Shown here: piece after piece, positions 1 through 64,000 of the stretch
How positions within the stretch are numbered: position 1 is the stretch's first letter
How the letters are laid out: every line of letters begins with the position of its first letter
From: Pelomyxa schiedti
Lineage: Eukaryota; Protista; Evosea
Length of the DNA: 64,000 nt
Reading direction: 5' to 3'
Assembly (NCBI GenBank): GCA_020536535.1
Contig: JAHLWZ010000562.1
Span: forward strand, 1 to 64,000
Notes under the pieces: generated by a model
The model's input: the letters and a program-made list of their open reading frames with translations, nothing else
Told to the model about the DNA's origin: nothing
The model's database searches: none
Made by a program: the position numbers and the translations under genes

Positions 1-141
1 CTCCGTTTTAGAATCAAAAAGGAAAAAAAAATTCGGTTCGTTAGAAGTGTAGGGGGGAGGCTGTCGAATTTTTTCTAAGCTAAAACCTCGCGGTCTGGTA
101 TTGAAAAAATTTAGCCAAATAAAGCGCAAGAAAAATTTTCT

Positions 142-3100
142 TCAAAAGCAGAAATTTATGCCTCTCCAACAGGAACTGGTGTTGGTTGTGTTGGGTGCTG
201 GTTTATTTGGAATTTCCGCCACAAGACGAAACAGACACTCTGATATTGTGGTTCCTTCAGCAGGAGGAACGTGTGCCAGAAACACACCCGTTTGGTTGTG
301 ATGGTGGCTCCAGGTCAAAGATATATGGTACATTGCAGTATGACACCAAAACAATGTGGAAGTTCCACACATGGCACAGGCCTGCCAACATATACAGTGG
401 TGGAACTGCTGAGGGTGTACTCCAGTGTTGCTGTCCAAACTGCGTTTTATTGGTTATAACCATAAACCAAAAGGAAAAAGAAACAGTTACATGCTCAAAG
501 TGGAAGTTGTTGAGAAGCCACTCATGTGCACGCCTCACGGCATACATCCCAAAGTTTCTGTTGGACCATGCACAGTGTGCTGCACCAAGGTACAGGGCCA
601 GCCCCTCTGTTCTCATCTGCAGTCCAAGTTGTGAGTACGGAACAAACAGTCAGATATAGTAGTTCCTTCAGCAGGAGGAACGTGTGCCAGAAACACACAC
701 CCGTTTGGTTGTGATGGTGGCTTCAAATCAAAGATATACAGTTTATTGCAGTATGACACCAAAACAATGCGGAAATTCCACACATGGCACAGACCAGTCA
801 ACATGTACAGTGGTGGAACCTCCTTTGCTGTGGTCCACTTCTGAAAATAAATTGTAAGATGGGCAAGAAATTGCAAACGTTGTACATGTGAAAAATCGAC
901 GTTCTTGTGAAGCCACTCCAATGCACGCCTAGCGGCAAAGAACCCAAAGTCTGGATTAGACCATGCGCACAGGGCAAATACTGTCCCAAGTGACAGAGCG
1001 GGGCTATTAAGTGACGGGGCTGGGCTCTCTGCTAAAATCTTCAATCCCAGTTGTGAGAGTCTTTTGTTCATATCCGGGGGAGGCTTGGGACACTGGCACA
1101 CAAGATCGGAGTTCGGGGTATCAAGGCTGTTGTCAATAGCTGACCGGATTTTTATGTGGCAAACCCGAACCTCTTCAAGGGCAATCTTAAATGCTGGCTG
1201 AATGTCATATTTAAAACGAAAACGAATGGAAACAAACCTTTTACTTTACTGAGAGGGTTTCCAGGGGTCGCTGTTTCAATCACAATAAGGGATCCACTAA
1301 CTGGAAATTTGGCAGCGGGCCAACAAGTCGGAGATTGAGGGGGCTCCCCAGTTGGCCACTCCCCAGGAGGGGAGATAATAGTGGGTTCCGAAGAGGCCTC
1401 GTCAATAACAGAAACGTTAACTTGGAAACGTCCCACATCAACTTCCCAAGTAAAAGTTCCAACCTTGTTTGGGTGTTAAGTCTACATTATAATCAAGAAA
1501 ATGTGTACTAGAAAGGGTCATTTCCTTCAGATATTTCTACTAAAGGCTGGTGGCACTTACTTCCAGTTGGAGAGTCATTCATAACAGAAACTGCAATGTG
1601 AAGATCTGGCTTCATTTACCATCGGTGAATAAAGTGCTGCCCTTCTTCACAGTGGAAAACAGGTGCGGACCGAACTTGCAGATGTCCCTTATCTCCAGGA
1701 AACAAGGGAATGATCACATCCGAATCCATGTTGCATTCCACATATAAACCTTATTGAGTCAAAGATGTGAGTGGAAGGAAAAAAGTGTATGCACACTCGT
1801 TGCCAACAAATTGAGGCACATCTCTTTGAACTGTGGAAATTTTGTAATGTATTCTTTCGTGGCTGCTACGAGGGCATCAACTTTCATAGCGTCATCAGGT
1901 GCACAGTCAGAAGAAAGTGGTGGATTGAGTCTGTAATAGGGACTCTGTACTGGCTTCGCCACCAGACTGCTGTGAACAGTTTCGGGGTTTGGACCTCCTG
2001 CAAAAAGGTTAAAAGCCAATCTTCCAAAACTACGGGTACCAAAAAAGGATTCCAAAGCACTGTGTTGCTGCAAGCCAGTGCCAAGGGAAACAAGAATTCC
2101 TTGTGAAACGTTCCAGATTGCTTTGCATTCCTCCAAAGAGACCTAAACTCGTCAGATATAAATTGAACCTGACGCAGTGTACATCAGAAGGATTAATAAT
2201 GGTGTCTGAACCGTCATAATAATAAGTGTTCTTCTCTTTTAGCCATAAATGAAAAGTACATTGCCAGTATAGTATTTGTACCAATTTCAACAGGGTCAAA
2301 GTAATAATATGTGGCCGACGTTGCCCCAGCTGCACCGCGAATTAATGCTGCTTCTTTATGCTCTTTGACAATTCCAATCTTCTCTGAAGGAATAAAGACA
2401 TGGTAACTGGTGAAAAGAACAGGCTGTCCCCCCTGCCTGGCAGCAACAAAGACCTATTTTACTTCAGGGTGGCATATGACACTATGTGGCAAATATCAAC
2501 CTTGCAAGCATCTGGATGCTTTTCATGCATATCATGCATTAAACTGTCACCAAACATGTTCTGTAATGCTGTGTCCAGTCCGGTCCGGTCATAAATGTTC
2601 TCAAAATACATGCGGACAAATTTCACTACTTGATAGGACTTGGTGTAAAATCTCGGGAAGTCCACAGTGAAAAACTTCACCAACTCCCCGATGTCAACGA
2701 TGTCGGAACCAAGAGCAAGGGCTGCGATTCCACCAGTTCCAACACCTCCCACCAAGTCAAACAGCTGTGACAGTTTCTGTGTGTAAGGGTCAGGGGAGAT
2801 GGGGAATGTGTGCTGGGAAAAATCACAGAAATTTCAAAACGAGGGAAAGAATAAATACAAACCGTGAGATTCATCTGTTGCATGATGTGTTTGTGAAGAC
2901 AGATCAAGCACCTCTCTGGTTTGACAAACTTGATATATTTGGACCCAATGACTTTCTTTGCCAGGTCATAACAGTATGAACTTGTAAAATTCACAAGGCT
3001 GGTGCATGGAAAGGATAGTCTTTATTTTGCTCGTGAAGGTATCATAAATGACTTCTTGGGCAGCAGGGTGGTCCAGCTGTACAACTGTTGAAAAAATGAA

Positions 3101-4936
3101 AAGAATAATAAAACACACATCATGAGCAGTGGTGATATTCATGTCACGAAGAGCAGGAATTAGATGCAAGGCAGCTCGCTCAATTAGAATAGACCGGAAG
3201 CTAAGTTTATTTCAGTTTTATAAGGGAATTTGATCTACTACGTTTTAAAGCTTGCTTTACGATCAGCACTGAAAGTGGGTGGATGAATTGACCCCCAGAT
3301 AACCTTAAAGAAGACATTGTTGGTTGTCATTTTGTTGGACAGCTTACCTTCCAAGAAATTGAAGGGGGAGGAGGAACCAATAGGTGAGACAAAAATTGGG
3401 AATAGAGATCACCGTTAACTTATTAGGACTTAAAAAAAATAGGTGAAGGGTGGCAGGGTTGTACATTTCGGCTTGCCTTCCTTCTTCAACTTGGTTGCAC
3501 AGGTGTTAGATAATGGCTCTAACATCAACGTGTTCTTGTATCTTATTGGTTTAGTGCAATGGATGGAAAATGGAGTGCACTCACACTAAAGTATTCAACA
3601 ATGACCTTATGTATAAACTTCAGGTACATTCTCTCTGTAAATATTTTGGAGACTCTCAAAGCAGACAACTTATTGGAAATGATGTTTGATATATATGACT
3701 GGCAGGAGGGTCAGTTAGATTCATTTGATCACTTTGGTTGTCACCTTTAATGGTTCAATGACATATGCATAAAACATTGGTTTCTCAAAGGCATTTGGCA
3801 ATCGAACAAATGAAAAAGAACTAAAGCATTGGCTGAGTCGGTTCCAGACGTCACATATGCCTGTTTCCCCTGTTCAGAAATTAGAAAATTAATTTTGTCT
3901 TTGAATGAAGTTCCTATTGCTGAGTATGTGCAAATAGAGGCTTTGAAGTCTTCAGTTGATTTTTTAATATCCCAGTCTGAGTATTTGAGACGAACATCTG
4001 GGCAAAAGTTCTGAATCAGGACAAGGTGTGGCTTGTGTCCCACAACATCTTGATCTACCATACAACTGGCAAATTGCAAAATACGCTCAGAATATTCCGA
4101 AATTCACATATTAACAAAAGACTGAGAACAGTTTCACTCCTCATTGTGCTACCCTGGTACATAGTCCGTTTTACTTGCCTGCCCATACATGAACCAACTT
4201 GTACAGTCAAGCCTTGGTATAAATGGAAACTTCAGAAGTGATGTACACAGCATGACACAACCTCGAAGGTGAAACAAAATTCAGAAAAGCCTTTGTCTTT
4301 GAGCCAGAGAGTAACATCATCAAATGTCCACAAGGACACAGGATTTATGTGCTCTTGTTGCTTCATAATGTTGTGTTAGAGGAAGAACATCATGTAATAG
4401 ATTTAGAGCACAACAGGTAGACGCGACATCAAATCTTCCTGCTGTTCCTCGCTCAGCTTTGTACTAAATCCAAGCCTGTTTAAACTGACAATAGTGACCA
4501 GATCTTCTTTGCTGTGAATGCCAGACTCGCTCAGCGCATGAAACGTGCTCTGCGACACGCTGCGCGACCTCACGAAATCCCTGAGCTCCATCCCAAGTTC
4601 TGTAAGCTTCCCGTCGTTCTCCTCCACCCAAGTTGGTGGGGCCGCCGTCGCGGTTGCGGTTGGCGTGGCTGGGGCAGGAATCGGCTTGGAAGAGGATAAG
4701 GCGGTCTTGGGGCTCGTGGGTGTATGCGAGGCAGACGTGGAAGAAGCCGTGGGCCCAGCGGAGGCCTTTAAGGCTATTTCGGCCAGCACTTGGTCTTGCA
4801 GCTGCTTGGTTAGCTGTGTGGTTGTGGGATCAGAAGGGGGAGGAGTAGAGGCACTGGTACTGCCCGCAGTGGTCCCGGGTCCGGCCTGTGGTGGTGCTGT
4901 CGAGCTGGTGTGCTGTGGCTGGTTGGCAGCTCCCAT
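142..4936 (-). CDS. Multi-exon protein ('gene A'): MG-start low-complexity N-terminus, SAM-like domain, catalytically degenerate patatin/iPLA2-like domain, two tandem C-terminal repeats; possibly pseudogenised
   Basis: ATG at 4936 (MGAANQPQH...). Exon near 4260-4345 reads PVSLWTFDDVTLWLKDKGFSEFCFTF (SAM-like). Exons 1760-2790 give patatin motifs in order: KLSQLFDLVGGVGTGGIAALALG, YDRTGLDTALQNMFGD, PVLFTSY, GAAGATSATYYYFDPVEI, YYDGSDTIINP, ILVSLGTG, YYRLNPPL. An in-frame TGA at 4104-4106 and a 2-nt frameshift near 283 suggest decay. The 3' end is uncertain. Confidence 0.55.
240..1000. repeat. Tandem direct duplication, period about 411 bp, encoding two copies of a ~110-aa domain of gene A
   Basis: GTTCCTTCAGCAGGAGGAACGTGTGCCAGAAACACAC... 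occurs at ~251 and ~662. Translated copies are PPLYMLAGLCHVWNFHIVLVSYCN and PPLYMLTGLCHVWNFRIVLVSYCN. Confidence 0.9.
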
Positions 4937-5181
4937 GAAGGTTTTTTTTCTTTTCGGTGGCACCGAGAGAGACAATCCAAATCGAACCATCCAACTTTGG
5001 GGGTCAAACCAACTCTACCCAAAAAAAACAAGAAAATTCTGGATCTAGTCCGGATGGTGTCAAATTCATGTTGAACCAGGGGGAGAAGGTAGTGCAGAGC
5101 TGTGAGCAGTGTTTCCCTTGGTTCCCAGTGAAAAAGGAGGCACTGGGACTGAGGAAACCTAAAAAGTGGCGGTAACCGGAC

Positions 5182-5218
5182 GGGTGCCGGAAAAAAAAAG
5201 TACAATTTTCCGGCACCC
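5182..5218. repeat. Short perfect hairpin (13-bp stem, 11-nt loop)
   Basis: GGGTGCCGGAAAA (5182-5194) pairs with TTTTCCGGCACCC (5206-5218). Confidence 0.85.
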
Positions 5219-5434
5219 AGACCAGATTGTGTCATTCTCCTAAATTGATTACAAAAAACCTGTTTGATTGTGGGCAAACTGTTGTGGTATGTGGTAGTGC
5301 ATAAGAAGTTGTGGCATGATGGTTTCGAGGTCTAAACACATCCACAGTCACCATTGTCCCAAAAAAAGACATTGGCTTCATTTCGACACCTTTGACACCC
5401 CAAATCCTCCTCCACCAACGCGTTCTTCTGAAAA

Positions 5435-5696
5435 TTGGAATTCCACAAGGGGTAATCTCTTCTCTGGTGAAGCAAGACCATGCATTTTATGCATCAACTC
5501 AGAAAGAGAAGATTGAAGATTGTGCACGAATTAACTGAAGGTGTGCTCAGGGCAGCTGCTGTTTCTGACCAGCTGAAAGCAGTTGAAAAAAAGTTGTTGT
5601 TTCGTCACTGAAGAACAGAGTTTATTTTCTGAGTTGTTGCATAAAATGTATGGTCTTGCTTCACCAGAGAAGAGATTACCCCTTGTGGAATTCCAA
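5435..5696. repeat. Inverted repeat: 71-bp arms with 2 mismatches, 120-bp spacer
   Basis: Arm 5435-5505 (TTGGAATTCCACAAGGGGTAATCTC...AACTCAGAAA) is the reverse complement of 5626-5696 except at two positions. Confidence 0.95.
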
Positions 5697-6185
5697 AACA
5701 CAGTTCCTCTTACTGTGTTGGTACCAATAGCTCCAGCACCTCTAAGAGATGACATACAACTCCTACAAACATGTGGTGTTCAAGAAGGACCTCAAACTCC
5801 ACCTTCCGTGACAACCACAACAACCTCAGTGCTAAAACCACCAAAAAAGGGTAGGTACCACAGTTTTTTTTTGTTTTAACTGCTTATAGCATATCTGGGG
5901 ATTTCTCATTTCCTTTTTGAATTGCTGCACTGCATCACAGACTTACAGATTGCAGGAAAGTCATCTGCAAATGCATGAAGGAAAGCCATCTCTGACTGGG
6001 CTGCAAAAACTGGAAACATGGAAACAACAAAAACAGCTGTGGCTTCTATCAAAGAAAAGCAAGCACAAGCTATTCCTCAGCAACAGCCACGCAAACACAG
6101 ACCTTCAGCTTCACAAGTGGCACCCATTCCCAAGGAGACTGCCACAGCACCTCAGCCAAAACGACCCCGGAATCAAAACGAAACC

Positions 6186-7852
6186 ATGAGCCTGTCGAGC
6201 ACACTGGTGAACAACCAAGCGACGCTGGGCAAGGGCGGGAGCGCGGCACTGGGAGGGGGCGGGGGGTCCGCGTCGTCGTCGTCCGGGTCGCTGGGCGGCG
6301 GCCCGGGCGCGGCGGTCATCGAGCAGTGCATCGAGCTGATCGGCGGGGGCGGCACTCCGTGCGAGGGCGTGGCGAGGCAGGTGGTGCGGCGCGCCATCGA
6401 GGTGCTGGAGGTGGAGCCCAACGTGCCCTCCGTGCCCGTTCCCGTGACCGTAGTCGGGAACATCCACGGGTGCGCCTGTGGTTTTTTTTTTTTTTTTTTT
6501 TCTTTTTCTCCCCTTTTTCTTTTCCCAAAGTGCTGTTGGGTACTGGTTTCAATCTTTGGCACTTGTGTTGGCGTGGAGGTGGTTATATGTTCCTGCTGTT
6601 TTTACTTATGCTGCTTTTGGCAGACAGTTCTCTGACTTGATGGAACTTTTCTTAATAACCGGGACTTGTCCGGACACAAACTTCCTCTTCTTGGGTGACT
6701 ACGTCAACTTTGGCCATCAGGGTGTTGAATGTTTGCTCCTGCTATTGTGTTACAAGATCAAATACCCTTCAAGGATCACTCTTTTGCGCGGGAATCACGA
6801 ATCTTGTGGGCTAACACAGGCACGCCCTTTATGCTATGGCGAATCTTATTTTTTATACCTTGCACACAAATGAACACTCCGTAGTCTTAATCACTCCTAT
6901 GCACATCCAGAATCAACCAACCCATGGCACAGTTGTATGGATTCTACAGTGAGTGTATAAGAAAATATGGCACAGCGAATCTGTGGAATTCCTTCTGTGA
7001 GCTCTTCAACTGTATGAGCATTGCTGCTGTTATAGAGCAGAAGATTTTTTGTTCACATGCTGGTATTTTCCTTTCAAAGAATCTTATTTGCACCTGAAAT
7101 TTTTGACTGTAGGACTCGCCCAAGAAGCTCCATGCATTGATCAGATCAGAGTTGTTAATAGGTTTCGAGAAGTTCCTCCTAGTGGTCCAATGTGTGAGCT
7201 ACTTTGGTCAGACCCTGAAGAGACAGTTTCAGGTTTTGCCCCCTCACCCAGGTATTTGCAACCATACTCTGAATATTTGTAACTCTACCAAGAGGAGCAG
7301 GATACTTGTATGGGACTGATATTGTCACCAAATTCACCAAACTGAACAACATTGACCACATTGCTAGATCACACCAAATATGCCCCAATGGCTACACAGT
7401 ATGCCGGAGCAATCTATTTCCCTGTAAAAATCAAACAATCAACTTAGGTTACTATGAACAACCTCGTTTCCACGATTTGGAGTGCACCAAACCACTGCAA
7501 CTGCGGAAACATAGCTGCCATACTGGAAGTATCAGACATAGTCTCCATACAAGGACAAGCCTCTCGGCAGTTCAGCACCTTCTTGGCTGCTCCTTCCGCT
7601 TTCACTTTCCCTGTTTTACCATCACCGGACTTAGCTACAAGCCATTCCCCCTCCATGCTATTTATTAGCATCGATGTTAAATTGCATGGCTTTCAAAACC
7701 CTTCTAGCTTTTTTGAAAACACTTCCGGTTGTCAGGCTTGTTGTTCCCCAAACCGCTCCATCATTCTCAGATTCATTAACAAACTTTTCTTGGTGCCTTT
7801 CGTTGAACGAATCGAAAAAACCGAGGTTAGGAATGAGTGCCTCGGAGAGTGA
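6186..7852 (+). CDS. PP2A/PP4/PP6-like PPP phosphatase homologue, copy 1 (degenerate metal ligands; native C-terminal tail replaced)
   Basis: Spliced exons give VTVVGNIHG|[64 protein letters not shown] and IWSAPNHC. The sequence diverges from copy 2 at ~7631 and reads on to a stop at 7850-7852. Confidence 0.8.
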
Positions 7853-8397
7853 GGACAATGGAGTGGAGGAGGAGCCCTGTAAGTGGTTGACGTACCCCAG
7901 AGAGTTTCGTTACGAAATCGGTCGCCACTTTGCTGAAATGTAGCTTGGCCTGCGTCTTCTCCTTTCTGACATCCCCCTTTTTTGGTAGAGAACGACATGA
8001 ACAATGGGTGCTTTTGCACCGAAGTGGACTTATTTTGCCTTGTGAGTGCGATTTTCTGATAGTTTTCCAAAAGACAGGCAAAATCTATGCACAGTCGGAC
8101 AGCTTGTTGGATATAAAAAAATATTGGCAAGCAATAAGGTGCGTATTACATATTTTTCACAACCCTTTTTCTCCCAGTCTTATGTTCTTCTGTCCAATAG
8201 GGGAGGTGCTGATCCTTCCAACCCGATGTGCTGTAAAATAAGAGCTATAGAACCAATATATACCCCTACATCACGATATCACCGCAAGTTTGCATGTAAG
8301 ACTCCTTCCATCCCCTGCCTTTACTTATAAGCCGGTGTTGCAGGGCAGAATGCTTGGCACTCTCTTGTATGTGCAAAGGACCCGCGGTTGGGCCGTC

Positions 8398-8497
8398 NNN
8401 NNNNNNNNNNNNNNNNNNNNNNNNNNNNNNNNNNNNNNNNNNNNNNNNNNNNNNNNNNNNNNNNNNNNNNNNNNNNNNNNNNNNNNNNNNNNNNNNN
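8398..8497. other. Assembly gap (100 N)
   Basis: Run of exactly 100 n, typical of a scaffolding placeholder. Confidence 1.
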
Positions 8498-9104
8498 CCC
8501 ACTGGCTCACAGCCAGGTGCAAAAGATTGCCTTCCGACTTGGAATTGCCTACTGTCACCGTCGTCGAAAACACCGTCAACTCTTGCCCAGCGCCCCAGCG
8601 TCCCATAAGCGTCCTCACGCACTCCGCGTGGCCATTAACAATCGCCAGCACCAACGGTGTCCGAGCAAAGCCACCGCGGACCAAAGCCTCGGCTGCAGGC
8701 GCCATCTCCGCCGCGCCGCCCTTGGCCAGCTCGCCCCCCACGAGGCCCCTGGGCACCCACGCCCCCAGCACCGCGTCCATCTCCTCGACGTGCCCCAGCA
8801 CCGCGCACAGGTGCACCACGCTGTACCACTCGCCGGGGTGATGGTCGACCATGGGGTACTTGTCGTCCCACCTGATGTGGTTGCACTCGTCGAGCTCGTG
8901 GCCGGGTGGGGTGGCGGCGGCGAGGCGGGCGACCTCGTGGGCGTGGCCCGAGACAGCCGCGTGCAGCAGGGGGTGCTTGGACTTGTGGGCGAGGGACAGC
9001 AGGTGCTTCTGGAGGGCGAGGTACTTCGCAGCCCGCGCCTGGTGATCGTCGAGGTCCTCGGACAACGTCGCAACCTTCAAATGTCCTGAACCTCCCTGTC
9101 CCAT
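8498..9104 (-). CDS. Ankyrin-repeat protein (5' part; runs into the gap)
   Basis: MGQGGSG start. Ankyrin-like motifs HPLLHAAVSGHAHEV, SVVHLCAVLGHVEEM, RTPLVLAIVNGHAECVRTLM and NLLHLAV. Very GC-rich codon usage. 3' exons past the gap were not resolved. Confidence 0.8.
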
Positions 9105-9700
9105 CCGGTCACAGTAAAAAAAAACAACGGTTCGCCTTCATCAGTTTTCGATCGGAACGAAGAAAAAATCAACAAGATTTGACAGCTCAAATCAACCTGA
9201 TTTGCACGTCTCGGTTTGAAGAATGTCGTCCATCAGGGTGGCACCAGAGAATAATCTGACATCGAGGGGGTGGTGAACGTGCCTACAACCCAGGAAAGGA
9301 AAAGAGGAAACCACACAAAAGTGTGCAAACGAAGTGCACTACTTTTGTGTGGGTAAGAAGAAGACATGGAGGAGGAAGTACATTTTGTGAGGAGAGTGTG
9401 TATTACAATGTCATTGTTGCTATTATGTGGCTGGCTCTCCTCTTCCTCCTCCTCTTTGTTGCTCTCAATGATCACTCATTTTCATTCTCACACCCTAACT
9501 CCAAAAATTTCCCAATTTGCGCGTCAAATCGGAACCAAAGTGGGTCTCCAAATTGCTTAACTAGTGCACACTTTGGACAAAGTGGAGGGATTTCAAAGTG
9601 GCACCGCTTTGAGCATTCTCAAATCGGGCACAAAATGGGGATTTTCCCAGGTTGCCTACAAATTGGAAGACATAATTTTTTTTTTTCCCCTTACACCTGT

Positions 9701-9740
9701 GTGGTTGCGTGGTTGCGTGGTTGCGTGGTTGCGTGGTTGC
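9701..9740. repeat. Microsatellite (GTGGTTGC)x5
   Basis: Five perfect 8-bp units. Confidence 0.95.
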
Positions 9741-9799
9741 TAGCTGGTGGTCCAGTAACAGAGAGGCTGTCACGGTTGTACTCTACAAAATAATTAAAA

Positions 9800-11359
9800 T
9801 AAAATAAGATATGCGCAAAGAACAAACCTGCAGGCAGACTCTCTTGCTCTTTGGCAAAGGTGCTTACATCAAATAATTGTCATGCGAACCTGTGTGGATG
9901 TTAGAAGCAGAAAGCAAATAAAAAGGACAAACCAAGTTTGCTGCCAACTAGCGGAAGTCTTGAACATAACAGCAGCTTGTCAATCTGTGCCTTGGTTAGC
10001 TGGGGGAAAAAAAAGGGAGAAGGACATACCGGAGTCGACAACCGGGATCCAGGCAGACTCTCTTGCTCTTTGCAAGGGACAAAAGCGAATATATCAAATA
10101 ATGGTCGCCTGTTGTCATGTGAACCTGTGTGGATGTTAGAAACAGAAAGCCAATAAATGGGACAAACCGGCAAACTCGCTGAAGTCATGAACTTAACAGC
10201 AGCTTGTTACAAAATCTATGCATTGGTTAGCTGGGGGAAAAAAAAAAGGGAGAAGGGGATACCAGAATCGGCAACTGGAATCCTTTAGCCGTTCCGCACT
10301 GGCTTGTCAGGTTAGTCGGAAAGAGAGGAGTAAGTTGAGGGCACACCAAAAAGGAAAGTAGCCCTGATGTGCAAGGATGTCAAGATTTAACACGACTGCC
10401 GATCCAATTCAACCAAGCTGTTCAGTAGTTAAAAAAAAAGAAAAAGGGGGAAAAGGTAAAAAGGGGGAAAAGGTAAAAAGGGGGAAAAGGTAAAAAGGGG
10501 GAAAAGGGAAGCGCACCACACTGCGATCAGCCATAAAGGGTGATCGCTGGTCTAATTTCAACCAAGCTACTGTGAGTAAAAAAGAAAGAAAAGAAAAAGG
10601 GGGAAAAGGTAAAAAGGGGGGAGCGTAGCGACACCGATGCACGGCCGGCTATGCACTACGGCGCTTGGTTTTTTTTTTTGTTTGTCGGCAAGGCAACTGT
10701 GGATTGGAAGAAGATTTCTTTCTCCTTGCGATTCTCCGAAGAAGCCTACAGACACGCCAAGTCAGTGAGGAGTCCTCAAGTTGAGAAAAACCCAAGGTGG
10801 CTCAGCCACCATTGCGATGTGCAGTGGTGACTAAGTACGGTGAGCGCACTCTTTTCTCTGGGACACGCCATGAATTCGGTTGTCCTCTGGCGTCGTGTTT
10901 GACTTCAAAAAACCAAAAAAACTTCTTAAACTTTCCAGAATGGACCCACCCCGACGAGCTTCCGATTTGGAACAGGGTGATCCCGATCTGTGGCTCTCCA
11001 AATTGCTCAAAGTGTAACCACTGTGGGGCTTTTCTCCCAAAGTGGACCCATTTACTGGAGGGTGGGAACACTTTGACTTTAGGGTGCGGCGGCGGGGCCC
11101 TTGTCGACTCGTAAGTAGAGTTCGAGGCACATTCTGGGGCTTTCGCTGCAGTGAATTTAGTGCTCAGAGCGCCTGCCGCGGTCGTCCGAGTTGACGAAGT
11201 GGTTGTCTGCCAATGTGAGGCCATTTCCGCCAATACTTCCTCCTGTATTTTCTGAGACTGAGTCAAAGGAGCTGTGCTGTGGGGCATTGCAGACGGCTGT
11301 TGTGTTGTTGGAGGTGGCGGCGGTTGCGGTTGGTGCTGTACTACGTTGGTCGTCCCCAT
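9800..11359 (-). pseudogene. Decayed paralogue of the N-terminal part of gene A ('gene B')
   Basis: MGTTNVVQH start. KIQEEVLAEMA matches gene A QLQDQVLAEIA. LTKAQIDKLLLCSRLP resembles LSEEQQEDLMSRLP. The duplicated exon copy reads LTNA*IL* (nonsense codons). 3' boundary approximate. Confidence 0.5.
9832..10283. repeat. Tandem duplication of ~220-230 bp (two exon+intron units of gene B)
   Basis: AGGCAGACTCTCTTGCTCTTTG starts at 9832 and 10051. Each unit has a minus-strand intron GTAT...CTTCTCCCTTTTTTTTTCCCCCAG. Confidence 0.9.
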
Positions 11360-11582
11360 TTCGCCAGCCTTTTTCCCCCTTCCCGTAAACCTGCAGGTTC
11401 ATCAGACCCGAAGGGTTCCCCAAGTTAGTGCCCGAAAAGGACCAACTCGGTTCCCACCACACTCCTGGAGGTCCCACTGTGGTGACGAAAGGCACCGGTC
11501 GAGTCTCGGATGTTAAGTACAAGGTTAAGTTCCAGCACTAGATCGACCTCGGTGTAGACAACGATCAAGATTTCGAATAAAC

Positions 11583-13109
11583 ATGAGCCTGTCGAGCACC
11601 CTCATCAACAGCCAAGCAACGTCTAAAGGAGGGTCCACGGGAGGTGGGGCACTGGGCGGCTCCGGGTCGTCGGGGTCGCTGAGCGGCGGCGGCGGCACAG
11701 GGGCCGCTGTTATCGAGCAGTGCATCGAGCTGATCAGCGCGGGCGGCACGCCGTGCGAGGGCGTGGCGAGGCAGGTGGTGCGGCGCGCCATCGAGGTGCT
11801 GGAGGTGGAGCCCAACGTGCCCTCCGTACCCGTTCCCGTAACTGTCGTGGGGAACATCCACGGGTGCGCTTGTGTTTCTTTGTGCGCGCGCGCGCGCATT
11901 ACTTTGCATGCAACGTATATTGAAAATATTATGTTGGTTTTTTTTTTTTTTTTTCCCCATTTTATTTTTCCCAAGTGCTGTTGGGTACTGTTTTTAATTA
12001 GCACTTATGTGTTGGCGTGGTGGTTGTATGTTACTGCTGCTTTTACTTATGCTGCTTTTGGCAGACAGTTCTCTGACTTGATGGAACTTTTCTTAATTAC
12101 CGGGACTTGTCCAGACACTAACTTCCTCTTCTTGGGGGACTACGTCAACTTTGGCCATCAGGGTGTTGAATGTTTGCTCCTGCTATTGTGTTACAAGATC
12201 AAATATCCTTCAAGGATCACTCTTTTGCGCGGGAATCACGAATCTTGTGGGCTAACACAGGCACGCCCTTTATACTGTGGCGACATCTTATTTTTTATAC
12301 CTTGCACACAAATGAACACACCGTAGTCTTAATCGCTCCTATGCACATCCAGAATCAACCAACCAATGGCACAGTTGTATGGATTCTACAGTGAGTGTAT
12401 AAGAAAATATGGCACAGCGAATCTGTGGAATTCCTTCTGTGAGCTCTTCAACTGTATGAGCATTGCTGCTGTTATAGAGCAGAAGATTTTTTGCTCCCAT
12501 GCTGGTATTTCCATTCAAAGAATCTTATTTGCACCTGAAATATTTGTACAGGACTCGCCCAAGAAGCTCCATGCATTGACCAGATAAGAGTTGTCAATAG
12601 GTTTCGAGAAGTGCCTCCTAGTGGTCCAATGTGTGAGTTACTTTGGTCAGACCCTGAAGAGACAGTTTCAGGGTTTGCCCCCTCACCCAGGTATTGTCAA
12701 GCATACTCTTAAATATTTGTAACTCTACCCAGAGGAGCAGGTTACTTGTACGGGACTGATATTGTCACCAAATTCACCAAACTGAACAACATTGACCACA
12801 TTTCTAGATCACACCAAATATGCCCCAATGGCTACACAGTATGCCGGAGCGAACTATTTCCCTATTAAAATCAAACACTCAACTTAGGTTACTATGAACA
12901 ACCTCGTTTCCACGATTTGGAGTGCGCCAAACCACTGCAACTGCGGAAACATAGCTGCCATACTCGAAGTATCAGATATAGTCTCCATACAAGGACAGGC
13001 CTCTCGGCAGTTCAGCACCTTCTTGGCTGCTCCTTCCGCTTTCACTTTCCCTGTTTTACCATCACCGGACTTTGCGGCACCTAAAGCACTGCCGGACTTT
13101 TTCTCGTGA
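11583..13109 (+). CDS. PP2A/PP4/PP6-like PPP phosphatase homologue, copy 2 (complete; degenerate metal ligands)
   Basis: Same exon structure and motifs as copy 1 (GNIHG, GDYVNFG, RGNHE, SAPNHC). Ends ALPDFFS*, resembling the PDYFL* tail of the PP2A subfamily. Confidence 0.88.
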
Positions 13110-13278
13110 ACTCCAAGGTCATAAACACCAGCTAGTGTGTAGAGAATAAAAAAAAAAAGCAGTCAAAAAAAGATAATGCTTTTGCAATAAAACTATATGG
13201 TTTTTGGTATAGGTTGTTGGTTTTGGCAGTAAATTAGCGTGAATGTATGAATGGGTGCTGTAGCCACTGGTGAGTGGC

Positions 13279-16200
13279 TCAGGGGTCTTTTTGTTCAGAT
13301 TGAAGAGGTGTGTGAAGGGGGGAAAGGGGTGGGTGCTGGTGGGTGGGGTCAAGTGGGGGGACAGGAACTGATAGTCTTCTACTGGAAGTGGTGGTGGGTG
13401 CTTTTCTTATCCAACTGGAACTTTCAGACCGTAGAATCAGCTTATTGGGTGGTGGGCGTGTGTGGGGGCTGTCAGTGGGGGGTGCTTGCTGTGTTTGAAC
13501 TGGTTGTGCTTGCGTTGTTTGTGTCCGTGCCTGTGCCTGTGTCTGTGGTTGCGGTTGCGGTTGCGGTTGCAACTGCGTTTGGGGTTGCGGTTGTGGAAGT
13601 GGAAGTGGTTCTGAGAGTGGAGGGGGTGAATTGCTGGGAGTTGAGATTACATTTGGTTGAGTGTTAGGAGGCGAAGTACTGTAAGTGCTGTTGGGAGGGG
13701 AATTGCCGTAAGTACTGTCAGGATTTGATTCGGAGTAAAGGGATATTATTTCGTCCAGTGCTTTTATGTTTGTATCAAAGCAAAGTTCGGTTGGTGGGTC
13801 TCCTGTTTGTGAGAGACTGCCTAGTTCAGGTGATGCTGTCGTTTCCATTCTCTCTTCACCTTTTCGCTCGGGTGGAGGGCTTTCCACGCTCCTTGACAGT
13901 GGAGCTGAATTGGATAAATCTGAGGTGCCAACCAACAGTGCTCCACTCTCTTGAAGCAGTTCTTTGGCGATTGACTGTTTGATGAAAGTGGAAGTAGGGC
14001 GTTTTAGAGGATCCATGCGCATGTCACCTATAGTGCTATGTCCAAAAGAAGCAGATGCTCGATTTGGACGTTTTGTCCAAGACGCCTTGGTTCAACCAAG
14101 GTTAAACCATTTAATGTCTTTGTGGTACATACTGCAATTGCATTGACACGGAACTTATTTTCCTTGGTTCCAAATTGCACGCCAGAACTGACCAAGTTCA
14201 TTTGAATTTCTAATACTGGTTAGATTGGGGAAAAAAGTCTTGTGAGCCTACCAAGTGGCCGCTCCTTATCATCAAGTACACGTTCATCTAAAAAAAGGGT
14301 AGAAGTGGTTCACTAGGATATGGTAACTACCTCCACCAGCTCTGCAGAGATATAACTGCAGGGGTTCAGGGAGAACAAAATCCTCCCGCTTCATTTTATT
14401 TTTAAACATTGGACAGAACTCTGCTACAGTGACCTTCTTGCTAATCGCCTGTTTGTTTTGTATGTTTACTTTTTTTTTTTTGGTCTAGCAATTTACTTAC
14501 AAATGTTTTAAAACATTCAGCTGAGTAATACACTCTGACTTTTCCCATTACCTAAAAAGGCTTGAGTGTGATGTTTATGAAGGAGTGTTTACGTTGGCGG
14601 CAGCATCAGGAGCTGCAGCGGTTTTGCTCTTCGATTTAGATGATACAGGGTTCAAGATCAGTGATAATTGAACTTGTGACCGTATTGCCTTTTCCCAGTC
14701 AGCAGTTTCTTTCTCCTAAGTACGGTCAGATATTTTTTTCCTTTCCCAGATGTGCAACTGTCTTAGCGGACAGCAGGACTGGTTTGTGTCCTGGCCAAAC
14801 TAGCTTGATTACACGCCACTTGGCTCGCTTCTGAATTTCTGCTTCTGTTGGAAAGGAAGTCAAAAATCACAATTTTACGGAGTAATGCAAAAACCATCGG
14901 TTAATTCAACTCCAAGTTGAGTGACAGGTATCATAAACTGAAGTGACTGTTTATGTGTAATAGAAACCTATAATAAGAGGTTACTGGCAAAGACTGAGCA
15001 ACCACAACTCAAGGATGGAAGATGTAACCTTACACAATAACAGATAATCATTGAAGACGTAAACATACTTTTTCACAATATTTTTGGAGATTTTGAAAAT
15101 TTCCCCCTCTTTCATTAGACGCCTATCAGGGTGAACAAAATCCTAAAAAGAATTTAACCCACAGGCTGTTCAGAGTTGGGGTAGTTACTTTTAACCCTTT
15201 GACAATTGCTGCTATGGCAACACCTTGTTTCATGTTTTCAGCATGGGCTTTAGCAAGGTTGATGTTATCTACAGCTGTCTGCAATACTTTTTTTGCATAA
15301 ACAAGATTTTCATAGTCGGGGTGGGTCTCTGGAGTGCTTTTTAGGAGTTCCTAGGGGGTGTTACATTGACGGACTTTCACCAAGTATTAACCTGCAGTAG
15401 AAGGGGGTACTTAAGGAGCCTTTGAAAAGGTTTTACATAAAAGTCAAGGAGCCCATGACCACCAGTGATCAATTTGGCTGACTGCCCAAAAAAAATGAAC
15501 GTCAGATAACATTATAGTTCAGGAATGTTCCACACATCAATGAACTCTTTGAGTGCCGGGGTGTCTTTTATCGCTTGTTCCAGCAGGGTGTGCGTCTCTT
15601 CCTGATAATCAATGAACAACATGTTGAAAGGACCAAGGGCAAACCTGGTGGTTACAGTAGACACTATAGTACTGAAGTTTATCGTCCTAAAAACGTTAGA
15701 AGAAATATTCTATCATGTACTCCATACAATCTTTCTGAAGGTCGAACCTATGGCAGTCTCTGGAGAAGAAGCCATCTTTTCCTTCAATTCTTTCAGAAGT
15801 TCCTGGTTTCCTTCTAGAATCATTTCAATTGTAGAGAATACGATCTAAGTTGCGGTTTCTTTTAATATTATACTTAGATAATAGAACCTTGAAGTCAGAT
15901 TTAGATAGACATGGGTACTTATCATAATCTCTCAGTGGTTTGATGTAATTGGTGACAAAAACTGTCAAATCTTCCACATATTTTTGTTCTGTAACAAGCA
16001 TTTCCTGTTGTACATTGAATCTTGCCTTGCGCATTTTCTGTTGTTCCAGTTCAACAGGGTCAGATTCTTCAGTACTTGTTTCTGTGCTAGGTGATATATC
16101 CTGTGCTGGCTGAGCACTACCATTTGGGGAAGAGTTCACAGTTTCGGGAGTGTCCTGTGGATGTGGCAGTGTAGAGTCAGTGGGAGTAATTGCTGTATCA

Positions 16201-17046
16201 GTGTTGTGGTCAAGGGACACAGGTGCGACGACCACTGGGCTATCAGAGTTATTGGAAGTACTGGTGTTAGAGGTCTCGCAAGAAGTCGGTTTGTGCTCTT
16301 GGGGAGTTGGTGTTGGTTGCTCAGAGGTTACCGAGGGTTGGGTCTCTTGTGGCTTGGGCGGCATTTCGGAGGGTGGGGAACTTGGTGCTACTTGTGCTGG
16401 GACTGGCAAGGGACTTGAAGATGAGGTGACTGTCACCTGAGGAGAAACCTTGGGGGGTGGTTGTGGTTGAACAGCAGGTGGTGCCCTTGAGGGTGGGGAA
16501 CTGCAGACAGAAGTTTGCTTTGGAGGTGGGGGTGCTTGTTGTGTTGGGGGTGCAGCAACTTGTTGTGTTGGGGGAGGAGGGGCTCTATGGCTTGGCGGGG
16601 GTGGAGCCGGAGTCGAGGGGAGTGTAACCACAATGGGGGACTACATTTGCAGTTAGGTAAGGCGAAAAAAGATACACAGATCCAAAATGCCACCAGACAT
16701 ACCGGATTTGGTGCCGTCTATACTTATTCTTAAGTGAAAAAGTAAGAAAAACAAAGTCATACACAATTAGAGTGTATCCTGGAACCAACACAGTGCTTGT
16801 GTACAGTCTCTGCACACCCTAAACCATTCATTATGCACTTAATTATCCCATCCCGTTGGGAGAAAAAAAAAACGGGGAAACTCACTTTCGCACTGCATGC
16901 CATTAATCAAAATGGGTTTGTTGCACACTATGCATAAGGAGGATGTGGATGTGTTTATAGACAAGAACTTGTGCCTCGATTGTACGTCTTGACGCACTTT
17001 AGAACACCCCGCCATCCGTATTGAATAAAATACCATTTGTGGCCAT
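13279..17046 (-). CDS. RhoGEF: N-terminal C1-like zinc finger, Pro-rich linker, DH (Dbl) domain, probable PH region, low-complexity tail
   Basis: MATN|VRQDVQSRHKFLSINTSTSSLCIVCNKPILINGMQCE (C1-like). DH start RKARFNVQQEMLVTEQKYVEDLTVFVTNYIKPL. Last exon ends EQKDP* at 13279. The PH region was not translated in full. Confidence 0.8.
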
Positions 17047-17462
17047 GGTACTGTGTCACAGCCCCTGGCTCGATTTGTTTGTTTTTTATGAGTTTGTGGA
17101 TCTTTTTTCTTTTCTTGATCAGATCTGAGCGCAGGGGAACGACACCAAACGCGAAAGAACGATACTTTTGGGAGAGTGCACTTTCGAATTCACAAGTTCA
17201 TTTTTTATTATTTAATAGATCCGGTGAGGTACAGGTGGGCTGTGTTGGCTCAAAAACAGAAATAGAGGCCGGCGTTGTGTCGAGTACTGCGGAGATAAGA
17301 AGATCTGGAGATCTGAGTGTGTTGTGGCGTGTCGGTGGCGGTCTGCTGTTAGTTTGATATAGGGGAATGATTACGACTTGGTTGACGCGCAGAGAGACGG
17401 TTGGGAGCGTGGGGCACGTTGGTCGCGTGTGGGGATTGGTGTGCTCGCGTAGCGGGAAATAC

Positions 17463-19356
17463 ATGGAATCAAAGTCGGGGAAGGGAAGTCGTGCCAGCGT
17501 TGGTGACGATGAAGGCGGCTGCGTACTTCCTGCTGGTAGGAGATTGCTTAATGCTCATATTGGGTCACTTAAAGACCTGAAGGTTGTAATTCCCGGGTTT
17601 ACACCTATTTGTTAAAGCCTTTCAGGTTGTACAAAGAGGGGACAGGAGTCTATTAATTAGCTGCGATGGTAAGTCCATTGGCTTGTGTTTCGACTTCTTA
17701 CCTGAATCACCAAGAGATTGGTCATTATGGGTTGTGGGACTTAAATGGACCATGCACGTCACCTGCTTGTTTCGTTAAGGGAGCCCGTAAGGCATACCTC
17801 ATTCTGTCACTCTCTTCTGAGAAACCAAATATTTGACCCAACTATAGACTCTGCAAGTATCAACAGCCTTGCTGTGATGGAAGTAGCATCTCTTCTCGTT
17901 ACTGCATCTGATGATACGACTATGCGACTGTGGGATTTGACCAAAATGTGTATTGATGTAATGAACCACAACAATATCGCTTTTTAACATGTCAAGAGCT
18001 CACCAGTGGTTGAAATGACCGGGCATTCAAGTTTTGTGAGTGCGTGCGCTTGCGCTACGGATAGTCCTGTAATTGCTTCATGCAGTCTGGATTCTACCAT
18101 ACGTTTGTGGTATTTCGGGGCTGAGTTGTATAGACACTGTTATTGACAAAATTACAGGGATCCACGGTCTCCAGGACATATTTTTTTGTACAATGTACAT
18201 ACTCCTGCTTCAACAGTGCGCTTTATTCCAGGGACAACAACTCTACTGGTCAGTGCTAGTAGTGGTAAGCAGTCCCTGCACGAGCCATGTGTGTCTCACT
18301 GGAGTAGAAGGACTCTTCTTCTGGGATATTCGTGTACATAAAAGTTATAAAGAAGTTTTCAATGCAATTGAGGCTGATGAGAATGAAAATTCTGGACAAA
18401 GTTCAGGTTCTTTTTGCATAAATGTTTATTGTCTAAATGCAATTTGTTAACGTATTCCAGTTCCCTCTTCACCAGCAAGAAAAATCTCCATACCTGCCAC
18501 TCCAACAAAAACACCTCATCGATCGTCTTCATCACAGATTCCACCACAAACACCTAACCGTGTAAGTAATCTTTCCCCAATCCCGCAATAACTGGTTTCA
18601 GAACACTCAAATTCAGTGGGACACACCACAAGGAAATTATTTCTGCAGCAATAGAAGTACCAAACGAGTTTTTGACAAGTTGTCTCGAACTTTCATTCAA
18701 CCTTTCACTGGGCACACTGCTCCGGTTGAAGCACTTCCCTATTCTCCTTCCTTCTCCCTCCTTTCATTATTTTGTTTAAGTTATGATAAAGTTTAACTAT
18801 TAATGAAGAACCAAAAAGTGTTACAGTGTCATCCCATCTTCCGATGGACGCCATGTACTCAGTTCATCGACAGATAATACTCATAAGCTCTGGGAGGCTT
18901 CAAAATTCACCGTTCGTATCCAGCGTGCTCTTTACAGTACTAACTTGTCTTCCAAGGGAGAGTTCACTTTTGACGGTGCTGACCTCTCCACACAAATACA
19001 ACCCGCTTTTTCCAGTGATGATAAGTATATTGCATGTGGATCAGCTGATGGCTTTGTGTACATTTGGGAGTCATTTTCGGGTGCCGATGCCTCTGCCCCA
19101 TTGAAGGTAGTGCTGCCGTTATTTAGAGGAATCCTAATGCAAACAAACATAAAAGGGTGGAAGGAGATTTTCAGGCAATCACCTACAAAAAATTCCTCCA
19201 TTCTCCAGAGAAACGACCTTCTCAATCACCTCTAACTGTTGGCTTCCGGCAGGTGGACTTTTTTTGTTCTGTTGAGGTTAAACTGATTCTTCCCTAGATA
19301 CGGGCATAGCATTTGGGGATACAAGCGGCACCATTCACATCATCGAATTATTCTAG
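17463..19356 (+). CDS. WD40-repeat protein
   Basis: LLVTASDDTTMRLWD, GHSSFVSACAC...VIASCSLDSTIRLW, FSSDDKYIACGSADGFVYIW; terminal exon DTGIAFGDTSGTIHIIELF*. Confidence 0.85.
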
Positions 19357-19391
19357 TTATCGTAAACAAATCAAAACCAAATTTCATAAAA

Positions 19392-22072
19392 ATGTCGGGA
19401 TCTTCCGGCGAAGGCGAAATCAACGGCGTGACGATCAAAGTGTGGGAGCACACGCAAAACGAAGGGGCCACGTCCTTCTCTGTGGTTGTCTCTCCAAATG
19501 GAACATTGGATGTATGAATGTTTTCTCTCTTTTTTTCCCTAAGTTGTTAACTGCGGATTGGGAGCTGCAGGGTTGACTTTTTTTTTTTTTTTTTTTTGCC
19601 AGGACTTAATCAAGGTCGTCTATATTACGCGTAGATATGCTCCTGGTGACAAGGTTGAAGTTTCTTCACTTGAAAACCAAGACCATGACATAACGCCACT
19701 GCGTAATCGCACTTTGCTCGACTTGGGGTTGCTTTCCCCTCCTGTGGTAGTGATACGGCACACTTCTTGTGATTCCAAGGTACGAAAGTTCCAACCTAAA
19801 TTTGTTGCTTTTTTTTAATGAAGTCCTCACCTATATTAAGCCTGCAACAGTGCTCCCAGGGCTGCGTCAATTTGAATCAGATGAAGTTAACATGGTAAAA
19901 GTTACACAGGAGCACCTGGGAGATGTACATAACCTTCAGCAAAGAATTGTAGAGATGGAGCAACAAATGCAAGAAATGCAATCTTCGTTTATCAGGCAAG
20001 AGCAGAACCACCAAAGGGACCTCATTGAGCTCGAAAAACAGCACCAAATAAGTGTTGAGCATTTCAGAGATCAGCACAATAGGGACCTAGACAGAATCAG
20101 AATTCTACAGGAGCGCAACAAAAAACTACAAGACCTACAAAAAGGTATCACAAGTGGGTAATTTCCGCTTTTTCCGACTCCTACACAGTTGTTGAACTCC
20201 AACGGGACCGATTTTCTAATAAATTGAATACCCAGGAACACGGTACTGTGACTCGCTGTCACTCTCACCAACACAAATCCTAGGACTAGAGCATGCTCTA
20301 TCCCACATTAGTAAGGGGAAGTGGACCTTCAATACTCCACAAACACACAAGCGCAAAGAGGCAACTAAAGTACTAGAAATAGCCCTTCCTGGTAACAAAG
20401 TGTTGCGTCATCATGTCTGCAGACGGTGCCCCCTGGATAAAGTTGTCAGGATGCTAGTTCAACAAGAAACAGGAATAGCAGAAGCAGAGCAAGAAATTGT
20501 GTTTAATGGGAAGCCGCTTCCCCCTTTACTGAGTATTGATCGCATAGAGAAACCTTTATCATCCAGAGATGAACCAGATCCAACCTCTGTGATAAAAACA
20601 GCCAGTATAACTCACTCCGACACGTTGATGGTCACTGTAAGGATTCCCAAGCTGAAAGAGCTCAACAACTTCCAATTGCTGGAGATTATAGGACACTCTG
20701 TACATGGGACTGTATTTAAAGGCGTTATCAGACCTGACAACGCAGATGTTGCTGTAAAGAAACTGCACACTATTTCCGGACCGGTTTCCACTATCTTGTT
20801 AGAATTGGAGGTTGCGTTAGCGATCTTTTATCTCTCCGACACCACATCAACACATACATCCTAAACAGACAGCACCAAATCACAGATACACAGACAGTAG
20901 CCCACTTGAGAAACCCAAATATTGTCTATTGCTTGGGTGCATGTACTGGAAGGGACCTGCTAATTGTTTCTGAGTTCATGAAACTTTCCCTAAAACGTCT
21001 CCTGGAAGTTCGACCATGCTCTGGTACTGAATCAGTATGTGTATTATTTGGCATTTCTCTTGGTTTGAAGACTCTCCACAAGTAATTTGGGCCTGTCCTT
21101 CATTTCAAGTCACTCCTTGTAGATTAGGTATTCCCCACCACAACCTCCATAGCGGAAACGTTTTTTTCGACGATGATGGCGTTCCCAAGCTTTGTGATTT
21201 TGGTACGGCTCCAAAAACATTTCTATCTTACCTCCATACTAGGTGTGTCTCGATATTGCTTACCCTCCCAAAAGGGAGGTGAATCTTCAATTTCATGTTA
21301 CTTGTCACCACAGATGAGGGCAAACCTTTTGTCAATCAAAGGTTTTCTCCTCTTAGATTCAACTCTTGTGACTCCAGCCAAGGTGATGTGTGGCAGTTTG
21401 GGATTTTAGCTTGCGAAGTATTCACGAATACTCTGCCCGATACTTCTCCGGTTGTTCCCACGTTTTTGGAGAGCCATCCCTTCCCACAAGGAGAAACAGC
21501 AGGTGACTCTAGATGACATATTGCTAAGTGGAATAATAAGCTATGCAGAGATAGAAAGGTTGATATCTCTGGTTGGTATGGAGCCTATCATCGAGTGCCT
21601 GGATTTCCGAGAGAAATGTATTACCTCACTCGTTGATAGAGCAACTGCCACCTCACTTGGAATCTTTTCCAGTACAGTAAGCGCTTGTTTAGAAATTACC
21701 GGTAAATTTCACCTCCACAAACAGCCACCCAAAAACATCATCTCCACTAAATATAACCATAAAAAAAAAAAAGAGAAAGCAAGACCACAAATCTTAGTTG
21801 TAGAGACTATGCTCAAAGCCTGCATCAAACATCTATGTGAGGAACCTAGATCACCACCCCCAATCCCAATCCCATCAACAACTACAACAGCCTCACAATC
21901 ACAAACATGCACAGCTACTACAACAGCAACAACTTCAAATACCACAATCACACAGAACCCACAAGTGTTTATTTCCCGCACCCTAGGAAACCTCCGACGA
22001 TCAGTTCAAGCACAGACATTGTTGGAAGCCAGGAATACCCCGCCCTCCCTTTTTCCTCCCGTTGAGGACTAA
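19392..22072 (+). CDS. Ubiquitin-like domain(s) + coiled coil + TKL-like pseudokinase
   Basis: UBL-like segment VVRMLVQQETGIAEAEQEIVFNGKPL. Kinase motifs IIGHSVHGTVFKG, DVAVKKL, HLRNPNIVYCLG, IPHHNLHSGNVFFDDDGVPKLCDFG and GDVWQFGILACE. HRD is replaced by HHN. Confidence 0.78.
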
Positions 22073-22457
22073 AATTCTCAAACTCCCCATCTCCGACGGC
22101 GTTGATCTGTTTCCGTGATTTCCGTGATTTGGAAGATAGATGGCAACGAACTTCTTTGCTATTGAGCTCAATCATCTGTTGTTGGCCGACGTGTTGCAGA
22201 CATTGAACAAAGCTGAGATCAACCCCATTTTTTGCTTGTAGATCTCGGGTGCAACTGTTTTTGCATTAATCGCCTGCTCGTTTTTACAGTTTAATTGGAG
22301 ATTCAATTGAAGGAGAAAACAAACAAAAAACAAAACAAACAATCGGCGATGAGTCTCGATAGTGTCGCGACGTCCGTACCCCCAAGTGAGAAAACACAAA
22401 CAAATCGTTACTGTTGCTGTTGTGGATCTCGTCTTTATCGATAAAGCGATAAGGGAG

Positions 22458-24955
22458 ATGGGAGGGGGAGATTTGCCGAATAAGTATTCGGGTGTTGTGT
22501 GCCATACTCACTCACCCTCCCCCTTTTTTTTCCCCCTCCCCTCTCAGAGTCATATACTCCTAGCGAGTTTGTGGCGCAATTTTCTGAGAAGTCGTGGGCC
22601 GACGCCGACGACGATGAGCTTGGTGAGTGCTTTAGCTGACTTGCTTTTTTCCTTCTTTTGAATTTTGGTGACACTCCAAAAAAGACTCGGTACCACCTGA
22701 ATGGTTGGCTTCTGAAGGAGCTTCCTCATTCGCCGATTTATCGGAGGCAATAAATTCCGCATCGCCACCTCACGAAAGTGCCAGTGAAGTAACAGTCACG
22801 CACAGTGAGTTCAACACAACGCACAATGTGTCCGTTGCTGCAACAACATCCACTGTCATTTCACCCTCTGGTGCAAGAACCATTAGTATAACGTATGACA
22901 TTTACATCTGGGGTTGAACTCACCTTCGACTCAGAATCAACAAACGTGTTCAAGGTGTATATGTAAGTGGAATGTCCGGGGCACTTACTGAATCTGAAGT
23001 TCGGGACCGATTCATGAGCATAGCCGAGGTTGCCATTCTCCATTTATGAAATACTTACCACTATCAGGGAATAAAAATTTCCCTGCACAACTCTGGTCGG
23101 TACCTTGTGGAGTGCCCTGATGGCACCGCAGTCGAGAATGCCTTGAAGTGCAATGGAGAAGTATGTTGATGCTAACCGTAATTAAATGGTGACGTCTTTA
23201 AGGCCTGTGGCTCCCAAATACTCAGAGTGGAACGTGTTGCAGGTTTTTCTTAGATATACCTTTGTTTATGCTTTCTAATTGTTATTTACTAGCCGCTCCA
23301 CAGAACAGGACACCGCAAAGAGCACCTCAGCCTTTCAGTATCTATTGCCTCGTCAACCATTAATTTGTTTTTTACCATTTTTCAGGCCCTCCTGTTCAAT
23401 TTTCAACAACACCAAAAACTCCACCTCGTGTATCCAGTCCAAACAATAGCATGGCTAGTGGGGCAATCCCCTACGGACTTCAGCGTCCAACATCCCCTTT
23501 TTCATCTGGCAATAACAACCCGTATCAACAAACATATTCTCCAACTTCTCCATACCAACAACGTTCCACCTCTCCAATGCTACAGCAGCACCAACATTTC
23601 GGAGGCGTACAACGAACTCCTTCTCCATCTAAATCGTATCCTCGCTCCTCTTCCCCACAAATCTTCTCACCACAATTTAATCAAGCACGCACACAGCATG
23701 GTGGGCCTCACACACCTCCACGGGTTGCTTCACCTATCTTCCGTCCCCAACAAACTATTTCCCCTCCAACAACAGACGAACCTCCGTCACCTACATGCTC
23801 TCCACCAAATACTTCACCATCACCAACGAATAGCGTGCTCACTGGTGCCGGTCCAGTGGATCGTTCATCTTCCCCAATGAAGAAATTGGTCATAGCCCCA
23901 AGAACTAACCCTGCTCCAGTTGGGGGAATGGCAGAACGTACACTCAAACCAGGACAGAGAGACATCTATGGTGGTGCCAAGTAAGTAGTCCAATAAAAGA
24001 TTCTTTCTGCTTAACTCTTACAGGCCTCGTGAAGAAAACCGAGACAAACCTGTGGCACAGGATAGTAAGCGTTTTGTTTGGCCAAGCAGATGGGACTAAC
24101 ATTTAAACAAACACAAGCTGCCCAATTACCAGCCCAACCAAGTAGTACACCAGAGTCAGAACCTAAAGAAGAGACCGCAGCTCCTACAGAAAGCCACCAA
24201 TTAGATACCACACAACCAGACTTAAAAACGGAAATAAAAATGTTTGTAAATAGTGACCTCTGTCAATACTAATAAGGCCAGTATACAGGATTCTCCGCAG
24301 GTGGAAGTGACTGTAGATATGATCAATGAATGCCACCAAGAAGTTAAACTTCCCACCCCTGTCACAACCACCACCACATTGCCCAGCACATCTCCCTCAT
24401 CCCCATCTGTGACCATAGTCAAGAGAATACCTACAGTTGTCATTCACCATAGCCTGTCTCCGCCAGTGGCGGAACCACCCACCACAACCGGACCAAGTGC
24501 ACAATCTGTTTGCACACCACAACAATCAAACACACCGGCCACCACACCACCTCTCGCCACACCTCCAGACACCACACAACAAGCAACAACTCCCCCAACT
24601 CCGGCACCAGACCAACTCCAGGCCTCACCCAGCATGGGGCCGCAATCTGTCACTGACCAGGCTCAAGCTCATTCTGCTCAGCCAAAGCAGAAACAGCAAC
24701 AGCAGCAGCAGTCACAGAAAAGGTTCTCCCCCACTCCCAATCACTTTTCAGCACACCAATCATTTCCATAGCACCCCAAAGAAGAACAAATCCAAGAAGC
24801 CTGCTGCCGCAAAGGGAAAACCTGCAAGGCACCAGGAGCAGAAGGTAAACTTTCAAAGTGCCTACTTCATAATGTGTTCTCATTTTTGTTATCAGGCTGG
24901 GGCTGGTGCTGTGAAAAATCCGTATGAACTTCTTGAGTTGGACTCGAATTCATGA
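22458..24955 (+). CDS. RRM-containing low-complexity protein, eIF4B-like
   Basis: N-terminal SWADADDDEL. One RRM (VYVSGMSGALTESEVRDRF...YLVECPDGTAVENALKCNGE...ILRVERVA). Long S/P/Q-rich region. C-terminal KNPYELLELD. The layout resembles eIF4B but orthology is not shown. Confidence 0.6.
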
Positions 24956-25146
24956 AATGGATCGTAAAGAATGCCGTCCTCCTTTTCTTTAATAATTATT
25001 GTCGTCTATTTGAAAAATGGTCAAGGTCTTCGTTTGCCTTGCAAGGCAATTGGTGACTGAACCTCAGGGTTATTAATTTTCCGATGTCTGATTTTTGATT
25101 GTTTTGATTGTTTCGCCGTAATTACACCCGAAGTGGCCACACACGA

Positions 25147-28100
25147 ATGTCTAGATCCGCAGCGGCGAGGGACACAAAGACGGCTAATAGTAGTGCTATC
25201 AGCACTCCCGCTTCATCGCAGTTGCAGTTGGTTTGTTTTTTTTTTTTTCCCTCTTGATATTACCGTCGCGGTTTAATACACATGTAGAATGAGCCGCCGC
25301 CGCTGCCGTGCTCCATTTGCAAGATTGCTCCTTGTAGGGTACCTATGGAATGCCCCAGTTGTAAAGAGGTCGCTTGCAGGTAAATCCCCACTGCAAATTT
25401 CATGCGGTGCCATTGGCGTTTATTCATTTTGCCAAGGGAGTGTTTTGAAAAAGCGAGCGGTGCTCTGGGGTGCCCTTTGTGTCATAAACATTTTGATATC
25501 ACGCAACTCAAAGATAAAATGCCACCTAACTGGCAAGAAGCGTTTGATTCAACATCGCGAAAGACCTACTATATCAATATGACAACCATGGCACTTCAGT
25601 GGGAAAGACCTAAATACAGTACGAGAACAACATGCATGTTGAGCATTCAATTAGCTCACAAATCAGTTCAGGTTCTTCACCTGTAACTGAAGCCACTAGA
25701 CAAGCACTAAGTGACACAAGCAGTGATCTACCTGCACTAACGCCATTTACATTTGGGCCTCACCAAACGATTATTACAAGAATCAGGGAAATTCTGCAAC
25801 AATATCCGGCAGACCACCAAATATTATTTGTATGTTTAATCCAAAACCCCAATATTCTTCAGATGAACTAACCTCTGCAAGGAATTACTGCAGAACGCTG
25901 ATGATGCAGGTGCAACTGTTGTCAAAGTACTTCTAGATTTACGGTGTCACAGTGGTAATATTCCATTTTAGTTTGTTATTTTCTTATTGTTACCAAATAT
26001 CAGACATCCCCGGCAAAGTGGAAGAGCTCAGCGGTTTGAAGAACCCTGGTGTTGTCGTTTTCAATGATTCCATGTTTACACAAGATGACTTTGAAGGGAT
26101 ACAAAGGATCGGGGAGGGCTCAAAATCAGATAAACCACAAAATATTGGACAGTTTGGAATTGGGTTTAACAGCATGTACCATCTTACTGATACACCGTAC
26201 CTCCTGTCTTCCCAATATGTGGCTGTGCTTGATCCAATGCGGAAGTATTGCAAATCTTACAGTCAGCTTCCTGGAGCACAGTTTCTTCTTACTGATTTTG
26301 TGAGAGAGGAACAGATCATGCTTGATTTACTAAGACCCTTTTGTCCTTCACACTTCAACTTGAATTTGTCATCAGGATTATGCAGAGGCACCGTCTTCAA
26401 ACTTCCTTTACGCACTGACCTTGAAGGTGTAAGTAAAGAGGTGTTCTCAGTTGACAAAGTCAAGTCATTCTTGCATGGTTTCATCGATGCTGCCCCACAG
26501 GTCCTTCTGTTTCTGAGGAATGTGCTTCGTATTGACATTGAATTGTGGGAAGAGGGTAACACTGAACCAAATGGCATTGCAACTATATCAAGAACCAGCC
26601 AACCTCTTTCCACATCGGAGTCCACACTTGTCGCTGTGACATCCTGTAACACTGGGTCAACAAAAGAGAGGCACTACCTTTTGAGTGAGAAAACAATCAG
26701 TGAGCCCTCCATTGCACAGCTGGTGTCGCGGCTCAAAGAGGTGAGTCCTACGGGGAAAGTAAAGGCCACTGCATTTGGGGGGGTTGCTGTAGGTCTACCC
26801 TCTGAGGATTTGCAGGGAGGTGTGAGCTGTTTCCTACCACTTGAAAGATGCAGAGGAACATTTAAATTCATTGTAAATGGGGCATTTGAACTTTCATCCT
26901 GCCGCCGTGATCTACTAAGAGAACCTGGACCTCGAGCGGACTGGAACATGCTAATTCTAAAGAATGTTGTAGCGCCTCTGGTACCAATTCTTTTGTCTGA
27001 AGTTACCCAACACTGGCCTGAAGATGTTCCATTCACATACCTTTGGAACTATTTCCCAAGCTTGTCAATTGCCGGGGATCAATGGCTGGAGTTCATCAAA
27101 GCCGTTTACGGCTGTATTATAAACGCTAAGGCTTTCTTTCCTGTACCTTCTGGGCCCAATACATGGGTTTCTCTATCTGAGGCAATATTGTTCTCCCCTG
27201 TGAAGGAGCAGGAACTTGGTACCATACGATCCCAGATTGTACACAAAGCACTTGGTGGAAGAGCTGTCACAGTACCCACTCATGTGTGGTCCATATTATC
27301 TTCTCTCAAAGAATTCCCATCATTAGTGAACACTCTTTGCGGCAGTACCCTCTGTACTGCTTTGAAACGTTCCAAATTCATGCCCAGTAAAGAAGAAGCA
27401 TCTGTACTGCTTGAGATATGCATTGAGACCAGTAACCTGGCCGAACTTGCGGACTTGCCACTTATACCACTCCTTGATGGCACAATTGTCAAGTTTGATT
27501 TTAGCAGGCAAAAGAATAAAGAACAACACATACTCTGTAGTTCAGACCTCCAGCAGGATCTCCTGAGCTCGCTCAATCCCCGCCTCGTTGTGGACACCAA
27601 TTCGTTGCCGAAAAGAGTTGTTGATGCGTTTTATCTTCGATGTGGAGTCCTACATTTCACACCCTTCTCGATAGCAGTTCTTTATGATGTAATGAGTACT
27701 CACTTAGCAGGTGTGAGAGCACTTCAACCCAGTGTTCCAAGTTTCCCAAATGGTTGGCTCGAAAAGTTCTGGCAACTTCCTTGTGAGCTGTGGAAGATAT
27801 TCTATGACTTCAACCTCGTTCCAATAGTTGGAGGCAAATTTTGCAAGCCCTCTCTGCAGCCTCTGCAGCTTCTTGTTGGCCAAGTGGAAGACATGGATAA
27901 ACTACTCGTTGTTGCACAGGTCCTTGAGAACTACGGTGTCTTCTTAGCAGACCTCCAGGGCCAACTCCCAGTCGTGGGGAAGCACCTCACTCCGTTCTCA
28001 TGCAAGTCCCTGGCCAAAACACTACTGCCACTTAAAGGTCTATTGCAAATGGCACCCGCACAACACCTCAAAGTGTTAGCCAAGTTCTTTGAAGAAATTG

Positions 28101-31100
28101 TATCAAACAGCAACATAAACGACTACGAGACCCAGCAAGCAATTCGCGCGCTTCCCATATTCAAACTATGTTCTGGAGAGTACTGTCCCCTTCTCAATAC
28201 TTCTAAGTTCAAACTTGGACCACTTGGGGTGGACCCGTGCCTGCTTTCTTGTGATTTTGTTTGTGAAGAAGAGTCAGGCCAGTTGGCGGAGAAGCTTAAG
28301 ATTCCCAGGATGAGTCTCACTACATTTTACATGTCTGTGGTGTTCCCCAGTCTCTCTACTATGGACAAGTCACTAAGAGAGAAGACAGCACTACACATCC
28401 TCACTGTTGATTTCTTTTGTTTCTGGGGAAAAGAAGCGGTTCTTGGAAAAACTAGGTGGATCACGGCTGACAATGAGAAACCTGAGTGCCCTTGTTCTCT
28501 TGCCTGCAGGTCTACAACAAACCTTCAACTGGTACCAGCAGGAAGTGGTTGCTACCCATCTGAAATATTCTGTGAGCCGCAGTTCATCAAGCTACTCCAA
28601 CAATGTGGAATGTCAGAATGCCTACCACCACAGGCACTCACCAAGGCCTTGTACAACAAATGCAGCACTAAGTCCATGACTCAGGAATTCTCGGAGGCAC
28701 TGGTGCACTACATAGAGATAAATCCAAAAACTTTAGCTGATTCTGGCCTTTTGAAGGCACTCAATAGTTGTGCCTGGGTACCATGCAAGGCTCCAGCCCC
28801 AAATACACCCTGGCGCTATCGTACCTCAAGTCCCAACACGTTCGCAGTGCCTTCTGCTGTTGTCATCCAGTCAGATGAAGACTTAGCATTCACTATGCAT
28901 CCAATATCTGGATTTTCATCTCTCCCACATTTACCCTCCGTCCCATTCAAGCAGTTAACTGTTGACGAAATTACACAGAACCTAGTTAACGTTGCCAAAC
29001 AATTCAATGCCATGTCTTCCAAGCAAAAACAAGAGCACGCTGAAGATGCTCAAAGACTGGCAATTGTTTGCCTTCATTCGCTGCAAAATGCCGATAACCA
29101 CCTCTTGCCTAAAATCGCTCTTTATAACCACCATCCACTCATATGGGCTGGACACCGTTTTGTGGAGATATCAAAAGTGGAAATAGAGAACACTTCTGAT
29201 CTGAAATTGGAACCATTCCTTTTCACACTTCCAGAGGCCCTTTTAAAGTATCAATACATTGTGCAGCAGCTTGGTGTGAGGGAGACCTTTACACTGGTGG
29301 ATCTAATTGAACTTGTCAACAGCTTCGGCACTAAATTTCCCCGTAATGCACTCCCTGCTGACGAGTTGCGTACCACAAAATTTATCCTCCATCATATTGC
29401 CTCCTTGGGGATTGAATATGCAGCTGGGAGCACCAAACTGAAGTTCATGCTTACCACAGAGTCCAAACTAGAACCCTTGGAAACGGTTGTGTATGACGAC
29501 TTGGGACAGCCGGCACTCGCTGGACCACTTCAGAAAAAGTTGATTGACACTTGCTTCTCTGGCGCCACTGCAGATGTTTTTGGTGTAACGAAGCTTGGCC
29601 TGATCCTGCAAGGTTCCATTTCTACAGGGCTCTCTTTTGGGCAACATGTTGACGTTGTTAATGCAATACAACACACCCTGCGAGACACCACCTGCGGGCC
29701 ACGTGTTTTTTACGAAATTCTCCAAAATGCAGATGACGCTGGTGCTGACACCGTTAGTATCCTCTTGGATTGTACTTCATACAGCTGTGACAAGTTGCTG
29801 TCAGAAAAAATGAATATTTCCCAAGGGCCGTCAATTATGGTGTTCAACAATGCCGAATTCAAGAAGTCAGACTGGGAGGCAATTCAGCGTGTGGCATCTG
29901 CCTCAAAAGAGAGCCAGTTTGGCAAGACTGGACGGTATGGTGTTGGCTTTCTGTCATGCTTCCACATTACGGACCTTCCATCCATCCTATCGGGTAACAC
30001 TCTGGCATTTTTTGATCCCCTCTGCACCCATGTGCCCTTTGCCTCTCCCCTTGCTCCTGGTCGATTATATGTGTTAGAGGGGGCTCAAGGTGAACGACTC
30101 AAACAAACATTTACGTCTCAGTTTGAGCCTTACAAGGTACGGCACCCCACTCACTCGTCAGTTCGCTTCGGTCTCATTTGCTCCGTTTTAGGTGTTTGGA
30201 TGGGATCCCAGGAGCCGCTTCCAGGGCACGGTATTACGCCTACCATTGCGTCAGAGAGACGTGGAAGAACAACAACATGTTGGTCTCTCTGGACAACATG
30301 TTGTCAGGACATTCTTGGACAGTATGGCATTCTCAAAACTCAATTCCGTTGTTTGAAACTGTTATAGGCAACGAGATTAAAGATTACTTCACTCAATTTG
30401 AGCTTGCAATGCCTACTACTCTGCCGTTCCTGAAGCATGTGAGATTCATCAAGATTGGGGTAAGGGAACGCGATGGGACCTGTACCTTCCAGTCGCAGCG
30501 GTGCATTGACAACCAACCAAAGCTACGGGCCGACTTGCAAAAATTTGTGACCTCAGGGCAGTTCCAGAATGGGGGCACCAAAAAATGTGTGAGGGTGGTT
30601 GAAATTATAATGCAGGAGGGATCCGCACTGCCAGTAAAAAGCACATGGGTTGTGGCAGAAGCTGTCATTGTTGATAACAGGACACAAGGTGAGCTCCAGA
30701 AAAACAAGGCAAAGGGGATTGCATCCATAGCACCATGGATAGGGGTTGCAGCGCCTGTAACAGTTGTACCCCCCATCACAAGTACTGTTTTTTTTTGCGC
30801 TTTTCGACATACTTATTCATACTTACTTCCTATTTCCCAGAGGCACTTAAGCATTTCGTCCCTTACAGTGGCCCAGGAACCCTGAATTGCTTCCTGCCTC
30901 TACCAGAACTCAGTGGCCTACCTGTGGCTATAAACGCCATCTTTGAACTCTCGACGGGACGGGAGTTGACTTCCTCTGTCGCACAAAGTCTATGGAATCA
31001 AATACTCTTCTCTTTGATTTCGGAGGTGTACTGTCAACTTGTTGTATGGCTCAGGGACCACGTCCATCCATCGCATCCTGAGGCACTCTACTCGGTGATC

Positions 31101-34100
31101 CCTACTAGCTGCGACCCGTTTGGTATTGCTAAAGCACTTTGGGATGCTCTGCAAAATGAGAAAGTTATCCACAGCTTTGTGACAAAAACATGGAATCTAC
31201 CCACTGTAGCGTGCAATATCAACCAGTACCCCCTGCAACCTGCTCCCCCTTCAGTTCTCAATTTTCTAGAGAGGTGTCACGTTCCCCTTGCCAAAGCTCC
31301 CGATTCAATTGTAGTTCGCTTGCGAATCAAGGAGGTCAACCCTGAGTTTGTTGCGGAGTTCTTGCAGCAGCACAAGTTTCCACCCAAGGATTTGACGACT
31401 GAGACCTGCACGATGCTCCATGACGCCTTGGGCTACTGTCTTAAGATCCTTCAACCAAATTTCCCTATAATCACATCTGGGGCGATATCCAAGTTGGGAC
31501 CCTCTGCTGATCTCGTGTTCTTTTCAAATGATCCGAATGTTGTGGAGGTGATCAGCAAAAGTGCTGTGGCGCACATCATTGATAACGAATCCAGCCAAAT
31601 CCTTTCTTTGCAAGCATTACCAAAAGGACTTGGACTCAAGGGGCCTTTGACCAGCACGTGGGTCCTACACAATCTATTGGTATTTCAGTGCGCACAAATT
31701 CTTTTTTGTGGACTTACACCACCTCTTCCAGAATTGTAAAGCACCAGCAGAGGGAAAGAAGGTGTGGAATCGAGAGTTACAACCTCTTACGTGGTTCAGC
31801 AAATTGTACTCTGTTCTAGACAATTTGCTGTGCAGAAACTTGTCGGCATGTACAGATGCCATTCTTCCTGCCAGTGATGGGTACGTGTATTCCCCACAAA
31901 GAGCACAAGAAGTCACGGAACGACCAAACTTCGAGAAGGTGGTGGCAGCTTTCACACTTTTTTTTTTTTTACATTGTTAACTTGACTACATAGGGTCCTC
32001 TGAATGGGGTTTTGGATTCCTTGTGTTTTCCTATTGTTGCGGTTGACAACGAAACCGATCTTCACTTTCTTAGAGCCTGCTCACAGTTGCTGCAACCGTT
32101 TACAATCGATACATTTATCAATGCGCTGGCAACAAACAAAAGCCTTCACTGGGATAGTCTTTCCCAGGACCAGGCTGAATACTTGCTTCATTTCTTCGAA
32201 TCGAATTTGCCCCTGCACAAAAAACCGTTGCTTCAGAAGCTGGCCTTACTGCCACTCTTTTACTCACCATCAAAACAATGTTCATGCATTCAACCCAATT
32301 CTTGGGTTATACCCCACGAATTCCCCTGCAGTTTATACCCCTTTTGCCCCATCTCAGACAATACAGTCACAGTACTTCAACCAAAGATGGTGAGCCTCGA
32401 CTTTATGCTTTCTTTGGGCTTTCAGAGAACCAACTGGACTGCGTTATTTCAATCTCTTAGCGAAGGTCTTCGCTCTCTCGGACAGCCTTGGCCAATTGAA
32501 CTGCTGACTGACTGGCAAAATCTAGTTTTCGAGCAGTTTTTCTGCATTCCTTTTGATAATGTCAAAACAACAGCCGCTGTTATAGCCACCGTTCCATTTC
32601 TGTGGTCTGATGCAAATACTTTAAGAGCTCCAGCTGAATTGTTTTCTCCAGACAACGAATTACTTGAGTTGGCATTCAAGGGGTCAGATTATCTGCCGCA
32701 CATGAGTTCCTATACGAAGTGGAAGCCGATTCTGAATCAACTACCTCTCTTGCAATTCACTGTAAACACTTCAGGGGTTGTGGTGAAGGCAGTACTTAGT
32801 CAGAGAGAAACTGCTGTTTCGAAACTCCGTGGCTGTCTCTTGTTAATGAAGGAGCTTTATGAAAATTGGGAGGGACTCTACGATGCCCTCAAAGGATCAC
32901 CAATCGTGCCCTGTGAGTTTCGATTACCAACAAGTCTTAGTGGGAACTTAAAGCCACTGTTGTCCTCCTCTAAGCAAACGGGAGTGATTTATCTGTGCCC
33001 GGAGCAGTGCATTGACTCCAACAGGTGCTGCTGGACACAGGTACCTGGAATTATCCAGGATAAAGCCGAGGAAGACCATGCTCTCACAAAGTTCCCCAAG
33101 TGTCAAGTGAGGACCATGCTTGCGCATGCATCAGCTTTATCTCAATTTGCACTCATTGATGGTCATGACGAAGACACTCTCATAACGGTCAGCAATGAGC
33201 TACTTCTGGTGGCTGAACAACTGAACATGGAAAAAGAAGTGCTTGACGATCAACAATGTTGTTGGTCTGTTGCTCTACGCGTACGGAACAATTTCAAACC
33301 ATGTGCACACATCTTCTTGGAATTGAAAGACGAAATCGAAACCCACATGTACTGTGTTCCTGATGAATTTAAACACTGCAAGCACTTTTTGAAACTCAGT
33401 GGTGTACGCCCGCTTCCTTCAATTGACGAAGTGTCGAGGGCACTTGGTACGTACGGAGGCTCAACAAAGTTCAACGCAAACGACAAGAAACGGATTTGTC
33501 AGCTTTTGTCTCTCTACCTGCAGCTGTTGGGGGATGATCATCACCCTGATGGGGAGGTCCTTGTACCAGCCAACGAGTGGAGTTGCATGATGAGAGCTTC
33601 TGAGACAGTATACTTTGACAAAGAGCATTGGAAAATGGTAATTAAGCAGGACCTGGTCCCGTCTTGCAGCTTGAATATGGGGAAAGATCTGGGGTCAAGG
33701 CCGATCAGTCAATCAGTGCAGGAAGAGCCAGAACCAGTTGGCCCATTCTTCGAAGCAACTGAATTGCGTAACACAATAACATCAATGGAGTTCAAAAAAG
33801 CTCTCTGTGCGATATTGGATGTCCGGCGCGATTCGAAACACACTGGTGATAAACAGGAAGAGAAGCAACGCACAGCAGATAAATTGCAAGAGATGGCAAA
33901 TTGGAGCTATCTGTGGGTTGACAGTCTCAGCACGAAGTATTTCTTCAAGGGGACTGATGTTACCGTCGCCCCATCTCATGGGGATGCTCCACTGCCCTCC
34001 CCTTGTGTGTTTGATCCCGTGCAGAAGAAAATTATCGCAACCGGTGAACCCATGTGCACCACTATTGTGGCAAAAGAAATTGTGAACTTCCTACAGTTGG

Positions 34101-34972
34101 ACATCGATTACGGCTGTATCTCTGCCATGCTTCAAACGAGCAAAGATAAACTATTGCAAGCCATCATTCAGCTGGGCATTCCCATCGGGTTGAAGAACTT
34201 CGCACAGTGCGGAGAGCCAGTTCTGGACTCGGAGCACTACCTCTTGCAAAAGAAACTGTTCAGCATCACCTTTGCCAAAGGGGAGATTGTCACCTATGTT
34301 GACGCCAATGAGACATGGCGGTACGGGCTGGTGCTTGCTTCGGGCACAACCGTGGAGCCTTCAGTCCAGATAAATTCCTGCAACACATCCACATTGCACC
34401 CATCACTCATCATGCGCATGACTCAGAAGCTTTCCTCGCGGGAGTCGCAGCAGCCGGCAAGCCTCAGGGAGATAGTCACATCCGCCAACACCCTTGCCGA
34501 GAACTTGGCGACACTGAGCTTCAATCAACAGTGGTTCGCGCTTCTCCGCATGGCGGCGGTGTTGGAGACGTGCAAAGCAGACAGCCCCGAGGCAACGCGG
34601 GCGTTCCGCATGATCACCAAGCACCTCGACCAGCTCCCGCCGCTCCTTCTGCTATTCAAGCGGAACAGCGAAATCGCGGACCTTGTGATGTACTACCTGT
34701 GCAAGGAGGAAGCTCTTGCACTGGGCCGGACATGCAAGTGGCTGTACCGCGTGGTGACCTCCAGCCTGGTTTACCGCTTTCTGGCCACGAGGTCCGGAGT
34801 TGTAATCTCGGATGAGGCGGGGGTTGAACCCCCGACCAATCGCACCAGAACAACTCCGGCACGCCGGCGTGCTGCGCAGCGGCGCCGTGCCCAACACACA
34901 CCAACCCCCGTGATCGACGATTGTGGGTGCCTCCATTGTCCTTTGCATTGTGGTCTTGGCAACCATTCTTAA
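25147..34972 (+). CDS. Giant sacsin-like protein: RING-like finger, WW domain, two sacsin (HSP90-like GHKL) repeats, C-terminal F-box-like motif
   Basis: SRR1: ELLQNADDAGA, FNDSMFTQDDFEGI, IGQFGIGFNSMYHLTD. SRR2: EILQNADDAGA, FNNAEFKKSDWEAI, TGRYGVGFLSCFHITD. WW: MPPNWQEAFDSTSRKTYYINMTTMALQWERP. Includes the 1471-aa and 986-aa ORFs. Confidence 0.88.
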
Positions 34973-35671
34973 ACTGTAATTTGGTAACAAAGAAACACAG
35001 CACTGTTGTCCTTCCATGAGTTTTTTTCTTACTTTGAAAAGGATGTTGTATTGTTCAACCAACAAGTTGTGATGGTTTTTCGGTTGCAAGGGTGGTGGTT
35101 TCAGCTTTGGTGTGAGTGGCACGTCCTCACGGGGAGTGACTGCACTCGTTGTTGTAGTGGTCATTTAAAGTTTGAAAGAGAAGAAGAATATGTTTATTAT
35201 TTTACTTGTTCTGAGGTGAGTGAAAGCGGCGTTGCTTATAAGCCCAGAGTCCCATGAATTCCGAGTATTCTGTGGACGCGATGCACAGCATCAGGTGTCA
35301 TGGAATTCCCAGAAGTTGTCCGACTTCTGAGGGTCGCTCTGTGCCGACACCGCGATTCCCTTTTTTGGGAAGTCATCACTTTCACATTGGCTTCCTGTTG
35401 TGACCCCTTCACACGGAACAGAGAGAACCTGGACCTTTTCTGCCCCGTTGATGCCAAAGATAAGAAACATTTTATTTTTTCCCAGGCCACCTCAGTGGGT
35501 ACTTTTTAGAGAGAACTGAATAAAACACCTTCGCTCTGCAAATGCAGAGGCAGAGTGAGCCCCATCATCCTCAAAACTTGGGCTTTTATCGGAATTTGAT
35601 TCAAGTTGATTGCAGCCGGAAATCGAATTGTTTTGCCATCGACTTGGGACGGAGAAATTTGACGGCGACCA

Positions 35672-38600
35672 ATGGCCAACACCAGTGATCATAGTGACGG
35701 GAAGGAAGAATATGACTACTTCTTCAAAATCCTTTTAGTGGGAGACTCGAACGTCGGCAAGGTTGTGACAGTTCTTTCTGGAGATTTGAGTGGAATCTTA
35801 CGTTTTCCAAGACCTGCCTATTACTTCGATATGTCGACGATACGTTCACAGAAAGACGCAATAACGTCAGCATAGACTTCAAAATAAAAACACTTACTGT
35901 GGAAGGAAAGATTATTAAAGTGCAAGTGTGGGACACTGTCAGTAAGGAACGATTCACAACCTCGTGAGCTTCCTCCCTTAAGCCTTCAAGTTCCATTTTC
36001 TTGTGGCTTCTCTATTAAATATTGGAAGGTACTATCGGGGTGCTCAGGGGATACTTGTTATGTACGATACCACTGACATGGAGTCTTACACGAATGTGAA
36101 GCAATGGTTAGGAGAAATTGACCGGTACGCGCATGAGGACGTCAACAGGTACCTAGTTGGCACGAAGTGTGACTTAGAAAAGCGGCGTGCTGTTCCTACC
36201 CAATTAGCCTCAGAATTTGCTACGAGCATGATGCTCCCCTTTATTGAAACCAGTGCCAAACTTAATATAGGTGCCGATAAGCTGTTCCTCGATATGGTCT
36301 GTTCCATAAAAAACCGCGTCGCGCAGGTAGATACATCGGGGGCAACAGTACTCCCAAAACCTACCAAGGCCCCAAAAAAGAAGTTCTATGACGGAGCTGC
36401 AAAATTCTTGTGGGATCTCTACTGGCCAAGAGAAGAAGCTCTCAAATTGGCAGCACTTGAAAGGGCAAAGTCCACTGGAGAGTATATCCTTAATGAAGTA
36501 GGATTGACTAACTTGCCCAAAAATTTTGGAACTGACAAGCTTTCTACACTTACGTGCGTGAATCTCAGTAAAAACAACATGCCATACTTCCCTGTGGTAC
36601 TTTGCGCAAATCTCTCCATGACACTGGTCAAAATCATTCTCTCACACAATTATATCACAAGTGTCCCCGCGGAAATTAACAGAATGGGGGCGTTGACAAC
36701 ACTGGATCTCTCATATAACTGCATCTCAAGTCTACCTGAAGAAATTGGGTACTGCAGTCGCCTTGTGGATATCAACTTGGAGCACAACGCTTTAAACACC
36801 CTCCCTGCGACATTGTCACGCATTTTGCAAAATGCCAGTGCCACCTTAAAACTTAGCAGCAACCCAAATCTTGATGTTCCAAGTGCCATTTACTCAGATC
36901 GCGTTGCCCTTCTACACTACTTATTGCAAGCACCTTTGGGGGAAGAAACAAGGTGGAATCAGGTAAAATTAGTTATCCTTGGATCCACTGCAGTTGGGAA
37001 GACAAGTCTGTGCCAACATTTGCATGGCACATATAATAAGACCCCATTGTCAACAGATGGTGTCTCTGTCAATCTCACACCATTCACAATTAACAACGTG
37101 GAGTTTTGCTCCTACGACTTTGGTGGACAAGTAATATTGCAAGAGACTCACCAGTTTTTCCTTACAGGTTGGTACTTGTCTTCAAATGTCCTTCGATTGA
37201 TATAATATTAGGCCGCTCTCTCTTTGTACTGGTTTTTAACCTTGCCCGCATGCATGAAGCCTTTATTGAGTTCTATTTGACTCAAGTAATGAACTTGGTG
37301 ACCTCCTCTATCAAACCCCCTATTATTCTCGTTGGCACCCATGCCGATACTGTTGGATTTAAAGCACAATCTTTGTGTACAAGTATACAACAACAGTTCA
37401 CAAATCGGGGATTGAGAATTGTCAAGTGTCTGCCAGTGAACGCTCAATCAGGGACTGGCTTACCTGCTCTCAAAACATGCCTTGTAGATGTTGCCACAGA
37501 GTTTCGTTTCCTCTGAGAGAAGATCAAGTGTTCTTGGGTTGTATTACACGATAAAATCAGGTTGATTCAGCAAAAAACACAGGTTTTATGAATATCGCTA
37601 TTGCTTTCCTTACAACTTTGTTCAAGACTATGCAATGGTCACAATTTTGTGATATGGCTAGGAGTTGTGGTATCGACTCCGAAAATATTTCCAATGCAGC
37701 TCTTTTCTTCCATGAGGTGGGTTCGTTATTATATTTCAAGACCGTGGCACAGCAATTTGGTAAACATCCTTTGGTTGTAATCCAACTAACTTCCTCAAAG
37801 ATATCATTGTAATCAATCCACAATTCCTTGCTTCGCTTTTTTCTACGGTAATATCCGTGCAACAATCTTCTTTCATCAGGGATGGTATTTTAGAGGCACA
37901 ACATCTCCCCTTGATGTGGAAACAGTTTCCACCTGAACAGCACCCTTTTTTACTTAGTCTCCTAGAGTATTTCAATGTAATGATCCCTCTCAAGGCACTG
38001 AAGTATGCTCACAAAAATAACAATGCACCTCACTATTTGCTGACACTAAGATAGTGAAGCAAATTCATCGCGATATTTAATTCCATACCTTCTACCTACA
38101 AAGGAACCAACCGGAGCAATCACAGCATGGCCAACTGCACTTGCTGCCACCGATGTACAATACGGGAGGATTTACAATTTCCAATCTCTTCCAATGGGTC
38201 TATTTGGAAGGGTGCTCGTGAGGCTTCTAGGAATGAACAAGCACCATGCCAGTGGAAACTTGTTTTGGAAGAACAATGCCATCATTGTGCACAATAATAA
38301 CGTTGCCACAACACCAGCCCAACTCCATTATTTACGTGTGGAGTTTGTATGCGTGGCAGGTGCAACCCACCAACTTCATATCTATTCAAGATCTGCACGC
38401 TTCGTGCATCCCACTCTCTTCTGTGATGCAATTTCTGCTATAGACACCTGCTTGGAATCTTTCTACACCTCGATTACAAGGTCAATAACAAAGGAAGTTG
38501 TGTGCAATCACTGCCAAGTTCCGACCCACCCCGGGGATGCACAGCAGTTTTACTTCCGATTTTCAGATGTTGTGCAAGCACTGGATAGTGGAAAACGTGT

Positions 38601-41210
38601 GATGTATTGTCAAAGAGGAGGATGCGACGTTGTGGTGGACTCACTTGTACCGGACTTATCTGTATCCCATTTGAACCTTATCCCTATTTCTTCTTTGGAA
38701 AAGCAGGGAAGACTTGGTGGAGGTACATTTGGCGAAGTATTTAAATGCACCTGGGCTGGGAAAGATGCAGCCTGGAAGACAGTAAAACAACTTGTGTGTA
38801 CTGTAACAGTTCGTACTCTCAATAAGATTAATTATGTAGGACAATAATCCTAGCAGTCAAGTGGAAAGGTTCTCTGCTTTTAAGAAAGAAGCTGAACTTA
38901 TGGCCGGATTAGATTGTCCATATGTGATTCAGTTGGTTGGTGTGACAGTCCCCCCGTCAATTGGCCTTATTATGGAGGTTTTTCCCCTTGACCTGAAATT
39001 GCAATTTCACACTTGGGCCAAGTTTGCATCATTTGGCGACTTGCACTCCATGGTCCTGAGAACATCTCTTGACTGGAGACAGAAGCATCTCATTGCCCTT
39101 GATACAACAAGAGGTCTGGAATATCTTCACTCACTCTCTCCACCAATTGTTCACAGAGGTAAACCCTAACGATCCTAGGCATTTAAATCACTTTAATTCC
39201 ACAGATTTGCGTTCCCCTAACGTTTTAATATTTTCGTTAAGTGATTCCTGTGAGGTGATTCACGCCAAAATCTCTGACTTGGGTACTTTTCATTTACTTG
39301 TTTGAAAATTTTATTATTGATCTGTTCTTAGGACTCAGTCAAAAGGCAATTGGAGATATTGGCGGCACATTTCACGATAAATATCAGTGCTTTGCACCAG
39401 AAGTATTTAGTATTCACTCGAAATCATACAATGAATCATCAGATGTTTATGCTTTGGCTATGGTCTTTTTTGAACTTGCATCTGGAACATACCCATATGA
39501 TGAATTTCACATATTACCGAAGTACTGCACCTCAATTGGAAAGCTGAAGGAACAACAACTGAAATCTGATATCCTTGAAGGGTTACGGCCCACAATCCCA
39601 GAGTCTTTTTCCACAGTGTTTTCAGAGCTTCTTCCAAGGTGCTGGTCTGGTGTACCGCACGATCGGCCCAAGGCTTCACAGATTGTCTCGCGGATAGAGC
39701 AATTATTACATATCCCCCCAGTGAAATCGCATGGCAGCATACAGGAAAAGCTTCATTTAGCTGGGACCATAGCTGCGCCAGCATGTGACCTTACTCTACT
39801 ATCACAAGACCAAGTAGGTGAGGGGCAGTTACAAAAACCCGTATGGTCACTTTTGTGGGTTGGAAATATACTATTTTGTGGTTGTGAAGATGGGCAACTC
39901 GTCCTGGCCACTATATCTACCACAACAAATACAGAAGCAGTTCTTTTCACATCAATACGAGTACATGAGTCTATAATCTACACACTTGCATTTTGCGATA
40001 ATCGCGTGTGGTGTGGTTCTTGTAACGGGCTATTGCACAGCTTCTCAGTGGTTAATAACCGAGCTGAGCAACCACTGCAAATATTTCAGGATGGATGGAT
40101 TATCTCAAGCATAGGTATTGTAACAACTAATGACAAGCAATATCTATGGTGTGGGACACCAACAGATAATTGTTGCATTGCTGTGGTTGATACCACAAGG
40201 AAAATATTGCAAGATACTATCCAATTAGATAGGTTAGTTGGCGCACTGATCCCAAAAATGCTAATCCACGCAACTTCGACAGCAAACACCCTGTGTCAAG
40301 CATAAAGCAATATAAACGGTGGGTATGGGTGGGCTGTCAAGGCACCATAGTCTTATTTGATTGCACCTTGTGGCAAGCGCAAACAGAGCTGAAGATATCG
40401 GCACGACATCCCGTCTTCTCCATGCAAATACACGAGAAGAACGAGCAAATGTGGTGCGCAGCAGGTCCGTGTGTTGCCGTATGTGATGCCAACACTGCTG
40501 AAGTCATTCTGCGAATCGAAGTTGGACTTGTTGAAGGAGCTTCCACTCTGCTTGTGCCGATTGTTCAAGACTTGTGCATCGATGAGGACACCGACATTGT
40601 GTGGTGTTCCGATAGCGCTGGCCGAATGCATGCATTTTTCGCCGGGTCACTCACTAAGACTCTGTGCTCGCCGATTCCAGACCAACCGCCAGGCCGCACT
40701 GTGTTCAGGTCTCTGTGCATGTCAAGAACCAGCAATGGCAAAAAGTACTTGTGGGCGTCCACTATATCCAGCTTCAAAGCTCTAATAAAGTACCAGCCGA
40801 TATGCTCGGCCCCTGTAAAGACACCACCACCTGCAGATAATATTACTGGAAAGACCGGGGGGCAAGTTGATACACCTGCTATTTCAACTACAACTTCAAC
40901 TTGGACAGCCGCAGTTCCAAGCCCAGTTGTGTCCAGAACCATCAAAGGTATGCCTCCCATATTTTCATTTCCCTGCCATCTTCTGACTATCTGTGCAGTT
41001 TCAATCACGTACAAGGGAAGGTCCAAGGTGGTTGTTGTGGATTCCCAAATGACTCTGCAGCAGCTGCTCCTAAAGAATTTACCCCGAGGCCTCAAGCCTG
41101 AAGAGGCTGCATTTGGTACACCTGATGGGGCGGAGCTGGACTCGGACCTGACTGTAGAGGCTGCAATCAAGATAGCACCAGAGTGGCACATCATTGAGAA
41201 AGACTGGTGA
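35672..41210 (+). CDS. Roco (LRRK-type) kinase with N-terminal Rab1-like domain: Rab-LRR-Roc-COR-kinase-WD40-like-Ub-like; one in-frame TGA at 37514
   Basis: Rab: YDYFFKILLVGDSNVGK|TCLLLRYVDDTF, YYRGAQG, ETSAK. LRRs such as LTTLDLSYNCISSLPEEIG. Roc: VKLVILGSTAVGKTSL, YDFGGQ, ILVGTHAD. COR: AALFFHEVGSLLYF. Kinase: LGGGTFGEV, IVHR|DLRSPNVL, KISDLG, FAPE, SDVYA. Confidence 0.87.
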
Positions 41211-41410
41211 CCAAACAAAAAAGAAAAACTTGTTTATCCACTGACCCCAGTGCATTTTGATGATAGTTTTGGTTTTTTGTCAAAAACCTCGCTTTCCTTC
41301 CCCATTTTTCTTTCTGGCTCTCCTCACTGGAGACTCATTTTCCGGGCATTCCTTATCTTCCACAGAAAAGTGTCCGAATTGGAATTGTGGGTGTTGGTAC
41401 GGCAAGCGGG

Positions 41411-43539
41411 ATGTGCACAGGGCAATCTGTTGGGGACGGGGCAGTGGCTCTGGAAGAGGAAACTCTGCGTTCAGTCGAGAGGCACACTATAACTTTTGTC
41501 AACCTCAGCGGTATGGTTTCTTATGGCAACATTCAAATCGTCGACGAGAGTTGAACCCAATGCTTTTTTTTTTCCTGTGTTTTTTTGTTTATTTCTTTTC
41601 TTCTGTAAGCCAAGAATGTGGGACCACGTGAGGCGTGCTGTATCGCACGGGCACTGGAAAATAATCACTCTGTAGAGACTCTGAACCTGGGAAGTTACGT
41701 TGTGTACAACAAAAACCTAGGCGGAAGCACTGATAGATTGTATTGTGTTTTATTTCGTGTGTCAATGCAGGAAACAATATTTCTGATGAAGGAGTTGCGA
41801 GTTTGGCCAAATGTCTCAAAGTGAATTCTTCACTCCAAAAAGTGAAACTGAAATGTACGTCGTGTTTTAATTTTTTTTCTTTTTGCCTCACAGAACCAAC
41901 AGATAACGGGATTGGCCCAACTGGAGCCCAGGCATTGGCGGAATGTCTGCCATTCAATAGAACACTGAGAAGTCTATCCTTCAGTGGTACCAAAGTTTCC
42001 GTGCAAGAAAACCCTGTTAATCACCAGTAGAAAATGGAATAGCCACAGCTGGTGCTGAATTTATTGCTTCCACTCTTTCTGACTCCTATCTGGAAAGACT
42101 GGATGCTAGTGGTGTGTCACTATGTCCGCCCAACTGTCGCTTCCAATAGAAAATTCCAGTAAATTCCATTGAATCGACTGGTTGCCAGTGTCTCCTAAAA
42201 AGTCTTCTCTCAAATAGCCACCTAAGAAGTTTCGATCTCAGTTGTGAGTTTTTCTCCCTCAAATGTAATTTGTACTTTCTCTCTTATAGTGAACAATATT
42301 GGCGCATCAAAGGGCTCAGATATGTTGAAACAGGTTCTTGAGAGCAACAACACGTTGACAAAACTCACTTTAGGAAGTATGTGTATGCTCTTCTGTGTCA
42401 CCCCCCAATCACTTTTTCAGTGACAGCTCTGGGTGCAAAAGGTGCGCAAAAAGTAGCCGCTGCACTATCAAATAATTGCACTTTAAAAAAGCTGGACTTG
42501 ATTCGTATGCCACATCGTATTGTCTTTCACAATTCATTGCCACTAGTTAATACCATTGGTGACCAAGGTGCCTCCTGTATTGCTGAGAGTTTGACGACTA
42601 ACCATTGCCTTGAAGAACTCTTTTTAGCAAGTAGATTAATGGCACCCTATTCATTGCTTAACTGAGAAGCCTATTAGGAAATGGAATTGGGCCAGAAGGG
42701 GCTAAGAGTATTGCCGAAATGCTTTGCTTAAATCAAACGCTGAAAGTTTTAGACCTGAGCAGTATGTTTAATTGTGTGTCCCGAGTGTAATTTGATGAAG
42801 GAAATTTCGTTGGTGGTAAAAATTCAGCAGAACGAATTGCAACAGCATTATGTTCAAACAAATCGTTGAAAGTCTTAAATCTTAGCGGTATGTAATTGAG
42901 TGTTTCATCTTCTCCTCACTTGAAGCAGCAAATGGAATTCGAGCCCATGAAAAGTTTTCCGAAATGATTACTGTCAATACAACTCTGAGAGTCTTAAATA
43001 TGGCCTGTAGGGAGAATTGTAAATTAACGAAACTAAAAAAAAAAGCTAATTGCATTGACGATCCTGGGGGACAAGCCATTGCGCAAGCCCTCTTACAGAA
43101 TGAATCCTTGAGGGAACTGTACCTTCCAAGTACATATGATTGTTGAAATAAGGAAACTCACATCACTTTAAAAATAAAAAGGTAACAACATGACTCTCCT
43201 CAGTGATCCCTTTTTTGCCCAAGTAGTTGATAAATCTGATTCCCTCAATTTTTTGCACCTCAGTGGTGTGTAACCCCTTCCTTTTTCAAACTATATTTAC
43301 CCCCTTTCTCACACACCCCAAAAGAGTCCCGGCACTGGAGCTCCACAATTCAGGCCAGCATTCGGCGGCTTATCCGCGCACGCAGCGTCGCCATTGCAAT
43401 GCTGTGTGCCCATCTATCCCGCTGCGGAGCACAGAGCGGCCTCAGGGCCCTTTCCCCCGATACACTTCAAGATATAGTCTCACTCTTCAACCGGTATTCT
43501 TTCAACTTTTCACTGTGTGAGTGTGGAGCGGGTGGGTAG
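41411..43539 (+). CDS. RNI-like (NLRC3-type) leucine-rich repeat protein with C-terminal F-box-like helical motif
   Basis: About 12 repeats such as NNISDEGVASLAKCLKVNSSLQKVKL and NTIGDQGASCIAESLTTNHCLEELFL, one per exon. The start codon is uncertain. Last exon ends CECGAGG* at 43539. Confidence 0.8.
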
Positions 43540-43782
43540 TTGATAGTGCAATGCGCAGATTCTTATTCACACCCCTTTTATATACAGGCACACGCAACTC
43601 CTTCTGAGTTTAAATTAACCTCGTTCTGCTTTGCTTTTGTGTGGCTCTGTCGAGACGGTTTCGGCCTTGTCTCTTTCCTTGAAACTTTTTCCGTTGAACC
43701 GACCCGGCGTCGTTTAACCGCCGAACGTTCGAAAAACCAATTAAAAAAAATAAAAACCTAATAGTGTTGTTGAGATCTCATT

Positions 43783-46625
43783 ATGTCGAAGAAAGTCGCG
43801 TGCACCGAGTCGGACGATGTTGTGGACGAGGCAGATGACGTAAAGGTTGTGGTCAGCAAGTCTAAATCAAAGTCAGTAAGCATAGAAGTGGCGAAGGAAT
43901 CTGCAGCGGCGACATGCATTACCACATCTACATCTACGAGTTCGTCGTCGGCGTCTTCGGCGTCTGCCGCGGCGCCGTCGGCACCTCCTATGACGCTGAT
44001 CTTAAAGACGCCATCTGGGAAAGCCGTGTCTGTGGACGTTCCGCCCTCTGAAACTATTGGGGCACTGAGGACACGAGCGTGCGCTCTGGCGGGAGGTTCA
44101 GTTCCGAAGTCACGTGCCACCCTTGTCATCAGGGGAGGCAAGGTATCTATTGTCTCCGATTTGGCTTTGGGAGTAATTTCCTTTCTTTCTCGCTTATCTG
44201 TAAATGAATAGGAGTTGACGGATAACTCATTGAGCATCGTTGCTGCTGGCTTGTCAAATGAGTGCACTGTCACCCTGAAAATTGCCGACCCACCTCCGAT
44301 AGTGTGTAACCCTCCAGCTTCACTAGTAATAATAATATCTCAAGGGTCCTGACATTGAAGTAATGATCAAAATGGCCAGCGGGGAATGTTTCCAGCAGCA
44401 AATTAACGGGATAAATGACGTGCTAGATCTGCGATCCCGTGTGGCAACCCATGCTTCCGTGGCAGTTGACCGGGTTACCTTATCACTTGCCGGCACCGAA
44501 CTTACAAACGGAACTACATGCAGCGATGCCGGGCTTGTTCGTGAATGTGTAATCAACGCTGTTGTGAAAGAGGCTCCACCGACTCCAGCGGCCCCGCCAC
44601 CAATAGGTGGAATGTCGGAAGAAGAGAAACAGGCACTATTAAACAGTTTTGCTGACAGTTCCAAGGTAATAGACATCCTCTTCTGCTTTGATACAACGGG
44701 TAAATCTTCTTTGCTTTTGTTGTGCAAGCCAAGTAAACTTAAAAAGGGAGCATGTATAGTGTACTCCAACAAGTACGGGATACTATTGAGCAAGCATGTG
44801 AGCGTCTTGTTAAAGAGATTAAAGGAATTCGTATAGCTATAATGGCTATTGGTGATTACTGTGATGGTGTAACCAACTATGTCACTGAGTACATTGATCT
44901 TTCAAATGACGCCAAAAAGCTCTCCAAATTTGTTCGTGAGGTAAAAGCTACCAGTGGTGGGGATACTCCAGAAGCTTATGAATGGTTTGAACCTAAAATC
45001 GGTTTCGAGGAATTCACCAATAGTACAGGGGTCTGAGACAAGCGAGATCTCTGTCATGGAGACCTGACTCTTCCAAAGCACTTGTAATGATTGCGGATTC
45101 CCCACCTCATCCGCCGTCATATACGAAGGAGAAGATCTGGTGGAAGACCGAAGCAGACAAACTTGCACAAATAGGTGTAAAAATCTACGGTGTGCAAGCT
45201 ATGCCAAATCCTCAATATAGAAGTTTCTTTGAGGAGCTTGCCAGGCGTACGGGAGGACTGTATGTTCCGTTCAGCAACTTCAACTTAATTACCGAAATGT
45301 TCCTTGCTGGTACATATACTTTGGAATTATGTACGTTAACTTTACCCCAGTGTGTTACCGTGAGGCCAATAAAGCAAAGCTGGAGAAATTCGCTGCGGAA
45401 ATGAAGGCAGATGGTAAAATGAACGAAGCAATGACTCAAATGATTGACACACTATCTCAGCCAGACATGGAAAAGAAAACGTAGTTTTCATGTTATTCTC
45501 CTCTCCTCTCTCATCACCTACTGTAGAAAAGACAAGAGTAAACCTAAAGAGTCGGAAACAACTTCCACAACAACCACTTCAGCCCCCAAAACACCTAAGT
45601 ACAATCCAAGTTGCCATGAGGATTGGTGGTCCCGAAAAAATGATCATGGTTCCCCCCAGTACCGACTTGTGATGGGGAAGTGGCTTCCAACAACAAACAT
45701 TCTTCCATCTTTCGAGGATATTGTGGATGGAATTTCCGACATATTGCCTTCCCTACCATCATTCTCATCTTCAACTCATTACTCTCCTCCTCCTACTGCA
45801 TCTGGTACCGAACAAAAAATTGTTGTGTTGGGTGCTGGTGGTGTGGGCAAATCTTCTATTGTGATTCAATACATCCAGAGCCACTTGTTTGTCTTCTATT
45901 GGGACCAATTTATAAAGCACTAACATCTTCCCTAGTATAGAGGAATATGATCCAACCATTGAAGACTCTTATGTAAAAGAACTAGCATCTATTATGTACT
46001 AACTGTAAGTAGAGAAAGCAAGTTGTAGTAGATGGGTCTACTGTCATGTTGGATATCCTGGATACCGCAGGTATTTCCTTACTTTGTTGGTAGCAAGGTT
46101 TACTAATTCCCAGAAGGTCAAGAAGAGTTTTCTGCCATACGTGATCAGTGAGTCTCTTCTTATTTTTGCAAACTCTTACTATGCCAAGGTACATACGAAC
46201 TGGAATGGGGTTTATTGTTGTCTATGCAGTGAACAGCCCGTCTTCATTTGATGAAGCTCCAACCTTTCACGAGCAAATTCTAAGAATTAAGGATACTGAC
46301 CAAGTTCCATGTAAGCTGTACTTTTTTGACTGCGAAATGATAACTCCGGGCAGGTGTTATCGTAGGAAACAAAATAGACCTGGAATCTGAAAGGAAAATA
46401 ACCACAGCACAAGGAACGGAACTAGCCAAGAAGCTCAACGCGCCTTTCTTCGAGTCAAGTGCCAAAACGCGGATAAACATTGAGGAAACCTTCACAGGTT
46501 TTACCCCTTTTGTTGTGTCATAGGCTAACCTGGTGCCAGAGCTATCAAGGCAAATAACAGCCAAGGCCAAAGCACCCACACCCCCATCCAGTTCTTCTTC
46601 TTCAGGAGGCTGCCTTGTGTGTTGA
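43783..46625 (+). CDS. UBL-UBL-vWA-Ras fusion protein ending in CaaX-like CLVC
   Basis: UBL1 MTLILKTPSGKAVSVDVPPSETIGALR; UBL2 VMIKMASGECFQQQI. vWA DILFCFDTTG|SM, IGDYCD, GGDTPEAYE. Ras KIVVLGAGGVGKS, YDPTIEDSY, LDTA|GQEEFSAIRDQ, VGNKIDL, ESSAK, then GGCLVC*. Confidence 0.87.
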
Positions 46626-46817
46626 ATTTCGACACCCTTTGTACTGTGTTTCAATAGCCCGAAAGGGAGAGAGAGAAAAAAAAAGCAAAACCTTACGATT
46701 TCATTTACCATTCGAATTCCTCGTTGGTTGGGGTAATGCCCTCAGTCCGACAACTTTTTGATGGAAGACTGAGAAAGAGGAAAAAAGCAAAAATTTTAAA
46801 ATAAGGAATCTTTGGTG

Positions 46818-48183
46818 ATGGTGCGCACTGCCACTACTTTTTTTTTCCCTCCTTTGTTTTATTGAACGTTGGGTTGTAATGTGGCCGTAGTCTCGACGAT
46901 ACGATACACGGACTACGATCTTTTCTCCGGAAGGTTGGTTTTTAACGCCCCTCTGTCTCTCATCGTATAGTTTCGCGTCGTTGTTTTGTTGTTTTTTTGG
47001 AGGTGGCAACACAAACGTGACTATGACTGACGTTTGAGTAAAGGGCGATTGTACCAAGTAGAGTATGCCATAGAGGCAATTTCTCATGCAGGAGCAGCTG
47101 TTGGTGTGCTGGCACGTGATGGAATTGTTTTGGCTGCTGAGAAGAAGTTGTCTGCAAAACTACTTGATCCTGGTCAATCCAGGTTTGCACCCGAAAAAGA
47201 ACTAAACAAACCTACAAAAAAAATGGTCCTCAGAAGTATTTTGCAATTAACACTACTTAATCTTTCATCTTTGTAACATTGTATCTCATAACCTTTCATA
47301 TCCCAATGGGAGCCTTTTTTTTTTAATTCCAAAAAAGTGAGAAGATGTACCTGATTGACAACCACATGGCATGTGCAGTAGCCGGTATTACTGCAGATGC
47401 AAACATCCTTGTAAGTTATCTTAGGCTGTCTTCACAACGGTGTGTTATTTTATCTAGATAAGTCTCAACATCTTACATTTACATCAGCTACTTATATCGA
47501 TACAACGAGCTAATGCCAGTCGAGCAACTCATCCAGCAGGTGTGTGATTTGAAACAGTCGTATACACAGTTCGGAGGACTTCGCCCATTTGGTGTATCGT
47601 TCTTGTATGCAGGATGGGATGAACATTTTGGGTTCCAGTTGTATATGAGTGACCCAAGCGGCAACTATGGGGGGTGGAGAGCTACAGCAATAGGTTTGGT
47701 TTCATCATGCCATTTGTGAGCAGGGATAATATTGTTCCTTAATCAGGAGCCAATAATCAGGCTGCTCAATCGATCCTGAAGTCTGACTACAAAGAAGACA
47801 TTAACCTCAACGAAGCCCTCAAGCTAGCTGTCAAAATTCTATCCAAGACAATGGACTCCACCTCAATGTCAGCGGAAAAACGTACGGTCCCGCACACCAC
47901 TTCACTCTTCAATCCTCAAACTCTCAAATCACCCCTACGCATAACATACCACCCATCCCTTCACACTCCCAACTACCTATCGATCCACACTCAAAACCCG
48001 CACCTTCACTCCAATATCTCGCTTTCAAGTTCTAACACTAACACCCACACAGTTGAAATCGGACACCTCACGCTGGATGCGGACGGCAACCCCAAGTTCC
48101 ACTCCATGACACCAAAGGAGCTCGTTGCGCTCTTGGCCGAGTGCGAGGTAGCCGAGTCCACCACCACGTCCTCGTCGTCTTGA
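46818..48183 (+). CDS. PSMA4: 20S proteasome subunit alpha-3 (PSMA4/Pre9)
   Basis: M|[14 protein letters not shown]|[64 protein letters not shown]|[12 protein letters not shown]. Confidence 0.96.
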
Positions 48184-48375
48184 TCGAGTTAAATTTGGCT
48201 TTAATTTGCTTGCTTCGCCGGGTTTTTTTTTTGTTTTTTCATCGCAGATTCGTTGTCGTTCTGTGTCTGATCAGACAAACCCAAAAAAACGAAAAGATTT
48301 AGACAAATTAAAAAAACAAAAGAAACCCAACGACAACCATCAAAGAAACAAAAAACTCCCGAAGGGTCACGATCC

Positions 48376-49352
48376 ATGTCTACAGATATTGCACGTGAGT
48401 GCTCCACGCCATCCCACAATTCCACCTCACACCCTCTCCCTCTGCATTTAAAATGCACACGCTAACTTTTTTTTTTTTTTTTTCCATTCCTCTTTCTTAC
48501 GGTTTGTAACACATACAATAATAACAGCTGAGTGTGGAAAATGTGGTGTAGCTGTTAGTAGCAATTACCTTACTGCCGTGGGCAAAAGGTGGCATGCAGC
48601 CTGTTTCGTGTGCGCTTCGTGCAACTCGGAGCTGTCTACAAACCCCTTCGTGAAAAAATCGTGTGCTTTCACACCCGCCTTCATCCCATATTTTCATTTT
48701 ACTTGAGTAGTATCACCCTCGCCATTTTACTTATAATACTGTAGACCCTTATTTCTCTTTTTTAACATAAACCTTCACTTTTTCTTAATTCTTATTCACA
48801 GCGATGGCGCGTTGTGGTGCGTGAGGTGCAATGACGACCACAAGCGCAGAACTGCTCCCAAGTGTTCCAAATGCGGCATGGAGATTATGGATTCCCAGTA
48901 CATTGAGGCTTCAGTATGCACCCAATTGAACATTCAGTGGCATTATGTTCTAACCAATAAATCAAAACCCTAGGGCAAGTCGTGGCACAAGTCATGCCTC
49001 TCTTGCGAGACCTGCAACACTCCCCTAACTGGGCGTTACTTCACAAAGAAGGGAAAGACCTACTGCCAGGAACACTATGACGAGCACTTCTCCCGAGACT
49101 GCCATACCTGTGGAAAGCGAGTCCTGCGTTCAACAGAACAGTGCATTAAAGCCGTATGCCCTTTTTTCTTTATGTGCTCCTTTTTCCTTTTTTTTTTTTC
49201 TGTTCTGTATTTATTCACACATTTTTCAGCTTGGACATGGATTCCATTCGACTTGCTTTGTATGTGTCAGGTGCCACAAACAAATGGATGTATCCGACAA
49301 GTTCTATGAGGAACACGGCGCTCCCCTTTGTTTGGCTTGCCACGGCCCCTAG
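48376..49352 (+). CDS. Small triple-LIM-domain (paxillin-like) protein
   Basis: Three LIM patterns: CGKC...WHAACFVCASC, CSKC...WHKSCLSCETC...YCQEHY, CHTC...FHSTCFVCVRC...LCLAC. Confidence 0.9.
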
Positions 49353-49536
49353 ACCATTCGTAATTCCTATTGTAACCCCAAGATAGCTAGAAAAAATAAA
49401 AAAGAGTAATTTCACCAATCTCCCTTTGTTCTTTCTTGTTACCACCTTTGTACCCCAAGACAAGAAAGTCGTAAAGATAAAGAAAAGAAAAATTGGTAGT
49501 GTTATAAGGTTGGGTTGAAATGTGTGTACTATTGTG

Positions 49537-51744
49537 TCACAGTGAGATACCAAGCTTGAGCAGCTCCTGTTGGCAAACTGGGCCCTGTGCGAGGACTATG
49601 TGTGCCACTGCTTCACTGACACTCTCAATGATGCAGGCGTTGACCATCCCTCCGATGTCCAGCAAGTCCCTGATTGGCTCGGGGATGAGAGACTCGAGAG
49701 GGTCAATGACCTCCTTGATGAGGGGGATGACTACTTTCTGGATGGGAGCAAGGACTGGCCGCTTGACAAACTCAATAGCGTACTTGGATACCAGGAAGAG
49801 GATGTTCTTGCGGGCGCACTTCATGGCTTTGCGGTAACCAATGATGAAAGACTCGTTGCACTTTGTTGGCCAGTCTCGGGTATCGCTTGCGTTGGTCATG
49901 GCGCCGTAGAGGTAGTCTCCAAACTTCCAGCTGAACTTCTTGAGCATGCGCTTGTGGATGTACTTCTGAATGTCGCAGGAGAGCTCCCAGAAAGCATCGG
50001 GTACAGGCCCAAGGTCAACCAGCAGAGTGGAAAGGTCCCACCAGAGCTCCCTTCCTGCACTCCTAATCTCATACCCGCGCCACCTGGTGCGCCATGCGGC
50101 GTCCCACTCCTCCCAGTCCAACTTCTGTTGTACTTCGTCAATCTTGGAGGGGTCTGCGGTTTTGGCGATCTCGTCTTTTTGCTTCATCAAGAAGACGATT
50201 ACGTCCATGTAGTTCTCGGGGTCGATCAACTCAATGAGGGAGTTGGCGATATCGATGATCTTAGAGAATGGAGAAAGAAGAAGCTTCAGTGCATCGTGAG
50301 CAAGATCCTTGCTGCACTCCCCAACCATGGCTTCAATCTGCTTTTGAATAGCATCCTCCATCTTCTTGTAAACATGCTTCTTGGTATCATGGACTATGTC
50401 ACGAATATCACGTGCCTTCTCAATATCCATAGTCATAATGGCATCGTTCAATTTGGTGTTAATGTCGGGAGCTTTCTCCACGGCGGGTTGAAGAGATTCA
50501 ACGAGAGGAGGGATAAGCTGCCTGAGGATGTTGCCCACAACCCGTTCAATCTGTTCCACGATGGGGGCAAGTGCTGCAGCCATACCACTCTTAATCTTGC
50601 CCTTAATTTCGGCTTTCACTTGGACGATTTTGTCAAACTGTTGCCCGAGGACCTCCTCTACTTTCTTCCTGAGAGGCTTTGCTTGCTCGGCAGCAGCATT
50701 CCACGTCGCGGTAACGACGGGACCAACTGTAACACTTACTGACCTACAAAACATAAGGGACGAAATACAAAAAAAAATTGATGGAACCTGTAAGCTAATT
50801 TAAGAGCGACCTTCCTGGCGGCTTCGGAGGGTGGGCACGCCTGGACAATGTCGTACCACATTTCCTTTCGAATTTCCTCAACGACCAGCTTGGAAATGGC
50901 CTCGCCTTGGGTGTCCCAAACAATCTTCTTCCAAACCCAAAGGTCCCATTTCGTCCGTTCAATAGCGGCATCGAAGACCTTATCACCAAGAGGATCATCG
51001 GATTTTACTGAAAAGCGTCAGGACAGAGATGAAGGAAATGAACGCAAACCTAATCCAAGGAATTTAAGAAGCTCTGGCTCTTTGGTGAGAGCCTCCACCT
51101 CAGTCAAAGACTTGAGGTAATGAGTAAGACTCTTCTTTCGATCTTTGAGGAACTCCTTATGTAAGTTGCGGGCGCCGAAAGCAGAGCTTGCACCAGGGAG
51201 ACGAGCATCAGCTGGCACCTTCTTGCCAAGCTGTTCACGGGGTAAGGCCACAGAAAGGTGAAAAAACAATCGACCTTCTTGTTAAGCAACTTGAATTCCT
51301 TGTACCTTCTGCTCTTGGTGGCTTCTCTTGTCTTGTAGCTTGCAACGACAATGTAACTCTAGTGCCACAAAGAAGAAAAATTAAGTAAAAAGGGTAAGTT
51401 GACATTAACAGGCATACCACGTAGGGATCAATATCCTCATCGAGCTTTTCCCAATTAGCAACCTTGGCAGACAGTTTGTCTTTGTTTTTCTTAGTTGGCT
51501 TGGTGCCTCTTGGTCTTCGGGGCTTTTGTTCAGTTGGGCCACGTGCAGCCCTCTTTTCTTCACGGAGGCGTTTCTCCTCCTCTTTGCGCTGTTTTTTCTC
51601 TGCGTTTTCAATGAGTTCGTCTTTGAGGCAGTTGAGGTAGTTTGAAGTAAAACGCCCTCCAACGCGTTGTGCAATTTGCTTAATGGTCTCGAGCTTTCCC
51701 GCGTCCACCGGGTTGCTCGGTTTCAAACTGGACAAGAACGACAT
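49537..51744 (-). CDS. PX-domain protein with long C-terminal helical region (Niban/FAM129-like)
   Basis: PX motifs SRRYKEFKLL, LPGASS..F and FLKDRKKSLTHYLKSL, followed by a 405-aa helical exon. The Niban resemblance is from pattern recall only. Confidence 0.72.
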
Positions 51745-52251
51745 GGATCTGTTTGCAAAGATGTCGGAAAATTATACGATACGCACCACGCAACGTGCGG
51801 GAAAGGGAAAAAAAAAAAAAAAGCGTCCCCGAGACTCGACCCGCGTGTGGTTGTTTCTTGGTAAGTGTGTGGTTTGTGCGTGAGATCTTCGGCGTCGTTT
51901 TTGATGTCCGTTGTCCTTACCTTGTGGTTGTTGAGGGGGTTTTTCTTTTCTTTTTGTGTTTTCTTTTTTTTTCCTTTTCGTGCGGTGTGCACAGGGCGTA
52001 AAAATGGTATTTCCAAAAAGGAACAGAAGACCACAATTGCTCGGACACGTTCGTTTTTAGATCTCTCAGTCCCCTAGGGGCCTGCTGCTGCCTCCAAGCC
52101 AATTTGGTGCTCTCTGGAGCGCGAAAGCTAAATTAGCATCCACCATTTCTCTTGAAACTCGCCTCCCTAATTAAAATCACTGTCGCTTCGCCAAAAAAAC
52201 AAAAAAAAACCGTCCACAAGCAAGTATTCGAGAGACGTTGGGAACGAAACA

Positions 52252-57044
<4,793 letters not shown>

Positions 57045-57165
57045 TGGGTGCTCTGTTCCTTCTCAGATGTAACCATAAGAACGTAAAAAAAAAACCAGCA
57101 CATAAGTCAACCCTATCGTTTTTTTTTTCGAAAATCCAAGTTTTATGTAACGTAATGACCCCTGT

Positions 57166-59272
57166 CTAATGGGTTTGCTTCTTCCTCTTGAGGCCGAGTA
57201 CTGCATCCAGGAAGGTGCATTTGTTCAGAGCACAACCGGCTGCATTAACTCCACAAATAAGAGCCCCAGGAACTCCACCGAATTCCACTTGTTCTCCAGC
57301 AACAAGTAGACCAGTACAGTGAGCCAATCTGCACTGGGGCTTGTGGTTCTTGGCCCAGTCGAAATTGAGCCTCATAGCATACGAAGCCCCGGGGTCTTTG
57401 CCGAGCCAGTGAAGGGTTGAGAGTGGGGTTCCGAATTCCACGTGTTTCAGGTGGTCTTTGCATTGAGGCCGGGCTGCGATTAGCCGTTCTATCATGGCAT
57501 CTATGTTGGGAGTGAGGGCTAATGGTAACCGGATTGTGAGGGGAAGCTACAGACCTCCCAGCTGCGATTTGAATTTGAGGTATTCTGCTGGCCGGCTCCT
57601 AAATTTAGTTTCTTCCCACTCGGCAAACCAACTGTAGGGAGTCATGACAATTCCAACCAGAGATGTGAAATTGCTGTTGCTTGCCAGTTTCGCCTCGGTG
57701 CAGTAAAAGCCAAGGGGCATGTAATCGAACAACTCGCGCACATCATCTGGCCTTTTCTCTGGCAAATTGAACTATCCAGAGTAAGTACATGTAAGCTCGA
57801 AGTGGTAACTTACCGGTGTGTCCAGTTTGGCTGTAAATACATCTTTATTTGGTAATACGCACATAGTGGGAGACAAGCCAAGATTGTTCCAATTATCATC
57901 CAGCCCCACAAAGCAACAAGAATATCCTATTCCATATTCTTCAGATTTAGGTACATACGACATAAACTTCCCAGCGCCCTACACAGGAGATATTCAGTAC
58001 TTATTGGAGGGTACCCCATACCATCGACGCTGTGTTGGCAAATCCAATAGTGCTAATGACACAGTCAGCAGAATACTGTTCACCAGATTTTGTTTCGACT
58101 CCGGTGCATTTAGACCCAGAGAACAGGAACTAAATTATAGCGGGTAAACCACTACTTACACAAGATTGTCTTGTTACCTTAGTTACTTTGCACGAGGTTT
58201 TGATTGCGCCTCCGCGATTGCGGATTCCTTCAAGCATAGCGCTGGCAATTGCTGGACCACCTCCTATTGGGTATGATCGAGTAAAAGTGCCCCAGGTCAT
58301 TGCCAGACCTGCATTGGCTGGCATTTCGCTTGGACAAGTAGCCAGGACGTTGCAGGAAGACAGCCCAAGAATATGCCTCAGCTGCACATTACTTGTCAAA
58401 TCTGTGCAATACTTGGATGTGTTACTATCTTTTTTTTGGTGGGAATAATACTTGTTTCCACGTAGTAGATGTTAAAGTTGAGCCAAATATCGCCCATTTG
58501 ATCTTCAACAAAGCCCTGAGGAGGAATGGAAATTCATTCAATGCAGAACGGAGAACAAGTTCACTTCCAGCAATGCTTCCGATACTACGTACGAGGGTAA
58601 AATGCTTTGTGATAGCTGCACTTTCAGTGGGAAATTTCTCTTTGAGGTATCTTTCACGTGCGTCTCCTTCAAGAGGATTGTGAATCTCATTTGTGACTTT
58701 GCCACTCGGATCCAGGGAGTAGAAAGAACCCAGGGTTGCGTTGTGCCATTCATATTGCACCTTATTTTCACAAAGAGTATGCATGATAAACGACTTCAAA
58801 TCATCACCTCTCAGCATAGAACCATCCAGGCAATGTAAGCCAACTTCGAAAGAATAAGGTCCCCTCTGTTCAAGCATTAGCCCACGAAACTCCACATTAT
58901 AATTAATGGTCAGCAAGTTAAATTTGGATTTTCTTTAAGAATGAGAACCCTGGGCAAACTAACCTTGAAAACATACATTGAACCACCAGGACTGTGATGT
59001 TGTTCGAGAATCAAAACTCTCTTCCCGGCTCTACTCAGTACTGATGCCGCAGCCAAACCGCTCACCCCTGACCCCACTACTATCACATCCCACAATTTGC
59101 TCTCGTTCGAAGTGGCGGTGGCACTACTTGAAGCCTTCGATTCCCGCGTGTTCGAGTGCTCCATGAACAGAGAGTGTGAGGAAACAAACCAGCGGGAAAA
59201 AAGCTTGGCGAGGAGTATCAGTGCCAGGCCTGATGAGCCCAACAGAAGCACCAGGTCCCACCAGGCTCCCAT
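57166..59272 (-). CDS. FAD-dependent oxidoreductase, phytoene desaturase (CrtI)/retinol saturase (RETSAT) family, N-terminal membrane anchor
   Basis: Hydrophobic N-terminus. Rossmann motif WDVIVVGSGVSGLAAASVLSRAGKRVLILEQHHSPGG, then FEVGLH, YPIGGGPAIA, EFGTPLS and GLLVAGEQVEFGGVPGA. Confidence 0.87.
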
Positions 59273-59655
59273 TTTTATTCAGGAATATCAGTAAAGAAAG
59301 GAGGGGGAAAAAAAACTCGAAGGGAGTTCCTCTGTTGCGAGTTCGGTTCTCTCCACCCACTGGAAAAGGTGAAGGTTTGTGTGGCTGGTACATCACCGCA
59401 CACAGCGAGATTTGATGGAGATGGCGCTGCCACCTGCCGCAAATAGGAAGATTGCAATGAAGTTTCACAACGATTCACTCCGTGATTGAGAAAGACTCGG
59501 CGATGACAAACGCCGACAAGACGAACCCTATTTTTAACGTCCTGGAAAGGATTTTCCCTCTTTTTAAGTACAGGAAAGAAAAAACTGTCAAAGTCGAAAA
59601 AACCAGAAAGGAAAACCTCTACAACAGAAAGAAGGACAAACGGTTTGACACAGCC

Positions 59656-61874
59656 ATGAGTGGCTCAACATCATCTGACGAAGAGGTGCATGCAACTCCT
59701 ATTGTAATTGTAGCTGGCCCAGACCTTGACACTGGTTGGTACTCAACGGGTTAATAAAGTGATAAGTAATAACTGTACAGTGGATGGAGAAGGGGATTTA
59801 ACCTAAATATCTCAGATTTCACTTCAAAGTCTCATTTACTTGTTGATGGGAAGGAAGCCAGCATAGCCTTTCTGCGGGAATACTTTAGGAATGGAAAGGT
59901 TACACATGAGTCTTACATTTCTCGATTTCTTAAACACACTAGGATGCAGCGAGGGCCGATAAAACTGTCAGAAATAAGCAAGGGTACTTGTCACTCTCTG
60001 GAGTATACTTGAAACAGTTCCTCCATAAGAACAGAGGCGAAGCTGGAGCTGCAACTGTTATACACTATTTCAATGACTCTACAGCTGCGGCCTATGACAG
60101 GGCAGTTGCAAGTGCTTCAGTGCTGCTAATCAGCACCACTCTGATGCCCACTTGGAGCTTTGTAGAATCCCTGGCTGATAGGGCCAAGAGAATCAATCCA
60201 ACTATCACGGTTATCGCTGGTGGTGTAAGTGTGTACAAGTAAGTAACTGCATCCTATTTCTTTATCGGTATTAAGTCTCCTTCAGGATAGCCAAAGCAAG
60301 GAAGATGCTAGACGCAGGCCTTTTTGAGGCAACTCCCAAGCTGAGGGAGTTCTGGAAGTTTCTTATGAAACCGTACCAATCCAAAATTGACTTTGCAATT
60401 GCAAGTGTAGCCGGGGAACAGATTTTGTTGACTCTCCTGGACTGTTTGGAGCAGGTATGGATCTGTTTGTACTGGAAGAGAGTAGTCTAACTTCTTTGTT
60501 AAGGGATCTGATGCCTGGAAAACCATGCCAAATGTGATATGGTACGATCCCTCGGTTGGGGATTTTCATATGAATGAGCGTGAGTCCTTCCACATTATTA
60601 ATAACCTTAGTAATGATTCAATTCCGTTAGTTGTGGAAGAAAAGTCTTCAGACTGTGAGGTTGATTGGTCGCGAGAAAAGTGCCCTGAAGGGAGTATTTA
60701 CCCAGTGCAGGCTGGGCAAGGATGCCCATACAAGTAAACTTTTCTGTCGTGACGCTGGGTCTAAATAAAGTTTGAAGGTGTGGCTTTTGCGATTTTGTTG
60801 CTCTAGAACCTGTTGTGTATCGATGCAACACCAATGCTGTCATGAATACTGTGAGAAGCATCCCCTTATACAAAGGGCATAGACGAGTAAGTTTGTCTTT
60901 TTCTTTCCAATCTAAATCATTTAAGGTGTGGTTTACAAATGATAACTTGTTGGTCACACGCTCAGTGGCAGTGAATTTCCTCACAGAACTCATTCGACAG
61001 GATTTGCACTGTCGGTGGTACTCCTTCTTGAGGTTAGATAGACAGGACATGTTAATCACTACCAACATATCAATTTCAGACTTGACGCTGTTGCCGATGC
61101 AGAACTGGCCGATTTAATTGCACAGTCGGGTTGTGAAAGGGCCAATTTTGGATTGGAGAGTGGAGATCAAACGATCCTTGACAATATGGAAAAACATTGC
61201 CGTGTTGAGGTTGTTTTCCATGCCAAATATGTTGTTACTTAATCTCAGCAGGACATTCCACGTGGTATCAATTTCCTCCTGGAACGGAACATAATTGTGC
61301 GTGTATCCGTAATTGTGGGATATCCAGGAGAGACAAAGGAAACGATCATGAAGACAGTGAAACTTGTCAATAGTATCCAAGATACCGGAGTGTTTGAGGT
61401 GAAGGTACGAATTTCCAAGAATGACAAAAAAAAAAGTCGTTTTCGCTCATGCTTTCTTTCCAAAAGGTGTTCCCGCTTGGAATTTTCCCAATGGCGCCGA
61501 TTTCGACTCGGCAACAGAGGCAAAGATGGGGACTGCAAGGAATAGGACTTGTGTGGAAACATGACACAATGACATCAACTGAGGCGGCATTCTACGCCGA
61601 CAAGTTCGACGACTGGATCAGGCCCACAATTGGCTCCGTCTACTGCGCCGAGAACTGCTTCTTCTTCGACGTTGCAGACCCAGCAGCCAGAAGGACGGTG
61701 ATCGTACTCCGAAACATTGTACACTCCGATCATTTTTCCCCCTGCAGTTTGATGGTTTCTTTAACCAAAATGAAACAGCTGAGGAGGCGCTCAAGGGGAA
61801 ACAGAGAGGACGGGGATCCAAGGACAGACGAGCAAATCTGGGCAGCCCTTGAGGAAGTTTTGACTGCGAACTAA
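59656..61874 (+). CDS. Cobalamin (B12)-binding class B radical SAM enzyme, putative methyltransferase (PhpK-family-like pattern)
   Basis: B12-domain pattern LSLSGVYLKQFLHK...LLISTTL...NPTITVIAGG. Spliced CxxxCxxC motif GQGCPY|KCGFCDF. Also VWFTNDNL, WYSFLR, GLESGDQTILDNM, VIVGYPGET and GLVWKHDTM. Several GT-AG introns. Confidence 0.87.
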
Positions 61875-61943
61875 AGTCTCTCCCTCTTTGTTTTAAATAG
61901 AAATTTTTGGAGATTTGCCTTTGGGTTTTTGTTCTGTTTCCTT

Positions 61944-63971
61944 CTACACATTTTGTTCAGAAGTACTGCTTGGAAGATAATCCTTGGCCAATTGTAAGAG
62001 GTGACCACCAAGTTTTTGTGGTTGCTTGTGTTCTGCAACAAGGGAATAGAACGCATTTGTGAATGACTCCTCCAAAGCTGCCCAGAAGCCACATTCAGAA
62101 AGTGAGCTGGAACCATCAAAATTTTCCTATTGTTAGTGGGGTTCCGCGGTTAGTATTACTGAGAATTTGACTTGAGTCATGCACATACAAATGGGAGGTT
62201 AACGTCGAATGACAGAGGAATAGACTCAGAGTGTTTGTTTACGTATGGCACAATCACCCTTGCCATTGTGTTGGCGATGATGGACAAGTTCGGGTCTGGG
62301 ATACTGGTTTCCTGCAGTCTCACGTGCTTGAAATTGGTATCAAAATGCATCAGTACTTGGGGCTTCTCTTTTCTCTTGAGTTTCTGTGCAAGTGTTCTAT
62401 TAGGAAAAGGAGGACGGGTGTAAACAGATATTACCAGTTTGTCATATCTGCTTGGGTGCACTGTGCTGATATTAGCACAAAGGTCAACAGTACCGTGACA
62501 GATCCAAGCTATAGGTGGGGCTGCCCTATAGCTGAGAAGCTGTGCTTTCAAGTTTGTCATGTGGAGGTCGGTCTGGGGGATTCACTTGTAACTAAAAAGG
62601 TGTTGTGTGCTTAATTATTGCGTACCTCTTTCTTGTGTAATTGCTTGCTTGGCCTTCGGAACAGTGTAAACAAACTACCTGTAAATGCAGTTGGTGATAC
62701 TAGTGTGATTGACCGTGTAGGTTACCGTCAAACTGGCCAGCAGCCGACCTGCACATGAGCAAGTCCAACACAAGCCAATTTTGACGGAGAATATCACACT
62801 GAATTTCAAACAATCCAACAGAGAATGGCCTAAACATATCAGTGATAGTTGGCACAACCAAGAACAAACCTCGTATATGGAGCTGGTAAGTAAAGAGTGA
62901 CTGACACATCCCGCATGCGGAATTGGGAGAGATTAAACCCTTTTCTGCTTTTTCTAATCTCAGTTGTTTCGAGTTCCTCCTCTCTGCGCCTGTCGATTAT
63001 GCCTTTCACCCCTGTGCAATCGATTTCGGAAATAAGACCTTTCCCTAAAAAGTTTGGGTTGGCACCACAGGCGCATAAATGGGGATGCGAACCTACAATC
63101 CAGTGCAGAAGGGACAACTTCACATCAACCGATTCTGCAGATAAATCAAAGGATGCATCTGGTTTTGAGCTGTCATTTCGAAGAGCGCGCACATCACTCA
63201 CTCTGATCCGCCTCTTCTTCCATAACACAACCACGCTATCGGAAAACTGCAGCTGCGAATTTGTCTGAAATTCGAGATGTTTTCTCACGTGCCTCACAAC
63301 AAAACCTTTTGCCAAGTAGTGTCAGACTTGGGAAAGGGTAATGAAGCCATACCTTGAAACCGAAGAGCATTTGAAGCACTGAGCACAATTGAGGCAGCAG
63401 TAGTTGTAGCGACGAGTGCAAGAACGCCAGAAGCCACTCCAATCCACCATCTCAACAGCGGCCTAGCTAAATAGGTTAAAGCCTGTTACATAAGAATACT
63501 TAAAGTGCACATAGATTCAGTTGAAGAGCCAACGAAATTTAAATTGTAACAACACTCTCAAATCAAAGTCAATTTCATTCACATTCACATTCACACAACA
63601 AAATACCAAGTTTTGCGTCTTCCACGCGGGGTCGCCTCCGTGTCATTGTCCTTCTTGGCGTGTTTGTTTTTGTTCTTTACATCCCGCCCTTTCGCAATTT
63701 GGGTAGCTTCCGTGGCCAACGGCGAATCGTCGCACGCTGCTGTTGATTTAAATTGCGCGCCGGCAGCCGAATCGCCGTTGGCAGCGCTGGCTCCATCACC
63801 ACCACTGGGACCAATGACGTCATTGCACAGCAACTGCTCGGCCCACGACGTTGCGGAGTGCATGTTGGATGCAACTGCGCTCCTTCGTGAAAAAGACGGT
63901 GCACTGGCCGAGGCCAAGAGCACCCTTCGTGAAGTGAACGAGGGTGAGGACGAACGCGAGCGTGCTCCCAT
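61944..63971 (-). CDS. MDM31: Mdm31/Mdm32-like mitochondrial inner-membrane protein
   Basis: R/S-rich presequence-like N-terminus. TM segment LALVATTTAASIVLSASNALRFQ. Motifs GKGLISEIDCTGVKGIIDRR, RPFSVGLFEIQCDILRQNWLVLDLL, PIAWICHGTVDL, NTMARVIVPYVN and ENFDGSSSL follow the Mdm31 order. The start could lie beyond the window edge. Confidence 0.72.
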
Positions 63972-64000
63972 AATTTGGCGGCGCAGTACGGGGCCCACCA

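What the first reader, a model, noticed from the sequence alone, without database searches (positions are those of the whole stretch)
35672..41210. Rab1-like GTPase domain fused in cis to an LRRK-type Roco kinase
The Rab C-terminus (ETSAKLNIGADKLF...) continues without a stop or intron through a linker into LRRs and the Roc P-loop within one 400-codon ORF (36003-37205), so the fusion is seen directly. Mammalian LRRK1/2 phosphorylate Rab switch II and are recruited by Rabs (established). Here a Rab module is part of the kinase, giving two G domains in one chain. It could act as a built-in substrate, autoinhibitor or membrane-targeting unit (inference).
Basis: partly seen in the sequence, partly recalled or inferred. 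Interest (0 to 1): 0.75.

Follow-up and report, generated by a model that had tools for sequence, protein, structure and literature searches.

The report
Rab1-like domain fused to Roco kinase
In the anaerobic amoeba Pelomyxa schiedti, a worn-down copy of the trafficking switch Rab1 is built into the front of an LRRK2-type Roco kinase, but the copy in this window carries a premature stop codon and the intact version lies on another contig.

Summary
One exon (36029-37167, inside ORF 36003-37205) runs without a stop from the second half of a Rab1-type G domain through a conserved linker and leucine-rich repeats into the Roc P-loop. RNA contigs cover this stretch unspliced and confirm four downstream introns.

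My 13-exon model (35672-41210, 1651 codons) reads: Rab1-like, linker, LRR, Roc, COR-A/B, intact Roco4-like kinase, beta-rich region, ubiquitin-fold tail.

Three corrections:
- **Premature stop.** Codon 562 (37514-37516), between Roc and COR, is an in-frame TGA, also present in the RNA. The one paralog (contig C1001, about 76% identical) has CGA (Arg) there and no internal stop in its 1641 codons.
- **Not a working Rab.** The P-loop, G4, G5 and the effector-binding triad are kept. The switch I Thr, the DxxG Gly, the catalytic Gln and the prenylation tail are lost. It evolves about 4-5 times faster than the rest.
- **Rare.** I found this layout only in these two genes.

Best reading: a cis version of the Rab1A-activates-Roco2 link known from Dictyostelium. 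This is inferred, not shown.

The scan noted other Roco genes with two G domains elsewhere in this genome; I did not test them.

The parts
35672..35761 (+). Exon 1: start codon and Rab-like P-loop (GDSNVGK, followed by T in exon 2)
   Evidence: Sequence read. GT at 35762. The paralog's annotated protein P0001 has an intron at the same place and phase. No RNA contig covers this exon.
35812..35963 (+). Exon 2: Rab-like switch I (Thr replaced by Asn, one residue shorter), interswitch, and switch II WDTVSKERF (DxxG Gly to Ser, catalytic Gln to Lys)
   Evidence: Pfam Ras E 1.6e-10. Best solved-structure hits are Rab1A/B at E 1.6e-14, with the alignment printed.
36029..36317 (+). Rab-like C-half (start of exon 3): YYRG, G4 as TKCD, G5 as ETSAK
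   Evidence: Pfam Ras E 4.4e-31. Rab1A hit at 112 bits, E 1.8e-31. RNA depth starts at about 36129.
36318..36491 (+). Linker of 58 residues replacing the Rab hypervariable and prenylation tail; its C-terminal two thirds are strongly conserved in the paralog
   Evidence: Window-versus-paralog alignment: 68% identity, dN/dS about 0.20. Covered by an unspliced RNA contig, 36260-36591.
36492..36941 (+). Leucine-rich repeats of the SHOC2 type
   Evidence: Pfam LRR_8, LRR_1 and LRR_4. The strongest eukaryotic solved-structure hits are SHOC-2 at E about 1e-41.
36942..37513 (+). Roc G domain with motifs GSTAVGKTS, DFGGQ and THAD, interrupted by intron 37168-37211
   Evidence: Pfam Roc E 9.7e-16. The intron is confirmed by an RNA contig. 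Motif positions.
37514..37516 (+). In-frame TGA at codon 562, between the last Roc helix and the start of COR; the paralog has CGA (Arg) here
   Evidence: Paralog codon. The RNA contig over 37342-37580 shows no difference from the DNA. No allelic contig. No SECIS match downstream.
37517..38682 (+). COR-A and COR-B (end of exon 4, exons 5 and 6, most of exon 7); introns 37583-37626, 37760-37800 and 38003-38054
   Evidence: Pfam COR-A pieces at E 1.9e-4 and 2.8e-7, and COR-B at 27.7 bits against a cut-off of 27. Intron 37583-37626 is seen in RNA. Intron 37760-37800 is retained in that same contig and rests on frame and the paralog.
38683..39723 (+). Protein kinase (TKL, Roco type): Gly loop, Lys in AAWK, alpha-C Glu, HRDLRSPN, DLG, APE; introns 38794-38839, 38978-39022, 39159-39204 and 39283-39331
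   Evidence: Pfam PK_Tyr_Ser-Thr and Pkinase on three exons. Best solved relative is the Dictyostelium Roco4 kinase, E 1.7e-14. Splice sites rest on sequence and the paralog.
39724..40808 (+). Beta-rich region after the kinase, possibly a WD40-like propeller; intron 40233-40282
   Evidence: Support is weak: Pfam WD40 E 0.099; the LRRK1 C-terminal region at E 0.14; the AlphaFold model is all-beta but has pLDDT 32. The region is 83% identical to the paralog. The intron is seen in RNA.
40809..40947 (+). Ser/Thr/Pro-rich low-complexity linker
   Evidence: 42% identity to the paralog, dN/dS about 0.44.
40999..41210 (+). Exon 13: C-terminal 70-residue beta-grasp (ubiquitin-like) domain and TGA stop at 41208-41210; preceded by intron 40948-40998
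   Evidence: AlphaFold pLDDT 87.7. Foldseek TM 0.75-0.81 to UFM1 and ubiquitin, and 0.72 to the SIN1 Ras-binding domain. The intron is seen in RNA.

Best explanation
Shown:
- This is a real, transcribed and spliced gene of Pelomyxa schiedti.
- Its product starts with a Rab1-derived G domain joined by a conserved 58-residue linker to LRR, Roc, COR, an intact kinase, a beta-rich region and a ubiquitin-fold tail.
- The Rab1-like module keeps the parts that hold a nucleotide (P-loop, TKCD, SAK) and the Phe/Trp/Tyr triad that Rabs use to bind partners.
- It has lost the parts needed to hydrolyse GTP and to switch (switch I Thr, DxxG Gly, catalytic Gln), and it has lost the lipid-anchor tail.
- This window copy carries a CGA-to-TGA nonsense codon after Roc. 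As assembled it encodes only Rab-like, LRR and Roc (561 residues). The paralog on contig C1001 encodes the whole chain.

Inferred:
- The module is a permanently attached, non-switching Rab1 mimic that acts in cis on the neighbouring LRR and kinase. It would be the covalent version of the Dictyostelium link in which Rab1A-GTP binds and activates the LRR-Roc-COR-kinase protein Roco2.
- It would either hold the kinase in a Rab-engaged state or serve as a tethered lid.
For: - **Fusion in one exon.** Pfam Ras, LRR and Roc fall on one ORF, with unspliced RNA contigs over the junction and spliced contigs downstream.
- **Rab1 origin.** The top solved-structure hits are all Rab1/Ypt1. The nearest free Rab in the same genome (C521) is 69% identical over the switch II-to-G4 exon.
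- **Motif losses.** They are read directly from the printed alignments and from the window-versus-paralog alignment.
- **Old fusion under selection.** The paralog shares all 12 intron positions. dS is saturated at about 1.4. dN/dS is 0.07-0.10 for LRR, Roc, COR and kinase. G1, G4, G5 and the triad are kept in both copies although the domain is only 43% identical.
- **Kinase looks active.** Lys, Glu, HRD, DLG and APE are present, and it is closest to the Dictyostelium Roco4 kinase.
- **Nonsense codon.** TGA here versus CGA in the paralog; it is present in the RNA; CpG observed/expected is 0.56.
- **Mechanistic precedent.** Rab1A-Q67L pulls down Roco2, dominant-negative Rab1A lowers its activity, and deleting the LRR region makes Roco2 constitutively active (PMC3128523).
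Against: - No direct evidence that the Rab-like domain touches the LRR, Roc or kinase; the one complex prediction gave no verdict.
- The Rab-like domain evolves 4-5 times faster than the rest (dN 0.48 against about 0.10), which could mean it is decaying rather than working.
- The 5' exons 1-2 have no RNA coverage.
- This copy's frame is broken, so it may do nothing.
- Whether the Roco part is orthologous to Dictyostelium Roco2 was not tested.
- Nucleotide binding by a domain lacking the switch I Thr and the DxxG Gly is assumed, not shown.
Confidence: 0.55

Rival explanations
1. This window copy is a recently killed gene or a null allele. The CGA-to-TGA change truncates it after Roc, the transcript is a leftover, and only the C1001 paralog works. 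This concerns this copy only and is compatible with the family-level explanation above.
For: In-frame TGA at codon 562, with Arg (CGA) in the paralog. The same TGA is in the RNA contig. No second allele in the assembly. No SECIS-like element downstream. The genome is CpG-depleted (0.56-0.61), so CGA-to-TGA is the expected kind of hit.
Against: The 1089 codons after the TGA have no further stop or frameshift, and all eight downstream introns keep GT-AG. The change must therefore be very recent, polymorphic or read through. The gene is still transcribed and spliced. A 561-residue Rab-like, LRR and Roc product could itself be functional.
Confidence: 0.4
2. Built-in substrate or pseudosubstrate. 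The kinase phosphorylates the tethered Rab-like switch II Thr, as LRRK2 does to free Rabs, and this autophosphorylation sets the activity or the partners of the protein.
For: Both copies keep Thr at the position that aligns with the Rab1A switch II Thr in RFRT, although the rest of switch II (DTAGQ) is destroyed in different ways: ERF-TTS in the window and DRFRTPT in the paralog. That LRRK2 phosphorylates this switch II Thr in Rab8 and Rab10 is established knowledge; the review read confirms only that Rabs are LRRK2 substrates.
Against: There are only two sequences. Switch II is three residues shorter in the window copy and the flanks differ. No evidence that amoebozoan Roco kinases phosphorylate Rabs; in Dictyostelium the reported link runs from Rab1A to Roco2.
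Confidence: 0.15
3. Targeting module. The Rab1-like surface binds Rab1 partners (effectors, GEF or GAP) and so brings the kinase to ER-Golgi membranes without needing a lipid anchor.
For: The Phe/Trp/Tyr(Phe) triad used by Rabs for effector binding is kept in both copies, as are RabF4 (YYRG/FRG) and the Rab1-like alpha-3 region.
Against: The switch regions that effectors read are heavily altered and differ between the two copies. There is no prenylation motif, since the sequence runs on into the linker.
Confidence: 0.15
4. Gene-model artefact: a separate small Rab gene and a separate Roco gene that merely abut.
For: Exons 1-2 lack RNA coverage. The public annotation names the paralog only as a Ypt/Rab-like GTP-binding protein.
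Against: No stop lies between the Rab G5 motif and the Roc P-loop within one exon. An RNA contig spans 36260-36591, from G5 into the LRR. The same colinear exon is conserved at 71% in the paralog. The public protein P0001 itself contains Rab, LRR and Roc.
Confidence: 0.03

Closest known systems
Dictyostelium discoideum Roco2 (QkgA) regulated by Rab1A (Kicka et al. 2011, PMC3128523)
   Same: An amoebozoan LRR-Roc-COR-kinase protein functionally coupled to Rab1. GTP-locked Rab1A binds it and raises its activity, and its N-terminal LRR region is autoinhibitory. The Pelomyxa module likewise lacks the catalytic Gln.
   Different: There the Rab is a free, prenylated, switching protein acting in trans. 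Here a degenerate, tail-less Rab1 copy is part of the chain. Orthology of the Roco parts was not tested.
Dictyostelium Roco4 (LRR-Roc-COR-kinase-WD40)
   Same: Closest solved kinase (E 1.7e-14). It has the same HRDLRSPN catalytic loop, the same core order, and probably a C-terminal beta-propeller.
   Different: As known from the literature, Roco4 has no N-terminal G domain and no ubiquitin-fold tail. The WD40 assignment here is only weakly supported.
Human LRRK2 and LRRK1
   Same: Roc-COR-kinase core with LRRs. LRRK2 is recruited or activated by Rabs such as Rab29 and phosphorylates Rab switch II (review PMC6337361).
   Different: LRRK1/2 bind Rabs in trans through ARM/ANK regions that this protein lacks. 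Here the LRRs follow the Rab-like domain after 58 residues.
SHOC2-MRAS (an LRR protein binding a GTP-bound Ras-family GTPase)
   Same: The LRRs here are most similar to SHOC-2 among eukaryotic solved structures. That SHOC2 binds a small GTPase on its LRR surface is from my own knowledge.
   Different: No Roc, COR or kinase, and a trans complex. The similarity is in repeat type only.
Nucleotide-binding pseudo-GTPases such as Rnd proteins and RhoH
   Same: Small-GTPase fold with the nucleotide pocket kept and the catalytic residues replaced, used as a constitutive interaction module.
   Different: Those keep the DxxG Gly and lipid anchors, and they are stand-alone proteins.

Membership tests
Roco family | Roc (Ras of complex proteins) G domain | tested here: met
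   Pfam PF08477 at E 9.7e-16 on exon 3. Motifs GSTAVGKTS, DFGGQ and THAD.
Roco family | COR domain immediately C-terminal of Roc | tested here: met
   COR-A profile positions 21-60 and 66-130 fall on exons 5 and 6. COR-B scores 27.7 bits against a cut-off of 27 on exon 7. A whole-genome scan also scores this locus over the COR-A cut-off.
Roco family | Roc and COR in one uninterrupted reading frame | tested here: not met
   In-frame TGA at 37514-37516 in this copy. The feature is met in the paralog on C1001, which has CGA and a 1641-codon model without an internal stop.
Roco kinases (group with LRR and kinase) | LRRs N-terminal of Roc and a protein kinase C-terminal of COR with catalytic residues | tested here: met
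   LRR_8 at E 1.4e-10. Kinase Pfam hits on three exons. Lys, alpha-C Glu, HRD, DLG and APE are present.
Rab GTPases, Rab1 subfamily | Closest sequence similarity to Rab1/Ypt1 | tested here: met
   All top solved-structure hits are Rab1A, Rab1B or Ypt1, with a margin of 112 bits against 84 for the next subfamily.
Rab GTPases, Rab1 subfamily | Intact G2 (switch I Thr) and G3 (DxxG followed by the catalytic Gln) | tested here: not met
   The printed alignment to Rab1A shows Thr to Asn, and WDTAGQ changed to WDTVSK. The paralog has WDLLLN.
Rab GTPases, Rab1 subfamily | C-terminal Cys prenylation motif after a hypervariable tail | tested here: not met
   After the last Rab helix the chain continues into the linker and LRRs. 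The protein ends in EKDW.
Rab GTPases, Rab1 subfamily | Guanine-nucleotide binding and GTP hydrolysis | not testable with these tools
   G1, G4 (TKCD) and G5 (SAK) are conserved in both copies. Biochemistry is needed.
Metazoan LRRK1/LRRK2 | ANK (and, in LRRK2, ARM) repeats N-terminal of the LRRs | tested here: not met
   The N-terminus is the Rab-like domain (residues 1-177), followed by a 58-residue linker and then the LRRs. No ANK or ARM Pfam hit.
Metazoan LRRK2 / Dictyostelium Roco4 | C-terminal WD40 propeller | tested here: inconclusive
   Pfam WD40 E 0.099. LRRK1 C-terminal region E 0.14. The half-domain model is all-beta but has pLDDT 32.

The most novel reading that the evidence does not exclude
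The Rab1-like module is an integrated decoy, and the Roco protein works like an NLR-type sensor. It would display a copy of Rab1, a favourite target of effectors from intracellular bacteria. Modification or binding of that bait would then switch on the Roc-COR-kinase. Three observations fit this but do not show it. The bait domain evolves fast beside a strongly conserved signalling core. Roco genes are greatly expanded in this genome, with at least 74 COR-A matches. Two further genes in the same 64 kb window join a housekeeping protein to other domains: a ubiquitin-like protein with a Ras end, and an actin fusion (first-reader notes).
Probability: 0.1. Interest if true: 0.85.

Novelty: new variant of a known kind. 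Interest (0 to 1): 0.55.

Why it matters
Rab GTPases and Roco kinases are linked in humans (LRRK2 and Parkinson's disease) and in Dictyostelium (Rab1A and Roco2). How a Rab engages the LRR side of a Roco kinase is still unclear.

A natural gene fusion is independent evolutionary evidence that Rab1 and this kinase class work as a pair. It also offers a compact, single-chain system for studying the contact. The module keeps its nucleotide pocket but not its switch, which makes it a natural locked Rab1.

The public annotation misses the layout. It names the paralog only 'GTP-binding protein yptV1' and truncates it at 629 residues.

The value is limited for four reasons:
- I found the fusion in only two genes of one species.
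- This copy is interrupted by a stop codon.
- The Rab-like part is the fastest-evolving part of the protein.
- No contact or activity has been shown.

Tried and rejected
1. **Variant genetic code for the TGA.** ORF lengths grow most when TGA is ignored, but that is what base composition predicts. The gene's own stop is TGA, and the paralog has Arg at the site. Rejected.
2. **Selenocysteine.** No SECIS-like match in 41100-41900, and Arg in the paralog. Rejected.
3. **A 45-nt in-frame intron (37484-37528, GT..AG) that would remove the TGA.** No RNA support. The stretch is conserved as coding sequence in the paralog and forms the end of the last Roc helix and the start of COR. Considered unlikely.
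4. **An allelic contig with CGA.** None; only the locus itself and the 76% paralog match.
5. **Complex prediction of the paralog's Rab-like domain (P0001 1-190) against its LRR-Roc (200-570).** No verdict (score 0.00, controls not run). This is evidence neither for nor against binding.
6. **Folding the post-kinase exon 12.** pLDDT 32, unusable for fold search.
7. **Looking for the same N-terminal module in five other Roco loci of this genome (C1714, C116, C725, C691/C1174, C388).** tblastn finds only LRR-to-kinase similarity, starting at model residue about 276, and none to residues 1-190. The upstream ORFs show no obvious G domain.
8. **Wider searches.** An exhaustive HMMER search of 1.84 billion cluster representatives with exon 3 found one protein among the best 150 with colinear Rab, LRR and Roc: P0001, the paralog. 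A word-indexed search with P0001 found only bacterial and archaeal LRR-Roc-COR proteins covering about 60% of the query. That search sees only proteins of 346-1100 residues.
9. **A paper on Rab diversity in Amoebozoa (PMC9707542).** Not held in the library.

The joined 1651-residue model has no reference, so I never sent it to any database, fold or complex tool. Those searches went exon by exon by reference, or used P0001. The joined model, with X at the TGA, was used only inside local scripts for tblastn against the paralog and for dN/dS.

Full report
**What is there**

The window is eukaryotic, with short GT-AG introns of 41-65 nt. The closest database protein is annotated as a Pelomyxa schiedti protein, so the genome is that anaerobic amoeba, as earlier notes of this scan also say.

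Pfam places three families on it in order: Ras (residues 9-103, matching the C-terminal 95 positions of the profile, E 4.4e-31), leucine-rich repeats, and Roc (322-389, E 9.7e-16). The fusion is therefore visible within one exon.

**Gene model**

From the sequence I built a 13-exon model on the + strand:

| Exon | Coordinates |
|---|---|
| 1 | 35672-35761 |
| 2 | 35812-35963 |
| 3 | 36029-37167 |
| 4 | 37212-37582 |
| 5 | 37627-37759 |
| 6 | 37801-38002 |
| 7 | 38055-38793 |
| 8 | 38840-38977 |
| 9 | 39023-39158 |
| 10 | 39205-39282 |
| 11 | 39332-40232 |
| 12 | 40283-40947 |
| 13 | 40999-41210 |

The model has 1651 codons plus the stop.

- Contigs of a single-cell RNA run from the same study splice out exactly 37168-37211, 37583-37626, 40233-40282 and 40948-40998.
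- They lie unspliced on 36260-36591 (Rab G5 motif, through the linker, into the first LRRs) and on 36696-37165.
- One RNA contig retains the 41-nt intron 37760-37800, so partly spliced RNA is present in the run.
- Exons 1-2 and seven other introns have no RNA support. They rest on frame, homology and the paralog.

**Domains, from N to C**

- **Rab1-like G domain (residues 1-177).**
- **Linker (178-235).**
- **LRRs (236-385).** They are of the SHOC2 type.
- **Roc (386-561).** The motifs GxxxxGKT, DxxGQ and THxD are present.
- **COR-A and COR-B (563-905)**.
- **Protein kinase (906-1190).** The Lys, alpha-C Glu, HRDLRSPN, DLG and APE are present. The Dictyostelium Roco4 kinase is by far the best solved relative (E 1.7e-14).
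- **Beta-rich region (1191-1535).** It may be a WD40-like propeller, but the support is weak.
- **Ser/Thr/Pro-rich linker (1536-1581).**
- **70-residue tail (1582-1651).** It folds with high confidence (pLDDT 88) as a beta-grasp, ubiquitin-like domain. TM is about 0.8 to UFM1 and 0.72 to the SIN1 Ras-binding domain.

Codon 562 (37514-37516) is TGA, in frame. It sits between the last Roc helix (EFRFL) and the COR start (EKIKCSW).

- The RNA contig covering 37342-37580 shows no difference from the DNA, so this is not an assembly error.
- The paralog has CGA (Arg) at exactly this codon, with identical flanks. The window copy therefore carries a C-to-T change at a CpG.
- The gene and the window are CpG-depleted (observed/expected 0.56-0.61, with TpG/CpA excess).
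- There is no second allele in the assembly and no SECIS-like element downstream.
- The 1089 codons after the TGA have no other stop or frameshift.

The event is therefore recent, polymorphic or read through. As assembled, this copy encodes Rab-like, LRR and Roc only.

**The paralog**

A six-frame search of the whole assembly finds one close relative, on contig C1001. It is 71% identical over the whole of exon 3 and has no stop.

- My spliced model of it has 13 exons and 1641 codons with no internal stop. It has introns at all 12 corresponding positions.
- Its first 620 or so residues are identical to the public protein P0001. That protein is named 'GTP-binding protein yptV1 [Pelomyxa schiedti]' and is 629 aa long, a truncated annotation that overlooks the Roco part.
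- Between the two copies dS is saturated (about 1.4), so the duplication, and hence the fusion, is old.
- dN/dS is 0.07-0.10 for LRR, Roc, COR, kinase, the beta-rich region and the tail.
- The Rab-like domain is only 43% identical, with dN 0.48 against about 0.10 elsewhere.

**What kind of Rab**

Both halves of the domain hit Rab1A, Rab1B and Ypt1 first among solved structures, with a clear margin over Rab10, Sec4 and Rab8. Within the genome the nearest free Rab is a Rab1-like gene on C521, 69% identical over the switch II-to-G4 exon. It shares the distinctive YYRGAQGI and TDME.YTNVKQWLGEI stretches. The module therefore probably came from a lineage-specific Rab1-like paralog.

Changes seen in the printed alignments:
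- The switch I Thr is Asn, with a one-residue deletion.
- DTAGQ has become DTVSK; in the paralog it is DLLLN.
- Switch II is three residues shorter in the window copy.
- N of NKxD is Thr in both copies.
- There is no Cys tail.

Kept in both copies:
- the P-loop GxxxxGKT;
- the block VGTKCDLE;
- the SAK motif;
- the Phe/Trp/Tyr(Phe) triad;
- a Thr at the position of the LRRK2-type switch II phosphosite.

I read this as a nucleotide-binding but non-switching, non-prenylated pseudo-GTPase.

**How rare it is**

- The genome has at least 74 COR-A matches. Among the Ras-family matches listed, only this locus and C1001 have one just upstream of a COR-A match on the same strand. These are lower bounds, because only 150 of 1009 Ras candidates were scored.
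- Five other Roco loci show no similarity to residues 1-190 of the model.
- In an exhaustive HMMER search of 1.84 billion cluster representatives, only P0001 has colinear Rab, LRR and Roc among the best 150.
- The Roco review I read lists ANK, ARM, RasGEF, cNB, GRAM, myotubularin, PTP and DEP as accessory domains, but no small GTPase.
- Earlier notes of this scan report other Roco genes with N-terminal Ras- or Rac-like pseudo-GTPases elsewhere in this genome. I did not locate or test those.

**How it most likely works**

In Dictyostelium, also an amoebozoan, three results tie Rab1A to Roco2 (PMC3128523):
- GTP-locked Rab1A pulls down Roco2.
- Dominant-negative Rab1A lowers Roco2 activity.
- Deleting the N-terminal LRR region makes Roco2 constitutively active.

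The Pelomyxa gene puts a hydrolysis-dead Rab1 copy 58 residues in front of the LRRs. My best inference is that it is a tethered Rab1 mimic acting in cis on the LRR and kinase. The alternatives are a built-in substrate, a targeting module that uses Rab1 partners, and an integrated decoy on an NLR-like sensor. Prenylation-based targeting is excluded.

None of these was tested. The one complex prediction returned no verdict.

The joined protein model has no reference, so it was not sent to any search, fold or complex tool. Those searches went exon by exon or used P0001. The joined model, with X at the TGA, was used only in local scripts.

**Verdict**

It is a new variant of a known kind: a Roco kinase with a Rab1-derived pseudo-GTPase as an accessory domain.

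Noticed in passing
window 37514-37516: CGA-to-TGA nonsense change at a CpG in an otherwise intact, transcribed 1651-codon gene. The window is CpG-depleted (observed/expected 0.61, TpG/CpA 1.25), which points to deamination pressure on this genome.
   Followed up: yes
window 40999-41207: The last 69 residues fold confidently (pLDDT 88) as a beta-grasp domain. It resembles UFM1 and ubiquitin, and also the SIN1 Ras-binding domain, so a Ras-binding-type fold may sit at the opposite end of a protein that starts with a Rab-like domain.
   Followed up: partly
window 37760-37800: A 41-nt intron is retained in an RNA contig that has correctly removed the neighbouring 44-nt intron, so partly spliced RNA is common in this single-cell transcriptome.
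   Followed up: partly
window 44363-45923 and 53176-53814: On the same strand downstream lie an ORF with a ubiquitin-family hit, an ORF ending in the first 23 positions of the Ras profile, and an ORF with a strong actin hit (E 3e-46). First-reader notes describe these as fusion genes (Ubl-vWA-Ras and actin-vWA). That would make three fusions of housekeeping proteins within 64 kb.
   Followed up: partly
window 41743-42665: Just downstream of the gene lie short ORFs with RNI-type leucine-rich repeats (LRR_6, E 1.1e-7), probably exons of another LRR protein gene.
   Followed up: no
G000 whole genome: At least 74 COR-A matches on about 60 contigs, several in tandem (for example six on C388), so the Roco family is greatly expanded in Pelomyxa schiedti.
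   Followed up: partly
L003 (C731), L005 (C521), L010 (C926), L013 (C123), L017 (C1422): A group of Rab1-like genes sharing LVANKTDL or LVASKTDL and TDMETYTNVKQW-type motifs. Some have degenerate switch II or in-frame stops, so Rab1-like paralogs are expanded in this lineage, some apparently decaying.
   Followed up: no
L021 (C1001) / protein P0001: The public protein for the paralog stops at 629 residues with a short non-homologous tail, apparently from reading into the retained fifth intron. The real gene continues for about 1000 more codons through COR and the kinase.
   Followed up: yes

Follow-up and report, generated by a model that had tools for sequence, protein, structure and literature searches.

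A spliced class-B-type radical SAM gene of probable bacterial ancestry in the amoeba Pelomyxa schiedti

To our knowledge, class B radical SAM enzymes are regarded as prokaryotic. A candidate gene for such an enzyme in the anaerobic amoeba Pelomyxa schiedti raises the questions of whether it is a genuine nuclear gene, where it came from, and what its product might do. The gene lies in a 64,000-nucleotide stretch of DNA (hereafter the window; contig JAHLWZ010000562.1, assembly GCA_020536535.1), for which the original prediction had proposed a laterally acquired, PhpK-like enzyme with a cluster motif split by an intron. In the literature searched, we found no description of any class B radical SAM enzyme in a eukaryote, no mention of the present family in eukaryotes, Archamoebae included, and no discussion of any of the P. 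schiedti paralogues described below.

The gene (59656-61874, forward strand) runs from an ATG at 59656 to a stop codon at 61872-61874, in exact agreement with the coordinates first assigned to it, and comprises 12 exons and 550 codons in an intact frame, interrupted by 11 introns (GT-AG, 39-81 nt). These boundaries come from frame analysis and a splice model. Ten of the introns were predicted first, from the reading frames, and all 10 predicted junctions, along with an 11th at 61719-61778, are present in RNA contigs of the single-cell libraries X1 and X2; the unspliced form is present in a DNA run. Exon 1 (59656-59734, amino acids 1-26) encodes the N-terminus MSGSTSS...IVIVAG, in which no targeting peptide is obvious by eye and with which the N-termini of two paralogues (P0001 and P0005) align. 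The splice model and RNA also define exon 2 (59816-59898, amino acids 27-54), exon 4 (60286-60454, 153-209), exon 5 (60504-60579, 210-234), exon 8 (60926-61032, 306-340), and exon 12 (61779-61874, 520-550 plus the stop codon). An alternative donor for intron 3, 14 nt upstream of the accepted one, was rejected, as it breaks the frame and the accepted donor is confirmed by RNA. Intron 11 (61719-61778, 60 nt) is in frame and contains no stop, and its retention would add 20 amino acids (a product of 570 rather than 550); it is spliced out in RNA run X1.

The intron claimed to lie inside the CxxxCxxC motif is there, and its removal is seen in RNA. Exon 6 (60631-60733, amino acids 235-269) ends in GQGCPYK, with the first cysteine of the radical SAM [4Fe-4S] motif C266-x3-C270-x2-C273 (60723-60790). 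Intron 6 (60734-60777, 44 nt, GT-AG, phase 2) then cuts the K269 codon of C266-P-Y-K-C270-G-F-C273, and the motif is completed in exon 7 (60778-60886, amino acids 269-305; splice model and RNA). The position and phase of this intron are the same in P0001 and P0005, and the junction position is the same in a gene from an environmental eukaryote (L089).

The surroundings of the gene are eukaryotic. About 6 kb upstream is an actin exon (53176-53811; Pfam score 158 bits), and the vicinity also holds a Ras fragment and an MDM31/32-like ORF. An intergenic region of 383 bp (59273-59655), presumably holding the promoter and 5'UTR, separates the gene from a divergently oriented FAD/NAD-binding oxidoreductase gene. 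The latter, RetSat- or phytoene-desaturase-like by eye, was considered as a co-transferred partner and rejected; Pfam finds generic FAD/NAD domains only, and a homologue is absent from every bacterial locus fetched. With introns removed in RNA and actin and other eukaryotic genes nearby, the view that the gene sits in a eukaryotic setting and is no contaminant holds.

It might still be asked whether bacterial or endosymbiont DNA was misassembled into this contig, or whether the gene is a pseudogene decaying after transfer. The idea gains some substance from the many prokaryotic endosymbionts of the host and from the origin of the data in single-cell amplification (PMC10579272, PMC8887013). Against it stand the eleven spliceosomal introns, each spliced out in RNA, the paralogues on other contigs that share intron positions, the actin gene on the same contig, and the intact frame with conserved catalytic residues. 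In addition, between the window gene and a second haplotype there are 19 synonymous and 4 non-synonymous differences, plus 17 in introns, and the 19:4 ratio speaks for constraint, indicating that the gene is under purifying selection. Since the spliced RNA by itself already refutes it, we regard this explanation as exceedingly improbable. The gene is real, expressed, and correctly spliced.

The predicted protein has the layout of a class-B-type enzyme, as originally claimed, with a Rossmann-type B12 domain before a radical SAM barrel. Exon 3 (59943-60238, amino acids 55-152), identified by PF02310 and conservation, would form the core of the B12-binding-like domain and contains YLKQFL, ISTTL, and IAGG, although its PF02310 match (22.4 bits, E 1e-4) is sub-threshold (cut-off 32.1). 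The DxHxxG motif was absent from the window protein on motif inspection, and the SxL(26)GG part of the cobalamin fingerprint is conserved in it and near-invariant across the family; S118, T120, G147, and G148 are near-invariant in the 36-sequence family alignment. The radical SAM core extends over exon 9 (61080-61209, amino acids 341-384), with conserved G365-x-E367-S368, and exon 10 (61252-61404, amino acids 385-435), with conserved G407-x-P-G-E411, both recognised by PF04055, TIGR04479, and conservation. PF04055 gives 17 bits on each of the two, below its cut-off because single exons are fragments, and full-length relatives carry a precomputed PF04055 annotation. Exon 11 (61467-61718, amino acids 436-519; TIGR04479 and conservation) encodes a family-specific C-terminal domain with G460-x-G-x-x-W465-x-H467-x-T-M470. 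C266, C270, and C273 are invariant in all 36 family members of the alignment, which includes the relatives of the window protein, and 41 of the 42 highly conserved family columns are kept in it. The motifs picked out by the original prediction are likewise present (Y76-L-K-Q-F-L81, I117-S-T-T-L121, I145-A-G-G148, and G460-I-G-L-V-W465-K-H467-D-T469-M470), and most of YLKQFL, ISTTL, IAGG, and GIGLVWKHDTM is near-invariant in the same alignment. The Pfam and NCBIfam matches on separate exons are colinear and full-length relatives are aligned at E values down to 1e-160, so these matches are not due to chance.

Whole-protein searches and structure prediction used exons or the paralogue P0001 (KAH3761466.1, 42% identical) as a stand-in for the window protein, whereas comparisons of the window protein with its relatives were computed by script on the spliced sequence. 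The AF2 model of P0001 (pLDDT 89, pTM 0.88) has a beta-alpha-beta domain at residues ~97-228, followed by a radical SAM barrel. The best matches of this model in the PDB are TsrM, MgmA, CysS, AprD4, OxsB, and TokK, and among Swiss-Prot models BchE, TsrM, BchR, Fom3, ThnK, HpnR, and HpnP; a search of solved structures with single exons gave weak matches only. TsrM (PDB 6WTE/6WTF), TokK, CysS, OxsB, and MgmA align with all three domains of the model (Foldseek E 1e-18 to 1e-14, TM ~0.5-0.56), but at just 13-16% identity and with differing substrates. The proposed check for a cobalamin-binding fold therefore came out in favour of a class-B-type protein, with a Rossmann-type domain and full-length matches to TsrM, TokK, OxsB, and CysS, and cobalamin use is predicted. 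TsrM uses no 5'-deoxyadenosyl radical, so the fold alone leaves the chemistry unfixed.

The window gene is, by sequence comparison, one of at least seven Pelomyxa paralogues. Six are annotated in the same assembly (GCA_020536535.1) as 'radical SAM protein [Pelomyxa schiedti]' (P0001, P0005, P0006, P0031, P0059, and P0060), and they share 37-44% identity with the window protein (39-44% over nearly its full length); as the closest reaches 44%, none is the window gene itself. They have the same length and domain order as the window protein, and the four that were aligned (P0001, P0005, P0006, and P0031) have the same conserved residues. Twelve intron positions are common to the paralogues, and the two that were mapped, P0001 and P0005, agree with the window gene at 10 of 11 intron positions, phase included. 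The window copy differs from these two in having no intron at alignment column 460, and the introns that it keeps at columns 278 and 387 have each been lost by one of the two. The amoebal paralogues lie scattered, with unrelated eukaryotic genes as neighbours. The window has no repeats in common with two P. schiedti contigs, L091 and L092. Relatives also occur in Mastigella eilhardi (transcripts) and in the environmental eukaryote (L089/L004), the gene of which has junctions at positions matching the amoebal genes. With the last exon as a query, a library of 1.84 billion proteins gave 7 matches, all below 1e-9 in significance, yet it found full-length paralogues. Word-based homologue searches were patchy and sometimes missed members of the query alignment, so that a missing Mastigamoeba, Entamoeba, or the window's own protein carries no meaning.

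In the phylogeny, the Pelomyxa paralogues form one clade (support 100/100) within an amoebal clade (UFBoot/SH-aLRT 100/98), which is nested in a clade of bacteria (93/97) where Lentisphaerota, Verrucomicrobiota, Kiritimatiellota, and Planctomycetota predominate. The nearest sampled bacterial relatives, the sister clade in both trees, are PVC-superphylum MAGs, and the putative donor lineage is known from MAGs alone. The donor-lineage phylogeny called for at the outset thus places the amoebal genes within bacteria. Proteins of these MAGs (P0010, P0009, P0030, and L009-L018) share the architecture and conserved residues of the amoebal proteins at ~32-34% identity over the full length, but their genes have no introns. 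Taken together, spliceosomal introns, eukaryotic neighbours, and a eukaryotic clade among prokaryotes suggest a laterally acquired nuclear gene, and the bacterial ancestry of the amoebal gene is supported. The nesting of the amoebal clade among bacteria upholds the lateral acquisition that had been proposed, although not as a single recent event, given at least seven paralogues and the Mastigella relatives. The paralogues with common intron positions and the relatives in Mastigella would place the transfer before the Pelomyxa-Mastigella split, with vertical inheritance since, and the pattern points to one old bacterial transfer followed by expansion in the amoebae.

Clues to a substrate come from the gene neighbourhoods of the bacterial sister clade. 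Of 12 distinct loci, 6 have a DUF116-polyprenyl synthase fusion near the gene, five of them right next to it; the fusion is co-directional with the radical SAM gene in L011, L015, and L017, often with a 4Fe-4S ferredoxin alongside. Genes like alpha-alpha-toroid prenyltransferases occur in three loci, and a squalene-hopene cyclase adjoins the sister-clade gene in L001. Locus L018 contains a UbiA prenyltransferase and a methyltransferase, the best NCBIfam match of which is geranyl-diphosphate C-methyltransferase (129 bits against a cut-off of 400). A menaquinone-pathway reading of the L018 cluster was rejected, as its extra radical SAM genes are SPASM/NirJ-like and not MqnC/MqnE. Five of the 12 loci have no isoprenoid-type neighbour. 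Prenyl-diphosphate synthase and terpene-cyclase-like genes beside the bacterial sisters make an isoprenoid or other lipid the likeliest substrate class, by extrapolation from bacterial genes ~32% identical to the window protein. At the sister-clade loci, in which some neighbours are unannotated, no annotated neighbour is a phosphonate gene, and the eukaryotic genes are not clustered; the sister neighbourhoods point to isoprenoid rather than phosphonate chemistry.

This bears on the relation to PhpK, for which the original prediction was partly right. TIGR04479 (PhpK family) is the top NCBIfam match on four exons, colinearly, and on all full-length relatives, so that PhpK/BcpD is the closest named family. 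The alignment spans positions ~30-470 of the 504-position profile, including the C-terminal block with its conserved W-x-H-x-T-M, and some relatives bear the JGI label 'p-methyltransferase'. It is conceivable on these grounds that the enzyme is a true PhpK/BcpD-type P-methyltransferase acting on a phosphinate or phosphonate, in which case C-P-C compounds or methylated phosphonolipids would be among the amoeba's products. The scores argue otherwise. Against a family cut-off of 600 bits, exons 9, 10, and 11 reach 33, 32, and 24.5 bits, and the window exons sum to ~105 bits. For the four amoebal relatives that were scanned the score is 194-204 bits, one third of the cut-off, and for the bacterial sisters it is 221-280. 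The proteins named as PhpK family (P0071, P0077, and P0083) and one scoring 431 bits (P0012) are separated from the window's clade by the midpoint root, in a tree that includes no experimentally characterised PhpK. Further, the annotated sister-clade neighbours are of the prenyl synthase, ferredoxin, and terpene-cyclase-like kind, and the JGI names are automatic. We consider P-methylation improbable; judged by profile scores and tree position, the window protein belongs to a subfamily related to the PhpK P-methylase family yet distinct from it, and is not a PhpK-family member. Other named families are more distant in score. HpnP and HpnR are class B enzymes that methylate cyclic triterpenoids; they share class and fold with the P0001 model and would be functional analogues if the isoprenoid reading is right, but they are not orthologues of the amoebal or sister genes, as HpnR (TIGR04367) scores 26-42 bits on the bacterial relatives against a cut-off of 650 and has no match on the amoebal relatives at E<=1e-5. 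BchE (TIGR02026) scores 42-85 bits against a cut-off of 481. The 'BchE' labels given by JGI to relatives are automatic.

A further alternative is that the protein has a class B fold but is no methylase, being either cobalamin-independent in the manner of AprD4 or a catalyst of cyclisation, ring contraction, dehydration, or C-C coupling. AprD4 has a B12-like domain, yet it functions without cobalamin, and BchE, HpnJ, OxsB, and the GDGT ring synthases use the radical for reactions other than methylation. Among solved structures, AprD4 is the nearest by sequence profile (107 bits), and it is also placed high in the fold comparison; BchE models too appear near the top by fold, and the B12-domain signal is weak, PF02310 being sub-threshold in the window protein and found on 12-26% of members in the three nearest ESM Atlas clusters. 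On the other hand, SxL...GG is near-invariant across the family, PhpK, the closest named family, is a methylcobalamin-dependent methylase, and, of the class B enzymes matched by fold whose activity has been characterised, most are methylases. A non-methylating enzyme is unlikely on balance, but it deserves to be taken seriously.

We therefore favour, with a probability of roughly 60%, a cytosolic class-B-type enzyme derived from a bacterium, expanded in the amoebae, and predicted to methylate an isoprenoid or other lipid. The enzyme would consist of an N-terminal Rossmann-type cobalamin domain, a SAM barrel with the CxxxCxxC [4Fe-4S] site, and the family-specific C-terminal domain. An ancestor of the pelomyxid amoebae (Pelomyxa and Mastigella) may have taken up the gene from an anaerobic bacterium, after which the gene would have acquired ~12 spliceosomal introns and expanded to at least seven Pelomyxa paralogues. 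Reductive cleavage of SAM at the cluster would yield a 5'-deoxyadenosyl radical, which may abstract a hydrogen from an unactivated carbon, and methylcobalamin would then donate a methyl group. Both cobalamin binding and methyl transfer are predicted here, and the amoeba would have to obtain cobalamin from its prey or its prokaryotic endosymbionts.

Long retention, intron gain, at least sevenfold multiplication, conserved catalytic residues, and purifying selection argue for an important oxygen-free reaction. A bolder version, which we hold to be rather doubtful, is that pelomyxids run at least seven cobalamin-dependent methylases that modify isoprenoid or membrane lipids without oxygen, using cobalamin from methanogenic and bacterial endosymbionts. 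If this is true, a class B radical SAM family would for the first time have been shown to function in a eukaryote, host metabolism would depend directly on symbiont B12, and methylated terpenoid biomarkers commonly attributed to bacteria would have a possible eukaryotic origin. The retention of the gene also opens to testing how B12 reaches a host living with methanogens and syntrophic bacteria. On the bacterial side, a recurring, unstudied module unites the B12 radical SAM gene with genes for a DUF116-prenyl synthase and a ferredoxin, and it is worth attention in terpenoid biochemistry.

When the three forward frames of 59600-61900 were read, the open segments switched frame at short GT...AG intervals, and, joined across these gaps, they formed a single unbroken frame that starts with the ATG at 59656 and ends with the TAA at 61872-61874. 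In the final model, this class B (cobalamin-class) radical SAM gene (59656-61874, forward strand) comprises 12 exons separated by 11 GT-AG introns of 39-81 nt, and its product is 550 aa long. Contigs from sequencing runs that contain the window DNA, comprising three single-cell RNA libraries (“protist metagenome”; X1, X2, and X3) and one DNA run (X4) of the same study, were aligned to 59400-62100. All 10 frame-predicted junctions are present in RNA runs X1 and X2, and the unspliced gene sequence is present in the DNA run. Among them is the junction of intron 6 (60734-60777, phase 2), which interrupts the K269 codon within the cluster motif C266-P-Y-K-C270-G-F-C273, confirming the original prediction that CxxxCxxC is split by a spliceosomal intron. 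An eleventh junction (61719-61778), absent from the frame-based prediction, was revealed by the RNA contigs. At 60 nt, this intron keeps the frame and contains no stop codon, and its retention would therefore yield a 570-aa isoform; the spliced form alone was seen, and in run X1 only. RNA run X3 contains an unspliced, divergent contig spanning introns 5 and 6.

Over 59800-61600, a second haplotype or strain is also present in the DNA run; it diverges by a few per cent, and its small indels all fall in introns. The differences listed between haplotypes are 19 synonymous and 4 non-synonymous ones in 1653 coding bases and 17 in 566 intron bases, the pattern of purifying selection. The gene is transcribed, spliced, and under purifying selection.

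It is also a eukaryotic nuclear gene and not contamination, as had been proposed: its introns are spliced in RNA, and nearby lie an actin exon (53176-53811, forward strand; Pfam, 158 bits), a Ras fragment, and an ORF with a domain of the mitochondrial inner-membrane protein MDM31/MDM32 (62839-63312, reverse strand; E 1.5e-11). In an anaerobe whose mitochondrion-related organelles are reduced, the MDM31/MDM32 domain is unexpected. A multi-exon gene (56900-59272, reverse strand) faces the radical SAM gene head to head across a 383-bp gap and encodes an FAD/NAD-binding oxidoreductase whose N-terminus is hydrophobic. By eye this protein resembles RetSat or phytoene desaturase, but Pfam gave generic Rossmann/FAD matches only. 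No homolog of this oxidoreductase was found in the loci of the bacterial relatives, and the genes neighboring the P. schiedti paralogs are unrelated.

A search of a library of 1.84 billion proteins with the last exon returned full-length proteins of 548-556 aa. Six relatives carry the name “radical SAM protein [Pelomyxa schiedti]” in GenBank (assembly GCA_020536535.1), none of them being the window's own gene, and two others are EukProt transcripts of Mastigella eilhardi. Over nearly the whole length, the window protein shares 45% identity with P0008, a relative from an environmental eukaryote, and 39-44% with the Pelomyxa paralogs (P0005, 44%; P0001, i.e., KAH3761466.1, 42%; P0059, 42%; P0031, 40%; P0006, 40%; P0060, 39%), compared with about 31-34% for a set of proteins of prokaryotic style. 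P0008 corresponds to an mRNA (L004), and the intron-rich gene behind it is found on the environmental contig L089 (GC 38%) at positions 2468-4674, with introns of about 35-45 nt (ENA assembly ERZ21831265; RNA run ERR13493907). The published intron density of P. schiedti is 7.43 per gene (PMC8887013). When the introns of P0001 and P0005 were mapped on their genomic loci and placed on an alignment with the window protein, the three genes together showed twelve intron positions with identical phases, each gene lacking exactly one of the twelve. The intron within CxxxCxxC is common to all three, and the L089 gene matches by residue number at this junction and at others. Intron gain is therefore older than the paralog duplications, although the paralogs have by now diverged to only about 40% identity.

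In an exon-by-exon search, exon 3 matched the Pfam B12-binding domain (22 bits, under the cut-off) and exons 9 and 10 matched Radical_SAM. The resemblance to PhpK noted in the original prediction was recovered in that TIGR04479, the NCBIfam PhpK family, was the top NCBIfam match on four exons, with colinear matches (profile positions 70-147, 329-366, 371-410, and 424-465 of 504). The window protein retains 41 of the 42 columns that are conserved (at least 33 of 36 identical) in a 36-sequence family alignment. Among them are S118 and T120 (ISTTL) with G147-G148 (IAGG), the residues of the SxL...GG part of the classical cobalamin fingerprint, as well as the three cluster cysteines, G365-x-E-S, G407-x-P-G-E, and G460...W465-x-H467-x-T-M470. 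DxHxxG was not found in the window protein; class B enzymes usually lack it.

Fold prediction was run, with the family alignment, on P0001 as a stand-in for the window protein. The model is confident (pLDDT 89.2, pTM 0.88) and consists of a beta-alpha-beta domain, a barrel, and a helical C-terminal domain. Its best full-length matches among solved structures are TsrM (E down to 1.5e-18), MgmA, CysS, AprD4, OxsB, and TokK, and among Swiss-Prot models BchE, TsrM, BchR/BchQ, Fom3, ThnK, TokK, HpnR, HpnP, and OxsB. Since the paralog model matches cobalamin radical SAM structures, a cobalamin-binding fold is predicted, in keeping with the earlier assignment. However, AprD4, the best solved relative by sequence profile, possesses such a domain and is not known to contain cobalamin, which calls for caution in the cobalamin reading.

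Two trees, one of 61 rows (LG+C20 PMSF) and one of 40 rows (ultrafast bootstraps), agree that the Pelomyxa-type sequences are monophyletic (support 100/100), with Mastigella as their sister (100/98). This amoebal clade is nested in a bacterial clade (93/97), as expected from the lateral acquisition originally suggested, and its nearest bacterial members are MAGs of Lentisphaerota, Verrucomicrobiota, Kiritimatiellota, Planctomycetota, and Elusimicrobiota. In both trees the deeper branches are all bacterial, as are the nearest clusters in the ESM Atlas. The simplest history is that a gene passed once from an anaerobic bacterium into an ancestor of Pelomyxa and Mastigella, gained introns, and afterwards multiplied.

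The enzyme class itself is already well known; the novelty lies in where it occurs, as a eukaryotic family that is rich in introns and expanded in pelomyxid amoebae and that belongs to an uncharacterized subfamily. The paralogs are already in GenBank under a generic name; neither they nor cobalamin are mentioned in the Pelomyxa papers and the Mastigamoeba genome paper, and in a limited literature search no eukaryotic example of a cobalamin-type radical SAM enzyme came up. For an amoeba that harbors symbionts, the family poses a concrete question about B12 dependence and about the anaerobic chemistry of lipids or terpenoids.

As to function, TIGR04479 is the closest named family and the top match, but the scanned amoebal proteins reach 194-204 bits and their bacterial sisters 221-280, far under the cut-off of 600, and proteins named PhpK family by NCBI or JGI are placed elsewhere in the tree; the PhpK-like reading thus holds for the ranking and not for family membership. 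Nor were phosphonate genes seen among the annotated bacterial neighborhoods. Of 12 distinct sister-clade loci (L003 is the L014 contig, and L093 is a longer contig that repeats L009), six encode, near the family gene, DUF116 fused to a short-chain polyprenyl-diphosphate synthase. The fusion gene directly adjoins the family gene in five of them (L009/L093, L010, L011, L015, and L017), co-directionally in L011, L015, and L017, and lies about 10 kb off in L001; DUF116 is a domain of unknown function. A 264-aa 4Fe-4S ferredoxin accompanies the fusion in three loci, three loci encode a prenyltransferase alpha-alpha-toroid protein, and L001 has, in addition, a squalene-hopene cyclase. In L018 (Elusimicrobia), a UbiA prenyltransferase is flanked by two family members, and the best match of an adjoining methyltransferase is geranyl-diphosphate 2-C-methyltransferase (129 bits, cut-off 400). 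Isoprenoid-type neighbors were not found in five of the 12 loci (L003, L012, L013, L016, and L094), and more distant clades have polyketide-like or NRPS-like cluster settings. Taken together, the scores under the PhpK cut-off, the tree placement, and the prenyl neighbors without phosphonate genes give modest support to an isoprenoid or lipid substrate, which would be methylated or otherwise modified by radical chemistry, rather than to P-methylation.

In PVC-superphylum MAGs (L009, L093, L015, and L017), the B12-domain radical SAM gene, the DUF116-polyprenyl-diphosphate synthase, and the 264-aa ferredoxin recur as a three-gene module. The L018 cluster (Elusimicrobia MAG MGTT01000029.1, 2700-15700) also contains two SPASM-type radical SAM genes, a FabD-like acyltransferase, and an ABC exporter, and by its gene content looks like an unstudied modified-terpenoid pathway.
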